This document shows positions 1 through 64,000 of a stretch of 64,000 nucleotides of DNA, piece by piece (within the stretch, counting starts at the first letter, position 1; each line of letters starts with the position of its first letter). The DNA comes from an uncultured bacterium (GTDB taxonomy: Bacteria > Oederibacteriota > PGYV01 > CAWJRG01). The position numbers and the translations under genes were made by a program. The DNA is taken from the NCBI GenBank assembly GCA_963845185.1, contig CAWJRG010000010.1:160001-224000 (forward strand). The letters run 5' to 3'. The notes beneath the pieces were generated by a model. That model had not been told where the DNA came from. It did not search any database and worked only from the letters and a program-made list of their open reading frames with translations.

Positions 1-531
1 GCCGCCGAGTACTACCTGGGAAACTCCGGATATGGTAGTGAACTTGTCGACTATATGGTTATTGGTGTATTCCATTATAAAATTCCTGTCCATATCGCCT
101 GTCACGGCGAGCCATACTATTGGCATGGAATCAGGGTTGCTTTTTGATATTACCGGAGGGTATATGTCATGGGGCAGAAATCTCTGCGCCTGGGATAATT
201 TGCTTTGAACTTCAAGCATTGAGACATCCACGTTCTTGCTCAGGTCAAAGTAAACGGTCACGCTGGAATTTCCCCTGGTAGAAGACGAGGTCATTTCTAT
301 AACACCCTCAACACCCATCACCGCTGCCTCTATAGGATCTGTTACGCTGGTTTCAATTACGTCGGGAGCAGCTCCGGGCCAGTCAGTAGATATGGTCAAT
401 ACAGGAAAATCCACATCAGGCAAATTGCTTATTCCAAGCCCGGCATATGATATGCATCCGAACACAACAAGACCTATAAGCAGCATCCATGCAAGTACCG
501 GATTTTTTATAGTTAAGTCTGATAATGTCAT
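1..531 (-). CDS. RND efflux transporter permease subunit (AcrB/AcrD/AcrF family), N-terminal part, runs off the window
   Basis: Manual translation from ATG at 531 (RBS-like AGGGAAGG upstream): MTLSDLTIKNPVLAWMLLIGLVVFG...LPDVDFPVLTISTDWPGAAPDVIETSVTDPIE..., the typical AcrB-family N-terminus. Not in the ORF track because it has no stop in the window. Confidence 0.93.
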   Translation of the reverse strand, partial: MTLSDLTIKNPVLAWMLLIGLVVFGCISYAGLGISNLPDVDFPVLTISTDWPGAAPDVIETSVTDPIEAAVMGVEGVIEMTSSSTRGNSSVTVYFDLSKNVDVSMLEVQSKLSQAQRFLPHDIYPPVISKSNPDSMPIVWLAVTGDMDRNFIMEYTNNHIVDKFTTISGVSQVVLGG

Positions 532-577
532 TATTTGTTACCTTCCCTTTCTTCGCTTTAATAATTCAGCTGATATT

Positions 578-697
578 GTGGAGCCCCTCCGCCTTACAGG
601 CGGAGCACCTTTAAAAAATTTTCTAATATGCTCCCTCCCCGGAGCGCCATCATATCCTGCCTTTACGAAGGATGGGTTTTCCGCGCAGCGGGATTAA
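578..697. mobile_element. Non-autonomous palindromic element resembling joined IS200/IS605-type ends (PATE/MITE-like), copy 1
   Basis: GTGGAGCCCCTCCGCCTTACAGGCGGAGC hairpin ... GCGCCATCATATCC...CGAAGG...GCGGGATTAA. A homologous copy lies at 38726-39007. The IS200/IS605 resemblance is from recalled end motifs, not a search. Confidence 0.6.
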
Positions 698-762
698 GAA
701 AAATTTTATTTTTTCTCAAGTTTTTCCCGGTATCGGGTTTTATCCTGACATTTACCATGTCA

Positions 763-807
763 CGCCTCGCCGGGTTTGTTGGCCGCGACTATTTTCTTTT
801 AAATTTT
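763..807 (-). pseudogene. Decayed remnant of a DUF2934-like gene (paralog of 2138-2305)
   Basis: Reads KI*KKIVAANKPGEA against EIYKKRIASNKPGDA. About 33/45 nt identical by eye, with mismatches mostly at third codon positions. Confidence 0.45.
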
Positions 808-957
808 GACAGTCGGGTAATTGCATATTTAGACGAATTATATATGTCAATCGTTCCGGTTATTAAGGTTCAAATTAACTGAACTACATTTGTAATAAAA
901 TACACTATACATGGGGTAAAATCAAGAAAATTCATATTGCCATTTTCCGGGCTGCCC

Positions 958-1143
958 TTACTTACGCTCAGATAATGGTATGCCGCCCACTCCTATACTG
1001 TCGTGGTCATACTCATTAATATATACCACAAATGATTCCGCGGGAATATTGGTTATTTCAAACATTGTCTGCGTTAATTTTTCGATTATCTCCTTTTTCT
1101 TTTCCTTCGTTCTATGTGTAATTTCCACTTTAATAACCGGCAT
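958..1143 (-). CDS. 4-oxalocrotonate tautomerase family protein
   Basis: M-P-VIKVEI...KKKEIIEKLTQ...VYINEY...IGVGG. An ATG start at 1143 with GGAGG RBS gives the catalytic Pro-1. Confidence 0.9.
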   Translation of the reverse strand: MPVIKVEITHRTKEKKKEIIEKLTQTMFEITNIPAESFVVYINEYDHDSIGVGGIPLSERK

Positions 1144-1198
1144 AAACACACCTCCTTATTTTTAGTTTGACTCCCTGTTTTTAATATAAGAATTTAAA

Positions 1199-2098
1199 TT
1201 ATTGTATGCCCAGTTCTTTCATCCTTATAGCGCAGTTGCGCTGGGTCTTCCTGTCCTGGAAATAATTTATGTCATGCCTGGGTTCAGCGTTAATGACGTC
1301 TTTGTAATACGCTATAGCTTTGTCTTTTTCACCGAGCGAATAAAGGGTTTCGGCCAGGAAAAACTTTACGAGCGGTGAATCAGGGTTGGATTTGAGCGTT
1401 TCTTCAAGGTATTGCCTGGACAGGTTCTTATCAGGCCACCCTATCAAAAACGGGATATTCGGCGCAAGAAAGTTGAGCCTGCCGAGTGCACCCGCGGCGC
1501 TGTAATTCTCAAAACTCCTGTCTTCTTTGTAAATTCTTTCGCAAAGTTCGTGTATCCTGTTGACGGTCCCAATCACCTGAAAAATTATATAATACTGTGC
1601 ATTCAATATCAGCAGGAGAGCTATGTCGTAATCTGCATAAACCGAGTTATTTTCGCCGGGATGAAGCTGCTCCAGCAGGGCAAGCGTATCCGAGTAAACT
1701 TTTTGTTTGTCGCTTTCCAGTTCCCCGTCGGGTATTATGAGGTTGTACTTTAACTGAATTGCCAAGCAGTATTTATGCACAAGAGCGTCATTGCTTTTAT
1801 TAAGATCAACGGCTTTTTTATAATAATCAATTGCGCTGCCTGCCAGTTCCAGCGCAACTTTAGGGTCTGTGGTTCCGGCCAGCTGGTTATATATCATGTC
1901 TGCCTGTTTTTCATATTCAAGGGATTGAGCTTTGGCGGCAGAATCCGCAGAAATTACAGTGTTGGAAACGGGAGACGCAGACGTTACAGGCGTCGCCAGT
2001 GCTTGCTCCTGTGTATACGCTGTTGTGGTTGCAGCAAACAGGCTATGACCTATTAACGAAAAGCATGCAACCATATACAATGTGTATTTTAATTTCAT
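1199..2098 (-). CDS. Secreted tetratricopeptide-repeat protein
   Basis: Signal peptide (..SLFA) and helical repeats such as FFLAETLYSLGEKDKAIAYYKDVI. Confidence 0.7.
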   Translation of the reverse strand: MKLKYTLYMVACFSLIGHSLFAATTTAYTQEQALATPVTSASPVSNTVISADSAAKAQSLEYEKQADMIYNQLAGTTDPKVALELAGSAIDYYKKAVDLNKSNDALVHKYCLAIQLKYNLIIPDGELESDKQKVYSDTLALLEQLHPGENNSVYADYDIALLLILNAQYYIIFQVIGTVNRIHELCERIYKEDRSFENYSAAGALGRLNFLAPNIPFLIGWPDKNLSRQYLEETLKSNPDSPLVKFFLAETLYSLGEKDKAIAYYKDVINAEPRHDINYFQDRKTQRNCAIRMKELGIQ

Positions 2099-2137
2099 GC
2101 AAACCTCTGCGAATGCTTTGCTTTATGGGTTCCCTGC

Positions 2138-2305
2138 TTACAGCCCGTATTTTTTCTTTATGTCTTTCTCTGCCTGCAGCCAGTCGGACAGAGCGTCGCC
2201 CGGCTTGTTTGACGCTATTCTTTTCTTGTAGATTTCACCGGCTAGCTTGCGGATTTCGTCCTGAAACGCTTCTAAACTTGGTTTCTTTTTTGGTTCTTGA
2301 GCCAT
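2138..2305 (-). CDS. DUF2934-like small protein (55 aa, below the ORF-track cutoff)
   Basis: Manual translation MAQEPKKKPSLEAFQDEIRKLAGEIYKKRIASNKPGDALSDWLQAEKDIKKKYGL, with EIR..A..IY..R...G.AL.DWL.AE motif and GAAGGTGA RBS. Confidence 0.8.
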   Translation of the reverse strand: MAQEPKKKPSLEAFQDEIRKLAGEIYKKRIASNKPGDALSDWLQAEKDIKKKYGL

Positions 2306-2409
2306 TTTCTTCACCTTCTTTGTTTAATTTTTTACACTCTTAATTTTAATCCTTTCCCATTACAAGCGCAATCTTAAAATCAGCCCTATTTTTAGCAAGC
2401 GCCAAATTT

Positions 2410-3051
2410 TCAGTATTGTTTTAAATTTACTTTTCTCATGCCCCTTACTGAATTGCATATATATATTTCATCAGCCGAATATAAGTCTTTTTTATAAAGG
2501 AGTTTTTCTTTGTATATGCCCGGATTTCTATCTATCAGGTAATTCCTGTAAGTGCCTGGCAATAGCCCGCACGAAACCGGCGGAGTGTAGAAATATTCGC
2601 CTTTTTTTATAAAAATATTCGAACTGTGCGCTTCGGTTAATTGATTTTTTTTGTTGAAAAAAATTACGTCATAAAACCCTTTTTTTGTGTATTTTTTATA
2701 TTCGCTGTCGTAAAATCCCCGGTTTGTGGTCTTATGCCTTAAAAAAACATTACTTGAAACTGTTTTCTTCGATGAAATACCTATCAGCCTGTTTTCTTTC
2801 GGGGCATGTTTGATTATAGAATCTTTTATTTTTGCTTTTCCCTTAAAATCTAAAATCATTTTTACTTTATAGGATTTATCTTTTTTTAAACCTTCCGAAT
2901 ATTTTTTCAGCGTCTTTGTTATTTTACCGGTTTCATGTTCGAACCCGAAAAAATTCATGGATTTTTTTAAACGTTTGATATGCCTTGACAGCAAAAAATA
3001 TTTCCCGTTCTTATACAGTATGGACTCAACAAGCCCGAAACCTTTAACCAT
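2410..3051 (-). CDS. Aminotransferase class IV / aminodeoxychorismate lyase (PabC-like)
   Basis: HIKRL, RHKTTNR (PLP lysine), LTEAHSSNIF, TPP...GLLPGTYR and CNSVRG motifs. Confidence 0.85.
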   Translation of the reverse strand: MVKGFGLVESILYKNGKYFLLSRHIKRLKKSMNFFGFEHETGKITKTLKKYSEGLKKDKSYKVKMILDFKGKAKIKDSIIKHAPKENRLIGISSKKTVSSNVFLRHKTTNRGFYDSEYKKYTKKGFYDVIFFNKKNQLTEAHSSNIFIKKGEYFYTPPVSCGLLPGTYRNYLIDRNPGIYKEKLLYKKDLYSADEIYICNSVRGMRKVNLKQY

Positions 3052-3104
3052 ACTTTTAAAACTCCTTTATGCCTGTGCATACATATGCAGTTCAGCCGAT
3101 CTTC

Positions 3105-4238
3105 TTATTTATACATCTTGTCAAAATATTGCTGGGCTTTTACCACGGCGTGGCGCATTATGTCCTCTGCCTTTGCTGTTTCCCTGAGTTCAAGATGCGT
3201 TGCAAGCCTTTTATAATCTATTTCCTTCGCTGCTTTTTCGCAGGCATCCCAGCTTAAAATGCTCCTTATCACCCTGTCTATTGCCTGGTCCTCGTTGTCA
3301 TATGCGCGCGGCTGCATGTCATGGCCCTTCCAGCGCGAATATTTTGCCTGCTGGATAAGTCCTGCCACGGCTATGTTCATACCATTTATCCTTACACCGT
3401 TGTCTATATCGAATTTTCCCGGCCCGCCAAGCAGAATACCGTCGTTATAACCCTGGCTGTTTACGTGCATGTGCACGGTCATGTTGTTGTCCAGTTCCTC
3501 AACCGTATCGTAAACAAGGTCAAGTCCAATCATCTCAGAATGCCCGAACTCCTTGTTGATACCTTTTTTTTCTATATTGATGCCAAACTCTTCAGCAAGT
3601 TTTTTCCAGAATACTATGGCACTTGCCACGGTTGGCAAAAGCATTGCCGGGTGCCCCTCGTTTGGCTTTGGCTCTATTGCCATATAAAGTTTGCCGCCGA
3701 GCTTTTCCTCAATCTTACAAAGAGCAGCTACGCCTCTTTTTAAATTCCTGTACATGTCGCTGATTCCCACGGTCGCGACATCGTAGCCGAATGAGCCGTT
3801 CCATAATATAAATGAAGGCGCTTTTTTCGGGTCCTTGTGCCATGCTTTCCTTAAAGGGCCGTATGCCAGCTCCAGCGCCCTTTTTCCGTACTCGTTTGCT
3901 TCATCCCTTTCTTTTGGGTCCTGTGATGCTATTCCGCCGTACGCAAAATGTTTGTGCGCGCCGGGCGTTGCCATGGCAAGCGGGATTTTCGCATCAACAA
4001 GTGCGTCTGCTATCTCAGCAGCTGTACCTTCGTCATATTCGTAATCGTAATGCGCCTCCAAACCGACTTCGATGTTTTTCGGAAGCCGCGGTATTATTTT
4101 CCCCTTTATTATCTTGATAATGCCCACTGTATTGAGCAAATCTCCTGCCCATCCCGGCCTTTCATCGTCCGGCGTGAATCCGCCTTTGCCTGCGTTGAAA
4201 GTCCACCTGCAAATACTGTGCAATGATTTCTCTTCCAT
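3105..4238 (-). CDS. xylA: Xylose isomerase (divergent)
   Basis: WTF, EPKPNEG, EFGH.EM.G and metal-binding Asp motifs. Directly downstream of xylulokinase. Confidence 0.8.
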   Translation of the reverse strand: MEEKSLHSICRWTFNAGKGGFTPDDERPGWAGDLLNTVGIIKIIKGKIIPRLPKNIEVGLEAHYDYEYDEGTAAEIADALVDAKIPLAMATPGAHKHFAYGGIASQDPKERDEANEYGKRALELAYGPLRKAWHKDPKKAPSFILWNGSFGYDVATVGISDMYRNLKRGVAALCKIEEKLGGKLYMAIEPKPNEGHPAMLLPTVASAIVFWKKLAEEFGINIEKKGINKEFGHSEMIGLDLVYDTVEELDNNMTVHMHVNSQGYNDGILLGGPGKFDIDNGVRINGMNIAVAGLIQQAKYSRWKGHDMQPRAYDNEDQAIDRVIRSILSWDACEKAAKEIDYKRLATHLELRETAKAEDIMRHAVVKAQQYFDKMYK

Positions 4239-4283
4239 AATTTTCCTCCTTGTTTTAATAATTTACAATTTTCAATTGATAAT

Positions 4284-5780
4284 TTACTTTTTATCTAATT
4301 CTTTCTCAAGTATCTTTTTCCATTTTTCATATACTTCTTTATATACGCTTTTTAATTTTGCCGTTGGCTCGACCGTGGTTATCTTTTTCAGCCCTACAAA
4401 TGCTTCTTTATAATTTTTATATACGCCCGCGCCCAGGCCAGCGCCTCTTGCCGCGCCGCCTGAGCCGTCGGTCTCGTATAACTCCAGTACACTGCCGGTT
4501 GTATTTACAAAAATCTCCCTGAATACCGGCGATAAAAACATATTGGCATAGCCCGCCCTTATTTTCTTTATCTTCATGCCCATTTCCTTCATTACTTCAA
4601 AACCATAATTTAGCGCGAAAACTATGCCCTCCTGCCCGGCCCGGAAAACATGGCGCCTCTTATGCATGTTGAAATTCAGGCCATGAATGGAAGCTCCTAT
4701 GTTCCTGTTCTGCAAAGTACGCTCAGCGCCGTTGCCGAAAGGCAGTACGATTACACCCCCGCTTCCAGGCGGAATTATGGATGCCTTCTTATTCATTACC
4801 TCATAACTCATACCGTCTGTGGTATTCCGCCTCAGCCAGCTGTTCAATATGCCTGTGCCATTTATGCATACCATGATCCCGTTCCTCTTTTGCTTTTCAG
4901 TATTGCTTACATGCACAAATGTGTTCACCCTGCAGCATCCGGGATCGTATAAATCCTTGTCCGTTATGCCGAAAATGACGCCTGACGTGCCTGCCGTGGC
5001 GGCAACCTCGCCCGGGTTTATTACGTTCAGGGAAAACGCGTTGTTCGGCTGGTCGCCTGCCCTGTATGAAATCTTGATTCCGGGCCGTAGGCCCAGTTCT
5101 TTTGCAGCGTTGCTTGTCATTTCCCCCTGTATTGAAAATGTGGGCAAGACATCCGGTATTAATTCTTCTTTTATTTGCATGGCACGCAGCACGTCCCACG
5201 ATACACTTTTCTTTTTGTAATCCCAGAGTATTTCCTCTGCAAGTCCCGGCACGGTTGTCGTGATTTTGTCAGTCATTTTCATGGCTATATACTCGCCCGG
5301 CAGCATGAATTTGTATATTTTTTTATAAACGCTAGGCTCGTTTTCCATTACCCAGCGCAGCTTGGAAGCAGTGAAATTGCCCGGGTAATTAAGCAAATGC
5401 TCCATGCATTTTTTTCTGCCTATTTTTTCCGCTACCTTTTCTCCCTGGCCTACCGCCCTGCTGTCGCACCATATTATGGAAGGCCTGAGCAATTTTTTAT
5501 TTTTATCCACGAGCACGAGCCCGTGCATCTGGTATGATATGCCAATCGCGATTATGTCATCAGGCTTGATTTTCGATTTTGATTTAATCTCGGCAACTGC
5601 GAACTTTAAGTTATCCCACCAGGCCTGCGGCTCCTGCTCTGCCCAACCCGGTTTCTTTGCTATCATGCCCATTTCCTGTTTTGGCGAGGCCGCAGTCGCG
5701 ATGGTTTTGCCTGTCTCAGCGTCAATCAAAGACGCCTTTATAGCCGAGCTGCCTATGTCAAAGCCGAGTAAATAACTCAT
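4284..5780 (-). CDS. xylB: Xylulokinase (FGGY family)
   Basis: LLGFDIGSS, GWAEQ.P..WW, SYQMHG, IIWCDSR, GDQ and GTSG motifs. Confidence 0.9.
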   Translation of the reverse strand: MSYLLGFDIGSSAIKASLIDAETGKTIATAASPKQEMGMIAKKPGWAEQEPQAWWDNLKFAVAEIKSKSKIKPDDIIAIGISYQMHGLVLVDKNKKLLRPSIIWCDSRAVGQGEKVAEKIGRKKCMEHLLNYPGNFTASKLRWVMENEPSVYKKIYKFMLPGEYIAMKMTDKITTTVPGLAEEILWDYKKKSVSWDVLRAMQIKEELIPDVLPTFSIQGEMTSNAAKELGLRPGIKISYRAGDQPNNAFSLNVINPGEVAATAGTSGVIFGITDKDLYDPGCCRVNTFVHVSNTEKQKRNGIMVCINGTGILNSWLRRNTTDGMSYEVMNKKASIIPPGSGGVIVLPFGNGAERTLQNRNIGASIHGLNFNMHKRRHVFRAGQEGIVFALNYGFEVMKEMGMKIKKIRAGYANMFLSPVFREIFVNTTGSVLELYETDGSGGAARGAGLGAGVYKNYKEAFVGLKKITTVEPTAKLKSVYKEVYEKWKKILEKELDKK

Positions 5781-5833
5781 GCCTGCCTCCGATATTAGAG
5801 TTTTATTGAAGAAAATTGCATCATTGAAATAAA

Positions 5834-5861
5834 ATTATACTATATTTTTGATTTAAAACAA
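5834..5861 (-). promoter_or_regulatory. Candidate sigma70 promoter for xylBA
   Basis: TTGTTT-16 nt-TATAAT on the minus strand upstream of 5780. Confidence 0.4.
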
Positions 5862-5956
5862 TAAATTTAATAAAATTCGATGACCCATTTAATTACTTGA
5901 AAGGATTTATTAATCGGCGGACTATATGCTATATTATCTTTCTTTAAAAAATTAAT

Positions 5957-5991
5957 AAAAAAGCCTGAAGGATATACCCTTCAGGCTTTTT
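5957..5991. terminator. Rho-independent terminator after the NHL gene (bidirectional shape)
   Basis: AAAAAAGCCTGAAGG-ATATAC-CCTTCAGGCTTTTT. Confidence 0.8.
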
Positions 5992-6011
5992 AATATAAAA
6001 TGGCTTGGTTT

Positions 6012-7133
6012 TTATGGCCCGAACTTTTCTATTCTGGAGTTGCTGAAATCCACAACATACACAAATCCGCTGCTATCCGCAGCTATTCCAATTGGCCCGT
6101 TAAACTGCCCGTTGCCGCTGCCCGAGCTTCCCCATGCTGTAATAAATGCACCTGACGAAGTGAATTCTTGCACCCTATTATTCGCGGTATCGGTCACATA
6201 TACATTGCCTTTGTTGTCTGTAGCTATTCCTGTAGGGCCTTCAAATTGCCCGAAGGCTGTACCGGCTATACCCCAGGCCGTGATAAACGTGCCTGTTGAC
6301 GTGAATTCCTGTATCCTGTTATTATTCTGGTCCACCACATACACATTATTGCTGCTGTTTATTGCAATTCCCCACGGCCAATTAAACTGCCCGTTTCCGC
6401 TGCCTGAGCCTCCCCATCGTGCCAGCGCATTTCCATTTGAATCGAATTCTTGTACCCAGTTTGCACTGCTGCCGTTTTGTGTTACATATACATTTCCCAG
6501 GCTGTCAACCGCCACGCCGTTTCCGGCTCCTGTCCATGATGTAATAAATACCCCCGAAGAAGTAAATTTCTCTATCAAATTTGCGTCATAATCCGAGATA
6601 TAAATATTTCCGCTGCTTTTATCTATGGCTATAGCATGCGGGTAGTCAAACTGTCCGGCACCGGTCCCGGGGCTGCCCCATGTAGCCAAAAACGCACCCA
6701 ATGATGTAAATTCCTGCACCCTCTGGTTTCCTGTATCCACGACATACAGATTGCCGCCGGCGTCTACGGCTATATCTGTAGGAAGATAAAATTGCCCGCC
6801 GCTGCACGCGCCTATATTGCAATCGCCGTAAGTACCCCACTGCATCACATAAGGAAGCGCATAGGTTGCAACGACTGTTGCAGTCATGGTTGCTATTACC
6901 TGTGCTGTTTGTGTTTCTATTGCTATTGCTGTGCGTGTAGCAGCTGGCGGAGTAGGTGAAGGAAGGATATAACCGCCGATAATATGAATAGGGCCAATTA
7001 GAATTACAGGTGTGCTTGTCAAAGTAGGAGCCGGTGCATTTACGATTATGGCAGAAGGCGATGCCCTGTTGCAGGATAATATAAATATAAAGGTCATAAT
7101 TACAAGGGTGGCAAAAACTGTATATTTTTTCAT
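6012..7133 (-). CDS. NHL-repeat six-bladed beta-propeller lipoprotein
   Basis: Lipobox-like ILSC, Thr/Pro tract, repeated GQF..P.GIA.D..GNVYV.D..NNR.Q.F. Confidence 0.9.
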   Translation of the reverse strand: MKKYTVFATLVIMTFIFILSCNRASPSAIIVNAPAPTLTSTPVILIGPIHIIGGYILPSPTPPAATRTAIAIETQTAQVIATMTATVVATYALPYVMQWGTYGDCNIGACSGGQFYLPTDIAVDAGGNLYVVDTGNQRVQEFTSLGAFLATWGSPGTGAGQFDYPHAIAIDKSSGNIYISDYDANLIEKFTSSGVFITSWTGAGNGVAVDSLGNVYVTQNGSSANWVQEFDSNGNALARWGGSGSGNGQFNWPWGIAINSSNNVYVVDQNNNRIQEFTSTGTFITAWGIAGTAFGQFEGPTGIATDNKGNVYVTDTANNRVQEFTSSGAFITAWGSSGSGNGQFNGPIGIAADSSGFVYVVDFSNSRIEKFGP

Positions 7134-7288
7134 TATTTAAACCTCCGTATTGCCTTTAATTATTAGACAGTTTATTTGCTAAAAAGTTGCATATAATTTT
7201 CATAATAATATAATTATGATCAATATCTTAACTCTGCCGGCTGTTGACTTTACGTGCGGTTTCTTCTATAAGAACAGTCAATGCCGTG

Positions 7289-8506
7289 TTAATTGAAACC
7301 CATTAGTCTTAATATATTTTCAATTCTCTCATATATTTCCATGCATGCCCTGACAGTATGGTACGGACATTTCCATGGGCCTGCCAGGTCCCGCTTTTTG
7401 TCCGGATTGCCGTTTTCATCCAGGTTGGAATACCACTCTCCGCCTTGCCGCATAAACTTCCTTTTGCAGTATTCCCATATTGACAGTGACTTTTCGATAA
7501 AAATTTCTTTGCCTGTAATTTCATAAGCGTTAAAAAAGCCAACCATGGCTTCTACCTGCATCCACCATTCTTTGCCTTTATGAATATGCCCATCTGCGTC
7601 TTTTTCGCTCAGGAGCCCGCCATCAGCGTCTATGCCCTCGCGCAGAATAACATCAGCCATTTCCATCGCTGCCGAAGAAACTCTTTTTATAATGTCCTGC
7701 TTGCCTGTGACTTTCGCCGCTTCTGTCAGCAGCCAGCTTCCCTCTATGTCATGGCCAAAGGATATTTTTCCCGACACTTCGTTCCAGTCCATGTCGAAAA
7801 ACAGCCCGAAATGCCTGTCTTTTAGAATAATTTTTGAAAGGAATACTTCCACGAGGTTTTCCAGCGACTCTTTCACTTTACTGTCGCCGTAATACCCTGC
7901 AAGAGTGGAAAAAGCTTCCATAACATGAAGGTTTGTGTTCATTGTCTTTGGTGTATTCATATCCCTGCTTGAAAGCCTGGTATCCTTTATCTCTTCCCAT
8001 TTGCTTCCGAGCGCGTCTATATACCCGCCTTTTTCTTTGTCTCTGCCATATTTTTCAACCAGCTCGAATAGTTCATTTGCCGCGGCCAGTGCGTTGCTGT
8101 CACCCGTGGCTTTTGCGAACTCCGCAAAACCATATATGGCAAAAGCCTGCCCGTAGAATTTCTTTGAGCTGTCCACCGGCTTGCCCTTGTGGTCAAGGAT
8201 CCAAAAAACGCCTCCGTTCTTTTTATCCACAAAATGTTCAGTGATATATTTATACATTATTTCCGCTGTCTTTAAATATTGCCCGTCTTTCAGTTTCATA
8301 TATGCCCGTGAAAAAGTCCACAAAATGCGCGTTGCCATGATTACGCCTTTGTCTGCCCCTGGTTTTACTTTGCCATTTCCACCAACAGCTCCAAAAAATC
8401 CGCCATCGTCATAGTCAATGACGTTCTTCATCCAGAACTCAAGTATATCTTCCTTTAGTTCCTTCAGTAATTCTTCTTTGTATTTTTCAAGTTTTGCTTT
8501 CTCCAT
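7289..8506 (-). CDS. Cellobiose 2-epimerase (AGE family)
   Basis: RILWTFS, MNTNLHVMEA, SFGHDIEGSWLL, WWMQVE and WKCPYH motifs. Confidence 0.88.
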   Translation of the reverse strand: MEKAKLEKYKEELLKELKEDILEFWMKNVIDYDDGGFFGAVGGNGKVKPGADKGVIMATRILWTFSRAYMKLKDGQYLKTAEIMYKYITEHFVDKKNGGVFWILDHKGKPVDSSKKFYGQAFAIYGFAEFAKATGDSNALAAANELFELVEKYGRDKEKGGYIDALGSKWEEIKDTRLSSRDMNTPKTMNTNLHVMEAFSTLAGYYGDSKVKESLENLVEVFLSKIILKDRHFGLFFDMDWNEVSGKISFGHDIEGSWLLTEAAKVTGKQDIIKRVSSAAMEMADVILREGIDADGGLLSEKDADGHIHKGKEWWMQVEAMVGFFNAYEITGKEIFIEKSLSIWEYCKRKFMRQGGEWYSNLDENGNPDKKRDLAGPWKCPYHTVRACMEIYERIENILRLMGFN

Positions 8507-8533
8507 AATAAAATCACCCTTTTATCTAATTTA

Positions 8534-9337
8534 TTACTTTACTTCCACCCTTATTTCTTCATATTCGGCATGCTTCTGGAAACCTATTTTTTCATACGCT
8601 TTGATTGCAGGGATGTTGTCTGCCCTCACGTTTAATCCAATAAGTTTAACCTCATCATCCCATATATCCCTGCAAAGGCTTGCTGTAACTGACGTGGCAT
8701 AACCTTTTCCCCTGTGTTTCTCTGCAGTGGCAACATTTCCTATCACCGCTATGCCGAATTCTTTTGTGTATAAATGCACTCCTGCCATTGATAGTATTTC
8801 ATTGTTTTTCCGTATACAAAAGTATTTTTCGCTGTTCAGCATTGCGTTATTAAAAAACGCATCTGGGTTGACTGATTTTAAAAATCCATTGATACCCTCG
8901 AAATCATTTTTATTGATACGGAAAGTATATTCCGGGTATTTTATATGCATGTCGGCAAGAATGTCTCCTGCCAGCTTCATTTTAATAAAATCGAACCGCG
9001 TCCCGAAATAATATCTTTGCTTTAAAATGTCGCTTATGCTTTTTGAAACATGGCAATACATTTTTATTGGGAGTTTCGGCAGCAGTTCCCGTGCCATTTG
9101 CCTTGCCGCTTCAGTGTTTTTATTTTCCAGTAGGAAAAATATCGGGTCTTTGCTTCCGTAAAGGTTCCCGTAAAGCATGGCTATCGATAATATCTTCCCT
9201 GATTCGGTTGCCGCATGCCAGTTTATATGCTTAAATAATTGTTCCTGCAAGTCGCCTATTTCGTACAAATGCAGGTACGGGTCCTCAAGCAAGAATTTGT
9301 GGATTTTGCCCTTGTCTTTTGTTTCAATTATTTCCAT
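8534..9337 (-). CDS. GNAT family N-acetyltransferase
   Basis: IGNVAT..HRGKGYA and N.PAIKAYEKIGF motifs. Confidence 0.88.
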   Translation of the reverse strand: MEIIETKDKGKIHKFLLEDPYLHLYEIGDLQEQLFKHINWHAATESGKILSIAMLYGNLYGSKDPIFFLLENKNTEAARQMARELLPKLPIKMYCHVSKSISDILKQRYYFGTRFDFIKMKLAGDILADMHIKYPEYTFRINKNDFEGINGFLKSVNPDAFFNNAMLNSEKYFCIRKNNEILSMAGVHLYTKEFGIAVIGNVATAEKHRGKGYATSVTASLCRDIWDDEVKLIGLNVRADNIPAIKAYEKIGFQKHAEYEEIRVEVK

Positions 9338-9409
9338 TTATACTTCCATATTTAGGGCTTTATCGATAGTAACCTTGCAGACAATCTATTCCGGCAACAA
9401 TTTATTATC

Positions 9410-10438
9410 CTAATTTGATTCCCAGACATCCTCATAATATGTGGAAATTGCAAGGTCTGCGCCGCCCATAATGAAAGCCTTTCCGTTGAAAACAAGGGCG
9501 CAGTGGTACCATCTTGCCGGGCTGCATACGGCAACAGGCGTTGAATTAAAAGTTGCCTGTGTCCATGTCGCGCCGTCCGTGGAATACCATGCATCATTTT
9601 GTACGGTCCCATTGCTTCCGCAGACCAGCCACATTTTATTGTCATACACAAAACTCTTATGGTCGACCCTTAATCCGAAAGCCGCATTTGAGGTTGCCTG
9701 TGTCCATGCAATGCCGTTGGATGAATACCACACGTCTGCCATTGTTCCCGAGCCGCCATTGCCTGCTATAACCCACATCTTATTGTTATATACCACGCTT
9801 GTATGCCTGTACCTGACCCCAAACTCCGCATTCTGCGTTGCAGCTGTCCAATCAATGCCGTTTATGGAATACCAGGCGTCCTTATAAGCAGGGATGTTAA
9901 AACCTCCGATAACCCAGATCGCTGAAGTAGTCGTGCCTGGCACATCAAAAACAACGGAAGTCTGCCCTATCCTTTGCCCAAATTGCGCTGCACCTGTAAG
10001 CGACGAAAAATCAGCGCCGTTTGAAGATACCCATACATCCTGCAGGAAAGACCCGTTGGATCCAGCTATGACATACACCTTATCACCTGTGCCGTCGTTA
10101 TATACGACTGCCGTATGGGCATACCTTGCGCCAAAATCCGCTGTTGTTTTTCTTAACTGCCAGCTTGAGCCGTTTGTAGAGGAATATATTGATGCCACAT
10201 TTCCTGATCCATTTAAACCTCCATAAACATATATTCCACCGTTAAAAGAAACAGCGGAAAAATCAGCTCTTCCGCCAAAAGATGTTGTCGTAAGGTTTCC
10301 CCATACTGTGCCCGACGTAAACGGCGTTGCCGTAGGGCCAGGTGTCGATTGTGTCGGCGAGCTTGTTTTTTTACAGCCTAAAGCAAAAAAACATAAAGCC
10401 AAAACCAGGCAAAGCAGAACTAAAAATACCTTTTTCAT
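9410..10438 (-). CDS. Kelch-like repeat lipoprotein
   Basis: Lipobox ALGC and repeats FG.R..HTSVVY.NKMWVI.G....DVWYS.NG..WT. Confidence 0.85.
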   Translation of the reverse strand: MKKVFLVLLCLVLALCFFALGCKKTSSPTQSTPGPTATPFTSGTVWGNLTTTSFGGRADFSAVSFNGGIYVYGGLNGSGNVASIYSSTNGSSWQLRKTTADFGARYAHTAVVYNDGTGDKVYVIAGSNGSFLQDVWVSSNGADFSSLTGAAQFGQRIGQTSVVFDVPGTTTSAIWVIGGFNIPAYKDAWYSINGIDWTAATQNAEFGVRYRHTSVVYNNKMWVIAGNGGSGTMADVWYSSNGIAWTQATSNAAFGLRVDHKSFVYDNKMWLVCGSNGTVQNDAWYSTDGATWTQATFNSTPVAVCSPARWYHCALVFNGKAFIMGGADLAISTYYEDVWESN

Positions 10439-10500
10439 TGCAATACCTCCTATGATGCTGTTTTAAGACTGGATTCCCACGCTCTTTTCTTTATATTGTA

Positions 10501-10529
10501 ATTATACTGCACTAAAACAGTTAAATCAA
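10501..10529 (-). promoter_or_regulatory. Sigma70 promoter for the Kelch lipoprotein gene
   Basis: TTGATT-17 nt-TATAAT on the minus strand. Confidence 0.6.
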
Positions 10530-10613
10530 TATCATAAATGGTAGGGGTTCACCGCTTTTTTTGCCGTACCAGGTTGCCAATTTTCTGAAGCTCATTTTTG
10601 TATCAACTTCTTT

Positions 10614-10642
10614 TTGCATATTTTCATGACAAATTGTATAAT
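10614..10642 (+). promoter_or_regulatory. Sigma70 promoter (divergent) upstream of the GT87 gene
   Basis: TTGCAT-17 nt-TATAAT. Confidence 0.6.
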
Positions 10643-10676
10643 ATTAACGAGGTCAAAAACATTCAAGGAGTTTGCA

Positions 10677-10811
10677 ATGAACAAGGAAAAATTCCGGAAT
10701 ATTACTGGAGCCCCACGCGCATGCGCGTGTCACCAATTAATTATACACGGCTCGAATACAACTCGTCGTAAATTACGAATTAAACACACTGCCGCACTCG
10801 AGCACATATAA
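10677..10811 (+). CDS. Possible 44-aa leader ORF
   Basis: AAGGAG RBS before the ATG at 10677, just after the promoter. The stop lies 1 nt before the next ATG. No recognisable family. Confidence 0.3.
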   Translation: MNKEKFRNITGAPRACACHQLIIHGSNTTRRKLRIKHTAALEHI

Positions 10812-10812
10812 T

Positions 10813-12048
10813 ATGCGACTTCCATCGAAGCAGGACACATTCAATTACAGGTATGCCTTTGGTGTTCTGCGTAAGTGGATAAATAAGTGCTTCCCGTGGG
10901 TTATTCTCGCAATCTCGCTGGTTTTTGGATACAGATGCGCCAAAGGAAATGATTTCCTTTCCTATTATGACGCAGGAATGAATTTCCGCATGCTTTTGGA
11001 CAATATTTACGCCGCAGGCAAATATTCCGGCATGATGAACCATTACCCTCCTGTTTTTGCCATGCTTATGGTACCCCTGACCTTACTGCCTCCTATTGTT
11101 GCAGGCTATGTTTTTTTCCTCGCGAAGCTGGCGTGTGTTATCTGCGTCCTGAGGATTCTCCCTGAATTTTTTGAGGATAAAAAAGTCTCTGCCGCAGCTT
11201 TCTGGCTGGCTTTTTTTATGTCTTTCAGGTTTATCATCGACGATTTCAGGCTCGGCCAGGTCAATATTTTTCTCGCGGCTTTCCTGGTATTCGCGGTGTA
11301 TTTTAAGGCAAAAAACAAATTCTGGCTTTCCGCTTTGTTTCTGTCCCTTGCTGTTTCAATAAAAATTTTCCCCGTGCTTTTTATTGTGTATTATCTTTTC
11401 AAAAAGGAATTCAAATACACCGGCATAACCATCCTTATGCTTGTTGTTTTGAATCTTATCCCGGGCATTTTCTATACTGCAAAATATCCCGCGCTGCTGG
11501 GTTATTTCGTAAACGAATCCATACTGAACGCCGCCTCGGGCCCGAACTCCGGAATTGCAAATCAATCCATATACGGGATGCTGATGAGGTATCTGGGACC
11601 GAACAGTACTGATACAGGCGAAATACATTTTGTCAATTTCGCCTCACTTCAGTTTGCAGGCATTAAACTGGTTTATTATATTCTGTCACTGCTTTTCATT
11701 GTCCTGGCACTTCTCCCGGCCCTAAAAAAGGATAAATCACCGGACATTTACGCGCTGGGCAATGTTTTTCTAATTTGCCTGATCCTGCCCATGGTTGCAA
11801 GAAAATCCAATTTTGTTTTTGTTTACTTCCCTGCCCTCATGCTTTTCGCCGGCATGCACAGGGAACGTGTGTACAAATCCGCGTATTCTTTGCTGGTTTG
11901 GATTCCGTTCGCGTTGCTGTGTTTTACCGCCGATGGGCTGATAGGGCGGAAAGCAAGCAATGTATTCGAGGCATTCTCCGCCCTTACAATAGGCGCCATA
12001 TTCCTGATAGCAGCCTGCAGCGTAAAAATATTTTATCCCAAAAAATAG
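10813..12048 (+). CDS. Glycosyltransferase family 87 (DUF2029) membrane protein
   Basis: DF..YY.A, YPP.FA.L..PL, LGQVN, A..IKIFP and NQS motifs, multi-pass hydrophobic. Confidence 0.85.
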   Translation: MRLPSKQDTFNYRYAFGVLRKWINKCFPWVILAISLVFGYRCAKGNDFLSYYDAGMNFRMLLDNIYAAGKYSGMMNHYPPVFAMLMVPLTLLPPIVAGYVFFLAKLACVICVLRILPEFFEDKKVSAAAFWLAFFMSFRFIIDDFRLGQVNIFLAAFLVFAVYFKAKNKFWLSALFLSLAVSIKIFPVLFIVYYLFKKEFKYTGITILMLVVLNLIPGIFYTAKYPALLGYFVNESILNAASGPNSGIANQSIYGMLMRYLGPNSTDTGEIHFVNFASLQFAGIKLVYYILSLLFIVLALLPALKKDKSPDIYALGNVFLICLILPMVARKSNFVFVYFPALMLFAGMHRERVYKSAYSLLVWIPFALLCFTADGLIGRKASNVFEAFSALTIGAIFLIAACSVKIFYPKK

Positions 12049-12126
12049 TTCTGTTTTTAACATTGCTGCCATAAAACTCATCCAATACCGGAAAAAATTA
12101 CAGTCACAATCGCATACCGGTACTGT

Positions 12127-12155
12127 TTGACACGCCTTCAGGAATTATATATAAT
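12127..12155 (+). promoter_or_regulatory. Consensus sigma70 promoter
   Basis: TTGACA-17 nt-TATAAT, a perfect match. Confidence 0.75.
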
Positions 12156-12190
12156 TAATCATATAACGGGTGCTGAAAACTCGTATTCTT

Positions 12191-12281
12191 TGTCATTGCG
12201 AGCGACCAAAGGGGAGCGAAGCAATCTCGTTTTCCACTTTAAATACTGGATTGCCTCGTCGCTTCGCTCCTCGCAATGACA
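12191..12281. repeat. Palindromic repeat element (GTCATTGCGAG...CTCGCAATGAC type)
   Basis: Terminal inverted repeat TGTCATTGCGAG / CTCGCAATGACA with inner GAGCGAAGC / GCTTCGCTC and GCAATC / GATTGC pairings. Confidence 0.8.
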
Positions 12282-12297
12282 CCGCAATACAAGGCTG

Positions 12298-13149
12298 GTG
12301 CAAATAATGGCTGTTTATTTTCTCTTAATATGGACTTTCTTTATAATGGTGCATAACATTTTGGACGGTGTCTTTAAAAGCATAAAAGACGGTTTCTGGG
12401 GCTATTACGAAAAGCTCTCCGTCAGGATACGCAGATACAGCGCCGAAACCAACCTTGACGAGGAAAGCCGGCTAATTTTAAAAAGCCTATCAAAACAGCA
12501 GAAAGAAATAGAAGACACCATGTCTTTGTATGTTTTCTTCAGGTTCTGCGAAAAACTTTCGCTTTACATGACACAGATAGACATGGTGGTGCTCTTCTGC
12601 CTTTCTTTGATTGCCGCCGTATTTGTGCATTCTGCACTGCTGGCGCGGGACTATTTCTGGCTGGTTATTTTCCTGCTGTTTTATATCGTATACATGTGGA
12701 ATGAAATTTCCGGCGAATTTTTGCAATTCGAATTTTGGGCGATAAATGTATTCTTAAAACAGTATAAAATCCTGGAAAAAATCGGCAACACCGGGAAAAT
12801 GATAGAAGATAAAAAGGGAAATAAAAAAATCATCCGCAAATTGTATGCATTTTTTATATTGCCTGTGTCGCTTCTGGCCTTTTTCTTCCTGTTCTTCCGC
12901 TTTACTTATCCTCTTTTCCCTCCGCTTTCACCTGATTTGCAGGGTTACATAGCTGTTTTATGGGGGATTTTTATTTTATCCGGCGGGCTTATTGTTGTCT
13001 GCATGCCTGCAGCCTTAAACAGGTTATTCAACGCTTACCTGCACCTTTCGGGCGTGCAGTTTAAGGATTCTTATTATTCCGCGCCGATTTATATTTTCCT
13101 GTCCCTTTTACTCGCCATGGTAATCGCGATCGCGCGCTATACCATATGA
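12298..13149 (+). CDS. Hypothetical integral membrane protein
   Basis: 283-aa ORF with about six hydrophobic segments, overlapping the next start (ATGA). Confidence 0.6.
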   Translation: MQIMAVYFLLIWTFFIMVHNILDGVFKSIKDGFWGYYEKLSVRIRRYSAETNLDEESRLILKSLSKQQKEIEDTMSLYVFFRFCEKLSLYMTQIDMVVLFCLSLIAAVFVHSALLARDYFWLVIFLLFYIVYMWNEISGEFLQFEFWAINVFLKQYKILEKIGNTGKMIEDKKGNKKIIRKLYAFFILPVSLLAFFFLFFRFTYPLFPPLSPDLQGYIAVLWGIFILSGGLIVVCMPAALNRLFNAYLHLSGVQFKDSYYSAPIYIFLSLLLAMVIAIARYTI

Positions 13150-15020
13150 TAATGATTCTTTTATCAAATATTGCAGTAATCCTGCTTATGCTCCTGCTTT
13201 TAGCCCTGGCCTGCGGCACAGGCATAACTTTGTTTGGATTGTTAAAAATGGAATTTGACGAAGGCGCGGAAACTCTTGTTCTATCTTTTGCAACTGGCAC
13301 TGTATTTTTCTCGCTTGTGTTGCTTGCTATGGGCAAAGCCGGCTTTTTTTCCGGCCAGTATATTATAGCTGCTTCAGTAGCCGTTGCCGCGATATCCCTG
13401 ACCGGCCAAAAAAAACTGGCCTTGTCATTAAAAACTTTTTTTAATCAGGTTAAAACAGCCGGCGGGCTTTTCATGCTGATAATATGGCTTATACTGCTGG
13501 CAAGGCTGGCAATTGTTTTTTTCAGCATTTTTATCCCGATAACCGGCTGGGACACCACGGCCTACCATTACGCCATCCCGCGGTTTTACCTGAACGCAGG
13601 AAAAATTTTTTATATCCCGTTTATGTACCACAGCAACTGGCCCGAGCTCATGGAAATGATTTATGCCTGGGCCATGGTGCTTCACTCAGATTTGCTTGCA
13701 AACGGGACCGCGTTTTTGTATGCTTTCTTTTTGCTCACCGCGCTGTTCCTTTTCGGTTTTTCTGCTTTTAATCCCCGCGCCGGGTTGATTGCCGCGGTAG
13801 TAATATCCGCGTTTTATTTATTTCAATCCGACTCGGCAAACGGATACGTGGATACCGCTCTTGCCTTTTTTGAGCTTGCCTGTGTTTATGCAATATTCCG
13901 GCTTACCGTGACCGGGCAAAAAAAATACCTCATTGCCGGAGCCGTATGCGCTGCAGGCGCCGCATCAATAAAGATACTCGGTTTGTTTCCGGTTGCAGCC
14001 CTGCCTTTATTTTTGCTGTTCAGGGATTATTTTCCCGGCAACAAGGAAAAAAAGATACATATAATGGAAGCGCTCATTTTTGTATTCCTGGCCCTGCTTA
14101 TCGCCTCCCCCTGGTATATTAAAAGCTTTGTTGATACCGGAAACCCCGTCTGGCCGTTTGCTTACGGTATTTTCGGGGGCAGGAACTGGTCAAAAGAGCT
14201 TTCTGATTACCGCAATTTTTATTATGCCCTTAAAGGCACGGGCATTGGCATAGTACAGTTATTAAAACTTCCGATTGCCATGGCATCTTCAGCAGGCATG
14301 GACGGTTTTATGGGTAATAATATTGTTTATTTTTACCTGAGCCTGCCTTTTATAATATATACTATTGCCAGGAAAAAGAGTGCGGCGCAAATATTCCTGC
14401 TTTTATATTCTTTTTGTTTTATATGTTTCTGGGCAATTAATGCCCAGATGACAAGGTTCTTTTTCCCCGGGCTTGCTGTTATTACCGTAATGTGCGCCGG
14501 CGAAACCGAACGCATACTGTACGGCACTTATAATAAAGCCTTAAAAGTCATTTTTGCCGCAGTATTATTTTACCTTCTTTTATATTCTTTCTCGTTAAAG
14601 AATGTGGGGCTGGGAATAAAATGCTTTACCGGAATTACAAACAGGCAAAATTATCTTGAATCCTCGCTTGATTATTACAAATTATTTGAAAAAGTGAACA
14701 AAGATGATTCGGTAATTGGAAAAATAGCTTTTTTCAGGGAAATTAGGGGCTATTATCTGAAGAAGGATTATATCTGGGCAGACCCTGTGAATCAGGGTTT
14801 AATTTCTTATAAAAACACGCAGCAAACCTTAAAGCAACTCAATGATAACATGGTTAAGTTTATAATTTATAATAATAATGCCTACGGGGACGGCAAAGAT
14901 GGTTACAGCAGCACGGTTTATGGCATTATGAACGAGATAATAAGCAAATATTCGGAACAAATGTACTGTTTCAATAACGTTTGCCTTTATAGATTAAAAA
15001 GCCAAGATGTTCCCCGATAA
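13146..15020 (+). CDS. GT-C fold lipid-carrier-dependent glycosyltransferase (ArnT/GT39-like)
   Basis: Multi-TM protein with WD...YH...P..Y, YVD and PWY.K....GNP.WP motifs, which are typical of this family. Confidence 0.75.
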   Translation: MIMILLSNIAVILLMLLLLALACGTGITLFGLLKMEFDEGAETLVLSFATGTVFFSLVLLAMGKAGFFSGQYIIAASVAVAAISLTGQKKLALSLKTFFNQVKTAGGLFMLIIWLILLARLAIVFFSIFIPITGWDTTAYHYAIPRFYLNAGKIFYIPFMYHSNWPELMEMIYAWAMVLHSDLLANGTAFLYAFFLLTALFLFGFSAFNPRAGLIAAVVISAFYLFQSDSANGYVDTALAFFELACVYAIFRLTVTGQKKYLIAGAVCAAGAASIKILGLFPVAALPLFLLFRDYFPGNKEKKIHIMEALIFVFLALLIASPWYIKSFVDTGNPVWPFAYGIFGGRNWSKELSDYRNFYYALKGTGIGIVQLLKLPIAMASSAGMDGFMGNNIVYFYLSLPFIIYTIARKKSAAQIFLLLYSFCFICFWAINAQMTRFFFPGLAVITVMCAGETERILYGTYNKALKVIFAAVLFYLLLYSFSLKNVGLGIKCFTGITNRQNYLESSLDYYKLFEKVNKDDSVIGKIAFFREIRGYYLKKDYIWADPVNQGLISYKNTQQTLKQLNDNMVKFIIYNNNAYGDGKDGYSSTVYGIMNEIISKYSEQMYCFNNVCLYRLKSQDVPR

Positions 15021-15136
15021 ACTGCTTGTGATAAAAATATTCAGCAGTGTGTCATTTACGAATTAAAAGCAGACACCCCTTTTAGCCGTATAATTAAGCC
15101 AAAAACTCCAAGAAATCCTGAACCGTTACATATGTT

Positions 15137-17030
15137 TTATCTCAAAACCGCCAGTTTGCTCCATGCTTTTGCTTTATTGCTGCCTGACACTGCTTCAATC
15201 CTATATATAAATACCCCGCTTGCTACATCCTTGCCTGCGAAATTTTTGCAATCCCATCGTATGCTGTTTCTTCCCTGCAGAGCCTTGTTGATCAAGCGTA
15301 GTTACTTTTTCTCCACTTATTGTGTATATATTTACTTTTACTTCAGCTTCCATGCCGAGCTCGTAGATAATATAAGTATAGTCTTTCGCAGGATTTGGAG
15401 AGTTTGTTATGAGCTTAAAATAAAAGGAGGCTGGAATCTCTGTTACTGTCGGAGTTATAGTATATGTAACAGTCTGCGTCAATGTTTGGGTTATTGTTAA
15501 TGTCATCGTCACTGTCGGTGAAATTGTTGATGTAAAAGACGGGGTGATTGTCTGACTCTCAGTAATTGTGACTGTTATTGTATAAGTACCAGTAAAAGTA
15601 AACGTGCTTGTGTAAGTCATGGTAGGCGTTATGGTTTCCGTTTCAGTTATAGTCGGCGGCGTTCCGGTTATGGTGGGTGAGACTGTCGGCGAGGCCGTGG
15701 GCGATGGCATGCAGTATACTACTAATCCATTTGCCGAGGGATAAGCCATTACTATTTCATTCTGTCCTATGGTTGCTGATGGATAATTATATTCAAACGA
15801 CACCCCTCCTCCATATGTCCAGACAGGATTGCCTTGCCATAAAACATTATTTCCGTTATTAGCGTCAACTGCGTATCCATATACATTAGCGCTATATACA
15901 ACTCCATTGGCTGTACTTATTGGTCCGTCCCCTCCTAAACTTAATGAGTAATTAGTAGGAAAACCTGAAACAAACGTACCATTTGCTTTATAAAGACCAT
16001 ATAACATTCCTGTATGAGTCCCGAAATATACTTTATCATTCCATATACTCGCAGTGCTTATTATTTGGTCATTTCCTCCTAAATACGGGTGAGGTGTTGT
16101 AATTGACCAGTTTATATTCCCTGTTGTCGCATCTATTGAATAAAAATATCCTGATTCATCACCAATATATATTATACCGTTTTCTATTACAGGCATTGCC
16201 CTCATTGTTCCAGTTACACTTACTGGAAAATTTGCGCAGTCAGCTCCCGTATTCGCGTCCCAGCAATGAATTTGCTGGTCTGTCCTTCCTGCTACATATA
16301 CACGACCATTCCATATTGCAGGAGTCTGCCCCCCCCCCATGCTTAATTGTTTCCTCCATAATTCACTTCCATTATTCGCGTCTTTTACGAATAAATAACT
16401 TCTCATATCCGCTGTATTTCCTCTCAGATCACCAATTACAAAATATAATTTATTTTGCCAATATATTATTCCATCTTCAGGCACTACCTGTTCGGTTTGT
16501 CCAGCTGTTTCTGTTATATCTATAGGAAATCCTGATATTAAATTTAGTGTATTTATATCCCATCCATAAACCATATGTTGTGTTATTGCATACACATCAT
16601 TATTTCCTATTACTAATCCACCCATTGATATTATTCCGCTGTCAGTTGGACCAAGTGGATAACCTGTTTTTGTCACTCCTGTTTGTATATCCCATGCCCA
16701 AACATAGCCAGGGTCGTCCCAATATACCTTTCCTGTGCCTTGATTTCCTTGTCCAAAATACACATAACCATTATAAATTAAAGCGAAATTTAGGCTGGGT
16801 ACAACATTTGCGCTTGGTGTGCTCCACTCGTATTTTTCCCATCTTTTCACATACGGCGGATATATTGTTGTCAGGGTATCCGACCTTATGCCGCTATTCC
16901 ACGTCCCTGCTGTGCTGCTTGTCCCATAGTTATCTATCCAGATATTACCTGCTTTCACATTCATAAATAAAAACAAGCCCATTATGATTAAGCAAATTCT
17001 GATTACTAATTTTTTATTACAACTTATCAA
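15137..17030 (-). CDS. Secreted PQQ-type beta-propeller protein + Thr/Pro tract + T9SS-like CTD (copy 1), with a 1-nt insertion at about 15279 frameshifting the CTD
   Basis: Signal peptide and PQQ-like repeats (P.I.NG.VY.G...G.FY.IDA.TG...W). Against the paralogs it has CCCTGCAGAGCC instead of CCCTGCGAGCC. The alternative frame restores QGRNSIRWDCKNF...AWSKLAVLR* ending at 15137. Confidence 0.85.
16329..16338 (-). repeat. G10 homopolymer in the coding strand of copy 1 (in frame)
   Basis: ATG GGG GGG GGG CAG, encoding MGGGQ. Confidence 0.8.
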
Positions 17031-17059
17031 ATTTATACCCCTTTTTCTTTTTCAATAAT

Positions 17060-17091
17060 GCAAAGGGAACGGCTAAACCCGTTCCCTTTGC
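17060..17091 (-). terminator. Hairpin, probable terminator after orphan CTD A
   Basis: GCAAAGGGAACGG-CTAAAC-CCGTTCCCTTTGC with a weak U-tract. Confidence 0.55.
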
Positions 17092-17108
17092 TAATCGCAC
17101 AAAATCTA

Positions 17109-17552
17109 TCAGCGGATAACAGCTATTTTTTTTGTTATTGTTATGCCCCTGAAAACCACCCTGCAAAAATATATGCCGTTCGCTGTTTCCTGTCCCAAGT
17201 CGTTTTCTCCGTTCCAGCTTACGCTGTTTATTCCCTGTATTGTTTCAGCAGGGCTTAATTCTTTCCGCCATATTATCCTTCCATTCATGTCATAAATCGC
17301 TATTTTTACTTGCTGCTGCTCAGGCAAAGGGAATCTTATGCTTGTCTGTCCCTTACAAGGATTGGGATAATTATATACGTTTTTCTCGTTGGGTTCAATT
17401 GATATTTCCGGGGGCGTTGTTTTTATATTGTCTTCGCATATCTGCGCCCGTGTCGGCGTGATTGTAGCCGTTGCGGTTAACGTTGAGCCTTGAGCATTGA
17501 ACTTTGAGCTTTGAACGTTGAGCCTCACCGCACCACCGCCAGTTTGCTCCAT
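17109..17552 (-). CDS. Orphan linker + T9SS-like C-terminal domain cassette A (no signal peptide)
   Basis: NVQSS...TATATITPT...NYPNPCK...IYD.NGRI.W...WNG.ND.G...ANG.Y...TKKIAVIR. Overlaps the stop of copy 2 in the -1 frame. Confidence 0.7.
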   Translation of the reverse strand: MEQTGGGAVRLNVQSSKFNAQGSTLTATATITPTRAQICEDNIKTTPPEISIEPNEKNVYNYPNPCKGQTSIRFPLPEQQQVKIAIYDMNGRIIWRKELSPAETIQGINSVSWNGENDLGQETANGIYFCRVVFRGITITKKIAVIR

Positions 17553-19371
17553 GCTTTTGCTTTATTGCTGCCTGACACTGCTTCAATCCTATATATGTAT
17601 ACTCCGCTGGCGACATCTTTATTCACAAAATTTTTGCAGTTCCATCGTATGCTGTTTCTTCCCTGCGAGCCTTGTTGATCAAGCGTAGTTACTTTTTCTC
17701 CACTTATTGTGTATATATTTACTTTTACATCAGCTTCTATTCCGAGCTCATAGATAATATAAGTATAGTTATTCGCAGGATTTGGAGAGTTTGTTATGAG
17801 CTTAAAATAAAAAGACGCAGGAATCTCTGTCTTTGTCGGCGTCATGGTTGGCGTGTCGGACACTGAGCTTGTCGAAGTGACCGTTGCTGTTGACGTTGAA
17901 CTTTGAACATTGAACGTTGAACTGGGTGTTATGGTACACGTAGCACTTACCGTAGGCGTAACAGTGAGCGTAGTCGAATCTGTCGCCGAAGGCGTATTTG
18001 TCGGTGGCGTTCCGGTTATGGTGGGTGAGACTGTCGGCGAGGCCGTGGGCGATGGCATGCAGTATACTACTAATCCATTTGCCGAGGGATAAGCCATTAC
18101 TATTTCATTCTGTCCTATGGTTGCTGATGGATAATTATATTCAAACGACACCCCTCCTCCATATGTCCAGACAGGATTGCCTTGCCATAAAACATTATTT
18201 CCGTTATTAGCGTCAACTGCGTATCCATATACATTAGCGCTATATACAACTCCATTGGCTGTACTTATTGGTCCGTCCCCTCCTAAACTTAATGAGTAAT
18301 TAGTAGGAAAACCTGAAACAAACGTACCATTTGCTTTATAAAGACCATATAACATTCCTGTATGAGTCCCGAAATATACTTTATCATTCCATATACTCGC
18401 AGTGCTTATTATTTGGTCATTTCCTCCTAAATACGGGTGAGGTGTTGTAATTGACCAGTTTATATTCCCTGTTGTCGCGTCAATCGAGTAAAAATATCCC
18501 GATTCTGTTCCGATGTATATTGTCCCATTTTCTATTACAGGGCTTGCCCTTATCCCTGCGGTTATAGTTACGGGAAAATTCGCGCACACAGCCCCCGTAT
18601 TCGCGTCCCAACAATAGATTTGTCCCGAGCCCGAATCGGCAACATATACCCTGCCGTTCCATATACATGGCAGGGTGCCTCCCCACGAAGGGATTTGTTT
18701 CCTAAATACCTCGGTTCCATTATTCGCGTCTTTTACGAATAAATAACTTCTCATATCCGCTGTATTTCCCCTAAAATCACCAACTACGAAATATAATTTA
18801 TTTTGCCAATATATTATTCCATCTTCAGGTAATACCCACAATGTTTGTCCAACTGTTTCTGTTATATCTACAGGAAATCCGGATATTAAATTTAAAGTAT
18901 TCAAACTCCAACCATATACTTTATGCTGTGTTATCGCATATATATTATTATTTCCAATTACGAGCCCCCCCCTACTGAGATTATTCCACTATCTAACGGT
19001 CCTAAAGAATATCCTGTTTTAGTCACCCCTGTTTGTATATCCCATGCCCAAACATAGCCCGGGTCGTCCCAATGCACTCCTCCGGTATCTTGATCTCCTT
19101 GACCAAAGTATACATATCCATTATAAATTAAAGAAAAATTATCTGTTGGTACTACATTTGCACTGGGTGTTACGCTCCACGCATATTTTTCCCATCTTTT
19201 CACATACGGCGGATATATTGTTGTCAGGGTATCCGACCTTATGCCGCTATTCCACGTCCCGCTTGTATCGCTTGTGCCATGCGCATCTATCCATATGTTT
19301 CCAGCTTTTATTTGTATTGATAAAGATATTAACGATATAAAAAGTATATAAATAGATTTTATTTTTTTCAC
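17525..19371 (-). CDS. Secreted PQQ-type beta-propeller + Thr/Pro tract + CTD (copy 2), frameshifted at a G8 tract (18965-18972)
   Basis: ORFs 18958-19401 and 17525-18904 join into one paralog if the G8 becomes G6 or G9 (ISVGG|LVIGNN vs copy 1 ISMGGLVIGNN). Likely GTG start at 19371 after GGAG. Confidence 0.85.
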
Positions 19372-19384
19372 ACCTACTCCTTCA

Positions 19385-19430
19385 AAAAAATAAAAAGGCA
19401 AAAGAATTTTTCATCGTTCCTTTGCCTTTT
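19385..19430 (-). terminator. Probable terminator after orphan CTD B
   Basis: AAAAGGCAAA...TTTGCCTTTT stem followed by a T-run on the minus strand. Confidence 0.55.
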
Positions 19431-19440
19431 GTATGTTTTA

Positions 19441-19884
19441 TCAGCGAATTACCGCTATTTTTTTAGTTATTGTTATGTCCCTAAAAACCACCCTGCAAAA
19501 ATATACGCCGTTCGCCGTTTCCTGTCCCAAGTCGTTTTCTCCGTTCCAGCTTACGCTGTTTATTCCCTGTATTGTCTCCGCAGGGCTTAATTCTTTCCGC
19601 CATATTATCCTTCCGTTAATGTCATAAATAACTATCTTTACTTGCTGCTGCTCAGGCAAAGGGAATCTTATGCTTGTCTGTCCCTTACAAGGATTGGGAT
19701 AATTATATACGTTTTTCTCATTTGGTTCAATTGAAAATTCCGATGGCGTTGTTTTTGCATTGTCTTCGCATATCTGCGCCCGTGTCGGCGTGATTGTAGC
19801 CGTTGCGGTTAACGTTGAGCCTTGAGCATTGAACTTTGAGCTTTGAACGTTGAGCCTCACCGCACCACCGCCAGTTTGCTCCAT
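19441..19884 (-). CDS. Orphan linker + T9SS-like CTD cassette B
   Basis: 140/147 aa identical to cassette A, with the same -1 overlap on the stop of copy 3. Confidence 0.7.
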   Translation of the reverse strand: MEQTGGGAVRLNVQSSKFNAQGSTLTATATITPTRAQICEDNAKTTPSEFSIEPNEKNVYNYPNPCKGQTSIRFPLPEQQQVKIVIYDINGRIIWRKELSPAETIQGINSVSWNGENDLGQETANGVYFCRVVFRDITITKKIAVIR

Positions 19885-21671
19885 GCTTTTGCTTTATTGC
19901 TGCCTGACACTGCTTCAATCCTATATATGTATACTCCGCTGGCGACATCTTTATTCACAAAATTTTTGCAGTTCCATCGTATGCTGTTTCTTCCCTGCGA
20001 GCCTTGTTGTTCAAACGCAGTTACTTTTTCCCCGCTTATTGTGTATATCGTTACTTTTACTTCAGCTTCCATGCCGAGCTCGTAGATAATATAAGTATAG
20101 TCTTTCGCAGGATTTGGAGAGTTTGCTATGAGCTTAAAATAAAAGGAGGCTGGAATCTCTGTCTTTGTCGGCGTCATGGTTGGCGTGTCGGACACTGAGC
20201 TTGTCGAAGTGACCGTTGCTGTTGACGTTGAACTTTGAACATTGAACGTTGAACTGGGTGTTATGGTACACGTAGCACTTACCGTAGGCGTAACAGTGAG
20301 CGTAGTCGAATCTGTCGCCGAAGGCGTATTTGTCGGTGGTGTTCCGGTTATGGTGGGCGAGGTAGTCGGCGAAGCCGTCGGCGACGGCATGCAATATACC
20401 ACGATTCCATTATACGCCGGGTAAACTGTCACAATTTCATTCTGTCCTATTGTAGTTGATTGATAATTATATTGAAAAGATACTCCACCACCATGCGTTG
20501 CATCTGGATTTCCAGTCCATAATAAAGCACCGTTATTTGCGTTAATTGCCAGGCCTCCATAACCAGCGTTGTATATTACGCCATTCGCGGTGCTCATTGG
20601 CCCAGAACCACCGGCATTGCTGACTGGAAACCCGCTCACAAGATTCCCTGTCGCTTTATACAGTCCATACAAGTTTCCATTTTCTCCGCCGAAATATACC
20701 TTATCCTGCCATATGCTTGCTGTGCTGTCTATGTGCTCGCTGCCAACGGTCGCATATGACCAGTTTATATTCCCTGTTGTCGCGTCAATCGAGTAAAAAT
20801 ATCCCGATTCTGTTCCGATGTATATTGTCCCATTTTCTATTACAGGGCTTGCCCTTATCCCTGCGGTTATAGTTACGGGAAAATTCGCGCACACAGCCCC
20901 CGTATTCGCGTCCCAACAATAGATTTGTCCCGAGCCCGAATCGGCAACATATACCCTGCCGTTCCATATACATGGCAGGGTGCCTCCCCACGAAGGGATT
21001 TGTTTCCTAAATACCTCGGTTCCATTATTCGCGTCTTTCACATATAAATAATATGGCGCATTTGGGTACATCATATTTTGCGAGGTGCAAAAATATAATT
21101 TATTGTTATAATATATTATGCCGGTTTCGGGAAGAACAACATTTGTCCCGCCATCTGTTGTTTCTGTTATATTTATAGGGAATCCCGATATTAAATTCAA
21201 AGTATTTAAATCCCATCCATATACTTCATTCGCGCTTAAAGCGTATATTTTATTATTTGCTATCGCAAGTCCTAATGAAATTATCCCGCCATTTGTAGGC
21301 CCAAGCGGAAATCCTGTCTTTGTCACTCCTGTCTGTATGTCCCACGCCCATATATATCCCGGATCATTCCAATGCAATAATCCTGTATCACTATCCCCCT
21401 GGCCAAAATATACATAGCCATTATATATCAATGTTGAATTAGTAAAAGGAACTACATTTGCACCGGGTGTTACGCTCCACGCATATCTTTCCCACCTCTT
21501 TACATAAGGCGGTTGTATTGTAGTTGTTGTATCTGACCTTATACCGCTGTCCCATGTTCCTGCTGTCGAACTCGTCCCGTAATAGTCAGCCCAGGGATCG
21601 CCAGCATAAATAGTTATATTTAATGATACAAAGATTAATATTTGTAATGCAGCCTTAATAATTTGTTTCAA
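19857..21671 (-). CDS. Secreted PQQ-type beta-propeller + Thr/Pro tract + CTD (copy 3, intact)
   Basis: Signal peptide, PQQ-like repeats, TPT-rich tract, NSPNPA...VASGVYIY...KLAVVR. Confidence 0.9.
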   Translation of the reverse strand: MKQIIKAALQILIFVSLNITIYAGDPWADYYGTSSTAGTWDSGIRSDTTTTIQPPYVKRWERYAWSVTPGANVVPFTNSTLIYNGYVYFGQGDSDTGLLHWNDPGYIWAWDIQTGVTKTGFPLGPTNGGIISLGLAIANNKIYALSANEVYGWDLNTLNLISGFPINITETTDGGTNVVLPETGIIYYNNKLYFCTSQNMMYPNAPYYLYVKDANNGTEVFRKQIPSWGGTLPCIWNGRVYVADSGSGQIYCWDANTGAVCANFPVTITAGIRASPVIENGTIYIGTESGYFYSIDATTGNINWSYATVGSEHIDSTASIWQDKVYFGGENGNLYGLYKATGNLVSGFPVSNAGGSGPMSTANGVIYNAGYGGLAINANNGALLWTGNPDATHGGGVSFQYNYQSTTIGQNEIVTVYPAYNGIVVYCMPSPTASPTTSPTITGTPPTNTPSATDSTTLTVTPTVSATCTITPSSTFNVQSSTSTATVTSTSSVSDTPTMTPTKTEIPASFYFKLIANSPNPAKDYTYIIYELGMEAEVKVTIYTISGEKVTAFEQQGSQGRNSIRWNCKNFVNKDVASGVYIYRIEAVSGSNKAKAWSKLAVVR

Positions 21672-21728
21672 TCCTATACCCTCTTTCCGTCATTATTGTC
21701 GTTATTTTAATTATACAACTTCTTTAAC

Positions 21729-21770
21729 AAAAAATAAAGGGCGATGCAATACACCGCGCACCGCCCTTTT
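21729..21770 (-). terminator. Rho-independent terminator
   Basis: AAAGGGCGATGC...GCACCGCCCTTT stem with a T-run on the minus strand. Confidence 0.65.
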
Positions 21771-21795
21771 ACACCAAATTACAAGCACTCAACGC

Positions 21796-24700
21796 TTATC
21801 TTACTATTGCTATCTTCTTGGTAACTGTTTTGTCTATGGTTGCCACCTTTAGAATATACACGCCGTTTGCCGCGTATATCCCGTAATCATTTACGGCATT
21901 CCAGACAACGCAATTAATACCTGCAATTGTTTCGCCGGCGTCAAGATTTTTTTGCCAGACTATCCTTCCATTGATGTCGTAAATTGCTATGTTGACATCT
22001 TCAGGCGACGCGAGGGAAAACCTTATGGTTGTCCTGTCTTTGCACGGGTTCGGGAAGTTAAACGTGTTCTTTTCGCTCAGCGGCTCTGCAGGGCTGTATT
22101 CAGGCGTTTTTTCGACATTTAATTTGCATACCATAATCGCCGTCGGCGTGATGGTGGGAGTTACAGTTATACACGCAGGCTCGACGCCCCAGATAAGGTA
22201 ACCCTCGTCATATACGCATATCTTTTCCCATTCTTTCCATGCTTCGCATTTTTCAAATGAATAATCATTTGACTGGTCATACAAACTGCCGTCTTTTCTT
22301 TTCACATATACGCTCAACGATATTTTACCGTCGCGCTCTAATTCACCGGCGCAATCTTTAAAACTTATTTCAAGTATCCTGTCCTGGCAACTGCCGGGAA
22401 CTTTTATTATGTTCACATTTACGCAGCCTGATATGTCATGCTTCCCCTTTTCTTTATCTATGTCAAATCCCATGTTCTCATCCTTTTCAAAATCCTCATC
22501 ATCCAATAACTCTACTGCCTCATCCCCCTGTCTCATCCCCCTGTCTTTATTATCCCTGCCGTAGGTATTTCCTGTCTTAAACGCCCATATAACCCCTGTT
22601 ATCTCATCGCCGCTGTATCCGTCTGAACTGTAGAAATACCTGATTGCCACACTGCTTAAATCAACGTCTTTTTTCGAGCAATTTTTCACAACAATTTCCG
22701 GATTAATTGTATTTGTGTGGATTTTTTCAATCCCTGGCCTATATTTTAGTTTATAACACAAACCCGGTATTTCCGTGTTTGTCACTGTCGGTGTCACGGT
22801 GCATGTAGCCGTAGCTGTCGGCGTATTTGTGTATGTTGGAGTTGTAGTATTTGTAAATGTAGGCGACGGCGTTATTGTAAATGTCGGGCTTGCGGTCAAT
22901 GTGGATGTAGCAGTTATTGTAGGCGTCGCTGTATTTGTCGGCGTTAACGCGCTTATTCCGTGGGCAAAACTGCATGACAGAGTCAATGGCCAGAATACGT
23001 TGCCTACGCTCATGCGGTACTCAATGGTTTGCCCTGCCGTCATTGTAATGCCTTTTGAATATTCGCTCATTGTATTGCCGTAAAATATTGTCCCTGCTTT
23101 TAAGGTAACATACGCGTTACTAAGGGCTTTTATTTTCACCCTGTATACGCCGCCCGGTCTGTTTACTTCTATTCTCTGCGGCTCGGTCCCGCAGCCCGTG
23201 AACGCTGAATTCGGTATCTGTGTATAATTTGCCCCGTTTTGACAACCTGTTTGCTGGTTATTTTCATCAATCGCGAGCAGCTCGCCCGGGCTCATCAGCT
23301 CGATATATAGCCTGTTAACAGGCAATGTGCCGGCTATATTATATGGAGCCGGGCCAAGCGCTGTCTCTATGCCGAGTATCGCGCATATTGTCCCGAACAC
23401 GTCTTTTTCGGTCTGGCCATAACCACTGGGGAAATTCACGCCCACATCGTGCCAGTAAAACTTCGCGACGCAATTCGAGGGGTCGGGCCATGGCACGTTT
23501 ACCGACTTAGCAATCGGTAATAATGCGCTTAAAAAATCAGCATACCAGTCAGAACCCCAATCTATAGTAGTTACATTACTCATTAAAAATGCTTTTGTCA
23601 TAGTCATCACATAATAAAAATAAAATTGGTTGGTCAGGCCGGGATTATTGTTATACATATTGGCATTTTCCAGCCATAAAAATTCATCCCACGCGACAGG
23701 GTCTGAAGCATTTAGACTCAACCGGCAAATTCGGAGTCCACGGATAATTCACGCAATACTGTGACCATATGCCTGCCGCTGTTATGGAGCCATAAGGCGG
23801 GTTTTGCGTATGTATTGTGTATTGGCCGGCGCATGGGCCGTAATACCCGCCCTCAGGGCCTGGCACAGGCGTGGGCATGGCGCTGAACAACGGCCAGTTT
23901 TGCGAGAGTATGTAATTTAAATAAGCCTGGTTATCCCTGCTTATAAAAATATGCGCCTTGTCGCGCCGGGGCTGGTAAAATTCCAGTGTAGTATAAGGAA
24001 CGCTTGCGGTTAACGGCGCTGCCTCGGCATCAGGCACGATGCCACCGGAGCTTGGATAAGTTCTCGTTTCTGTATCAAGCACTTCCAGCGCCCAGACCGC
24101 AAACTGGGTATTGCTCATATCTGCCCAGTTAATTATTGGGTATCCCCAACCACCGTAAAAGCATGTTGTTTCTGTAAAAGTACCTGTCCCGAAAAGGTCA
24201 ATTTCCCTGGACGTATTAAGGCTGGTTCCGAGTTCTATCATCTGCACGTTCATCAAATACCTCCAGCCTTGAAACATGGCCTTTTCTATCCGGTCAAAGA
24301 AATCATTCGGCAAATCCGAATCTATGGCCTGGAAATGCGCAATATTGCCCCACAGTCCCGTATTCCTTGCCACTCTTCTGAATGCCGCCAGCGCGACCAG
24401 GGCGCCTGATGTGTCGTACACGTCGGTTACCCCCTCTACTGTTGGCACTTTTCTGTCTGTTATAGGACCTTCTGCGCTTCCATCAGGAAAAACATTTGTT
24501 ATTTGCACATTGCTGAGTATGTACCCTATGCCCCTGAGCACGGCAGGGTCGTTCACGCTCAGGCCGATTACAGGCGTAGTATTGGCCGCAGGCGGAATGG
24601 TCGTAAAATAATAATAAGCGCCTTCGTTGAGCAGGGCAAGCACGGCAAGCCCTGTTACGCCCACTTCCGCGGTCCATGACGTGTTCTCGCCGTTTGTCTG

Positions 24701-26674
24701 GCAGTTGGCTGCTGAAATAGGAGGCGGTATGACATAACCCGGGTTCGGTCCCCACTGGTTGTTGGTAAAACCCCATGCCCCGTCAACCTGTGCAGGATAT
24801 ACAGGCGTAAGCATCTGCATTGTGTGCAACCAGTCTATGGCGCTGTCTTTTATGGATATAGCCGTTATTGACGGCGTCACTATGGGCGTGTTTGTCGGCG
24901 TCGGAGTATATGTATAAGTCGGGGTATCTGTAGATGTAGGAGTATCCGTAAAAGTTTCTGTTATTGTCGGCGTTGATGTGCTTGTATACGTCGGCGTTGC
25001 TGTCTGCGTATACGTATATGTATCTGTTACCGTATACGTATATGTAAGGGTTGATGTATCTGTCGGGCTTGAAGTAGGCGTGGCGGTCGGCGTCCATGTA
25101 GGTGTACTCGTTGGTGTCCATGTCGGAGTGCTAGTCGGTGTATCTGTCTGTGTATTTGTTGGCGTATCTGTCGGCGTTGACGTGGGTGTGTCCGTCGGCG
25201 TAGAGGTATAAGTATATGTATAAGTAGGGCTTGGCGGACATTGTTCATAAGCGCATAAAATACCGTTTTGAACGCCGTCACAATATATATCGTAAGTTGC
25301 CCCAGATAATAGAAATACTTTATTATTTGCTACTACAACATTTCCCTTATCCCAATGTCTCCATTGTGATGCAAATGCAATAGTATTAATTATATTTCCC
25401 GACAAATTCATTACATACAATATTCCATCTGATCCTTGTGCATATATAAAATTATTTGCCGCAGTTGCAGGTAAAGCGCTCCACGCTGGTATCCCTGGTC
25501 TAGACGGAGTAATGACGGAAGCGGAGTTTCCATTGTCTTTAATCACATTAATATTTGTAGACGCTATATTTCCATTTACGTATAAATATATTGTGCCCGA
25601 ACTATCATTTAATGTAATATACGTAGGATATATTCCTAATGAACTCACGTTTAGTGCCCATATCAAGCTAAAAGTTCTTATAATAGGATCAAAAAAATAT
25701 TTATAAATTGTATCGCCTCCTCCATTGCTGGGATCATCATCGCCTACAAAATAAAGAAAATATCCAAGTACTGTAATTGGAGAACAAATTGAATGGCCTA
25801 TATTAGTTGATATTAATGGCGTAGTAAAATTTATGTTTTCCGCATAGAGATTATCATTTAAAGTCCCAAAAAAAACCCACTGATTTGTTAAATCACTGCT
25901 GATAATATTATTCCGCATTGATAAAGCCGGACCACCACCATATGCCGGCGGAGCAACCAATCCTAAAGTGCTTAAATTTATTTGATATAGACTGCCATTT
26001 GATGAAATAAAATATAAGCCATTACCATTATTCCTTCCGGCATTTGTTATTGGATTATTATTAATTAGTAATGGAGTAACACTATTAGGAGTAAGTATAC
26101 TGAGATAGGTAGGAGGAGTATACGATGTATCAATTTCAGTTATGGCATTGCTTGAAATAGTTGCGGATGTTCCATTATCTTTTATCCTGAATATTTGTAT
26201 ACCTAAAGGATTGCCTAAACTGTCGGTAATTCCAATTGCCAAATATAAATTCGGAATATTTGTGCCATCCTCTGGATTTATAGTTGTTCCAACCATTTTT
26301 CCTACAAAAGGGTCGCGACAAAGCGAAGAGCAAGATGCCCCCGTGGCGAATTGAGATGATAATGATACTGCCCAGATAGTTGCGCCTGTTATCTGGTCGA
26401 CACATATTACTTTTTGATTTTCACAATCAAAAACATATAAACGATCGTCTAAAGCAACAATTCCTCGTTCCGCACCTCTGGGGGTGATATTTGATATTTC
26501 ACTATCTGATGAGCACCATAACTGGCAAAGCGGACTCAGCCCGTTTACGCGATTATATCCGTCATTTTGGTTGTCGTTCATCCATCTGGGCCAATTTTCA
26601 GCAGAGATAGATATTACTAACGATAATAGCAATAAAACCGAAAAAGTAATTGTTTTAAAAATTGTATTATCCAT
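21796..26674 (-). CDS. Large secreted multidomain protein: beta-propeller + Thr tract + prenyltransferase/squalene-cyclase-like barrel + Thr tract + CBM3 + CTD, frameshifted near 23722
   Basis: ORFs 23684-26674 and 21796-23721 overlap, and the barrel motifs ([25 protein letters not shown] | [14 protein letters not shown]) continue across the break. CBM3 motifs INPEIVVKN...[12 protein letters not shown] and YDQSNDYSF. Ends in NFPNPCK...TKKIAIVR. Confidence 0.75.
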
Positions 26675-26686
26675 GTTTTGCCTCCC

Positions 26687-27418
26687 TTATTTTGTTAAAA
26701 TAAATTCGGTATCGGGAATATTTCTATTTATAACCAAATTTTCATAGTCGTAATTTTCATTATAAATACCTTGTTGGGTATAAATTATTTTTTTTATGAA
26801 CGTCGGCATCCATATTCCGTTAAATATATGATAATCATCAATTTTTATTTCCACATTCTTTATAGTGCTATAATATTGAATTATCGACGTAATTTGCATG
26901 ATTAAACCATCTATAATTATTTTATAATTTTCACCTATTCCAGCGGCTGTAATTGTTATGTTTTTCCCATCGGATATTAAAGATAATGAAAAATTTGTAA
27001 AATATATCGGCTCAAATACAATGCTGTTTTCAAGTATTTTTATTGGATCTGAAGAATTTATGCTGACTGCCGTAGATGTCACACCTAAATTAGGGAAAAC
27101 ATTTATATTATTTTGGCTTCTAACATACTCATTTATCCCATCGTAAGAACTTCCATAGTTACATCCCCAGATACAATTTACTAAAAATTTGTCCGGCCTT
27201 TTTAATTTAAATTCAGTTTGAATAGTTTTATTGTTTTGTGAATAGTAAATTTTCATTCTTCCTTTGGCAGTTTTGATGCTGTCAAAATTCTTTTGAATTT
27301 CCTTTAATAACTGATATGGATCTATTGCGGTAGCTGGTTGATACGGCTGAGATGCCGCAAAAAGGAAAGCTGGAACAAAAATGATAAAAAGCAAAAGAAA
27401 ACCAAAAAGTTTTTTCAT
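26687..27418 (-). CDS. LolA-like / outer-membrane lipoprotein-sorting fold periplasmic protein
   Basis: Signal peptide, I...FDSIKT.KG, F.LKRPDKF, YDG, and a C-terminal Y.NL.IN..IPD..F typical of LolA-like proteins. Confidence 0.65.
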   Translation of the reverse strand: MKKLFGFLLLFIIFVPAFLFAASQPYQPATAIDPYQLLKEIQKNFDSIKTAKGRMKIYYSQNNKTIQTEFKLKRPDKFLVNCIWGCNYGSSYDGINEYVRSQNNINVFPNLGVTSTAVSINSSDPIKILENSIVFEPIYFTNFSLSLISDGKNITITAAGIGENYKIIIDGLIMQITSIIQYYSTIKNVEIKIDDYHIFNGIWMPTFIKKIIYTQQGIYNENYDYENLVINRNIPDTEFILTK

Positions 27419-27467
27419 AATGCCCTCCCGTGTTTAATTTATATTTTTATAAAAATGAGTTATTTTT

Positions 27468-27578
27468 TCACTCAAGTTTTCCCAAGCATAATATTTTAAT
27501 ATACGGTGGTTTATTTGAATTGTTTGATTCAGAAAGGACTTCCCAAACCCTATTTTCCTTTTTTAACAACCTCATCAT
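27468..27578 (-). CDS. Possible 36-aa small ORF
   Basis: AGAGGAG RBS, then MMRLLKKENRVWEVLSESNNSNKPPYIKILCLGKLE*, between the promoter and the lolA-like gene. Confidence 0.3.
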   Translation of the reverse strand: MMRLLKKENRVWEVLSESNNSNKPPYIKILCLGKLE

Positions 27579-27642
27579 AAAAACCATCTCCTCTTTCCCC
27601 GGTTTTCTTAGATGAGTGCGCGTTTTTAAATCAGTATATATA

Positions 27643-27671
27643 AGTATAATTTATGATTTGAGTTTTGTCAA
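27643..27671 (-). promoter_or_regulatory. Sigma70 promoter for the lolA-like/large secreted protein operon
   Basis: TTGACA-17 nt-TATACT on the minus strand. Confidence 0.7.
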
Positions 27672-27781
27672 ATATTTTGTTTATTTTCTTCAGAAATTTA
27701 CCGTCAATTCCAAGGGGAATATATTAAAAAAATGGGGGAAAGTGGACTAATAAATACCTGAGTTGGGGGATTTCTTTCAAA

Positions 27782-28780
27782 TTAAAATTTCAACCACGGC
27801 AATGCGCTTAAGATAAGTCCCAGTATGAAAAATCCTCCTGCCATCTTATTGAACCAGAATGCCCATGCCACGTACCACAGCGGCCATATGGAAAAGTTTT
27901 CAGGCTGCTTATCCGGCTTTTTTTCCTTTAATATTTTTACAAATTTCACAAACCTCCATAATGATAAAAGGACTATCAAAGTTACAGGATTTAAAAACCT
28001 TAATATCACCAGTACTATAATCGCCACGTAAAAAAGCGCCGTGTTTATTATTGTAAAATTTATCGCATTTTCAAACCCGAGCACTACCGACAGGGTTTTG
28101 ACTCCCTTTTCCTTATCTTTTTCATATTTATCAAGGTGCTTGCCCAGCAGAACGTTAGTGACTACAAGCCCGTATGGTATTGACGCCAGCCAGATTTTCA
28201 GCGGCATGCTGCCTGCCATGACATAATAAGTGCCCACGGTGATAAGCGGACCCCAAATTAGAAAAATCGCCAGTTCCCCCAGTCCGCGGTATTTCAATTT
28301 CAGCGGCGGCGCTACATAAAAGATACTCAGGAGAAACCCTGCCGCAGCGAAAATAATCGCCCAGATTCCGCATTTTACCGTAAAAAATATCGCGACAGCC
28401 AATTCAATGGCGCTGAAGCCAAAAAACGCGCCTAACAGCTGTTTTTCCGTTATCAGTTTTGACGCTATTGGGTGCGGAGAATACTGCGTCCTCGGATAAT
28501 CCTCGGTATCGAGCCCCTGCTTATAGTCAAAATAATCGTTTATCAGGTTGTTTGAGGCATGCGCCAGCGCCAGCGCAACAAGCGCGAGCACCGCGTATAT
28601 AAGGTTAAACTTCCTGTCTATCAGCCCCAGCAACGCGCCCACAAGAACGGATGTCATGGTCATGGAAAAAACGCACGCGCGTGTTGCTATCATCCACTTG
28701 CTTAAAAAATCCATTTTTCTTTCCTTGCACAAATTGCAAGTATCAATTACTTCTTTCCAGTTTTTTAAAAGCTGAAACAT
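27782..28780 (-). CDS. menA: UbiA-family prenyltransferase, MenA-like
   Basis: NLINDYFDYKQGLD, FY..PP..LKYRGLGE and D.E.D...G.KTL motifs. Confidence 0.75.
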   Translation of the reverse strand: MFQLLKNWKEVIDTCNLCKERKMDFLSKWMIATRACVFSMTMTSVLVGALLGLIDRKFNLIYAVLALVALALAHASNNLINDYFDYKQGLDTEDYPRTQYSPHPIASKLITEKQLLGAFFGFSAIELAVAIFFTVKCGIWAIIFAAAGFLLSIFYVAPPLKLKYRGLGELAIFLIWGPLITVGTYYVMAGSMPLKIWLASIPYGLVVTNVLLGKHLDKYEKDKEKGVKTLSVVLGFENAINFTIINTALFYVAIIVLVILRFLNPVTLIVLLSLWRFVKFVKILKEKKPDKQPENFSIWPLWYVAWAFWFNKMAGGFFILGLILSALPWLKF

Positions 28781-28826
28781 ATTTTTACTGCTCCTTTTAT
28801 AGTTCCATATTTTGCTCTTGCTACTA

Positions 28827-28860
28827 CCTCACCCTACCCTCTCACGTCGAGGGAGAGGGA
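28827..28860 (+). repeat. REP-like palindrome (CCCTCACCC-tailed GGGAGAGGG family), singlet
   Basis: CCTCACCCTACCCTCTCACGTCGAGGGAGAGGGA, 2 mismatches from the reverse complement of 54382-54415. Confidence 0.85.
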
Positions 28861-28884
28861 TATCTAATTATTTTAGTTTTATGT

Positions 28885-29538
28885 TTATTCTATCCACTTT
28901 GAATATACTTTTGTATCTATATCCTCCCTTCTTGGCGGGTTTTGAGCCGGATATCCAACAGCACAGCCGTCAATTTCATACTCGCCCATTTTTAATCCCA
29001 GAATATCCATAAATTCCTTGTTTTTTGACATCGTGCCTGTTGCTGATATGAGCTGGAATCCCAAACCCAGCGCAGTTGCCTTAAGCCACATGTTCTCCAG
29101 TGCGTGAGCCATTGATTGTTTTTCCGAGGCCGGGATGCCTTTTCTTTCGGCTATTACTATATAATATGGAGCTGTTTCCAGAGTCGGCATTCCCTTTTCA
29201 GAAGCCATTGCCAGCCTTTCTATGAAAGTTTTTGATTTTTCCTTAAGTTTCGCGTTGAATGAAGCTGCAAATTTTAATTTCTTTAAGTTCTTCTTTGTAT
29301 TTAAAATTATCATTTCTTTGGCTTTGGTATGCGCGTCTGAACCTCTTTTCATTACTACAAATTTCCTTGTCTGTTCCAGGGGAATCCCTGTTGCGCCTGT
29401 GTAAGGCCCTGCAAATCCTGCCTTTATTATGTTTTCGATATTCTCCCTGCTTACGTCATCCGTCTTAAAGTTCCTTATGGACCTTCTTTTCTGGATGATT
29501 TCGTCCAGAATTGCATTCTCTTCCTGGTTTGTTGCCAT
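28885..29538 (-). CDS. Nitroreductase family protein
   Basis: KRRSIRNF, ENMWLKATALGLG and AVGYP motifs. Confidence 0.9.
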   Translation of the reverse strand: MATNQEENAILDEIIQKRRSIRNFKTDDVSRENIENIIKAGFAGPYTGATGIPLEQTRKFVVMKRGSDAHTKAKEMIILNTKKNLKKLKFAASFNAKLKEKSKTFIERLAMASEKGMPTLETAPYYIVIAERKGIPASEKQSMAHALENMWLKATALGLGFQLISATGTMSKNKEFMDILGLKMGEYEIDGCAVGYPAQNPPRREDIDTKVYSKWIE

Positions 29539-29550
29539 TTTGTTTCTCCT

Positions 29551-29679
29551 TTGATATCGTTTGTTTTGCCAAGCTGTTATAGAGCAGGCAAAACATTACG
29601 ATATCATGTACCCGTTCCAGTCTAAGGCCGCCAGGCCGAAGACAAGCGGTACTTTGATATCATTTATTTTGCCAAGCTG
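29551..29679. repeat. Two-hairpin element (TTGAT...ATCA + GTAC...GTAC) plus a partial second copy
   Basis: 29551-29652 is homologous to the insert at 38787-38949, with compensatory stem changes. A partial repeat follows at 29654-29679. Confidence 0.75.
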
Positions 29680-29680
29680 G

Positions 29681-30826
29681 CTATTTCAATTCAAATGTTG
29701 CCACGGATTCCACATGCTTTGTCTGCGGAAACATGTCGAATACAGCAAGGTCTTTCATCTCGTAATGTTCTCTCAGTGCTTCCGCGTCATTTGCCAGCTG
29801 CTCCGGGTTGCATGAGACATATATGATGGTTTCAGGCTTTATTTCTGCAATAAACGACGCTGTTTTTTTGTGCAGCCCTGAGCGCGGCGGGTCAAGTACA
29901 AACGCGCTTTTTTTGTTTATAAAATAATAATTTATCTGATTCATGTCTTCGGCGTTTATTTCGTGAATCCTGATATTGCCAACCTTGTTTTCTTCCACAT
30001 TTTTTCTCGCGCATGCTATATTGACTTTGCTGTTGTCAACTATATGGACTTCCTGCGCAACCCCGGACAAAAATATCCCGAAGGTGCCTATCCCGCCGAA
30101 TAAATCCAGCAAAGCATCGTATTTGCCTGATAATTTTTCTTTTATGTAATAAAGCATGTCCACTGATACCGCTGAGTTGCTCTGAAAAAAACCCTGGGTA
30201 TGGTAATAATATTTCATGCCAGCCAGTGTCTCGTAAATTACGTCGCTGCCTTTTATTATTTCGTAATTATCTGTCACACTTACGTCGGTGTTGTGCGCCA
30301 CAAGGCCGGCAAGCATGTTTTTTATGCTGGAACCAGGCGCAAAATCCCTGATTAATTTTTTATGCTCCGGCGCTTTGTCCGAATCCTTGTTTAAAATAAA
30401 AGTCACGGATGCTTCTTTTGAAAAATAAGGGCTCCGTATGACTGCGTATCGCAGAGTGCCTTTATTTTCCCTGTTTTTAAAAACCTCTATTTTCTCCTTA
30501 TTTGCCATATACCACGCATTTATTTCAGAAAATATCCTGTTTATTTCCTCGTTTGCAATATAGCATTCTTCAAAATTTACTATTTTGGAAAATTTCCCCT
30601 TTTCCCTCAGGCCCATTCCCTGTTCTGAAAAAATAAAATCCATGCGGTTCCTGTAATAATATTCGCCCTTAAAAAAGACCTTTATATTGCCCGGTGGTTC
30701 AATGTGGTGCATGCGCAGCCTGTCCAGGACTTCCTTTTTCTTTATTTCAAGCTGCTGGGAGTATTCCATGTCCTGGTATGTGCAGCCACCGCATTTCTTA
30801 AAAACCGGGCATATAGCTTCTCTCAA
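29681..30826 (-). CDS. rlmD: 23S rRNA (uracil-C5)-methyltransferase, RlmD/TrmA family
   Basis: CP.F..CGGC..Q, GFFQ, LDLFGG.G, LDPPRSGL, YVSCNP and DMFPQTKHVE motifs. Confidence 0.9.
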   Translation of the reverse strand: MREAICPVFKKCGGCTYQDMEYSQQLEIKKKEVLDRLRMHHIEPPGNIKVFFKGEYYYRNRMDFIFSEQGMGLREKGKFSKIVNFEECYIANEEINRIFSEINAWYMANKEKIEVFKNRENKGTLRYAVIRSPYFSKEASVTFILNKDSDKAPEHKKLIRDFAPGSSIKNMLAGLVAHNTDVSVTDNYEIIKGSDVIYETLAGMKYYYHTQGFFQSNSAVSVDMLYYIKEKLSGKYDALLDLFGGIGTFGIFLSGVAQEVHIVDNSKVNIACARKNVEENKVGNIRIHEINAEDMNQINYYFINKKSAFVLDPPRSGLHKKTASFIAEIKPETIIYVSCNPEQLANDAEALREHYEMKDLAVFDMFPQTKHVESVATFELK

Positions 30827-30860
30827 ATTATCTCCTATTTGGAAAATTAGTACAAAAAAT

Positions 30861-30989
30861 AAACCCCCCTTAATCCCCCTTTGTTAAAGGGGGAAACCCG
30901 ATCCCCCTCCTTAATAAGGAGGGGTTGAATATTCCAGTGGAATATTCAACGTTGAGAGTCCCAAAAACTTATCATAAGTATTTCTCAAC
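30861..30989. repeat. C-tailed palindromic repeats (CCCCCCTAATCCCCC...GGGGG type) carrying a 66-bp double-hairpin insert (30924-30989)
   Basis: CCCCCTTTGTTAAAGGGGG and CCCCTCCTTAATAAGGAGGGG hairpins, then GTTGAATATTCC-AGT-GGAATATTCAAC + GTTGAGA...TCTCAAC. Confidence 0.75.
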
Positions 30990-31026
30990 AGGAACAGTGG
31001 AGGTTTGCCTTATATTTTTAAAATTA

Positions 31027-31371
31027 TCACCCTGGTGGCCAGTTAAACACACGGCCGCCGAGCAGATGCAAATGCAAATGGTCTACTGCCATGCCTGCGT
31101 CTTTATTTGTATTAAAAACCGTCCTGTATCCGCTTTCCGCTATCCCTTTTTGTTTTGCCAGCGTCTTTGCCGCCAAAAAAAGTTTACCAACAATATCCTT
31201 GTCTCCTTCGCCCAACGCATTAATTGACAGTATGTGCCTTTTCGGCACAATAAGAATGTGCACTGGCGCAGCTGGATTGATATCCTCAAAAGCAACCAAA
31301 TCCGCGTCTTCGAAAACTATTTTCGAAGGAATCTTTTTCTCGGCTATTTTACAAAAAAGGCAGTCAGGCAT
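31027..31371 (-). CDS. hinT: Histidine triad nucleotide-binding protein (HinT-like)
   Basis: CLFCKI, AFEDINP.AP.H.L.VPK and HLHLHLLGGR motifs. Confidence 0.92.
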   Translation of the reverse strand: MPDCLFCKIAEKKIPSKIVFEDADLVAFEDINPAAPVHILIVPKRHILSINALGEGDKDIVGKLFLAAKTLAKQKGIAESGYRTVFNTNKDAGMAVDHLHLHLLGGRVFNWPPG

Positions 31372-31392
31372 ATTAAACCTCCAAGTAAAAAA

Positions 31393-31520
31393 GTTTCTAG
31401 TTTCTAATATATGGTTTCTAGTTTAAAGCAGTGGTTAAATGTTGAATGTTGCCTGTTAAATGTAAAAAAATCTCTTCTGTTTCATATCCAACCTTAAACT
31501 TCAAACCTTAAACCCTAAAC
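31393..31520. repeat. Short degenerate tandem heptamer-type repeats (intergenic)
   Basis: GTTTCTA, TGTTAAA/TGTTGAA and AACCTTA/AACTTCA/AACCCTA runs. A similar run is at 37519-37540. Confidence 0.5.
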
Positions 31521-32771
31521 TGTAATTTCTGCATACACCTTGCCGTTTTTAACTTCTGTTATCATAACCGGCACAAGCCGTCTTACAAGTTTCTTTGATT
31601 TATCTGTTTCTTTTATATTAACCCTTATATAGTTTTCAGTATAGCCGGCAAAATATCCTGCCTTTGGGTTGTCTTCAACAAGCACAGTCAAGTTTTTGCC
31701 CTTATTTTTTTCTGCGAATTCTTTTTCTTTCATCTTTCCAATACCTATTAGAATCTTCACCCTGTGTTTTTTTTCCCGTTCCGTTATTTTGTCTTTCATT
31801 TTTTCGGCTTTTGTTCCAGGCCTGTCCGAATAAGGAAAAACATGCAGCCTGGTAATAGGCGCTTGCCTGATAAACTCGCAGGTATTTTCAAACTCACCTA
31901 TGCCTTCGCCCGGGAACCCTGCTATTATATCCGTTGTTATTGCCGCTCCCGGAATCCTGCTTATAATATATGCTGCTTTTCCCATGTATTCATTGGAAGT
32001 ATAATTCCTGTTCATGAGTTTCAGCACTTTTTCATCCCCGCTCTGTAGCGAAAGGTGAAAATGCGGGCATATTTTTTCTTTATTAGCTGCGCTAAAATCT
32101 ATTATTTCATCGTTCAATTCTTTCGTTCCTATAGAGCTCAAGCGTATACGCCCCATGCCCTTTATCGCAATAAGTTTTTTTAAAAGTCCGGCAAGTGCGT
32201 TATTATCCGGCCTGCCGTATAAGCCAAGGTTTATGCCTGTTATTACGAGCTCCCTGTAACCTGCGGCAGCAAGGCTTTCAGCCTCTTTCAAAATCTCGCT
32301 TTCGGGCCTTGATATAATTTTGCTTCCCCTCACAAGCGGCACCGTGCAGTAGGAGCAAAACCTGTCGCAACCGTCCTCGATTTTGATAAAAGCCTTGTTT
32401 TTATCTCCGAATGCTTTTAAAACCACGCCTGCTTTTATGTCTTTTTTGCCCCTTAATTCTTCGGGATAAAATTCCGGGTCAAACTTTTTGTCGTTTGGTA
32501 TGACAATATCCGCGAGCAGTTCCAGCCCGCCTATGTCCCTGCGCTGGGCCAAGCACCCTGTCAGGATGATTTTTTTGTTTTTTTGTTTTCTGATTTGCCT
32601 TATTTTGCGGAGAATCTCGCTGTCTATTTTCCCGGTAACAGTGCAGGTGTTAAGAAGGTAAATATCCGCTTCCCCGCCCTTGTCGGTGCCTGGAAGCATC
32701 TGCTTTATCCTTTCGGTTTCGTACTGGTTGACTTTGCACCCGTATGTTAAAAATTTAACCCTCGGGCACAT
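31515..32771 (-). CDS. mtaB: tRNA t6A37 methylthiotransferase
   Basis: TYGCKVNQYET, NTCTVT, radical SAM CDRFCSYC, HVFPYS.R.GT.A and GYTENY motifs. Confidence 0.92.
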   Translation of the reverse strand: MCPRVKFLTYGCKVNQYETERIKQMLPGTDKGGEADIYLLNTCTVTGKIDSEILRKIRQIRKQKNKKIILTGCLAQRRDIGGLELLADIVIPNDKKFDPEFYPEELRGKKDIKAGVVLKAFGDKNKAFIKIEDGCDRFCSYCTVPLVRGSKIISRPESEILKEAESLAAAGYRELVITGINLGLYGRPDNNALAGLLKKLIAIKGMGRIRLSSIGTKELNDEIIDFSAANKEKICPHFHLSLQSGDEKVLKLMNRNYTSNEYMGKAAYIISRIPGAAITTDIIAGFPGEGIGEFENTCEFIRQAPITRLHVFPYSDRPGTKAEKMKDKITEREKKHRVKILIGIGKMKEKEFAEKNKGKNLTVLVEDNPKAGYFAGYTENYIRVNIKETDKSKKLVRRLVPVMITEVKNGKVYAEITV

Positions 32772-33969
32772 TTTTAAACTCTGAAACGTTTATATTTGTC
32801 TCCTCGAGCTCGTTGCTGAGGTCAAAAACTTCACTGCTTATTTCCAGCCCTGTCCTGGCCAGGAAAAATTTCTTTATGTTTGCTTCAACCTGGTTTTTCT
32901 TGTCTTTCTCAAGGATAAGAAGCACCGTTCCGTCTATGCCCATGTTAAGAAGCCTCGCCGCCTTTATGCCCTCGTTTTCCCAGACAATATCCATCAGGGT
33001 TTCGTTCTCTTCATCGACTATTTCCATCCTGTTTTTTAAATTTTTCTGAGAGTCGTTGATGATTTCTATGAATTTATTCACGTCACCCGCGCTGATTGCC
33101 TGCTTTGCCGCCTCCACTCTTTCGTTTTCGGAAATAAAATACGCGCATCTCTTCCTTTGCGAGATGGAAAGTTTGCTCCTGAATTCGTCGAATTCCTCCA
33201 TTGTCATTGCGTCGAGCGACTCGATATTTTTCCCGGTATTTTTTATTGTTAAAATGGCTTCTTTTACCTCGTCAAACGCCGCGTTAACCCTCTTCTCAAG
33301 GGATTTCTTTTTTACACCCGAGCTCATTATCATAAAAATCAGGCTGCCCGCCTCAAAATTTATATTTTCGCAGGCTGATTTTACGGCATCGCAAAAAACC
33401 AGGTTGTTCTTTTTGCCCAGTATCGCAGGCAGGTATTTTGCCGCATTTTTGCTTTTCTTCATGAATTTCACCTCGGCGTCCGAGCATATTTCCGCAGTCT
33501 CCGCGCCGGATGTTGTCCAGTCGCCGAATTTCTGCGCTATGCCCGCCATGCCGATTTCAAGCGCCTCCATGCTGTTTGCGTTGAATAAGTCCGGGATTTC
33601 GTCGTCGATATAAACATTCATGCCGCTCACTTTTTTGCCCGTGCCCTCCAGCATAAAAAGCGTGCTGCTCATGTAATTTGCCCACCCGTGCTCCTCCCTG
33701 AACTGCTGGTCGTTTAAAGTCATCCTTATTTTCTCGTCATAGCGCCTTGAGTAAAAAAAGATGGACCTGTCCCTTTCTTTCCTTTTCTGCGCCATGACAA
33801 GCGCGCTTTTGTTTAAATTGGCCGATATGCTTTTGCCCCTGTTGAATTCCGTGATATCGCCGAGCACCTGGACGCTTCCCGGCACACTGATGCTGATAAT
33901 ATTCTCTCCCTTGGGTTCAAACACCTGAAAAAAATTCTTTGCTTCATTGAACATGGCTTCTTTTAACAT
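32755..33969 (-). CDS. Galactokinase-like GHMP protein with degenerate catalytic motifs
   Basis: GalK-like layout (PG.V..LG, WANY..., EN.RV, N.S...L), but GEHTDY is GDITEF, GLSSSA is NANSME and GAGFGG is NMGIDG. Confidence 0.7.
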   Translation of the reverse strand: MLKEAMFNEAKNFFQVFEPKGENIISISVPGSVQVLGDITEFNRGKSISANLNKSALVMAQKRKERDRSIFFYSRRYDEKIRMTLNDQQFREEHGWANYMSSTLFMLEGTGKKVSGMNVYIDDEIPDLFNANSMEALEIGMAGIAQKFGDWTTSGAETAEICSDAEVKFMKKSKNAAKYLPAILGKKNNLVFCDAVKSACENINFEAGSLIFMIMSSGVKKKSLEKRVNAAFDEVKEAILTIKNTGKNIESLDAMTMEEFDEFRSKLSISQRKRCAYFISENERVEAAKQAISAGDVNKFIEIINDSQKNLKNRMEIVDEENETLMDIVWENEGIKAARLLNMGIDGTVLLILEKDKKNQVEANIKKFFLARTGLEISSEVFDLSNELEETNINVSEFKNVPEG

Positions 33970-33991
33970 TGTTTCTTCTCCTGGTCTATGC

Positions 33992-35762
33992 CTATTTGAT
34001 TACTTTTTGTTTTTTTATAAATTCCGAAAGCGGCTTGTCGTTGAGTGTTTCCCTTACTACTTCGTCGAGCGTTGTTATTCCTTCCTTCATTCTTTGAACC
34101 GCTGATTCCCTGATTGTTATCATGCCCTGGGCCCATGCAGCCCTTTTTAACTCGTTTAAATTCGCCTTGGAAAATATGATTTCCCTTATTTTCGTATTTA
34201 TCGGCAGGGTTTCATAAACAGCTATTCTTCCCTTATATCCCGTATAATTGCATACCGGGCATCCGGCTCCTTCATGGAAATCGCCGCCCTCCAGGATCTC
34301 AGGCGGTATGCCGGCCTTTTTTGCTTTTACATAATCAATTTCCTTTATTTTTTCTTTGCAGTTTTCGCATATCCTCCGTACAAGCCTCTGGGAACAGGAT
34401 ATTAATACCGACGACCCGACATAAATCGGGTCTATTTTCATGTCCACCAGCCTTGCTATTGTCGTGGGGGCGTCGTTTGTATGCAGCGTTGACAGCACGA
34501 GGTGTCCGGTAAGCGCTGCTTTGACCGCGATTGAAGCTGTTTCGTCGTCTCGGATTTCCCCGACAAGCATTATATCCGGGTCCTGCCTTAAAAAAGGACC
34601 TCAGGACGTTCGCGAAAGTAAGGCCTGCCTCGGGATTTACCTGTATCTGGATAATATGCGGCAGCCTGTACTCGACCGGGTCCTCCACTGTCAGTATGTT
34701 GTCATGTGGATCATTGATATGCGTAAGCGCCCCGTAAACCGAGGTCGTTTTTCCGCACGCGGTAGGGCCTGTAATAAGCACCATGCCGTAAGGATTGTTT
34801 AATGACTTTTCAAGGTCTTTCTGCTGGAATTCAAAAAGGCCCAGGTCCTTGAGTTCCAGGCTCTGCGCTTCCTGGTTTATGACTCGCATTACTATATTTT
34901 CTCCCCATATGGAAGGCACGACGGAAACGCGCAGGTCTATGGCTTTGCTGTTTGACAAAGTGAATTTCATCCTGCCGTCCTGGGGTTTTCTTTTTTCTAT
35001 TATATTCATGCCTCCCAGGAGTTTTATTCTTGACGTAAGGGCCCTCCTGAACTGTATCTTCGGAGGCGGCATTTCAACCAGGGCTCCGTCCACCCTGTAC
35101 CTTAAAACTATCTTTTTTTCATACGGGTTTATATGGATATCGGAAGCTCTCTTCCTTACTGCATCCTCGATGAGGTAATTTACATATTTAACGACAGGGC
35201 TGCCTTCGCCAGATATGTCGCCTTCCTCAGCTTCTTCCTCCCTTTCCTTTTTTTCCTCTATGATTTCAATATCAAAATTCTCGCCCTCAACGGATTTTAT
35301 GGTCTCATCGAGAGCCGATGATGTCGCGTAATATTTTTCTACTGCCGCCATGAGCGAGCTTTCGCTTGTGACGACAAAGCTGTATTCATAATCTTCCTTT
35401 AATACAATGTCGTATTTCAGGTTCATCTGCAGCGCCGGGTCGAGCGGGTTTGAAGTCGCAAAAATAATTTTGCCCGGTTTTTTCTCAATAGGCATTATCC
35501 TGTATTTCAGGGCTATGTCGCGCGTTATGACCTTTATGACATCTTCCTCAATATGCAGCATGTTTACGTCTATGAATTTTGTCCCGAACTGCATGGCCAG
35601 GAAATGGTACATGACGTCTTCGGTTATGAACCCGAGCCTTACCAGTATGGAGCCGAGCGACTCGCTTGTCTTTGCCTGCTCTCCAATGGCTTTGTCAAGC
35701 TGGTCTTCGGTTATCATTCCCTCTTCAAGCAGTATCTCTCCCAGTTTTTTGGCTTCAGCCAT
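33992..35762 (-). CDS. pilB: PilB/GspE-type assembly ATPase (copy 2), frameshifted in a T6 run (A6 at 34590-34595)
   Basis: ASDIH, PQDGR, Walker [10 protein letters not shown] and EDPVEY. Removing one T restores [19 protein letters not shown], which continues into ORF 33992-34570 (STLHTND, CxxC, GYKGR). Confidence 0.85.
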
Positions 35763-35774
35763 TTGTTTTCTCCC

Positions 35775-37484
35775 TCAATCTTCTATTGAAGTTACTCGTA
35801 TTACTTCTTCTACCGTTGTTATGCCTGCTCTCCATTTTTCAAGCGCTACCTCCCTTAAAGTCCTCAATCCGTCCTTTTGCGCCTGCACCTTGATCGCGTT
35901 CAGGTCGGCTCTTGAGAATACAAGGTCTGCCATTTGGGGTGTCATCGGCATAATTTCATATATGGCTATCCTGCCTTTATACCCTGAGCCGTTGCAGGCA
36001 GGGCATCCTTCCCCGATATAAACTTCCAGGCCCTTCATCTGCTCGGGTGTCACAAGCAGTTTCTGCAAATCATCCTCCACGGGTGTATAAGGCTTCTTGC
36101 ATTTGGAGCAGATTTTCCTCAGCAGCCTCTGGGCTATTATGATTCTTACCGATGAGCCGACGTAAATAGGGTCAACGCCCATGTCAATCAGCCTCATAAT
36201 TGTCGAGGGCGCGTCGTTTGTGTGCAGGGTGGACAGCAGCAGGTGCCCGGTAAGGGCGGCGCTGATGGCTATGTCCGCAGTTTCTTTGTCCCTGATTTCT
36301 CCGACCATCATGATGTTCGGGTCCTGCCTCAAAAGTGACCTTAATGCCGTGGCAAAGTCAAATCCTATGTCATGATTAATCTGTATCTGTACTATTCCAG
36401 GCAGCTGGTACTCGACCGGGTCCTCAAGCGTCAGTATATTTCTCGAAACATCGTTGATGGTCGACAAAGCCGAATAAAGAGTAGTTGTTTTGCCGCTGCC
36501 GGTCGGCCCTGTATGCAGTATGAGCCCGTACGGCGACTGTATTGCTTCCCTGTATATTTCAAGCTCCTTCGGTTCAAAACCCAGCTTGCTTAAATCAAGC
36601 ATGAGGCCTTCCTGGTCAAGTATTCTCATTACGACATTTTCTCCGTATATGCTTGGAAGCACGGATACGCGCAAATCTATCACTTTGTTCTGCACTTTTA
36701 TTTTTATCCTGCCGTCCTGCGCCATCCTTTTTTCCATTATATCCATTCTCGACATGACTTTTATCCTGGACACAACAGCGTGCCTGTATTGCTTTGGCGG
36801 CGCCGGCTGGGTTTGCAGCACGCCGTCAATCCTGTACCTCACGACCATATTTTTGGGGAACGGGTTTAAATGTATATCGGATGCCCTCTTTTTTACCGCG
36901 TCCGATATCAAAGCGTTTGTTAATTTTATGACAGGGGCGTCGTTTTCCGTAAGCGCGGAACTTTCGTCAAATTCCATCTCCGCCCCTTCTTCCGTGCCTT
37001 TCGCTTCCTTGAAAATCTCCTTGGCGACATCGTCCATTTCGAGTTTCTGGGTTACGCCGTAATACATGCTTAAGGCGTTGCGCATCGCCGTTTCCGATGT
37101 TATGACGAATTTTATTTCCTTGTCTTTGGGCAGCAATGCCCTTTCTTTTAATTTTATCACAAGGTGCTCGTCCGGGTCCGACGTGGCGAAAATAATATGT
37201 GTTTTTGTCACCTGATAAGGCAGCACATTAAACTCTTCAGCCACTTCCCTTGTAATGAGGTTATGTACATCCTCGGGGATTTCCTTATCCGCTATGTCCA
37301 CATATTCGACGCCAAACTGTATGGCAAGGAAATAATAAAGCGCGTCTTCCGTAATAATGCCCATGCGGGTCATTATCCTGCCCAGCGGCTCTCCGGTTTT
37401 TTGCTGCTCCGTAATGGCTGTTTTAAGCTGTTCTTCTGTTACGAGGTTTTCCTCAATTAACAGGTCTCCAAGCCTTTTTGCCAT
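35775..37484 (-). CDS. pilB: Type IV pilus/T2SS assembly ATPase PilB with MshEN-like N-terminus
   Basis: RLGDLL N-terminus, ASDIH, GPTGSGKTT, LRQDP, VGEIRD, STLHTND and Cys4 motif. Confidence 0.92.
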   Translation of the reverse strand: MAKRLGDLLIEENLVTEEQLKTAITEQQKTGEPLGRIMTRMGIITEDALYYFLAIQFGVEYVDIADKEIPEDVHNLITREVAEEFNVLPYQVTKTHIIFATSDPDEHLVIKLKERALLPKDKEIKFVITSETAMRNALSMYYGVTQKLEMDDVAKEIFKEAKGTEEGAEMEFDESSALTENDAPVIKLTNALISDAVKKRASDIHLNPFPKNMVVRYRIDGVLQTQPAPPKQYRHAVVSRIKVMSRMDIMEKRMAQDGRIKIKVQNKVIDLRVSVLPSIYGENVVMRILDQEGLMLDLSKLGFEPKELEIYREAIQSPYGLILHTGPTGSGKTTTLYSALSTINDVSRNILTLEDPVEYQLPGIVQIQINHDIGFDFATALRSLLRQDPNIMMVGEIRDKETADIAISAALTGHLLLSTLHTNDAPSTIMRLIDMGVDPIYVGSSVRIIIAQRLLRKICSKCKKPYTPVEDDLQKLLVTPEQMKGLEVYIGEGCPACNGSGYKGRIAIYEIMPMTPQMADLVFSRADLNAIKVQAQKDGLRTLREVALEKWRAGITTVEEVIRVTSIED

Positions 37485-37549
37485 AAAATTTTCACCATAA
37501 ACTAAAATTTTTAACGGCTTTCAACCTTCAACTATCAACCGTCTTTTAA

Positions 37550-38656
37550 TCACTTTGCCTTATTCAATAAATCCTTTTCTGACGCGCCTAACTGCCTGTA
37601 TAAAAAACTTTTCCCCCTGCTGATATAAAAGCATATCTGGTTTTCCGGCCTGTCTCCGTTTGCATTAAAAGAAATATTCCCCGTAACGCCTTTATATTTT
37701 ATTTCGTGCATATATTTTATTATATCTTCCGGGTTTGTCTTGTTATCATTGAGGCTTTTAATTATGAGCATTGCCTCATCATAGGCAAACGGAACATGGC
37801 TGTCGTCAGACTTGTATTTTTCCTCGTATTTCTCCAGGAAACCCGCAATTTCCTTTTTATAGCCTGGTTTTACCGGCGATGTCGCTATGGCGCCTTCTGC
37901 CCCTTTTTTCGCGGATTTTATAAAAGCCCACTGGAAAATCTCGTCTATGCCAGAAAAAGTCGCTCCCACGTTTAAATCCTTTATCTGTTTTGCCATGTTT
38001 ATTGACTGCCCCAGCCCGCCTGCGAAATAAATCACTTCAACCCTCTGGTCCCTTAAATTTATGAGGATGTTCCTGAAATCCGTCCTGTCCCCGTCCACAT
38101 CCCTGTAATATATCACCCGGCGGCCGTTCTTTTTGACTGTTTCCCTGAACGCGTCTGCAAGGGACGCGTAATCTTCATCGCCCAGGGAATAGATAACCGC
38201 AAAGCTGCTTTTTTGCAGTATTGTTATAAGAAACCTTGCCAGCTCCTTTGCCTGGTCAATACCGGACGGGCAAATCCTGAAAGTATTTGTGTTTGCAGGC
38301 GCAGTGAAACCAAGGAACCTTGAATTTACCGATATAAGCGGTATATTTTTGATTTTTTCGATAATAGATTTGTGCGTTTTTTCGAAACATCCGCTTATGG
38401 CAATAAGGCCGGGTTTTGCGGATATTTCCTTTATTACAGCGTCATCGCCGTCATAATCGTTTACAAAAAAAGTCTTCAGCTCAAAATTCGCGTTTTTTGT
38501 GTTTTCTTCCTCAAAAGCAAGGTTAAGCGTGTTTAAAACAGCCTGCGAGACAGCGTTATCGGTGTTGCCTAAAACCCCGACAAAATATGAGTCTTTAGCC
38601 TGAACCAGAGCCGTAAAACAAACTATTATAATAAATGAAATCGCAATCCTGCGCAT
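37550..38656 (-). CDS. Branched-chain amino acid ABC substrate-binding-like protein (LivJ/K family)
   Basis: Signal peptide from the ATG at 38656 (AGGAG RBS), plus FRICPS...Q, TDF...L, AYD and GVTG.I.F..NGD motifs. Confidence 0.8.
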   Translation of the reverse strand: MRRIAISFIIIVCFTALVQAKDSYFVGVLGNTDNAVSQAVLNTLNLAFEEENTKNANFELKTFFVNDYDGDDAVIKEISAKPGLIAISGCFEKTHKSIIEKIKNIPLISVNSRFLGFTAPANTNTFRICPSGIDQAKELARFLITILQKSSFAVIYSLGDEDYASLADAFRETVKKNGRRVIYYRDVDGDRTDFRNILINLRDQRVEVIYFAGGLGQSINMAKQIKDLNVGATFSGIDEIFQWAFIKSAKKGAEGAIATSPVKPGYKKEIAGFLEKYEEKYKSDDSHVPFAYDEAMLIIKSLNDNKTNPEDIIKYMHEIKYKGVTGNISFNANGDRPENQICFYISRGKSFLYRQLGASEKDLLNKAK

Positions 38657-38690
38657 TCTGCAATCTCCTGTTTTTCTGTAATTTAAGTTT

Positions 38691-38719
38691 ATTATACAGA
38701 AGCAGTTATTAAGTGTCAA
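38691..38719 (-). promoter_or_regulatory. Consensus sigma70 promoter for the livK-like/pilB/pilB/galK-like/mtaB cluster
   Basis: TTGACA-17 nt-TATAAT, a perfect match on the minus strand. Confidence 0.75.
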
Positions 38720-38725
38720 GTGCTC

Positions 38726-39007
38726 GTGGAGCCCCCGCCTTAACAGGCGGGGTACATTAAAAAAATTCTCTGATATGCTCCCTCCCTTGATAGCGTTTAT
38801 TTTGTCAAGCCGAAGGCGGCAGTCAAATAGTCTTGTAGACTATTTGACGGGTAGTTTCCTTAAGTTATCATTCATATAAAAGCTACCCTAAATATTACGC
38901 TATCAGGTACCCGCTCTAGTCCGAGGTTTTATCCTAGGACAAGCGGTACCGAAGCGCTATCATATCCCACCTCTGCGAAGGTGGGGATTTTCACGTAGCG
39001 GGATTAA
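38726..39007. mobile_element. IS200/IS605-end-like element copy 2 with two nested palindromic inserts
   Basis: Flanks match 578-697. A 163-bp insert (38787-38949) matches 29551-29652 and itself carries a 67-bp double hairpin (38822-38888). Confidence 0.7.
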
Positions 39008-39048
39008 ATTTAAGGTTCCCCGGCCGGCCCGGACAAATAGTTTGCACT

Positions 39049-39076
39049 TTGATTTTTTTATGATTTATGCTATATT
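39049..39076 (+). promoter_or_regulatory. Candidate promoter for the TPR-PBP gene
   Basis: TTGATT-16 nt-TATATT with an extended -10 TG. Confidence 0.45.
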
Positions 39077-39116
39077 ACTGCCTGATTTAAATCCCAATAA
39101 CGGAGGTTTCACTCAG

Positions 39117-40934
39117 ATGGACATAAGAAGCAAGGCAATAAGCGACCTTTCTGGCCGCAGCTATTATAACAGGAAACGTTTTGGCGTCATCGCCATCGTG
39201 GTACTGGTAGTAATAGTTCTGGCTTTTGTTTTCTATTTTTCCGGTAAAAATCTTAGGTATTTTTTACTTATAAACAGCGGCATCGGCAATTACGAAAAAG
39301 GAAACCTGACATACGCCATCTCCGACTTTAACAGCGCGCTCAACTTAAAGCCTTCCGGCGCCATCGCACTGGACGGCCTCGGGCTTGTGGCTGTAAAGCA
39401 AAACGACTTTGAGAAAGCTGCGAAATATTATACCGAGGCGCTTTCAGCCGGCTTAAAGCCAAACGCTGTCATAAACCACACCAAGTACGGCAATGTGTAC
39501 ATTGATTCCGGCCTGTACAAGAACGCGCAGGCTGAATTCAACCATGCCTTGGAATTAAACCAGATGGACTCCGAAGCTCTTTTCGGTCTTGGCTGCTGTT
39601 ACCACGCTTACTGCGACATAGACACTGCCATTTCCTACTACACCAAAGCCCTCACCTACAGCCCCAAAATGCAGAAAGCCCAGAAAAACCTTGCCGATGC
39701 CCAGGACGCCAAAAACAAGGGCGCGATTTATTATTTATTTGACGCAAACGGCAGCCCGCTTGCAAGGTATAACCTGATAGCAACCGGCAGCAAAAAAACC
39801 TACGTGCTCGGCCCGAAGGCCGCGCATATCACGGGTTTCGTTGCTTCGGACAGGAACCAGTCCGCGGGCATAGAAAAATATTTCGCCGATTATATTCCCG
39901 GCAACAGAATTTACCTTACCATTGACACCCGCGTGCAGGAAATAATATCAAAGGCTCTCGGCTGGTACAAGGGCAGCATAGTAATAATCAGGCCCCAGAC
40001 AGGCGAGATACTGGGCCTTTACAACCAGCCCACCTTTGACCCGAATACAGTCTCAAAAGACTGGTGGAAAATCGTCGGGAACAAAAACAACCCGTTTTTA
40101 AACAGGGCCATAGACAAGCTGTACGAGCCGGGTTCAATAGCCAAGCTTATGACCATGGCAGGCTTTATAGAATCCAATATTAATGAAACCGGGGTTTTCC
40201 CGGTCAAGTGCAGCGGCTCGACCGTCTTTAACGGCAAGCCTTTCTGGTGCTGGGCAAAGCACGGCAGGGTAAAAAGCATGGAACAGGCCATGGCAGAGTC
40301 ATGCAACATAGGCGCGGCTTTTATGGGTTTTGCCCTTGGCGCCCCGAGGCTGTCGGAATTCTGCAACAAATTCGGCTTTGGCTCAATTTTTGACCTCGGG
40401 ATAAACGACGCGACAAGGAACGTAAAAATATCAATACCCGTAAAGCAAAGCACGTCTCCGTCAAACGATACTACCAGGTACGATATAGCGATGCACGCTT
40501 GCGGCCTCGGCGACCAGTTCAGGATCACTCCCCTGCATTCCGCCATGCTTGCCGCAGCAGTAGCCAACGACGGCGTTATGATGAAGCCTTACCTGATAAA
40601 GGAAATAAGGAATATAAACGGCAAAATAATTTACAAGTCGACTCCCGAGGAATTAAAAAAGGCCATATCCGTAGTAACCGCAAAAAAAATAACCGCGCTT
40701 ATGGTAAACGACATAGAAAAAGGCATAGCCAAAAAAGCAAAAGTAAAGGGCTTGAGCATAGCGGGCAAGACAGGCACGTCGGGCAAGTCAAACGGCCTCA
40801 ATGCCTGGTTCATTGCTTTTGCGCCCGCGGACCTGCCGCAGTACGCAGTGGGGCTCGTGTGCGATTCCGAAGGCAAGGGCATGGTTGTGGCCGCGCCTGT
40901 CGCGGCAGCTATTTTTCAGGAGCTTTTGAAGTAA
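39117..40934 (+). CDS. Penicillin-binding transpeptidase with N-terminal TM anchor and TPR repeats
   Basis: ATG at 39117 after GGAGG. TPR helices, LTID..Q, PGSIAK (SxxK), SCN (SxN) and GKTGT. Confidence 0.88.
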   Translation: MDIRSKAISDLSGRSYYNRKRFGVIAIVVLVVIVLAFVFYFSGKNLRYFLLINSGIGNYEKGNLTYAISDFNSALNLKPSGAIALDGLGLVAVKQNDFEKAAKYYTEALSAGLKPNAVINHTKYGNVYIDSGLYKNAQAEFNHALELNQMDSEALFGLGCCYHAYCDIDTAISYYTKALTYSPKMQKAQKNLADAQDAKNKGAIYYLFDANGSPLARYNLIATGSKKTYVLGPKAAHITGFVASDRNQSAGIEKYFADYIPGNRIYLTIDTRVQEIISKALGWYKGSIVIIRPQTGEILGLYNQPTFDPNTVSKDWWKIVGNKNNPFLNRAIDKLYEPGSIAKLMTMAGFIESNINETGVFPVKCSGSTVFNGKPFWCWAKHGRVKSMEQAMAESCNIGAAFMGFALGAPRLSEFCNKFGFGSIFDLGINDATRNVKISIPVKQSTSPSNDTTRYDIAMHACGLGDQFRITPLHSAMLAAAVANDGVMMKPYLIKEIRNINGKIIYKSTPEELKKAISVVTAKKITALMVNDIEKGIAKKAKVKGLSIAGKTGTSGKSNGLNAWFIAFAPADLPQYAVGLVCDSEGKGMVVAAPVAAAIFQELLK

Positions 40935-40949
40935 CAAATAACCTAACCA

Positions 40950-41948
40950 CTATCTCGTATGGGCTGGCACTAAACCAATTTGATATATATCATATACCCC
41001 TACTCCCCACATTGAGCCATTGCCTATTACAATATCCGTTGATGATGAATTATTTATCTTACATATTTTATTTCCACTTGTAGTAAATATATCTGTATTA
41101 GGGGAATTAATACTTGAAGTATAAGATATATTACTTGTCCATATATAACTTCCATCCCAGGCAATTTCATTTGGATTTCCGTCAGTTGCCCATTTGGTAA
41201 TAAAAGCGCCGTCGGATAATTTATATTTGCTGACTTTTTTGCCAAAAAAATCAGCTTCATAAATATAGGCGCCGTCGCTTGCAACAGCATGATAATCTCC
41301 CGGGTCGGCACTGGCAAAACACGTGACCGCGCCTGTGTCTGCGTTTATTTCAATAAAATCAGTGGTTCTTGCGCCTAAAATGATTTTTTGTCCCTGATAT
41401 ATAGTGCAAGACAGTAGATTTACACTGGCTCCTACAGTAACAGTTAAAGCAATAGCTTCTGTTGTAGTGTTAAATTTATAAACATTGTTTTCTATGCTCA
41501 TGGCAGCAAGCCACAAATAATAACCATCCCATATAATATGATTAAATCCATGAAATGAATTAGGTGTATTTTTACGGAAATTAAAATGATAATTCGCTAC
41601 AACTTTACCTTTTGCTATGCTGAATTTCTGCAAAGTTCCCCATTGATCCGTATCGCCTATCCATACGTAAATTCCATCCGAAGCTACTGATTGAGCCGTT
41701 GCTGAAATATTATTATAAGTATTCAATAGAATCCCCTTTTTACTTATTTTGAACATAGTCGAATCATAATAGTTCGCAATCCAAAAATTATTCCCATCAT
41801 AACTTCCAAAATCTAATCCTTCAGCAGTTCCACTAACGTATGTATCTGAAATAATACTTGGACATATAGGTGTAGGAATTTGATGTCCTAATAATAAGCA
41901 ATTTTGAATTGCAACCGCAATAAGAAATATAAATTTCTTCACTTTCAC
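40950..41948 (-). CDS. Secreted beta-propeller-like hypothetical protein (AT-rich)
   Basis: Probable GTG start near 41948 giving a signal peptide, and repeated (W/S/Y)DG..(I/L)W motifs. The start is uncertain. Confidence 0.6.
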   Translation of the reverse strand: MKVKKFIFLIAVAIQNCLLLGHQIPTPICPSIISDTYVSGTAEGLDFGSYDGNNFWIANYYDSTMFKISKKGILLNTYNNISATAQSVASDGIYVWIGDTDQWGTLQKFSIAKGKVVANYHFNFRKNTPNSFHGFNHIIWDGYYLWLAAMSIENNVYKFNTTTEAIALTVTVGASVNLLSCTIYQGQKIILGARTTDFIEINADTGAVTCFASADPGDYHAVASDGAYIYEADFFGKKVSKYKLSDGAFITKWATDGNPNEIAWDGSYIWTSNISYTSSINSPNTDIFTTSGNKICKINNSSSTDIVIGNGSMWGVGVYDIYQIGLVPAHTR

Positions 41949-42049
41949 CGCTTTTCCATGCCAAAGTTTATCCCCTCTCGTCTTTACCTTTATCTTCAAA
42001 CTTAGCAGAGGATGTTGTATATTAATATATATATAATTTATCGACATCC

Positions 42050-43369
42050 TCAGACAAAATATTTTACACCGCAGTACTGTATATACATGGAAAGGAGTAA
42101 TAGCACTAAGGCCACCGCATAAAAATACCAGTTCCTCCATATCCTCAACAAGAAGAGCATGAAGGCCAGGACCATAAGTTGAAAATCAAGGCTATAACGT
42201 GAGGCAAACTGCGCCCATCCATTGTTCATTACCATAAATATTGTTATCGCTGTCCCCGCCCCGGAAATTGCTGCGCCAGCCATTACCGTTATATCAGCCT
42301 GGTTTAACGGGCCCTTAATTTTCGCTTTTTTTGTCAGGATACATTTCGCTCCTGCCCAAAAATAGTACGCGGCAGGTATAACAAGGAAGAAAAGGGGCGA
42401 TGCCCATAGGAAACCGAAACCCTTATCATCGAAAAGAAAAAATGGAAACTTCGAACTCACGGTTATAGGCTGTATTACCTCAGTATAAAAATTATATGGT
42501 ATATAAAAAATCGACATATAGCCGTGCTTAACAAAATTTTGCCGCAAATTTGCGGCCATATTATGGTAATTCAGGCCATTGTCAAATATTCTTCCGTCAA
42601 ATCTGGCCGCATTATATGCCATATTCAGCGTCGAAAAGCATATAAAAGGCAGGGCAAGCATAAGTGCGTCCTTAATAGCATATTTTTTCCACTCTTTACC
42701 ACGGTTTTTTATATGGATAGCCGCCAAAAAAAAAGCTGAAAAAACAAGGTCGTTCCTTGTATATATAGCCGCAGAATAAAATAACGACGATAATAAAAGA
42801 ATTGCCGGCGACGTTCCGGAAAGCATAAACAGAATGGATATAAGCAAGAAAGTCTGAGCCATAATCTGGGCGATGAACCAGACTGAGCCAATCATAGACA
42901 TGTAAAAATGCACTGTACCAAAAGCCCAAAATACAGTGAGAAAAAGGATTTCCCCCTGTTTAAGTTTCAGTGCGTACCTTTTTGAAAACAGGAAAAAAAA
43001 CATTGTTATAAGGATGGTGTTCAAAGTCCCAAATAAGGCTGCTATCAGATTATCCTGTGTATCATTGCCGCCGGTGGTAAATGCCATGTAAACTATCGCC
43101 GGTACTGGCGGCCAGCAAAGGTAATATTTTCCCTTGTAAATGGCCAAGTCCTGGATGGTCTTTCCCCCAGCCCTGTCTATATCTAGCCTTCCCTGTTTGA
43201 AAGAAACAGCCATGTTTTTGAAATAATTATTTTCCATACCGCCAGTCCGAAGCTTCCCATATACAAAAAGTCCCGAATAAAAGTGCCAAACCACCACAGA
43301 CAATATTATTATAGTTATAATCAATGTGTAGTTTGCGTCATTCCCTTTTTTATCAACTTTATACATCAT
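42050..43369 (-). CDS. Multi-pass membrane protein, GT-C-like
   Basis: A.SF..GRLD, DL..Y.GKYY..WPP.PA, YN.ARF and GW.QF..RY.LD motifs in a hydrophobic protein. Confidence 0.6.
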   Translation of the reverse strand: MMYKVDKKGNDANYTLIITIIILSVVVWHFYSGLFVYGKLRTGGMENNYFKNMAVSFKQGRLDIDRAGGKTIQDLAIYKGKYYLCWPPVPAIVYMAFTTGGNDTQDNLIAALFGTLNTILITMFFFLFSKRYALKLKQGEILFLTVFWAFGTVHFYMSMIGSVWFIAQIMAQTFLLISILFMLSGTSPAILLLSSLFYSAAIYTRNDLVFSAFFLAAIHIKNRGKEWKKYAIKDALMLALPFICFSTLNMAYNAARFDGRIFDNGLNYHNMAANLRQNFVKHGYMSIFYIPYNFYTEVIQPITVSSKFPFFLFDDKGFGFLWASPLFFLVIPAAYYFWAGAKCILTKKAKIKGPLNQADITVMAGAAISGAGTAITIFMVMNNGWAQFASRYSLDFQLMVLAFMLFLLRIWRNWYFYAVALVLLLLSMYIQYCGVKYFV

Positions 43370-43433
43370 TGAATTTTCCTTTTAAATGCAGATTTTCTTA
43401 CTTACGGTCCCACTTTTTATCCATAAATACAAA

Positions 43434-45704
43434 TTAATTCTGTATCAATCCATAAGCCGGCACTATTTCCAGCTCGTTCTGCCCCGGTTTTACCCAGAAA
43501 AATTGAATCTTGTTGCTGTTTAACGGCCTGTAACTTAAAGTTATCTTGTGGATACCCTTCTCAAGCTCGGTCTTCGCAATATTCTGAAGTTTATTTCCTT
43601 CGGACTCAAGCACGTTTTTTCCGTCTATTTCAACCTTAAAATAATCATCACTCCTGATTCGTATTGAATATTCACCCTGCACATCTGCCGCCACTATCCC
43701 ATGCCATATTATTGCCTTTACCTGTCCTTCCGGAAAACTCTTAAGTGACCCGCTGTAAAATATAATCGGGTCAAAACCGCTAAGTATTGGCTTGCCGGTA
43801 CAGGAAATATCGCTATAATAATCCACGGTAAATCCTGAAGTCTTTTTCAAATTATTATATCGCACTGCTTCCGAATAAGGCACTTCATAGGAAAAAAATA
43901 AAAGGTTTCCAGTTTGCCCGTAAAATGGCTTGTAAATCCCGTTTGGATACATTTTTTTCATAACCGGCACTAACGGCTCATAATCAGGCGTAATAATATA
44001 TACGGTATTTTTTCCGTCGTTTGATTCTGCTGGAAAATTCACTCCCGGCACAAATGCTCCGTACTGTATTTTTTTGTCTTCAAGCATTATTGCATCAATT
44101 TCCACCCATTGAAAATATTGCGAAGTGTGGTCAAGATAATCCTGAGGAAATACGCCGCGCCACTGATTCCCGAGCTTCAGTAAATAATTGGCGGATTTGT
44201 ATTCAGCCATGTCAAATGACACGTCCGCAATTATGTTTTTAAAATGCTTGTTAAACATATTGTTGTAATTTTGCAGGCATGCGGCGGCAAGGAGTAGCAC
44301 AAAAACCATTATGAAAAAATCTCTAATATCTTTGCCATATTGTTCCCGCAAATGGGAATACGCCCTGCTTACGAACACAACGCTGAAAATCACCGAAAAA
44401 GGCAAAGATAGTATTGAGCGCGGTGCGTGCGGTGCGTCCATAAAGAAAGCAGCTGAGAACATAAAAACAAAGAACATCGAAAGCGTGATCAGCGAAAATG
44501 GTGACATGGCAAGCGCCCTGTAAATAAGATACCCGAACCCTAGTACCGCAAAAATCCCTGTAAAAAAATCAATCATTGGCATGCCCGGCACATTATAAAT
44601 TATGTTCATGTCACCTTTTTGATTGAACATAAGCCATTGCCTGCCGCAACTTTCCAGATATACCTGCAGTTCTGATTTTTTACGATTTTCCGACAGCACA
44701 TCGAAATTTGGCCCATAGTAAATGTGCAAAATTTTTGCCCTCGCAATATAGTCCGAAAAATTATGCAACACATAATTCGCCAAAGGCAACAGTGTTATTA
44801 TACAAATCGCAACGGCCGCAATAAATTTCCAGACATTTTTCCGGTAATAATCATGATCCCTGACAAATATTAAAAGGCCTGTTGCAAGCACAGCAAAAGG
44901 TATGGATTTTGCGGCATTATAAGTATACTGGCACAGGCCGAAAACCAAGCCGAACATTAAAAAATCAAATAATTTTTTTCCCCTGTAAATCCTATATAAA
45001 TAATACATCAATAAAAATAGAAAAAGTGTTGAAAAACCGACACAATAAACGAATCGGCTGAAAGTCGCGTGGTATCTCATAAAGGCCATGAGAAATCCTC
45101 CAACGACTGCCATTTCTGGGCCGAACAAATACCTTATTAAAAAATAAAAGGCAATTACCGCGAGAGTACACATGAACGCCGTGGAAATCCTTGCCTGAGT
45201 GATTCCAGGCCCGATAATCCTGAATATAAAACCGTTAATGTATGAATAAACAGCCGGATTTTCCCAAAGGAAACCATTAATAAAAACTGGCAGTTTTGAA
45301 TTTCCTCCTACAGGCTGCTGTCCGTGCGACAAAGCATAAGCATCCATAACCGCCTCGCCCTCGTCCCTATTCATCCCTGGCGGTGCTGTATCAATGGAAT
45401 AGAACCTGAAAAAAATGCAGACTGCCATTATCAGGATAAAGAAAAATATTTCCGTTTTCCTTTTCATCCCCTGCTCATCGGCCTTGTTTTTTATTTTGGG
45501 GTTGTCATAAATATCCCATTTGTTCTTTGCTGAAATATCGGCTACGACAAATATAACGATTGCAATAAAAAATAAAATTATTCCAGGCATAGTTTTTTTT
45601 AGGCCATACATCTGAAATTGTCCCAAAAAAGCAATAATTAAAGAAATAAAAGTCAACCTGAAAGGTCCTGCCTGTTTTATGACTTTTGCGACAATTTCTT
45701 TCAA
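43434..45704 (-). CDS. GT39/PMT-like glycosyltransferase with C-terminal PA14 domain
   Basis: FRFY.....PPG...DE loop, P.VYSY and R motifs. The C-terminus has G.Y.I..RSDD...V.IDG...L.KG.H.I.L.Y (PA14). Confidence 0.8.
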   Translation of the reverse strand: MKEIVAKVIKQAGPFRLTFISLIIAFLGQFQMYGLKKTMPGIILFFIAIVIFVVADISAKNKWDIYDNPKIKNKADEQGMKRKTEIFFFILIMAVCIFFRFYSIDTAPPGMNRDEGEAVMDAYALSHGQQPVGGNSKLPVFINGFLWENPAVYSYINGFIFRIIGPGITQARISTAFMCTLAVIAFYFLIRYLFGPEMAVVGGFLMAFMRYHATFSRFVYCVGFSTLFLFLLMYYLYRIYRGKKLFDFLMFGLVFGLCQYTYNAAKSIPFAVLATGLLIFVRDHDYYRKNVWKFIAAVAICIITLLPLANYVLHNFSDYIARAKILHIYYGPNFDVLSENRKKSELQVYLESCGRQWLMFNQKGDMNIIYNVPGMPMIDFFTGIFAVLGFGYLIYRALAMSPFSLITLSMFFVFMFSAAFFMDAPHAPRSILSLPFSVIFSVVFVSRAYSHLREQYGKDIRDFFIMVFVLLLAAACLQNYNNMFNKHFKNIIADVSFDMAEYKSANYLLKLGNQWRGVFPQDYLDHTSQYFQWVEIDAIMLEDKKIQYGAFVPGVNFPAESNDGKNTVYIITPDYEPLVPVMKKMYPNGIYKPFYGQTGNLLFFSYEVPYSEAVRYNNLKKTSGFTVDYYSDISCTGKPILSGFDPIIFYSGSLKSFPEGQVKAIIWHGIVAADVQGEYSIRIRSDDYFKVEIDGKNVLESEGNKLQNIAKTELEKGIHKITLSYRPLNSNKIQFFWVKPGQNELEIVPAYGLIQN

Positions 45705-45862
45705 ATCAATTTACCCCGCTTGTATTAGCCTAATATCCGTCATATCAAAACCAACTGACCTATTTGATCATTAATTGTACTCCCAAAAATATTTAAATCA
45801 AGAAAAATGGTTTTAAAGGTATATTATCCCCCCATTTTATAATTTTAAAACATCCCCCATAA

Positions 45863-48800
45863 TTACTTTAGTATAATAAACTTCCCTACCGCAGGCTTTT
45901 CTGCCTTGCCCTGGTTGTCTGTTATGATTACATAATAATAAGTCCCGCTGCTTAAACCCTCAAGTTGCGTCGCGTCGCATCTTACATAGCCCTGCAGAAT
46001 AATCTGCTGCATTTGGGCCTCTTCGAAAACATATTGCCTTACCAGCCTGAACGATATCGTATATATTTTTACCGTTACCTTGTCTGTTCCCACAGGGAAA
46101 TTATAGCTTATTATAAAATCAGATATTTTCTTCGGATTTATCGGGTTGGGATAAAGTTTTATACTGTTCTGCGAAGGTGTTGCAGTTGCAGTTAACGTAG
46201 CACTTACCACGGTCCACGTAGCACTCGCCGTAGGCGTACTTGTGACAGTCAGGACCTGAGGCGTCCGGCTGGATGTCGCTGTTACAGTTAATGTTAACGC
46301 GGCACTTGGCACGGTGCACGTAGCACTCACAGAAGATGTGACCGTTTCTGTTGACGTTGAACTGGGTGTTATGGTGCACGTCACACTTGCTGTTGATGTT
46401 GCAGTTGACGTAGCACTTGCAGTAACAGTGAGCGTAGTCGAAGCTGTAGCAGTTGCCGTGCTTGTCGGCGTTATGGTCCACGACAGTATTATATTCGTTG
46501 ATGTAACGGTTATGGTGCATGTCGGCGTTGCCGAGACGACAGGCGTGCTTGTCTGGGTATCTGTATAAGTAAGAGTGGGGTTTGGGGTAAAACTGGGGGT
46601 CGGGGTCAGGGTTGCTGTTTTGGACACCGTAGCTGTATTTGTTTGCGAAGGTGTCAGCGTAGGCGAAGGAGACAGTGTATTTGTTTTCGAAGGCGTCAAA
46701 GTCGGGCTCATGACCCGGGTCGCTGTAATTGATGCCGTCGGTGTTGCGCAGTGTCGCGTAAACATGACGTCGTCAATGTATATGTCCTGGGTAACGTCTT
46801 GCAGGCCCGAAATGTAAAAGGTGATTTCGTTTACTTCAGTCATATTTATGCCTGTGAATACCGACAAAGGTATGTCAACTTTCTGCCATGTTGTTGTGAT
46901 TCCGCCCGGCAGATAAGTGTCCACTGCAGGAACCTGCATCGGGCTGCCAACGCCCGTGGAATCTGTCAGCTCCACGAACATGTAATTCATGTTCCCCGAG
47001 GTTGTCCTTACCCAGAATTCCAGCGTGTCATAAGCGCTCAGGTTATAGTTGCCTATGCCCGACCAGCCAAAATCAAACAGTCCCCACCAATTTGTAAAAT
47101 TAAAGGTCAGGTCAAGCCCTTTTGTCCCGTTGTGGGCAGCTGCAGCGGTTTCCGTGGCTGATGTGCCTGCATAGTACCAGGTCCAGCCATTGGACAGGTT
47201 TACATTGCCTGACCCTGTCTCGCCGTTATACGCCACAATGCTGGCACAGGCAGTAGGCGCTGTTGTAGGGCTGAAAGTTGCCGTTGGTATTGGCGTATTT
47301 GTAGGCGTAAATGTCGGCGTGCTGCCGTTTGGCACAAAATCAAATACAGTTATCGAATACGATGGGAAGTTGTAGGAAAAGCTTGTGCCTGCAGAGCTGA
47401 ATACGGCCTGAGTGGGCGGAGTGTTCGGCGATGCATGGTATGGCTGTGCAGTCGTGGTGAGCCACTGGTAATTTAGCGAGTTGTATGAATACGTGTTTGC
47501 CGATGCCTGCGGAGTGAATCCTGCGACCTGCACTGTCGTGGTATAGGCATTGTTCGGGTCCTTATTTACCACAATCAGCGACAGATGTCCGTCAGGCCTC
47601 ATGTCAGCGTAACCGACAAGGGGGCTTGCCGTGCTTGTGCAATAAACCATTGTGTGGCTGCGTGAGTCGTTTGCTATTGCCCAGTCAACTGAAATCATCT
47701 GCATTCCGTAGTAACTGGCATACGGCAGGTACTGGTAAGGGCCCGGCGAGTTGTCAAACATTCCCAGGTTGCCGCAGGTTGAGCAGTACATTGGCGAGCC
47801 TGTCTGGTTGCCTCCGCCGACAACCGTGAACTGGTTTGCCCATGCCCTGGGGCCCAGGTAATTTATGTACTGGCCCAGCCAGTCAACAAAGAACAGTGCG
47901 TTGGCAAGCCTTACCGTTATATTTGAACCGCTTGAATCCGAGTTGTATTCCGACATCACCACAGGCAATGAAGATGCATTCGGTATTCCTGTCGTGCCTG
48001 AATTTATCGCTGCTGTGCTCGCGCCCCATGTAGACGATGCGGCCAGGGCGCCGGCTTCAGTGCCGTCGCCCGGGTACATATGGATGCTGACGCCTCCAAG
48101 CGCGGCACCCATGCCTCCCGATATGAGCCTCTGTGAAAAATCCTGGATATAAGTATCTGTGTTCAGGTTGTTGGCTGAGCTTGTCGGCCCGTAAACGGGC
48201 CCCAAAAGCTTTACGTTTGGGTCCACTGCAATCATGGCATTGTAGTATTCTATGAACCTGCGTCCGTAATCAGTGGCGCTGAGTGGCCCGCCGATTTCCC
48301 AGTTCCCGCCCAGCTCGTTGCCGATTTCCCAGTATTTGATGTTGTATTGCTTCACTATGTTTGCGTAATGCACCCATGCAGCTGCTTCCTGCGGCGAGCC
48401 TGTGCCGAAATTAAGAATGATAATGGGCTGGGCCGGCGGGTTAAACGAGCGGCAAAAAGACATGAATTCCTCAAAATCCATGTTTATTGGCGATGCCCAT
48501 GCGCTGGCAGGAACTGTGCTCGAGACCGTGGCGCCTGTAGAGCCCAGAGTTATCTGCGTGGTGCCGTTAAAGAGCTTCATTTCTGCCACGGAATACGCGC
48601 CGCCCGCGCCTGCAGAACTTGAAAGCATGAGAATGCGTATGTAATCTGATGTCACAGAATTAAAATTTACTGTCTGCGCCCCGCCTGTGCCCGCGACGGT
48701 CCCTGCCGAGGTATCAGCCCACTGGTTTGACGTTGCCTCCCATGGATAAGGCCAGGAATATCCTGTCCAGTACTGCACTTTAAATGATGTTGCATAAGGC

Positions 48801-49369
48801 GTGCCCCACCATATCTGGACCTGGTTGACAGCGGCTCCGCCTGTATCCAGGTAAACCCATTGGGCATTGGGAAAGTCTGTGTCTGCGTTTGATGCCCAGG
48901 CTGTAGCCGTATTGCCGTCGGTTATGAGCGACGTGCCTGAAGCCGAGGTGCCGTTGTTTAACGGGGCGGCTATGAATCCGGGGCTGTAATTGGTATTGTC
49001 CGGGACCCAGACGCCGTTGTTATATGACCCTGTGCCGTTCCAGTGGAACCTGTCCCCGTCTGAACCGCCCGGATACCTGTAAAAATTTATGCCTGCCGAC
49101 TTGAGGCTGGGCTGCACTGCCAGATAATCAGCCTCAAAGTTATCCCATGCGGTGTTCGAACCAAATACCTGGGATGGGACAAAAGTATTGACCGTTGTCC
49201 CGGCATTGATGCTGAGCGTAGCAGTGGCTGCGGAAAGGGTGAATGGTATGAGAATTAAAAGGAAAAGGATGCCCAGTCTCAAGTTTTGGGTACCGGGTCC
49301 GGAGTAATTATTTACCCGGGGTTTGGTTGTCAAAACTTTGCACTCACGGGTGCGCCGGCTGGCCATCAT
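45863..49369 (-). CDS. Secreted clan-A glycoside hydrolase (GH44/51/79-like) with inserted discoidin/CBM32-like domain, galactose-binding CBM, Thr tract and CTD
   Basis: YRYPGGS, YWEIGNE (acid/base) and VMSEYN (nucleophile) motifs; TDGN..T.W.S...QW.Y.D.G discoidin; YPNP...GTYYYVI CTD. Start placed at ATG 49369 after GGAGG. Confidence 0.8.
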   Translation of the reverse strand: MMASRRTRECKVLTTKPRVNNYSGPGTQNLRLGILFLLILIPFTLSAATATLSINAGTTVNTFVPSQVFGSNTAWDNFEADYLAVQPSLKSAGINFYRYPGGSDGDRFHWNGTGSYNNGVWVPDNTNYSPGFIAAPLNNGTSASGTSLITDGNTATAWASNADTDFPNAQWVYLDTGGAAVNQVQIWWGTPYATSFKVQYWTGYSWPYPWEATSNQWADTSAGTVAGTGGAQTVNFNSVTSDYIRILMLSSSAGAGGAYSVAEMKLFNGTTQITLGSTGATVSSTVPASAWASPINMDFEEFMSFCRSFNPPAQPIIILNFGTGSPQEAAAWVHYANIVKQYNIKYWEIGNELGGNWEIGGPLSATDYGRRFIEYYNAMIAVDPNVKLLGPVYGPTSSANNLNTDTYIQDFSQRLISGGMGAALGGVSIHMYPGDGTEAGALAASSTWGASTAAINSGTTGIPNASSLPVVMSEYNSDSSGSNITVRLANALFFVDWLGQYINYLGPRAWANQFTVVGGGNQTGSPMYCSTCGNLGMFDNSPGPYQYLPYASYYGMQMISVDWAIANDSRSHTMVYCTSTASPLVGYADMRPDGHLSLIVVNKDPNNAYTTTVQVAGFTPQASANTYSYNSLNYQWLTTTAQPYHASPNTPPTQAVFSSAGTSFSYNFPSYSITVFDFVPNGSTPTFTPTNTPIPTATFSPTTAPTACASIVAYNGETGSGNVNLSNGWTWYYAGTSATETAAAAHNGTKGLDLTFNFTNWWGLFDFGWSGIGNYNLSAYDTLEFWVRTTSGNMNYMFVELTDSTGVGSPMQVPAVDTYLPGGITTTWQKVDIPLSVFTGINMTEVNEITFYISGLQDVTQDIYIDDVMFTRHCATPTASITATRVMSPTLTPSKTNTLSPSPTLTPSQTNTATVSKTATLTPTPSFTPNPTLTYTDTQTSTPVVSATPTCTITVTSTNIILSWTITPTSTATATASTTLTVTASATSTATSTASVTCTITPSSTSTETVTSSVSATCTVPSAALTLTVTATSSRTPQVLTVTSTPTASATWTVVSATLTATATPSQNSIKLYPNPINPKKISDFIISYNFPVGTDKVTVKIYTISFRLVRQYVFEEAQMQQIILQGYVRCDATQLEGLSSGTYYYVIITDNQGKAEKPAVGKFIILK

Positions 49370-49427
49370 AATACTTTCCTCCATAGTTTTTTCAAGCTCC
49401 CTCTTCCCCTCTGCCAATAATGCCGTT

Positions 49428-52400
49428 TCACTTCAATATTATCAGCTTATCCGCCTGTGACATTTGTGTTTTCCCGTTATTGTCTGTTATGATTACATAA
49501 TAATAAGTCCCGCTGCTTAAACCCTGAATCTGTGTCGCGTCGCACCTTACATAACCCTGCATGATAATCTGCTGCAATTGGGCTTCCTCAAAAACATACT
49601 GCTTCACCAGCCTGTAAGATACTGTATATATTTTTACAGTTACCCTGTCAATCCCCTGAGTAAAATTATAACTTATCGTTAAATACGGTATTTTCCCCGG
49701 ATTTATCGGATTCGGATACGGCTTAGGCTTTGTCTGCGGCGGTGTTGCAGTTGCAGTTAACGTAGCACTTACCACGGTCCACGTAGCACTCGCCGTAGCC
49801 GTGCTTGTTGCGCTTGGTATTTGCGGGGTCTGGCTGTTTGTAAAAGTTGCGGTCATTGCCGGGCTTAATGTCAACGTTGCCGTTATGGTCATTGTACCTG
49901 TTACGGTTAAACTGAAAGTCGGGGATAATGTATTTGTTGCCGTGCCTGTAAACGAAACAGTCACGGTTTGCGTGGGGCTTTCACTCATCGTCAATGTAGG
50001 TGAAGCCGTAAAACTCGGTGTCACCGAACTTGTGGCTGTTGCTGTAAGCGTGATTGTCAGCGTTGGCGTTATTGTCCAGGACAGGATTATATTTGTCGGA
50101 GACATGGTTATTGTATATGTCGGCGTGGCTGACACAATTGGTGTATCGGTTTCTGTTGTTGTGCCTGTTGCAGTCAGCGTGGGCGTCACGCTGTAAGTCA
50201 ATGTCACTGTCGCGGTATCTGAAGGAGTCGTTGTAAATGTCATTGAAGGAGAAGGCGTATAAGTCAGTGTCGCTGTGCTTGTAGCCGTAGCTGTCTGCGT
50301 GCAGCTGAAAGTGATTGTGCGTGTAGGTGTATTTGTTCCCGTTGCCGTAAATGTCGGCGTATTAGTCGCGGACAGTATTACAACAGTGAATGTCATTGTT
50401 ATTGTATAAGTTGGCGTTTGGCTTGCCGTCAAAGTCCATGTTGCCGTGGCTGTGGCAGTCGCGGACGGGCTCGCTGTAAACGTCGGCGTAACAGTCGCTG
50501 TATATGTCAATGTAATGCTGAAAGTCGGGGATGCTGAATTGGTTGCCGTGCCCGTAAATGTGGCAGTAGCTGTCTTCGTCGGGCTCGCGCTCGGCGTCCA
50601 CGTAGGAGTCGCCGTAGGCGTATCTGTAGTTGTTGCCGAAGGAGACCATGTCGGCGTATTTGTACCCGTGACAGTGAAGCTCGGCGTATTTGACCATGTT
50701 GGCGTGGCTGTCGGCGTAATTGTATGCGTGGGCGTTATTGTCCATGACAGGACTATATTCGTCGGAGTCATGGTTATTGTATATGTAGGCGTGGCTGACA
50801 CGATTGGCGTATAGGTTTCTGTTGTTGTGGCTGTTGCAGTCAGCGTGGGTGTCGCGCTGTAGGTCAATGTTGACGTCAAGGTCGGGCTTGCAGTCATTGT
50901 ATTTGTCCGCGTTATCGTGCTTGTCGGCGTCGGCGAGTATGAAGGCGTAGAAGTAACGGTGCAGGTAAAAGTCAGCGTTATTGTAAGTGTTTTTGTCCCT
51001 GTTGCTGTAACTGTCAAGCTTGGAGTCGCGCTCGGCGTGGCGCTGCTTGTCCCTGTCAGGGTCAATGTTGCGGTAGAGCTTACGCTTGGCGTCCATGTCG
51101 GTGTATTTGTCCTCGTAGCCGTAATTGTAGGCGTGGTCGTCCCGCTTATTGTCAGTGTTTGTGTCGCTGTAACTGTTGCGCTTGGCGTGGCGCTGCTTGT
51201 CCCTGTCAGGGTCAATGTTGCAGTAGGGCTTGCGCTTGGCGTCCACGTCGGCGTATTTGTCCTCGTAGCCGTAATTGTAGGCGTGATTGTCCCGCTTATC
51301 GTCAATGTCTGTGTCAGTGTCTGGGAATTTGTCGCTGACGGTGTAGCTGTCAGTGTCCATGTCAGTGTATTTGTCCTCGTTGCCGTAATTGTCGGCGTGG
51401 TCGTGCCGCTTATCGTTAGTGTTGGACTCGTCGTCTGCGAATTTGTCGCGGTAATTGTCTCCGAAGGAGTAGCCGTAGCCGAAGGCGAAGGAGACCTTGT
51501 CCCTGTCGCTGTTCCTGTCATGCTCGGTGTAGCAGTCATAGTAGGGCTGCTTGTCCTTGTCACAGTCGCAGTTTGTGTGTAGCTTGCTGTTAAAGTCCTT
51601 GTAGCTGTGTTTGTGATTGTCGGCGTATTTGTCGGTGTCGGCAGTAACGGCAATATCTGTATCGCGTTTATCAGGCCGTTATTCACTGACGCGGACCATG
51701 TCATTATAAGCTGCGCCGATGTGACGCTGGCCGTGAAAGTCACGTCAAACGCGTAATCCGAGCCTACTTTCGCGTAAATATCAAGGTTGTTTACTACTGT
51801 CACGCCCTGCGCAGTCACGCTGAAAATCCTCGAGCCCGACGATGTAAAATATGTCTCTGCGAACTTCAACGTAACCTGGTATGTGCCGTTTGGTATGTCA
51901 AATTCATAGGAAAAAGCTCCGTTCCTTTCGGTTTGGTATAAAGTCGGGTCAGTTGTTCCGCCTATTGCAATAGCTCCCCTGTTTGCCGTTGCGCCGGCTG
52001 TATATCCCCAGCCGCCCGTGGTATAAGCCTGGTCAGCGTTCCATGTATTTCCTGCAGCGTCAACATAAGCCGGCCCGCCGCAATTCACCCTTATGGCTGT
52101 GATTGCCGGGGTTGGTGTTATGGTAACGGTTGGCGTTATAGTCGGGCTTTGCGTCGCGCTTAAAACCGGCGATATTGTGCTTGTCAGCGTAATTGTACGG
52201 GATGGCGTGGCTGAAACAACCGGGGTTATTGTCGGCGAATATACAGATACCTTTGTCCGCGTGGCAGTAACCGTGCTTGTCATGGTATATGCAGGCAGGG
52301 CTCCGGTGAACCATATGTCGTCGAAATATATTGTTTTTGTACCGGGGTTGTCAAACTGGAACCCCACGCTCTGTATAGCCTTCAAATCAAATGTGTTATT

Positions 52401-54239
52401 GCCCATTACAGGGCTGTACTGGTCGCGCGTAAACGCGCTTAAATTTATTACTATATTCTGCCACCCTCCGGTGGTTGTTATCGGGTTTGGCCTGTCGGAC
52501 CATGTCTCGCCGTCAGCTCCGTTTGCCGTTGCTTCAACTATTTCTATGAAAAACGAAGTGCCAGCGGGCGCGTTTATCCAGAAACTAAGTGCGGTCGCGC
52601 CTGTATAATTCCTCCAGTCCTGCGGCCCCGAGTAAGGCGAGTCAATGTAAAACAATGACCAGCCCGTGCCTGTTGTGGATACCTGCATATCCCTTGCTCC
52701 GGCATGCGGCGTGACATTTGTGTTTGTCACTGCCACAGTCGAGCCTCCTCCGGGATTTGTTAGTGGGTTTCTTAGTGCCCCTGTCTCAAAGTCGTCGAAT
52801 ATACCTGGTGGGGGCGTATTTGTCGGTGTCGGCGACGGCCCGTATGTAACCGTACTTGTTACAGTTGGCGTTGGATAGTTTCCTAAAGGGTTTGGTTCGT
52901 TGCCGGAGAGTATGAGCAGGTACTGCATTTTTAAAATATCGCAGAAATAATCCGTACCCCAGTCAACTCCTGTTTCAGTCAACTGGCCCGAGCCTGTGCC
53001 CGCGTTCATGGTAACAAGTACATAATAGCAGTTATTGAGCCATGTCTGGTCTCCCTCGACCATGGCGGCAATCGCGACCGCTCCCTCCGGCCCCGGCAGG
53101 TTCATGGCGTCCTCGACCCCCAGGTCCGGAGTCCTGTCGCCCCGGTTATATGTCTTTGCCGTGCCGTCAAGCGTGTAATGTGAAAGTATTTGCGAGGCGT
53201 CGCCGTTGTATTTTGTCTGAAAAAAAGTCGAAACCCTTACGTTATTATCGTATGCAAGCTGGCCGTTTAGCGTGCCGTACAGCAGGTAATCGTAGCTTTG
53301 TCTCCACGCGTGGCGTATCGCATCCCACCACCATGTGCTGGGATCCATTGACCATGCGCCCGGGTTATTCGGGGTGCCGTCATAATTGCACCAGTTCGGC
53401 ATAAGCCCTGTGTTCATATTGAGCGCGGAATTAAGCGTGGAACTCATGCCGCCGCCGGCAAAATAATAGTTCACTATTGTCTGGTAAGTATGGGACGCTA
53501 CAGAATACCATGTAGTGGTGCCCGTGTAATCCCCGAACATCCTGTATTCGTACGGCGCGAAATACGATATATTGGCCGCATCCCAGCCGTCGCCCGGCCT
53601 GATGTCGTATGTGGCGTTGATTTCGTTCGAAAGTATCCTGCCTATAATGGCAGTTGCTTCAGTCTTGTAGTTAATCGCGCCCGCAGAGCCCCATTGCTTG
53701 TCTGCCGCCACAAGCGCAAAAGCTACGTCTTCATCCGCGTCTGTCGCTGAGCCGCCGCTTGTACAGTAAGGCTCCTGCCAGTTCATCAGCCCGTTTCCGT
53801 CTTCATGGTCCTTGTAGTATGTGTACAAACCGTCAAAATATGTTTCTGTATTGTTTGTAGCGGATGACATGAAAACCATTATCACCATGGCGTAACCTAT
53901 CCCCTCGCTGACAGTGTCGTTTTCCGCCGGAGCCGTGGCGAACCCGGAGCACCCGTTTGTAATGTAATTGCCCGTCTCGGTCCTTTGCAGGCGCCACTCG
54001 CTTCCCGTGCAGTTATTCTGCGTTACATATTTCGCCTTCCACAAATTAAACCAGTTCAGGCAGAACTGGTTCATCTGCGCGTTTGTATAATTATTCGGCT
54101 TTATGCCGTAAGGGTAGTTTGTGTTCTGCGGAAAAGGAAAATTGCATGTATCTGCATATGCAGCAGGAATCAGGGTTATCATGATAAATAACAATATGCT
54201 GTATCGTAAAACTTTTAATTTTGCAGGGCTAAACTTCAT
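49428..54239 (-). CDS. Secreted GH8 glycoside hydrolase + CBM11-like + malectin domain + very long Thr-rich tract + CTD
   Basis: TVSEGIGYAM, GLM.W and SATDADED.A.AL..A.KQW (GH8); FDDFE...LSFW...W..I.I.L..F...YFDD (CBM11-like); RVNCGG...D..G..W.AD...LYQTER...VTLKFAE...RIF (malectin). Confidence 0.9.
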   Translation of the reverse strand: MKFSPAKLKVLRYSILLFIMITLIPAAYADTCNFPFPQNTNYPYGIKPNNYTNAQMNQFCLNWFNLWKAKYVTQNNCTGSEWRLQRTETGNYITNGCSGFATAPAENDTVSEGIGYAMVIMVFMSSATNNTETYFDGLYTYYKDHEDGNGLMNWQEPYCTSGGSATDADEDVAFALVAADKQWGSAGAINYKTEATAIIGRILSNEINATYDIRPGDGWDAANISYFAPYEYRMFGDYTGTTTWYSVASHTYQTIVNYYFAGGGMSSTLNSALNMNTGLMPNWCNYDGTPNNPGAWSMDPSTWWWDAIRHAWRQSYDYLLYGTLNGQLAYDNNVRVSTFFQTKYNGDASQILSHYTLDGTAKTYNRGDRTPDLGVEDAMNLPGPEGAVAIAAMVEGDQTWLNNCYYVLVTMNAGTGSGQLTETGVDWGTDYFCDILKMQYLLILSGNEPNPLGNYPTPTVTSTVTYGPSPTPTNTPPPGIFDDFETGALRNPLTNPGGGSTVAVTNTNVTPHAGARDMQVSTTGTGWSLFYIDSPYSGPQDWRNYTGATALSFWINAPAGTSFFIEIVEATANGADGETWSDRPNPITTTGGWQNIVINLSAFTRDQYSPVMGNNTFDLKAIQSVGFQFDNPGTKTIYFDDIWFTGALPAYTMTSTVTATRTKVSVYSPTITPVVSATPSRTITLTSTISPVLSATQSPTITPTVTITPTPAITAIRVNCGGPAYVDAAGNTWNADQAYTTGGWGYTAGATANRGAIAIGGTTDPTLYQTERNGAFSYEFDIPNGTYQVTLKFAETYFTSSGSRIFSVTAQGVTVVNNLDIYAKVGSDYAFDVTFTASVTSAQLIMTWSASVNNGLINAIQILPLLPTPTNTPTITNTATRTLTASYTQTATVTRTSSPTMTATPSMTGTATGTRSPSPSATATPSETITATNSQTTSPTLTISGTTTPTITATRTNTLTWTLTATPSATNSQTLTQTLTISGTITPTITATRTNTPTWTPSASPTATLTLTGTSSATPSATVTATQTLTISGTTTPTITATRTNTPTWTPSVSSTATLTLTGTSSATPSATPSLTVTATGTKTLTITLTFTCTVTSTPSYSPTPTSTITRTNTMTASPTLTSTLTYSATPTLTATATTTETYTPIVSATPTYTITMTPTNIVLSWTITPTHTITPTATPTWSNTPSFTVTGTNTPTWSPSATTTDTPTATPTWTPSASPTKTATATFTGTATNSASPTFSITLTYTATVTPTFTASPSATATATATWTLTASQTPTYTITMTFTVVILSATNTPTFTATGTNTPTRTITFSCTQTATATSTATLTYTPSPSMTFTTTPSDTATVTLTYSVTPTLTATGTTTETDTPIVSATPTYTITMSPTNIILSWTITPTLTITLTATATSSVTPSFTASPTLTMSESPTQTVTVSFTGTATNTLSPTFSLTVTGTMTITATLTLSPAMTATFTNSQTPQIPSATSTATASATWTVVSATLTATATPPQTKPKPYPNPINPGKIPYLTISYNFTQGIDRVTVKIYTVSYRLVKQYVFEEAQLQQIIMQGYVRCDATQIQGLSSGTYYYVIITDNNGKTQMSQADKLIILK
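51033..51420. repeat. Intragenic tandem DNA repeats in the Thr tract
   Basis: GGCGTGGCGCTGCTTGTCCCTGTCAGGGTCAATGTTGC occurs twice and GTATTTGTCCTCGT(A/T)GCCGTAATTGT three times. Confidence 0.8.
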
Positions 54240-54381
54240 TTTTTTTTCCTTTAAATGAGTGTGTTAACCGGTTAAATCAGTAGTAATTATACCCTAATTT
54301 GCTGCAGATTTCAATATGATAGGTGTTTTCGGTGCTATATAAAAAAGTGTGTGATTTTAAATTATTATCTAAAAGGAATTT

Positions 54382-54475
54382 TCCCTCTCCCTTGACGGGA
54401 GAGGGTAGGGTGAGGGTGGAGATTTTATAGTTTCTCCGCCCCCTCACTCTGACTCTCTCCCGCAAGGGGAGAGAG
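54382..54475. repeat. Inverted doublet of REP-like palindromes (REPIN-like)
   Basis: TCCCTCTCCCTTGACGGGAGAGGGTAGGGTGAGGG, a short spacer, then CCCTCACTCTGACTCTCTCCCGCAAGGGGAGAGAG. Bracketed by GTGTGTGATTTTAA / TTAAAATTACACAC. Confidence 0.85.
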
Positions 54476-54583
54476 ATTATTTGTTTTTAAAATTACACAC
54501 AAATACAGCAATTACGATGTTTTTCCAGCCCTTTTTAGTCCTTCCACTCCCCCCTTACCCCTTACCACTTCCCCCTGTTATTC

Positions 54584-55372
54584 CTATCTCGCCCGTTTCA
54601 GCAATGTCTTCAGCAAATGGATTTTTCCCATGCCAAGCTTTTCCATTACTTTTACTTCGGTCATGAAAACGTACATGGATGAAATTACATGGTAAGCAAA
54701 CCCCTGCCAGCCGTCCAGGAACCCGAGCTTGAAAATATAGTGTTTTAAAAAATAAAGCTTCGGCTTTATCAGCGCCGAATAGCCTGTCGGGAAATAGCCC
54801 TTTTCAAAAAGCCTTTTTGCCTCAAGCTCAGTGTATTTGTTTATGAACTCTATATGCTCGTGGATGCTGTCTTTCGTATAGTGGATTACAGGGTTTTTCA
54901 GGATTCCAGTATCGCCTTTTACGTTCACGCACTCGTGCACTTCTGTTTCGTCATATTTCCCTGCCTGCTTTTTGAAAAGCCTGAGCTGGTGGTCAGGGTA
55001 TATCCCTCCGAAACGCAGCCACCTGCCGTAATACATGTTTTTCCTGGCAATAAAAAACCCGTTCTTGCCATCGCCTGATTCCGGGATTTTTTTTATCTCG
55101 TCTGCCAGTTCATCGGTCATTATTTCGTCAGCGTCAAGGCTCAAAACCCATTCATTTTTGGCTTTCGCTATGCCGAAATTCTTCTGCCTGGCGTAGGTGT
55201 CCCATTCCCTGGAAAATACCTTTGCGCCGTATTGCTTTGCTATTTTTATGGTATCGTCCGTGCTGCCGCTGTCTATGACGATAATCTCGTCCAGCCATTG
55301 CAGGCAGTAAAGGCACCTTGCAATTATTTTTTCCTCGTCTTTTGTTATTATGACCGCCGATATTTTTTGCAT
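54584..55372 (-). CDS. Glycosyltransferase family 2 (WaaE/KdtX-like)
   Basis: ISAVII..DEE, DSGSTD.T, WVLSLDADE, YPD..LRLF, VHE and GFLDG..G motifs. Confidence 0.9.
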   Translation of the reverse strand: MQKISAVIITKDEEKIIARCLYCLQWLDEIIVIDSGSTDDTIKIAKQYGAKVFSREWDTYARQKNFGIAKAKNEWVLSLDADEIMTDELADEIKKIPESGDGKNGFFIARKNMYYGRWLRFGGIYPDHQLRLFKKQAGKYDETEVHECVNVKGDTGILKNPVIHYTKDSIHEHIEFINKYTELEAKRLFEKGYFPTGYSALIKPKLYFLKHYIFKLGFLDGWQGFAYHVISSMYVFMTEVKVMEKLGMGKIHLLKTLLKRAR

Positions 55373-55381
55373 ATTGCTCCT

Positions 55382-55771
55382 TCAAACTTTTATCACTTTA
55401 CTACCCTCTCCCTCTTTGGGCGGGAGAGGGCCGGGGTGAGGGTTTATATTTTGCCTTATAACCTCAAGAACTCCTTCTATGTTTCCAAGAACATCATTAT
55501 TCCAGAATCTGAGTACCTTGAATTTTTGTTCTTTCAAATATTTATCTCTTATTTTATCTTTTTTTCTATTTATAGAATGTTGCCCGCCGTCAAGTTCAAT
55601 TATTAATCCTTTTTCAAAACAAATAAAATCGACTATATATTTATCAATGGGCTGTTGCCTTTTGAATTTTATTCCAAAAAATCTTTTGCCCCGTAATTGC
55701 AACCACAGCGCTTTTTCAGTATTTGTTTGATTTTTTCTTAAATTTCTTGCTAGTGTTACAATTTTTTTCAT
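55382..55771 (-). CDS. DUF559 (Vsr-like, PD-(D/E)xK) endonuclease domain protein flanked by REP-like repeats
   Basis: ARNLRKNQT..E..LW..LR, KFKRQQPI..YIVDF.C, IELDGGQH, RD.YL and VLRFWN motifs. The C-terminal PHPGPLP is translated REP sequence. Confidence 0.9.
   Translation of the reverse strand: MKKIVTLARNLRKNQTNTEKALWLQLRGKRFFGIKFKRQQPIDKYIVDFICFEKGLIIELDGGQHSINRKKDKIRDKYLKEQKFKVLRFWNNDVLGNIEGVLEVIRQNINPHPGPLPPKEGEGSKVIKV
55404..55442 (-). repeat. REP-like palindrome overlapping the 3' end of DUF559
   Basis: CCCTCTCCC...GGGAGAGGGCCGGGGTGAGGG. Confidence 0.85.
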
Positions 55772-55781
55772 AAGTTACTTG

Positions 55782-55886
55782 CCCCACCCTCTCTCTGGCT
55801 TTCCCCCGTCAAGGGGGAGAGAATTCTTTATATTTGTTTTCATACTTCCCTCTCCTTCTTTTTGCGGGTGAGGGCCAAGGTGAGGG
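55782..55886. repeat. Two degenerate REP-like palindromes upstream of DUF559
   Basis: CCCCACCCTC...TTCCCCCGTCAAGGGGGAGAG and TCCCTCTCC...GGGTGAGGGCCAAGGTGAGGG. Confidence 0.75.
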
Positions 55887-55887
55887 T

Positions 55888-58482
55888 TTACTTATTCCTG
55901 AGCACGATGAAACTGCCTATTTTCCTGTGCACGACGTTATTCATATCCGTTGCCTCTATGACGTAATAATAAGTCCCGCTCGCCAGGGTTGTTGTCGCAG
56001 ATAAAACATCAGTGCCTGCCTGCGTGTGGATGTCCGGCTCGGCGTAAGTAACCTTGAAAATCAGCCTGTAAGACTGCGTGAACGCCTTTATCGTCACCTG
56101 CTCGGCATTCGCGGTCAGGTTGTAGCTGATGTTTATCACGCTGCCGTTGCTCGGGTTTGGATAAACTTTGTTGTTGGTTATCTGGAACGTTGTAGGCGTC
56201 GGCGTCCATAATGCCGCCGTGGCTGTCACTGTGGGCTGCAAGGTATTTGTAATGGTAAAAGTCGGCGTGACCGTGTAAGTCGCGGTTAACGACGGTGTAA
56301 TTGTCACTGTCGCGCTGTTTGTCAGGGTAGGTGTTATTGTAAGCGTCGCTGTAATCGTGTAGGTCGCGGTTATTGAAGAAGAAGGCGTTATTGTCGGGGT
56401 ATTTGTTTGGGTAAACATAATTGTCATTGTTGATGTCGGCGTAACAGATGGCGTAGGTGTCGGCCTTATATGCTGGCAAATATCCAGCCCGCCTGTGCCG
56501 TCAGCGACATAAATAGTCTGCCCGTCGCTTGTGTAAACCCCGTACGCTGTGCCCGGCAGGGCTAAAGTTGCCGCCGGCACAGTAAGAGGCGAAGCTAAAT
56601 AATATGGATCGCTCGCGTCAAAAACAGAAAGTCCTGACGTATCGCACGCAACATACGCGTAATTTGTGTTATAAATTACGCCCCTTGCAGGCCCATTTGT
56701 TGCAGCCAGGCCGTAATACCCCTGCATTGTGGTTCCGGAAACATCCGCAACCCCCAGTCCCTGTATCGCATTCGTACCTGGATATTCAGCCAGATACGCT
56801 ATATTGTTATTTACATTTACGTTATATACTGAACCATCGCCATAAGCTGAAGTTATAATATTTGTAGCCAGTGCGGGTGCTGCCGGGTTGCTTACGTCAA
56901 TAATATCCAGTCCTCCGGCACCATCCGCAATGTAAGCATAATTGCCTATAGCATTGACTTTCCGCATTACACCGCCGTCGTTTGGATACATGTTCGGCTG
57001 CAATATGGCCGCAAGCGGGTTTGTGACATCAAAAATTTCCATGCCTCCCATTGCGGCGTCATAAGCATCAACCACATATACGTAGTTGCCCTGTTTGTCA
57101 ACCCCCTGGGCAGCATCGGGCACGGCATATCCTGTGACATACGCCGGCATATAAGGATTACTCACATCCGCCACAACCAGCCCGCCTGACCCGTTGGCAA
57201 TATATGCATAATTATTTGCGGTATCAAGATATAAATCATACGCGCCCGGCATCGCGCCTGACGGCAAATCAAGGCTGCCCGCAAATAAAGGGTCAGCCGG
57301 ATTAGTTACGTCAAGCACCAATAAACCAATTGGACCGCCGGCTATGTACGCGTAATTGCCTGATTCTTTGACAGACAGCGCTGTCGTGGGATCGTATAAA
57401 TCAAAATACGAACCATCAAATACAGGCGAGTTTAAAGTTGATACGTCAATTTCCCCTACTCCTGTATAATTCTCGGATACATAAACCGTATTGTTGTTTT
57501 TCACGCAGGCGCTTGCAAGGCCGTCTGTTGGGCATGATGTAACTGAAGCCGGTAAATGGGGATTTAATGATATATCCATTATTTCCACGCCGTTGGCATC
57601 TTCGGATAAATATAAATCATTGCCGTAATTTTTCAAATCATAAACAGGCCCTAAAGCGGGAACTGATGCTATATATTCAGGCGTAGAAGCCTTCGAAACA
57701 TCAACAACTTCAACCTGGCCCTGCGCATAATTGTTTAATTCCCCGAGATAAGCCAGGTTATTTACAACGGTTATGCAGCTGATATAAAAAGTATTATCAT
57801 TCGGATAATACAGTCCTGTGTGTGTCGTAGCTGCATTCGGCGGGGATACATTGATAATCTGCATTGCTGTTTCATCGGACAAATACGCGTAATTATTGCC
57901 GTCCGAAGCGTTCCCGCTCACATATACGGCTGCCGAATAAAGCGTGGTAGGCACATCCGCCACTTCATTCGGTGCTGTCGTTGGCAGAGTTGAAATATCC
58001 GCTATTATTAAACCGGCGCTGTTGCAAGCAAGATACATATAATTTCCCGAAACAAAAATTCTATCCACATATGTCGACTGACCTGTTGTAAGGTTTATTG
58101 GGGTAAAAGTAGTTACATAGCTTACAGAAGTGGGATTGCTTATATTGTATATTTCAACTGCGTTATTATAATAGTCGGAAACATATAAATAATTCCCGCT
58201 CGCGCACAAATCATAAACAAAATCGCTGTTATTAAGAGAAAAATTATCAACAACCCTGTTCTGTCTGGCATCATTATTGGTATCAACCACAAATATTCCG
58301 TTGCCGGCTGCTGTATATAAATATCCATTCGAATCTAAGTCGCAGCTGAGATTGGGAAGTGCCTGCGATGACCCCTGGATATAATTTGTTATGTCCCATA
58401 TCCCCAGCAAATTCAGTGTATCGGCCTTAATTAAAAAACAAAAAGAAAAAATTAAAATTCCCGAAAGAATAATTTTTTTCAT
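55888..58482 (-). CDS. Secreted LVIVD-repeat protein + Thr tract + CTD
   Basis: Repeats GNYAY.A.G..GL.(I/V).DVS.P..P and the CTD KVYPNP...ASGTYYYVI...KIGSFIVLR. Confidence 0.9.
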   Translation of the reverse strand: MKKIILSGILIFSFCFLIKADTLNLLGIWDITNYIQGSSQALPNLSCDLDSNGYLYTAAGNGIFVVDTNNDARQNRVVDNFSLNNSDFVYDLCASGNYLYVSDYYNNAVEIYNISNPTSVSYVTTFTPINLTTGQSTYVDRIFVSGNYMYLACNSAGLIIADISTLPTTAPNEVADVPTTLYSAAVYVSGNASDGNNYAYLSDETAMQIINVSPPNAATTHTGLYYPNDNTFYISCITVVNNLAYLGELNNYAQGQVEVVDVSKASTPEYIASVPALGPVYDLKNYGNDLYLSEDANGVEIMDISLNPHLPASVTSCPTDGLASACVKNNNTVYVSENYTGVGEIDVSTLNSPVFDGSYFDLYDPTTALSVKESGNYAYIAGGPIGLLVLDVTNPADPLFAGSLDLPSGAMPGAYDLYLDTANNYAYIANGSGGLVVADVSNPYMPAYVTGYAVPDAAQGVDKQGNYVYVVDAYDAAMGGMEIFDVTNPLAAILQPNMYPNDGGVMRKVNAIGNYAYIADGAGGLDIIDVSNPAAPALATNIITSAYGDGSVYNVNVNNNIAYLAEYPGTNAIQGLGVADVSGTTMQGYYGLAATNGPARGVIYNTNYAYVACDTSGLSVFDASDPYYLASPLTVPAATLALPGTAYGVYTSDGQTIYVADGTGGLDICQHIRPTPTPSVTPTSTMTIMFTQTNTPTITPSSSITATYTITATLTITPTLTNSATVTITPSLTATYTVTPTFTITNTLQPTVTATAALWTPTPTTFQITNNKVYPNPSNGSVINISYNLTANAEQVTIKAFTQSYRLIFKVTYAEPDIHTQAGTDVLSATTTLASGTYYYVIEATDMNNVVHRKIGSFIVLRNK

Positions 58483-58516
58483 AATCAGCCTCTTTTCTTT
58501 AATTTGATATATATAA

Positions 58517-58545
58517 AGTATAAATTAAAACCTGTGCAATGTCAA
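58517..58545 (-). promoter_or_regulatory. Sigma70 promoter for the LVIVD gene
   Basis: TTGACA-17 nt-TATACT on the minus strand. Confidence 0.7.
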
Positions 58546-58550
58546 TAAAA

Positions 58551-58831
58551 CTGCAATATTTGGTTGTGTACACTATTGTGTGTAATTTCAAAACCAAACA
58601 GACTCTCGCCCCTTGTTGAGTTAAATAGTCTGGTAGACTATTTAACGGGTAGAAGTCATTTATAATTTAAAATATGCTTTTCTACCCAAGAGTAAGAGAG
58701 AGGGGGCGGAGGAAATATAGGAATTATCACCCTCACCCTGACCCTCTCCCGTCAAGGGAGAGGGGTTTCTCTTTCTAATTATAATAGAATTGAAATTACA
58801 CACTAATAACGACAGTATCGCAATATTTCAG
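58551..58831. repeat. Nested repeat cluster: outer GTGTGTAATTTCA inverted repeats, a REP doublet and a 68-bp double-hairpin insert (58620-58687)
   Basis: GTGTGTAATTTCA (58578-58590) pairs with TGAAATTACACAC (58791-58803). Intact REP at 58730-58764. The left REP is interrupted by GTTAAATAGTCT-GGT-AGACTATTTAAC + GGGTAGA...TCTACCC. Confidence 0.75.
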
Positions 58832-58842
58832 GATTTTTCATT

Positions 58843-58870
58843 GTAGAGACACGCCATGGCGTGTCTCTAC
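58843..58870. repeat. GTAG-tagged REP palindrome
   Basis: Perfect 28-bp palindrome GTAGAGACACGCCATGGCGTGTCTCTAC. Confidence 0.8.
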
Positions 58871-58939
58871 TTCATTTTGTTGAATATTAGACAACGAAAA
58901 CGGTTAAAAGTTGCGTAATCCCCCTTACTTATAAAAATC

Positions 58940-58970
58940 AAAAACCCGCAGCTAAAACGAGCTGCGGGTT
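58940..58970 (-). terminator. Rho-independent terminator
   Basis: AACCCGCAGCT-AAAACG-AGCTGCGGGTT followed by a T-run on the minus strand. Confidence 0.75.
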
Positions 58971-58999
58971 ATGGCCTTTACCCTCTTTCCTCTCCTGAG

Positions 59000-61900
59000 T
59001 TATCTCAATATTATAATTGTATCCGGCTCGGAAATTTCCGTTTTGCCGTTGTTATCCGTTAAAATCACATAATAATATGTCCCGTCGCTTAAGTCGTTAA
59101 GCTCTCCCGGTTCAAAGTTCAAATAGCCCTGTGTTATTATCTGCTGCATTTGGGCTCCGTCGAAAACAAATTGTTTCACCAGCCTGAAAGATACTGTATA
59201 TATTTTTACAGTCACCCTGTCAGTTCCCTGGGTAAAATAATAAAGGATTGTCAATCCCGGCCATTTGCCCGGATTTACAGGATTGGGATACGGCCTCGGC
59301 TTTTTATGAGGCGGCGCGGGAGTCGCGGTTGGCGTAACCTGCTGGATATTAAGCGTTGGTGTGCTGGTCGCGCCTGCAATTTGCTGAGTCTGGCTGGCTG
59401 TCGGCGTGATAGTCACTGTCAGGCTCGGGGTCAATGTCATGGTCGCCGTGTATGTATATGTCGGTGTAACTGTAAATGTACTTGTCGAACTTGGGCATAT
59501 ATGATTTACGTTTATTGTATTCGAGTTAACTGTAACCCCCGCATATGAAATGCTTGCCGTATTCGGCCATGTCATGCACCAGTATTGGGAACTCAGGTAA
59601 TAATTCTCGACTGTATATGTAAAATCCTGGCAGGAGTTTGCCGCAAAACCACTTGGCCATGTCAGAGAAAAATTAAAACTGCCGTTTGATTCATTTGGCC
59701 CCATGCTTCCGTTGGATACGCCATATGGCCCTGAAAACTGGTCGTCAGCTGTACTATTCCACGAGTCTGTCAGTAAAACCTGGTTGACTGTATATCCGCC
59801 TGTGTTGCATATATGCAGGGCAAAAGTTATTATATTTGCCGCGTTTATATCCGTCATATCTGCGCTGCCCACTACAGTTTTATTTATTGTAAAAATCGGC
59901 GGCATCGACTGGGTAGTTGTCATTGTAGGCGTTTCAGTCGGCGTCGTTGAAGCTGTGCACCCGCAGGGTACTGTAGGAGTTATTGTATATGTCGGCGTAA
60001 CAGTCGGTGTATTTGTTAATGTTGATCCCGGCGGTACCTGGGTGAATGTCACAGTCGGTGTCGAGCACGCATCCTGCATAATGACCGTGGATACAGGCGA
60101 AGCAGCCTGCCCCGGGTAAATCAGCGAAGCGTTGTTGTTCCAGTTGCACGTGTTAATATGCTGGTTGTTTGTCAGCCACATCTGCCATGTATAGCATCCC
60201 ATAAATCCCCCGGGCGTAGGCACTATTGACACCGTGCTAATGCCATTGTTTGTGTTAACATTTATTGTTGATATTCCATTTGCGTTTATGTTTGTATTAT
60301 TATTCCAGTTAAACTGCCAGCCGTCTGCATTATCGCTCGACCAGTCGTCAATAATGGTAAAATTCTGTGTAGCTCCGCCGCTGTTGTTGCAGAACACAAG
60401 GTTGAATGTAACAATATCATTGGTAGTATTTATTATCGTTTTGCTGGATGTTTTGGATATTGTAAATGCCGGCGTTGTTGTCGGCGTCACTGTCGGCGAT
60501 ATGCAAATTATATTGAATACTGTTTGATTTGAAAATTCAGGTACAATATTTGTCGCGCCTATGCCGCCGACATTTGTAAAACTCTCGGCGCACGCTGACG
60601 TGGACGCCCACCATGTGTATGAGCCGCTTTGGTCGCTTATGTTGCCGAGTTGCCAGCTTACCGGGCTTGTTCCGCTCGCGCCAGGGCTTGACCCCTGATA
60701 TGTCAGGCCTGTCGGTACCGTGTCGTACAACACCGCGTTTGCCGCTACCCTCGGTACTAATATCATAAAATTATTATATGAGTCCTGTACCGTGCCATTG
60801 CCATCGCCAGACTGGTTACCTACTCCGGGCCTCCAATCAGTATATGTGCCTGTGCCTGAGCAGTTAAAGTTCGCGTTTGACGCTGCTCCTGTATCTGTCC
60901 ATGAAACCTGGTACCCTGCCGGCTCAGGCTGCCCGATTTGCCATACTTTTGCATTAAATATATAATCAGTTCCGTTTGTTGTCATATATGTCTTTGTCCT
61001 GTACCATGTATTTCCGGTTATTGTTTGCGAGCTTGAAGCTCCTCCATATATGCAGGCCATACCTCCTCCGCATCTCTGTATGGCCAAATATCCGTCCGAA
61101 GGTGCTGTATCCATTGATAAAATCAGACTGTAACCGTAATTATTAGCGCCTGTCTGTCCATTGTCCCTTAAAATCACCAGGCCGTCTGCTCCGGGATATG
61201 TGCCAGGGTTTATGAAAACATCTGCTTCAACAATGCCAGTGCATATCTGCACATTTGAAGGCGTAGGGTCATCAAGCAAAAGCGCCGGGTATGACGATGA
61301 CTGGCCAGCCCCAGTCAATATCCTGTCTCCTGAATTGCACGGGTCTGATATTGTCCATGTCCCATTGTCGGTATTATAAGGCATTAATTTCCACCCTGAC
61401 GGAGGCGTGGTTGAAGAAGTCCCTGTCGCTGTGTCGTCAAATGCCCTGTATACCTTGAGCTGGTCGCCGTTTACCTGGTAATTGAGATAATATGTTATCA
61501 TAACCGAAGAGCTTGGCAGTTTCATGAATGTGCTCACGCTCTCCAGTTTTTGCACTGATATTGCCGCCTGCCCAACTATCAAAGTTGCTGATGCGCTCGC
61601 GTTGGTACTACCGCTTGTCCCTGTTGCAGTGTTCGGTATTGACGTGCCTGACGCCATTGCCGTTGTCATCATCATCAATATCCATACTGTCCCTGACTTC
61701 ATATATGTCGATGTTGGAAACGTCCATGTTACTGTGCCTGTTGTGGCTCCTGCCACAGGTGCGCTCACGCTTCCACTGTTTATTGAGCTTGGCCCGACTG
61801 ATACCAGGGCAAGGCTTCCGCCTCCGGGCAGGGCATCCGTAATTGTAAGCGGCCCGTTGCCGTATGTGTAGTCTATTGAAAATAATACCAGGTCACCTAC

Positions 61901-62599
61901 GTTCTGCAATACTCCCTCTGCCCTTTTATCCAGTGTAATTGAATTTGCGGGCGGCGTTGGCAGCGGCCAGCCTAATACCAGCCCGGAACCGTTTGGACTG
62001 CATGCGCCGTTTGTTAAAGCAACCCAGTTGCTTCCTCCAAAATATGAACTATCTGCGCCTATGAGCAGATTAAGGTTAGTCGCGCCGCATGCTGTCCCCA
62101 TCTGCTGTGCGCCCGGCATTGTCAGGGTATATGTTTCTGTAACCAACATTCCACTACCCGCGCCGCCGCAGTCATTGCAGTTCTGGACAAACGGTGACGG
62201 CATTGGCAAATTATAGCCAAAATTCATGCCACTGTTCGCGTTATTTGGGTTTGCGTCGGGAATATTTATACCGTCGCTGCTTATTAAGAATACCTGGCCT
62301 CCTGTATTGGGAGGCTGGAAAGCACTGCTCGTGCTCGCAGCAACAAGCAGTTCATTAGGGATAGAATACTCATCTATACACATATTAATATTTAAAATAA
62401 ATTGCTGTTCCCAACCCGGGTTTGAAGGTATTATATTTGCTGAAATTATTTGCGGGGAGTTTGCGTAAACCAAACTGCCTGATAATAAAAATGACAATAT
62501 GACAAGGCAAAAACTGAAGGCTTTTATTTTTTGAGGCTTTTTATTTGCGGTCGTTTTCAAGTTTCGCCGTCTCCTTTGATGTTTCCTGCCCTTATACAT
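59000..62599 (-). CDS. Large Cys-rich secreted protein with DUF11-like Ig repeats, Thr tracts and CTD
   Basis: Signal peptide (possible TTG start at 62560 after AGGAG); repeats I.K......D.(V/I)TF.L...N.G......D.W; PYPNPVNP...GTYYYVIL CTD. Confidence 0.8.
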   Translation of the reverse strand: MYKGRKHQRRRRNLKTTANKKPQKIKAFSFCLVILSFLLSGSLVYANSPQIISANIIPSNPGWEQQFILNINMCIDEYSIPNELLVAASTSSAFQPPNTGGQVFLISSDGINIPDANPNNANSGMNFGYNLPMPSPFVQNCNDCGGAGSGMLVTETYTLTMPGAQQMGTACGATNLNLLIGADSSYFGGSNWVALTNGACSPNGSGLVLGWPLPTPPANSITLDKRAEGVLQNVGDLVLFSIDYTYGNGPLTITDALPGGGSLALVSVGPSSINSGSVSAPVAGATTGTVTWTFPTSTYMKSGTVWILMMMTTAMASGTSIPNTATGTSGSTNASASATLIVGQAAISVQKLESVSTFMKLPSSSVMITYYLNYQVNGDQLKVYRAFDDTATGTSSTTPPSGWKLMPYNTDNGTWTISDPCNSGDRILTGAGQSSSYPALLLDDPTPSNVQICTGIVEADVFINPGTYPGADGLVILRDNGQTGANNYGYSLILSMDTAPSDGYLAIQRCGGGMACIYGGASSSQTITGNTWYRTKTYMTTNGTDYIFNAKVWQIGQPEPAGYQVSWTDTGAASNANFNCSGTGTYTDWRPGVGNQSGDGNGTVQDSYNNFMILVPRVAANAVLYDTVPTGLTYQGSSPGASGTSPVSWQLGNISDQSGSYTWWASTSACAESFTNVGGIGATNIVPEFSNQTVFNIICISPTVTPTTTPAFTISKTSSKTIINTTNDIVTFNLVFCNNSGGATQNFTIIDDWSSDNADGWQFNWNNNTNINANGISTINVNTNNGISTVSIVPTPGGFMGCYTWQMWLTNNQHINTCNWNNNASLIYPGQAASPVSTVIMQDACSTPTVTFTQVPPGSTLTNTPTVTPTYTITPTVPCGCTASTTPTETPTMTTTQSMPPIFTINKTVVGSADMTDINAANIITFALHICNTGGYTVNQVLLTDSWNSTADDQFSGPYGVSNGSMGPNESNGSFNFSLTWPSGFAANSCQDFTYTVENYYLSSQYWCMTWPNTASISYAGVTVNSNTINVNHICPSSTSTFTVTPTYTYTATMTLTPSLTVTITPTASQTQQIAGATSTPTLNIQQVTPTATPAPPHKKPRPYPNPVNPGKWPGLTILYYFTQGTDRVTVKIYTVSFRLVKQFVFDGAQMQQIITQGYLNFEPGELNDLSDGTYYYVILTDNNGKTEISEPDTIIILR

Positions 62600-62609
62600 A
62601 TTATATTGA

Positions 62610-62637
62610 GTTCCCCCATCTCTGTCAATGGGGGAAC
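62610..62637 (-). terminator. Hairpin, possible terminator
   Basis: GTTCCCCCAT-CTCTGTCA-ATGGGGGAAC. Confidence 0.45.
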
Positions 62638-62667
62638 ATTGCTATGCCGGTTTAGTTCAAACGTTCC

Positions 62668-64000
62668 TTACCTTACAACCGCCACCTTTTCAGTTACTTT
62701 GCACTGGCCGAGCCGTATATAAATCAAATATATGCCTGAAGCCACGGTCTTGCCGCTGTCATTGGTTCCGTCCCAGGAAGCATTCACATCCCCGCTTTCC
62801 TGGTCGTTTGCGATTGTTTTTACCAGAATGCCGTTTCTGTCGTAAACTATTATGACTACGCTCATCTGCGTATAAAGCGAATAATGGATGGTCAGGTATT
62901 GGCCCTGCGACGGATAAATAATATTCTGAAATAATGTTATAGTTTGGCACGGCATTTGGCTTGTAGCCGGCGTTGGTTGAATCACAAGAGTTGGCGTTGC
63001 TGTCACAGTAGCCGTGGAAGTTATGGGTGTAACTGGATATGTCGCAGATGTTGTCGGCGTATTTGTGGCAGTCACTATTGGCGTCAATGCAGACGTAAAA
63101 GTGGCTGTAGGCGAACATACAAAAAAGGACGCGCCGGATATTGCGCCCTGGCTGTCCATGGCAGTGTTTACGATAGTGCCCGAATTTGACGTCACCTGTC
63201 CCACCCATGCTGCAACGCCGCTCTGCCCTGGCCCAAGGGGGTTTGAAAAAGTCCAGTTTATGACACCGGCATTATTACTCCCGCTGCCGCTTATTGACAC
63301 TACATTCATTTGAGCCGGTATCGTGTCCCATATAGCATAAGCGTTTATTGTAGTTGCGCCGACATTAATGTAACTTATGCTGTATGTCACCAAATCGTTC
63401 AAGCCTGCGCACGCCGCGCTCGCTGTTTTTGTGATTGACGTGGCCCCGGTTATATTCTGTGTATTTGTAACCGTCGGGGTTGATGCCGTAGTTGCCGTAT
63501 CTATCGGCGTGTATGTCCCTGTCACGGTCGGCGTGTTTGTTTGCGTCCATGTCGGCGTCGGAGTGCTCGTGGATGCGTTTGTCACTACCAGTGTCATTGT
63601 CCATGTTGGCGTATATGTATATGTCGGCGTGTTTGTCCGTGTCCATGTCGGCGTGCTTGTTGATGTGCCTGATAGTACAGGCGGCGGAGTAAATGTTATA
63701 GTCATAGTATATGTCTTAGTGACTGTTGAAGTCACCGTATTCGTTGATGTGCCTGAAATTGCGGGTGTCGGCGTCCAGGTTGTCGTAATAGTATACGTCT
63801 GCGATGGCGTAGGCGATGTTGTCAATAAGCCGGTGTTTATTGTAGGTGAAGGCGTAACTGTGAATATAGAACAGTTATCTGACAAAATCACCGTGGATAC
63901 AACCGACGGCTGCCCGTTCCAGGCAAGCGATGCGTTGTTGTGCCAGTTGCATGTATTGTTGGATTGCGCGTTCCCTATATACATCTGGAATGTAAAGCAC
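62668..64000 (-). CDS. C-terminal part of a secreted DUF11/Thr-rich protein with FlgD-Ig-like CTD (paralog of 59000-62599), begins beyond the window
   Basis: Frame is open to the edge (CFTFQMYIG...TCNWHNNASL vs CYTWQMWL...TCNWNNNASL). ITKTAS...VTYSISY.N.G...I.DT.P, and WDGTNDSGKTVASGIY. Confidence 0.85.
   Translation of the reverse strand, partial: CFTFQMYIGNAQSNNTCNWHNNASLAWNGQPSVVSTVILSDNCSIFTVTPSPTINTGLLTTSPTPSQTYTITTTWTPTPAISGTSTNTVTSTVTKTYTMTITFTPPPVLSGTSTSTPTWTRTNTPTYTYTPTWTMTLVVTNASTSTPTPTWTQTNTPTVTGTYTPIDTATTASTPTVTNTQNITGATSITKTASAACAGLNDLVTYSISYINVGATTINAYAIWDTIPAQMNVVSISGSGSNNAGVINWTFSNPLGPGQSGVAAWVGQVTSNSGTIVNTAMDSQGAISGASFFVCSPTATFTSALTPIVTATNTPTTSATYPVTPITSTATVTATPTLVIQPTPATSQMPCQTITLFQNIIYPSQGQYLTIHYSLYTQMSVVIIVYDRNGILVKTIANDQESGDVNASWDGTNDSGKTVASGIYLIYIRLGQCKVTEKVAVVR

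Follow-up and report, generated by a model that had tools for sequence, protein, structure and literature searches.

Bracketing of DUF559 endonuclease genes by BoxC/PIT/TM repeats suggests a nuclease partner for a long-known repeat family

Why should a small endonuclease gene lie between inverted copies of a repeat that also occurs, without the gene, elsewhere in the same genome? The question is raised by a locus in a 64,000-nucleotide stretch of DNA (the window) from an uncultured bacterium of the Oederibacteriota. A preliminary description had interpreted this locus as an analogue of RAYT/REPIN systems built on a different nuclease, an interpretation that is partly supported by the analysis presented here.

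The DUF559 gene and the repeats that surround it

The gene (positions 55382..55771 of the window, minus strand) encodes a Vsr-like PD-(D/E)xK protein of 129 aa, which matches Pfam PF04480 over residues 3-109 (E=1.7e-40; score 137.7 bits, cut-off 20.6). DUF559 was the only Pfam domain on this ORF, with no transposase of known class, and neither NUMOD nor any other DNA-binding domain was present in the 129 aa. The NCBIfam model PRK09767 (YcjD family) also matched the protein, under that model's cut-off (E=7.8e-32), and a relative of solved structure is PDB 3HRL (E=2.7e-33). Residues D48, E59, D61 and H65 were invariant among 25 aligned DUF559 members. A PADLOC match to DpdF was weak (19 bits) and was left unused, and an Rfam search of positions 54000-59000 returned nothing over threshold and no intron, only microRNA-like hairpin matches far under threshold. 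The GC content of the gene core is 28.4%, versus 44-45% in the neighboring DNA; that is, the base composition of the cassette is foreign. The genome contains two DUF559 genes, 57% identical to each other, and this combination of one to two copies per genome and divergent copies within a genome gives no sign of recent gene bursts.

In the orientation of the gene, the order read in the sequence is a hairpin with a G-rich tail, the ORF, and a C-rich tail with a hairpin, so that both tails face inward, just as first described. The downstream unit (55404..55442, plus strand) consists of the hairpin CCCTCTCCC-loop-GGGAGAGGG, whose fold was computed, and the tail GGTGAGGG; it overlaps the 3' end of the ORF, where it reads as C-tail plus hairpin in gene orientation. 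The last 20 or so codons of the gene (NPHPGPLPPKEGEG...) are supplied by the repeat, as had been noticed earlier, and repeat-coded C-terminal peptides recurred in 104 of 120 homologues of near length. The upstream unit (55782..55821, minus strand), identified from the sequence and by a general hairpin detector (contig C10, 215799-215821), reads as hairpin plus G-rich tail in gene orientation and ends 10 nt before the ATG. This unit is degenerate, with one arm mismatched and a weak fold (z=-0.7). An additional unit (55848..55886, plus strand; relaxed consensus) lies in the interval that separates the cassette from the LVIVD gene.

Copies without the gene were found in the same window. Downstream of the GT2 gene, a left unit of hairpin plus G-tail (54383..54416, plus strand) and a right unit (54441..54475, minus strand; C-tail plus hairpin on the plus strand) form an inverted doublet with tails inward and 46 bp between the hairpins. 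It folds into three stems (z=-6.8), and positions 54382-54475 belong to a larger repeat whose outer flanks are conserved. A second doublet retains an intact half (58730..58764, minus strand; C-tail plus hairpin on the plus strand), and its partner half is a C/G-tract hairpin (58602..58716, no strand assigned; recognized from sequence, fold z=-4.7) whose loop contains a nested insert of about 85 bp bearing two palindromes. A solitary unit lies at 28826..28859 (minus strand; relaxed consensus). In total, the relaxed published consensus matched six sites in the window, and a 21-nt repeat pattern matched four times versus 0.06 expected, with four or more matches in none of 100 shuffles. The copies of the preliminary description were real, with three corrections: the unit next to the start codon is degenerate, the left half of the doublet at 58602-58764 is interrupted by the insert, and the doublet at 54382-54475 is embedded in the larger repeat.

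That description had also assigned the repeats to a REP-like family of the gene's own. The bracketing of the gene by a repeat holds, but the repeat itself is not new: judged by sequence, the window repeats are members of the published BoxC/PIT/TM intrastrand-triplex family, for which PMC4666352 gives the consensus CCCTCNCCC-N3-6-GGGNGAGGG-N3-GGGNGAGGG. The window units share the three-block build (CCCTCNCCC, loop, GGGNGAGGG, 3 nt, GGGNGAGGG), i.e., a pyrimidine arm, a purine arm and a purine tail, which together are predicted to be capable of hairpin and intrastrand-triplex formation. In 2015, Holder et al. reported such repeats from over 260 genomes besides that of E. coli (PMC4666352), citing earlier BoxC/PIT work by Bachellier and by Hoyne and Maher. 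The same paper reports that TM units adopt a stable triplex form in vitro, that rearrangement is more frequent at TM loci among E. coli strains, and that MG1655 has five inverted pairs of a type A and a type B unit; such two-type inverted pairs are also seen here. In E. coli, the units were described as always intergenic (PMC4666352), whereas here they frame a nuclease gene and are found within coding genes too.

Genome-wide, the TM consensus gave 6 strict and 66 relaxed matches. The general detector (an 8-nt arm of C and T only, a loop of 3-12, at most one mismatch) found 133 hairpins in the genome, and contig C10 had 49 of them versus 1 in a Markov-simulated C10. About 22 gene-less inverted doublets of 120-185 bp, with the same tails-inward geometry, were present in the genome; they are MITE-like, with conserved spacers of their own. 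Searches with tblastn and blastn revealed no DUF559 remnants within these doublets or elsewhere in the genome, which argues against their being recent deletion derivatives of the gene, and this origin was dropped. Arm sequences differ by lineage (CCCTCTCCC, CCCCTCCC, CCTTCCCC).

Association of DUF559 with the repeats across genomes

The preliminary description had suggested that DUF559 genes might be flanked by the repeats more often than chance allows, and this proved correct by a wide margin. Both DUF559 genes of this genome have C/G-tract hairpins within about 60 bp on each side, an arrangement encountered in only 6.5e-5 of 200,000 random 390-bp intervals. The best 80 loci matching the window DUF559 subfamily represent at least 13 phyla. 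Within 150 bp, hairpins were present upstream at 70 of 79 loci, downstream at 73 of 77, and at 64 of 76 on both sides. Farther than 1 kb from the loci, there were 94 hairpins in 1.012 Mb, a background of about 2% per flank. The strict order "hairpin and G-tail, gene, C-tail and hairpin" was seen at 36 of the 80 loci and its reverse at 2, and a downstream C-tail with hairpin at 65 of the 80. The query for this set included the repeat-coded tail, which may bias it toward loci with a downstream repeat, not an upstream one. A second set, collected from relatives with the Pfam model alone, had hairpins at 18 of 20 DUF559 loci. The association between DUF559 and the repeat is therefore very strong across many phyla.

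Genomes that carry DUF559 also carry more of the repeats. Among 41 relatives, the median excess of hairpins over control was 25 in the 20 DUF559-positive genomes and 1 in the 21 negative ones (Mann-Whitney p=6e-5, with relatives that are not independent of each other). Three relatives without a DUF559 match were rich in hairpins, namely G029 (73), G021 (33) and G013 (21), and two with DUF559, G008 and G025, were almost free of this hairpin pattern. Some of the discordant genomes are incomplete or have other arm types. E. coli K-12 possesses both gene and repeat, with ycjD and 23 BoxC copies; ycjD runs into a degenerate copy, and about 170 bp downstream there is a complete TM unit. On a DUF559 tree of 114 columns, which has good support at only 7 of 78 branches, phyla are only partly mixed, with 20 phylum changes (minimum 12; shuffled mean 27). 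A tree so weakly supported is no more than suggestive of transfer between phyla.

An alternative would be that the repeats are ordinary REPs moved by a RAYT/IS200-type Y1 transposase, or by some other transposase, and that DUF559 is a passenger. Y1_Tnp genes do occur in 27 of the 41 relatives, and the median number of hairpins was 8 in relatives with Y1_Tnp and 2.5 in those without (p=0.07). Nevertheless, Y1 hardly raised the counts in DUF559-negative genomes (medians 0 and 1), no hairpin lay within 600 bp at any of 20 Y1 loci of hairpin-rich relatives, and the present genome, which is 99.4% complete, has 133 hairpins and no Y1_Tnp match. Holder et al. likewise state, in the accessible text of PMC4666352, that near TM sites they "never found ... 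transposases or integrases". We consider the passenger explanation very improbable; the repeat does not track RAYT/IS200 genes, in agreement with what had been anticipated for this locus.

It may also be asked whether the repeats serve the expression of the gene rather than being substrates of its product. According to this proposal, the units would be cis-acting parts (an insulator, a transcript-stabilizing hairpin, or an element of translational control) of a potentially toxic nuclease that does not act on them, and the gene-less copies would come from unrelated host processes or gene loss. Several features are compatible with it: the G-rich tail ends 10-25 nt upstream of the start codon, resembling a ribosome-binding site, the ORF usually continues through the downstream unit, and gene copies are few, with no sign of bursts. 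It does not account for gene-less singlets and doublets, which number tens to hundreds per genome for one or two genes, nor for MITE-like doublets that have their own conserved spacers and no DUF559 remnants. Moreover, the units flank DUF559 even inside other genes, where they would be of no use for its expression, and Hoyne and Maher, as cited in the accessible text of PMC4666352, found no promoter or terminator activity. A role restricted to expression is rather unlikely in our judgment.

In-frame insertions in host genes

The preliminary description had missed that the cassette is commonly located in frame inside housekeeping genes. In the present genome, one such insertion lies within hsdR: the predicted 1210-aa HsdR comprises, by Pfam, HSDR_N, DUF559, SWI2_SNF2, ResIII, T1R_D3 and T1RH_C. 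Pfam detected no Hint family in this 1210-aa host protein, and thus none of the splicing domain that an intein would have. Among the matches listed, 48 of 120 longer proteins have an internal DUF559 with flanking repeat-coded peptides of the GEG type, and in-frame cassettes were confirmed on the DNA of named genomes in Mfd, two class-I tRNA ligases, PriA and three HsdS proteins; several of the hosts are Rickettsiales genes. All frames of the TM repeat are free of stop codons, and we propose that cassettes that enter tolerant gene loops in frame may therefore survive as domain insertions.

The hsdR insert is present in G000, G014, G022 and G001 and missing from the closer orthologue of G010 (74-78% identical) and from six others. 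Between G000 and G022, the inserts are 69% identical and the host HsdR proteins 51-56%. At the hsdR insertions the tails face outward, opposite to the canonical geometry, and the hsdR junctions revealed no target-site duplication. For the window locus itself, a search of relatives for an empty GT2-LVIVD interval had been suggested as a check. In five relatives, the GT2 orthologues (56-60% identical) have other neighbors on both sides and no DUF559, which means that the cassette is not ancestral there; these orthologues do not give the exact junction, so the comparison yielded no clean empty site.

Insertion into conserved genes is also known from the EDxHD homing endonucleases. Vsr-like nucleases can be homing enzymes, an example being I-Bth0305I (PMC3239194), and DUF559 resembles these enzymes in its Vsr-like fold and its E, D, H and D residues, in its selfish-looking presence or absence at one site of a conserved gene (here hsdR) independently of host phylogeny, and in hosts that are often DNA-metabolism genes. 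The DUF559 cassette differs in that it has no intron, intein or NUMOD, in that the insert is predicted to remain in the host protein, and in that its flanks are a dispersed repeat, not the halves of a unique target. A second parallel is offered by the Rickettsia palindromic elements, which insert in frame into protein-coding genes and are not known to carry a gene. Here, too, stop-free palindromic repeats are tolerated within essential genes, including several Rickettsiales hosts, but they enclose a whole nuclease domain.

These insertions bear on the possibility that DUF559 is a domesticated host repair enzyme that arrived with the repeats and clears replication-stalling triplexes or hairpins at them. 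The Vsr-like fold and catalytic motif are in keeping with such a role, as is the single-copy state of the gene, which resembles that of domesticated RAYTs. PIT elements reportedly block DNA polymerase in vitro (cited in PMC4666352), and other roles do exist within DUF559: a Caulobacter member, VsrA, was interpreted as a very-short-patch repair nuclease (PMC12907096). A housekeeping function would leave unexplained, however, the fixed tails-inward bracket, the in-frame insertion in unrelated essential genes, the presence and absence at one hsdR site, and the foreign base composition. We therefore regard a purely host-serving repair enzyme as unlikely, and turn to a partnership of nuclease and repeat.

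A partnership of nuclease and repeat, and its significance

These data suggest that the DUF559 nuclease may be the missing enzyme that acts on BoxC repeats. On balance, we lean toward the view that the cassette represents a widespread pairing of YcjD-type DUF559 with BoxC/PIT/TM, in which DUF559 would be the dedicated endonuclease of the repeats and the spread would occur by copying. Most likely, the pairing would be a partnership of the RAYT/REPIN kind in which the enzyme is a PD-(D/E)xK nuclease and the spread proceeds through break-induced copying, a mechanism that we infer. We know of no strand-transfer chemistry in a PD-(D/E)xK domain of 110 aa, and consequently any mobility would have to borrow host repair. 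The nuclease may recognize the structure or the sequence of the TM unit or doublet and nick or cut there; recombinational repair between dispersed TM copies might then carry the repeats, and sometimes the gene, to new TM-bearing sites in a homing-like manner. DUF559 would be maintained at one to two copies per genome, like RAYT among REPINs.

The layout that this partnership shares with RAYT/REPIN is a single-copy gene amid its own palindromic repeats, together with many gene-less inverted doublets. The two differ in the enzyme (a Vsr-like PD-(D/E)xK protein here, an HUH tyrosine transposase, PF01797, in RAYT), in the repeat (a tailed triplex-type unit here, a REP in RAYT/REPIN), and in the in-frame location of some DUF559 cassettes within genes. 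In addition, REPIN-RAYT systems were described as mostly vertically inherited, whereas DUF559 relatives of different phyla are partly intermixed, on a weakly supported tree. MITEs and their parent insertion sequences provide another comparison: the inverted TM pair around DUF559 corresponds to terminal inverted repeats, of about 38 bp at the gene and about 38-45 bp overall, and short gene-less versions exist in both. Unlike these elements, the cassette encodes no transposase of known class and shows no target-site duplication at the hsdR junctions, and its short versions have only their ends in common with the gene-bearing unit.

A more far-reaching proposal is that a new, minimal class of selfish element exists, with BoxC/PIT/TM repeats as its ends and as its non-autonomous offspring. 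The sole protein of such an element would be a Vsr-like nuclease of about 110 aa that recognizes structure (a triplex or hairpin) and not a long sequence, its spread would depend on break-induced copying, and its stop-free ends would permit in-frame colonization of essential genes without an intron or intein. We put this forward tentatively, as possible but short of probable.

The link between DUF559 and BoxC/PIT/TM appears to be new. Our search of the open-access literature found no report of it, and in the accessible text of PMC4666352 no associated enzyme is reported and the word "endonuclease" does not occur. Since the cassettes fuse reading frames and break assemblies, the gene calls behind many "fusion" proteins in databases are distorted.

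The sequence of BoxC/PIT/TM repeats is conserved among distant bacteria; in E. coli the repeats mark rearrangement hot spots, and they have lacked an explanation since the 1990s. A nuclease family that is almost always bracketed by them, from ycjD of E. coli to uncultured phyla, is an obvious candidate for the missing BoxC function. Should the nuclease indeed act on the repeats, the two would make up a second partnership of enzyme and repeat, unrelated to RAYT/REPIN, and would provide a route by which a nuclease gene can reside in essential genes (tRNA ligases, Mfd, PriA and HsdR) without splicing. The long-standing BoxC question is now open to a simple experiment in E. coli K-12.

The DUF559 cassette and its repeat

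The neighbors of the DUF559 ORF (55382-55771, minus strand; 129 aa; Pfam DUF559 match over residues 3-109, E=1.7e-40) are a family-2 glycosyltransferase (GT2) gene at 54584-55372 on one side and, on the other, an LVIVD-repeat gene (55888-58482, minus strand); the ORF itself is flanked on both sides by three-part units. A unit pairs a pyrimidine arm of 9 nt (CCCTCTCCC) with a purine arm complementary to it (GGGAGAGGG) across a short loop, and carries a second block of purines (GGGTGAGGG) a few bases past the purine arm. Read in the direction of the gene, the layout is hairpin and G-tail, ORF, C-tail and hairpin, so the tails point toward the gene, as the preliminary description had claimed; it was also right that the repeat encodes the last residues of the protein, the final ~20 codons of the ORF being supplied by the downstream unit. 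The gene core has a GC content of 28.4%, compared with 44-45% in its neighbors.

Searching the literature for the arm words turned up the paper of Holder et al. 2015 (PMC4666352). There, the TM motif, formerly named BoxC or PIT, has the consensus CCCTCNCCC-N3-6-GGGNGAGGG-N3-GGGNGAGGG, forms a stable purine-motif triplex in vitro, occurs in five inverted pairs of two TM unit types and marks loci with more rearrangement in E. coli strains; the paper also states that transposase or integrase remnants were never found near TM sites. A word search of the paper did not find "endonuclease", and among open-access main texts we found no paper that ties DUF559, YcjD or COG2852 to BoxC, TM or REP repeats. 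Judged by sequence, the window repeat and the TM motif are the same three-block unit. The relaxed published consensus recovered six units in the window, bearing out the repeat copies located in the preliminary description, with a seventh, degenerate unit at 55782-55821; a 21-nt repeat pattern matched 4 times against 0.06 expected. Genome-wide, the consensus had 6 strict and 66 relaxed matches, and a general detector found 133 C/T-arm hairpins; contig C10 has 49 of them, and its simulated counterpart had 1.

Pairs of inverted units (doublets) also occur in the window without the gene. The doublet at 54383-54475 folds as two hairpins plus a central stem formed by its two tails (z=-6.8), and in that at 58602-58764 the loop of one hairpin holds a nested palindromic insert of ~85 bp (58613-58700). 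This insert has two palindromes of its own, one on a AAATAGTC...GACTATTT core, and a similar core was seen again in another hairpin cluster (source genome, C10:695052-695174); it may represent a second small repeat family nesting in TM loops. Separately, three very large Thr/Pro-rich, secreted-looking proteins are encoded on the minus strand (49428-54239, 55888-58482 and 59000-62599), and their similar C-terminal ~80 aa (...PYPNP.NPG...YYYVI...) are probably a sorting or anchoring domain.

Association of DUF559 genes with TM units

The source genome (3.5 Mb, 99.4% complete) carries two DUF559 genes, and hairpins lie near and on both sides of both, an arrangement found in only 6.5e-5 of 200,000 random 390-bp intervals; the proposed association thus holds genome-wide. 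The two proteins share only 57% identity and therefore represent separate lineages. Across genomes, we used the best 80 related loci, one genome per species, obtained through an alignment of 25 homologues and spanning at least 13 phyla. A hairpin lay within 150 bp upstream of DUF559 in 70 of 79 loci and within 150 bp downstream in 73 of 77, with both sides occupied in 64 of 76; these loci were confirmed with the window protein including its repeat-coded tail, which could favor loci with a downstream unit but leaves the upstream count unaffected. The background more than 1 kb from DUF559 held 94 hairpins in 1.012 Mb, so ~2% would be expected per flank. In a second set, picked by the Pfam model alone and likewise free of tail bias, 18 of 20 DUF559 loci of relatives had hairpins, and the suggested cross-genome association was upheld. 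Strict hairpin and G-tail, gene, C-tail and hairpin order was found at 36/80 loci and the reverse at 2/80, with C-tail and hairpin downstream at 65/80. The cassette geometry is fixed, and its two ends are terminal inverted repeats, being reverse complements over ~38 bp. Of the 120 best near-length homologues, which are 55-65% identical and come from many phyla, 104 had a repeat-coded C-terminal peptide (PSP...GEG or PPL...GG type).

Exceptions occur among the relatives: three had hairpins and no DUF559 match (G029, 73; G021, 33; G013, 21), and two, G008 and G025, had DUF559 and almost no hairpins of the searched pattern. Among 41 relatives, which are not independent, hairpins above a reversed-pattern control had a median of 25 in DUF559-positive (n=20) and 1 in DUF559-negative genomes (n=21; Mann-Whitney p=6e-5); divided by Y1 transposase presence, the medians were 8 (present) and 2.5 (p=0.07). 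No hairpins were found at 20 Y1-transposase loci (1.5 kb each) of hairpin-rich relatives, used as a control gene class, and the 99.4% complete source genome lacks a RAYT/IS200-type Y1 transposase, which speaks against the repeat tracking such a gene.

DUF559 copy number was 1-2 in each of five further genomes. Genome G103 (locus L072) has copies at C6:78090-78416 and C6:78873-79199; their scores are identical and ~780 bp separates them, suggesting that the cassette was recently duplicated in tandem.

Insertions in genes and gene-less copies

The second DUF559 copy of the source genome (G000) is embedded in frame in the gene (hsdR) for a type I restriction R subunit of 1210 aa, where it separates the nuclease domain from helicase motif I; the TM units on either side are translated within HsdR. 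An intein was considered and rejected, since no Hint domain was found in the hsdR host. Orthologues in G014 (84% identical), G022 and G001 also carry the insert; G010 (74-78% identical) has three codons in its place, and G071, G059, G076, G030, G026 and a G000 paralogue are without it. Its distribution does not track host similarity, as it is present in G022 (51-57% identical) and absent in G010. Comparing G000 with G014, identity is 80% for the insert and 85-86% for the host; with G022 the values are 69% and 51-56%, a single comparison that would fit later transfer into the same hsdR site. Tails face outward in these insertions, and no target-site duplication was visible at those examined. 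In G022 (C203; L108/L124), four tandem TM units downstream of the insert are translated as PLS-W/L-E-R/K-TGE repeats, showing that TM units can be amplified in tandem inside a coding gene. Two further observations concern the hsdR genes of G000: an 804-aa ORF between hsdS and the insert-bearing hsdR (L101, C7, 587-2998), with weak matches to AAA/NACHT-type ATPases and the HsdR N-terminal domain, may be an accessory defense gene of the restriction locus, and a second, insert-free hsdR paralogue with an in-frame TAA (C9:535190-538243) may be a pseudogene.

A search of longer proteins found the DUF559 domain in 703 of 827 candidates. Among 120 listed, it was internal (>60 aa on each side) in 48, N-terminal in 65 and C-terminal in 7, and 7 had two copies; hosts among the listed matches include Ile/Val/Thr-tRNA ligases, Mfd, PriA, RecO, RecJ, RimM, HsdR, HsdS, LipB and M14 peptidases, and GEG-type peptides border the domain on both sides. 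Where the domain is N-terminal, as in many heme b synthases, read-through or a merged gene call may be the cause; the TM unit is free of stop codons, and the start of the host gene comes immediately after it. In named genomes, the DNA sequence confirmed insertions in Mfd and in two class-I tRNA ligases (Rickettsiales), in PriA (a Gastranaerophilales genome) and in three HsdS genes.

The source genome has 89 hairpin clusters, and ~22 of them are gene-free doublets of 120-185 bp with tails inward as in the cassette (ends ~45 bp, spacers 76-139 bp), so the recurrence noticed in the window extends to the genome; no DUF559 remnants were found in its gene-less doublets. These MITE-like doublets (e.g., C9:497990-498175, C6:134116-134302 and C10:841094-841275) have a different hairpin type at each end, with CCTCTCCC and CCTTCCCCC arms, and tails that run on into a GAAGCAGC / GCTGCT inverted repeat, and often adjoin another small stem-loop (ccaccaac...gttggtgg). 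Shorter doublets like 54383-54475 were found repeatedly, with conserved outer flanks.

Possible rearrangement sites and a candidate repeat endonuclease

GT2 orthologues in five relatives (loci L154-L158) sit among other neighbors, with a glycosyltransferase-like gene of ~380 aa on one side and a convergent gene of ~470 aa on the other. Both are replaced in the source genome, where TM units lie at each GT2 border (54382-55886), and these borders look like repeat-marked rearrangement breakpoints. The best NCBIfam match of the window protein is the YcjD family, below the model cut-off. In E. coli K-12, the ycjD (b1289) ORF runs into a degenerate TM unit at its stop codon, and a full unit lies ~170 bp downstream; part of the ycjD 3' end is repeated in between (L132, NC_000913.3, 5040-5840). 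According to PMC12817139, ycjD fills the sapF-fabI gap at the very position taken up by the eefRABCD efflux operon in other E. coli phylogroups, which would make it a TM-marked replacement locus.

The DUF559 catalytic residues are invariant in the alignment of 25, a solved structural relative of the window protein is 3HRL, and among characterized mobile relatives the nearest is I-Bth0305I, a Vsr-like homing endonuclease (PMC3239194) that has been grouped with DUF559 (PMC3424549). The layout matches that of RAYT/REPIN systems, in which a gene present once is surrounded by its own repeats and many inverted doublets lie elsewhere, but here a PD-(D/E)xK nuclease of Vsr-like type is the enzyme and a triplex-type unit is the repeat. 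On the basis of this layout, the invariant residues and the mobile relative, we infer that DUF559 is most likely the endonuclease of the TM repeats. Less likely rivals are repeats that only aid expression of the gene, a domesticated repair role for DUF559, and movement of the repeats by another transposase. DUF559 would cut at the TM structure, spread would then proceed by recombinational copying between repeat copies, and the stop-free TM ends would explain how the cassette survives inside genes.
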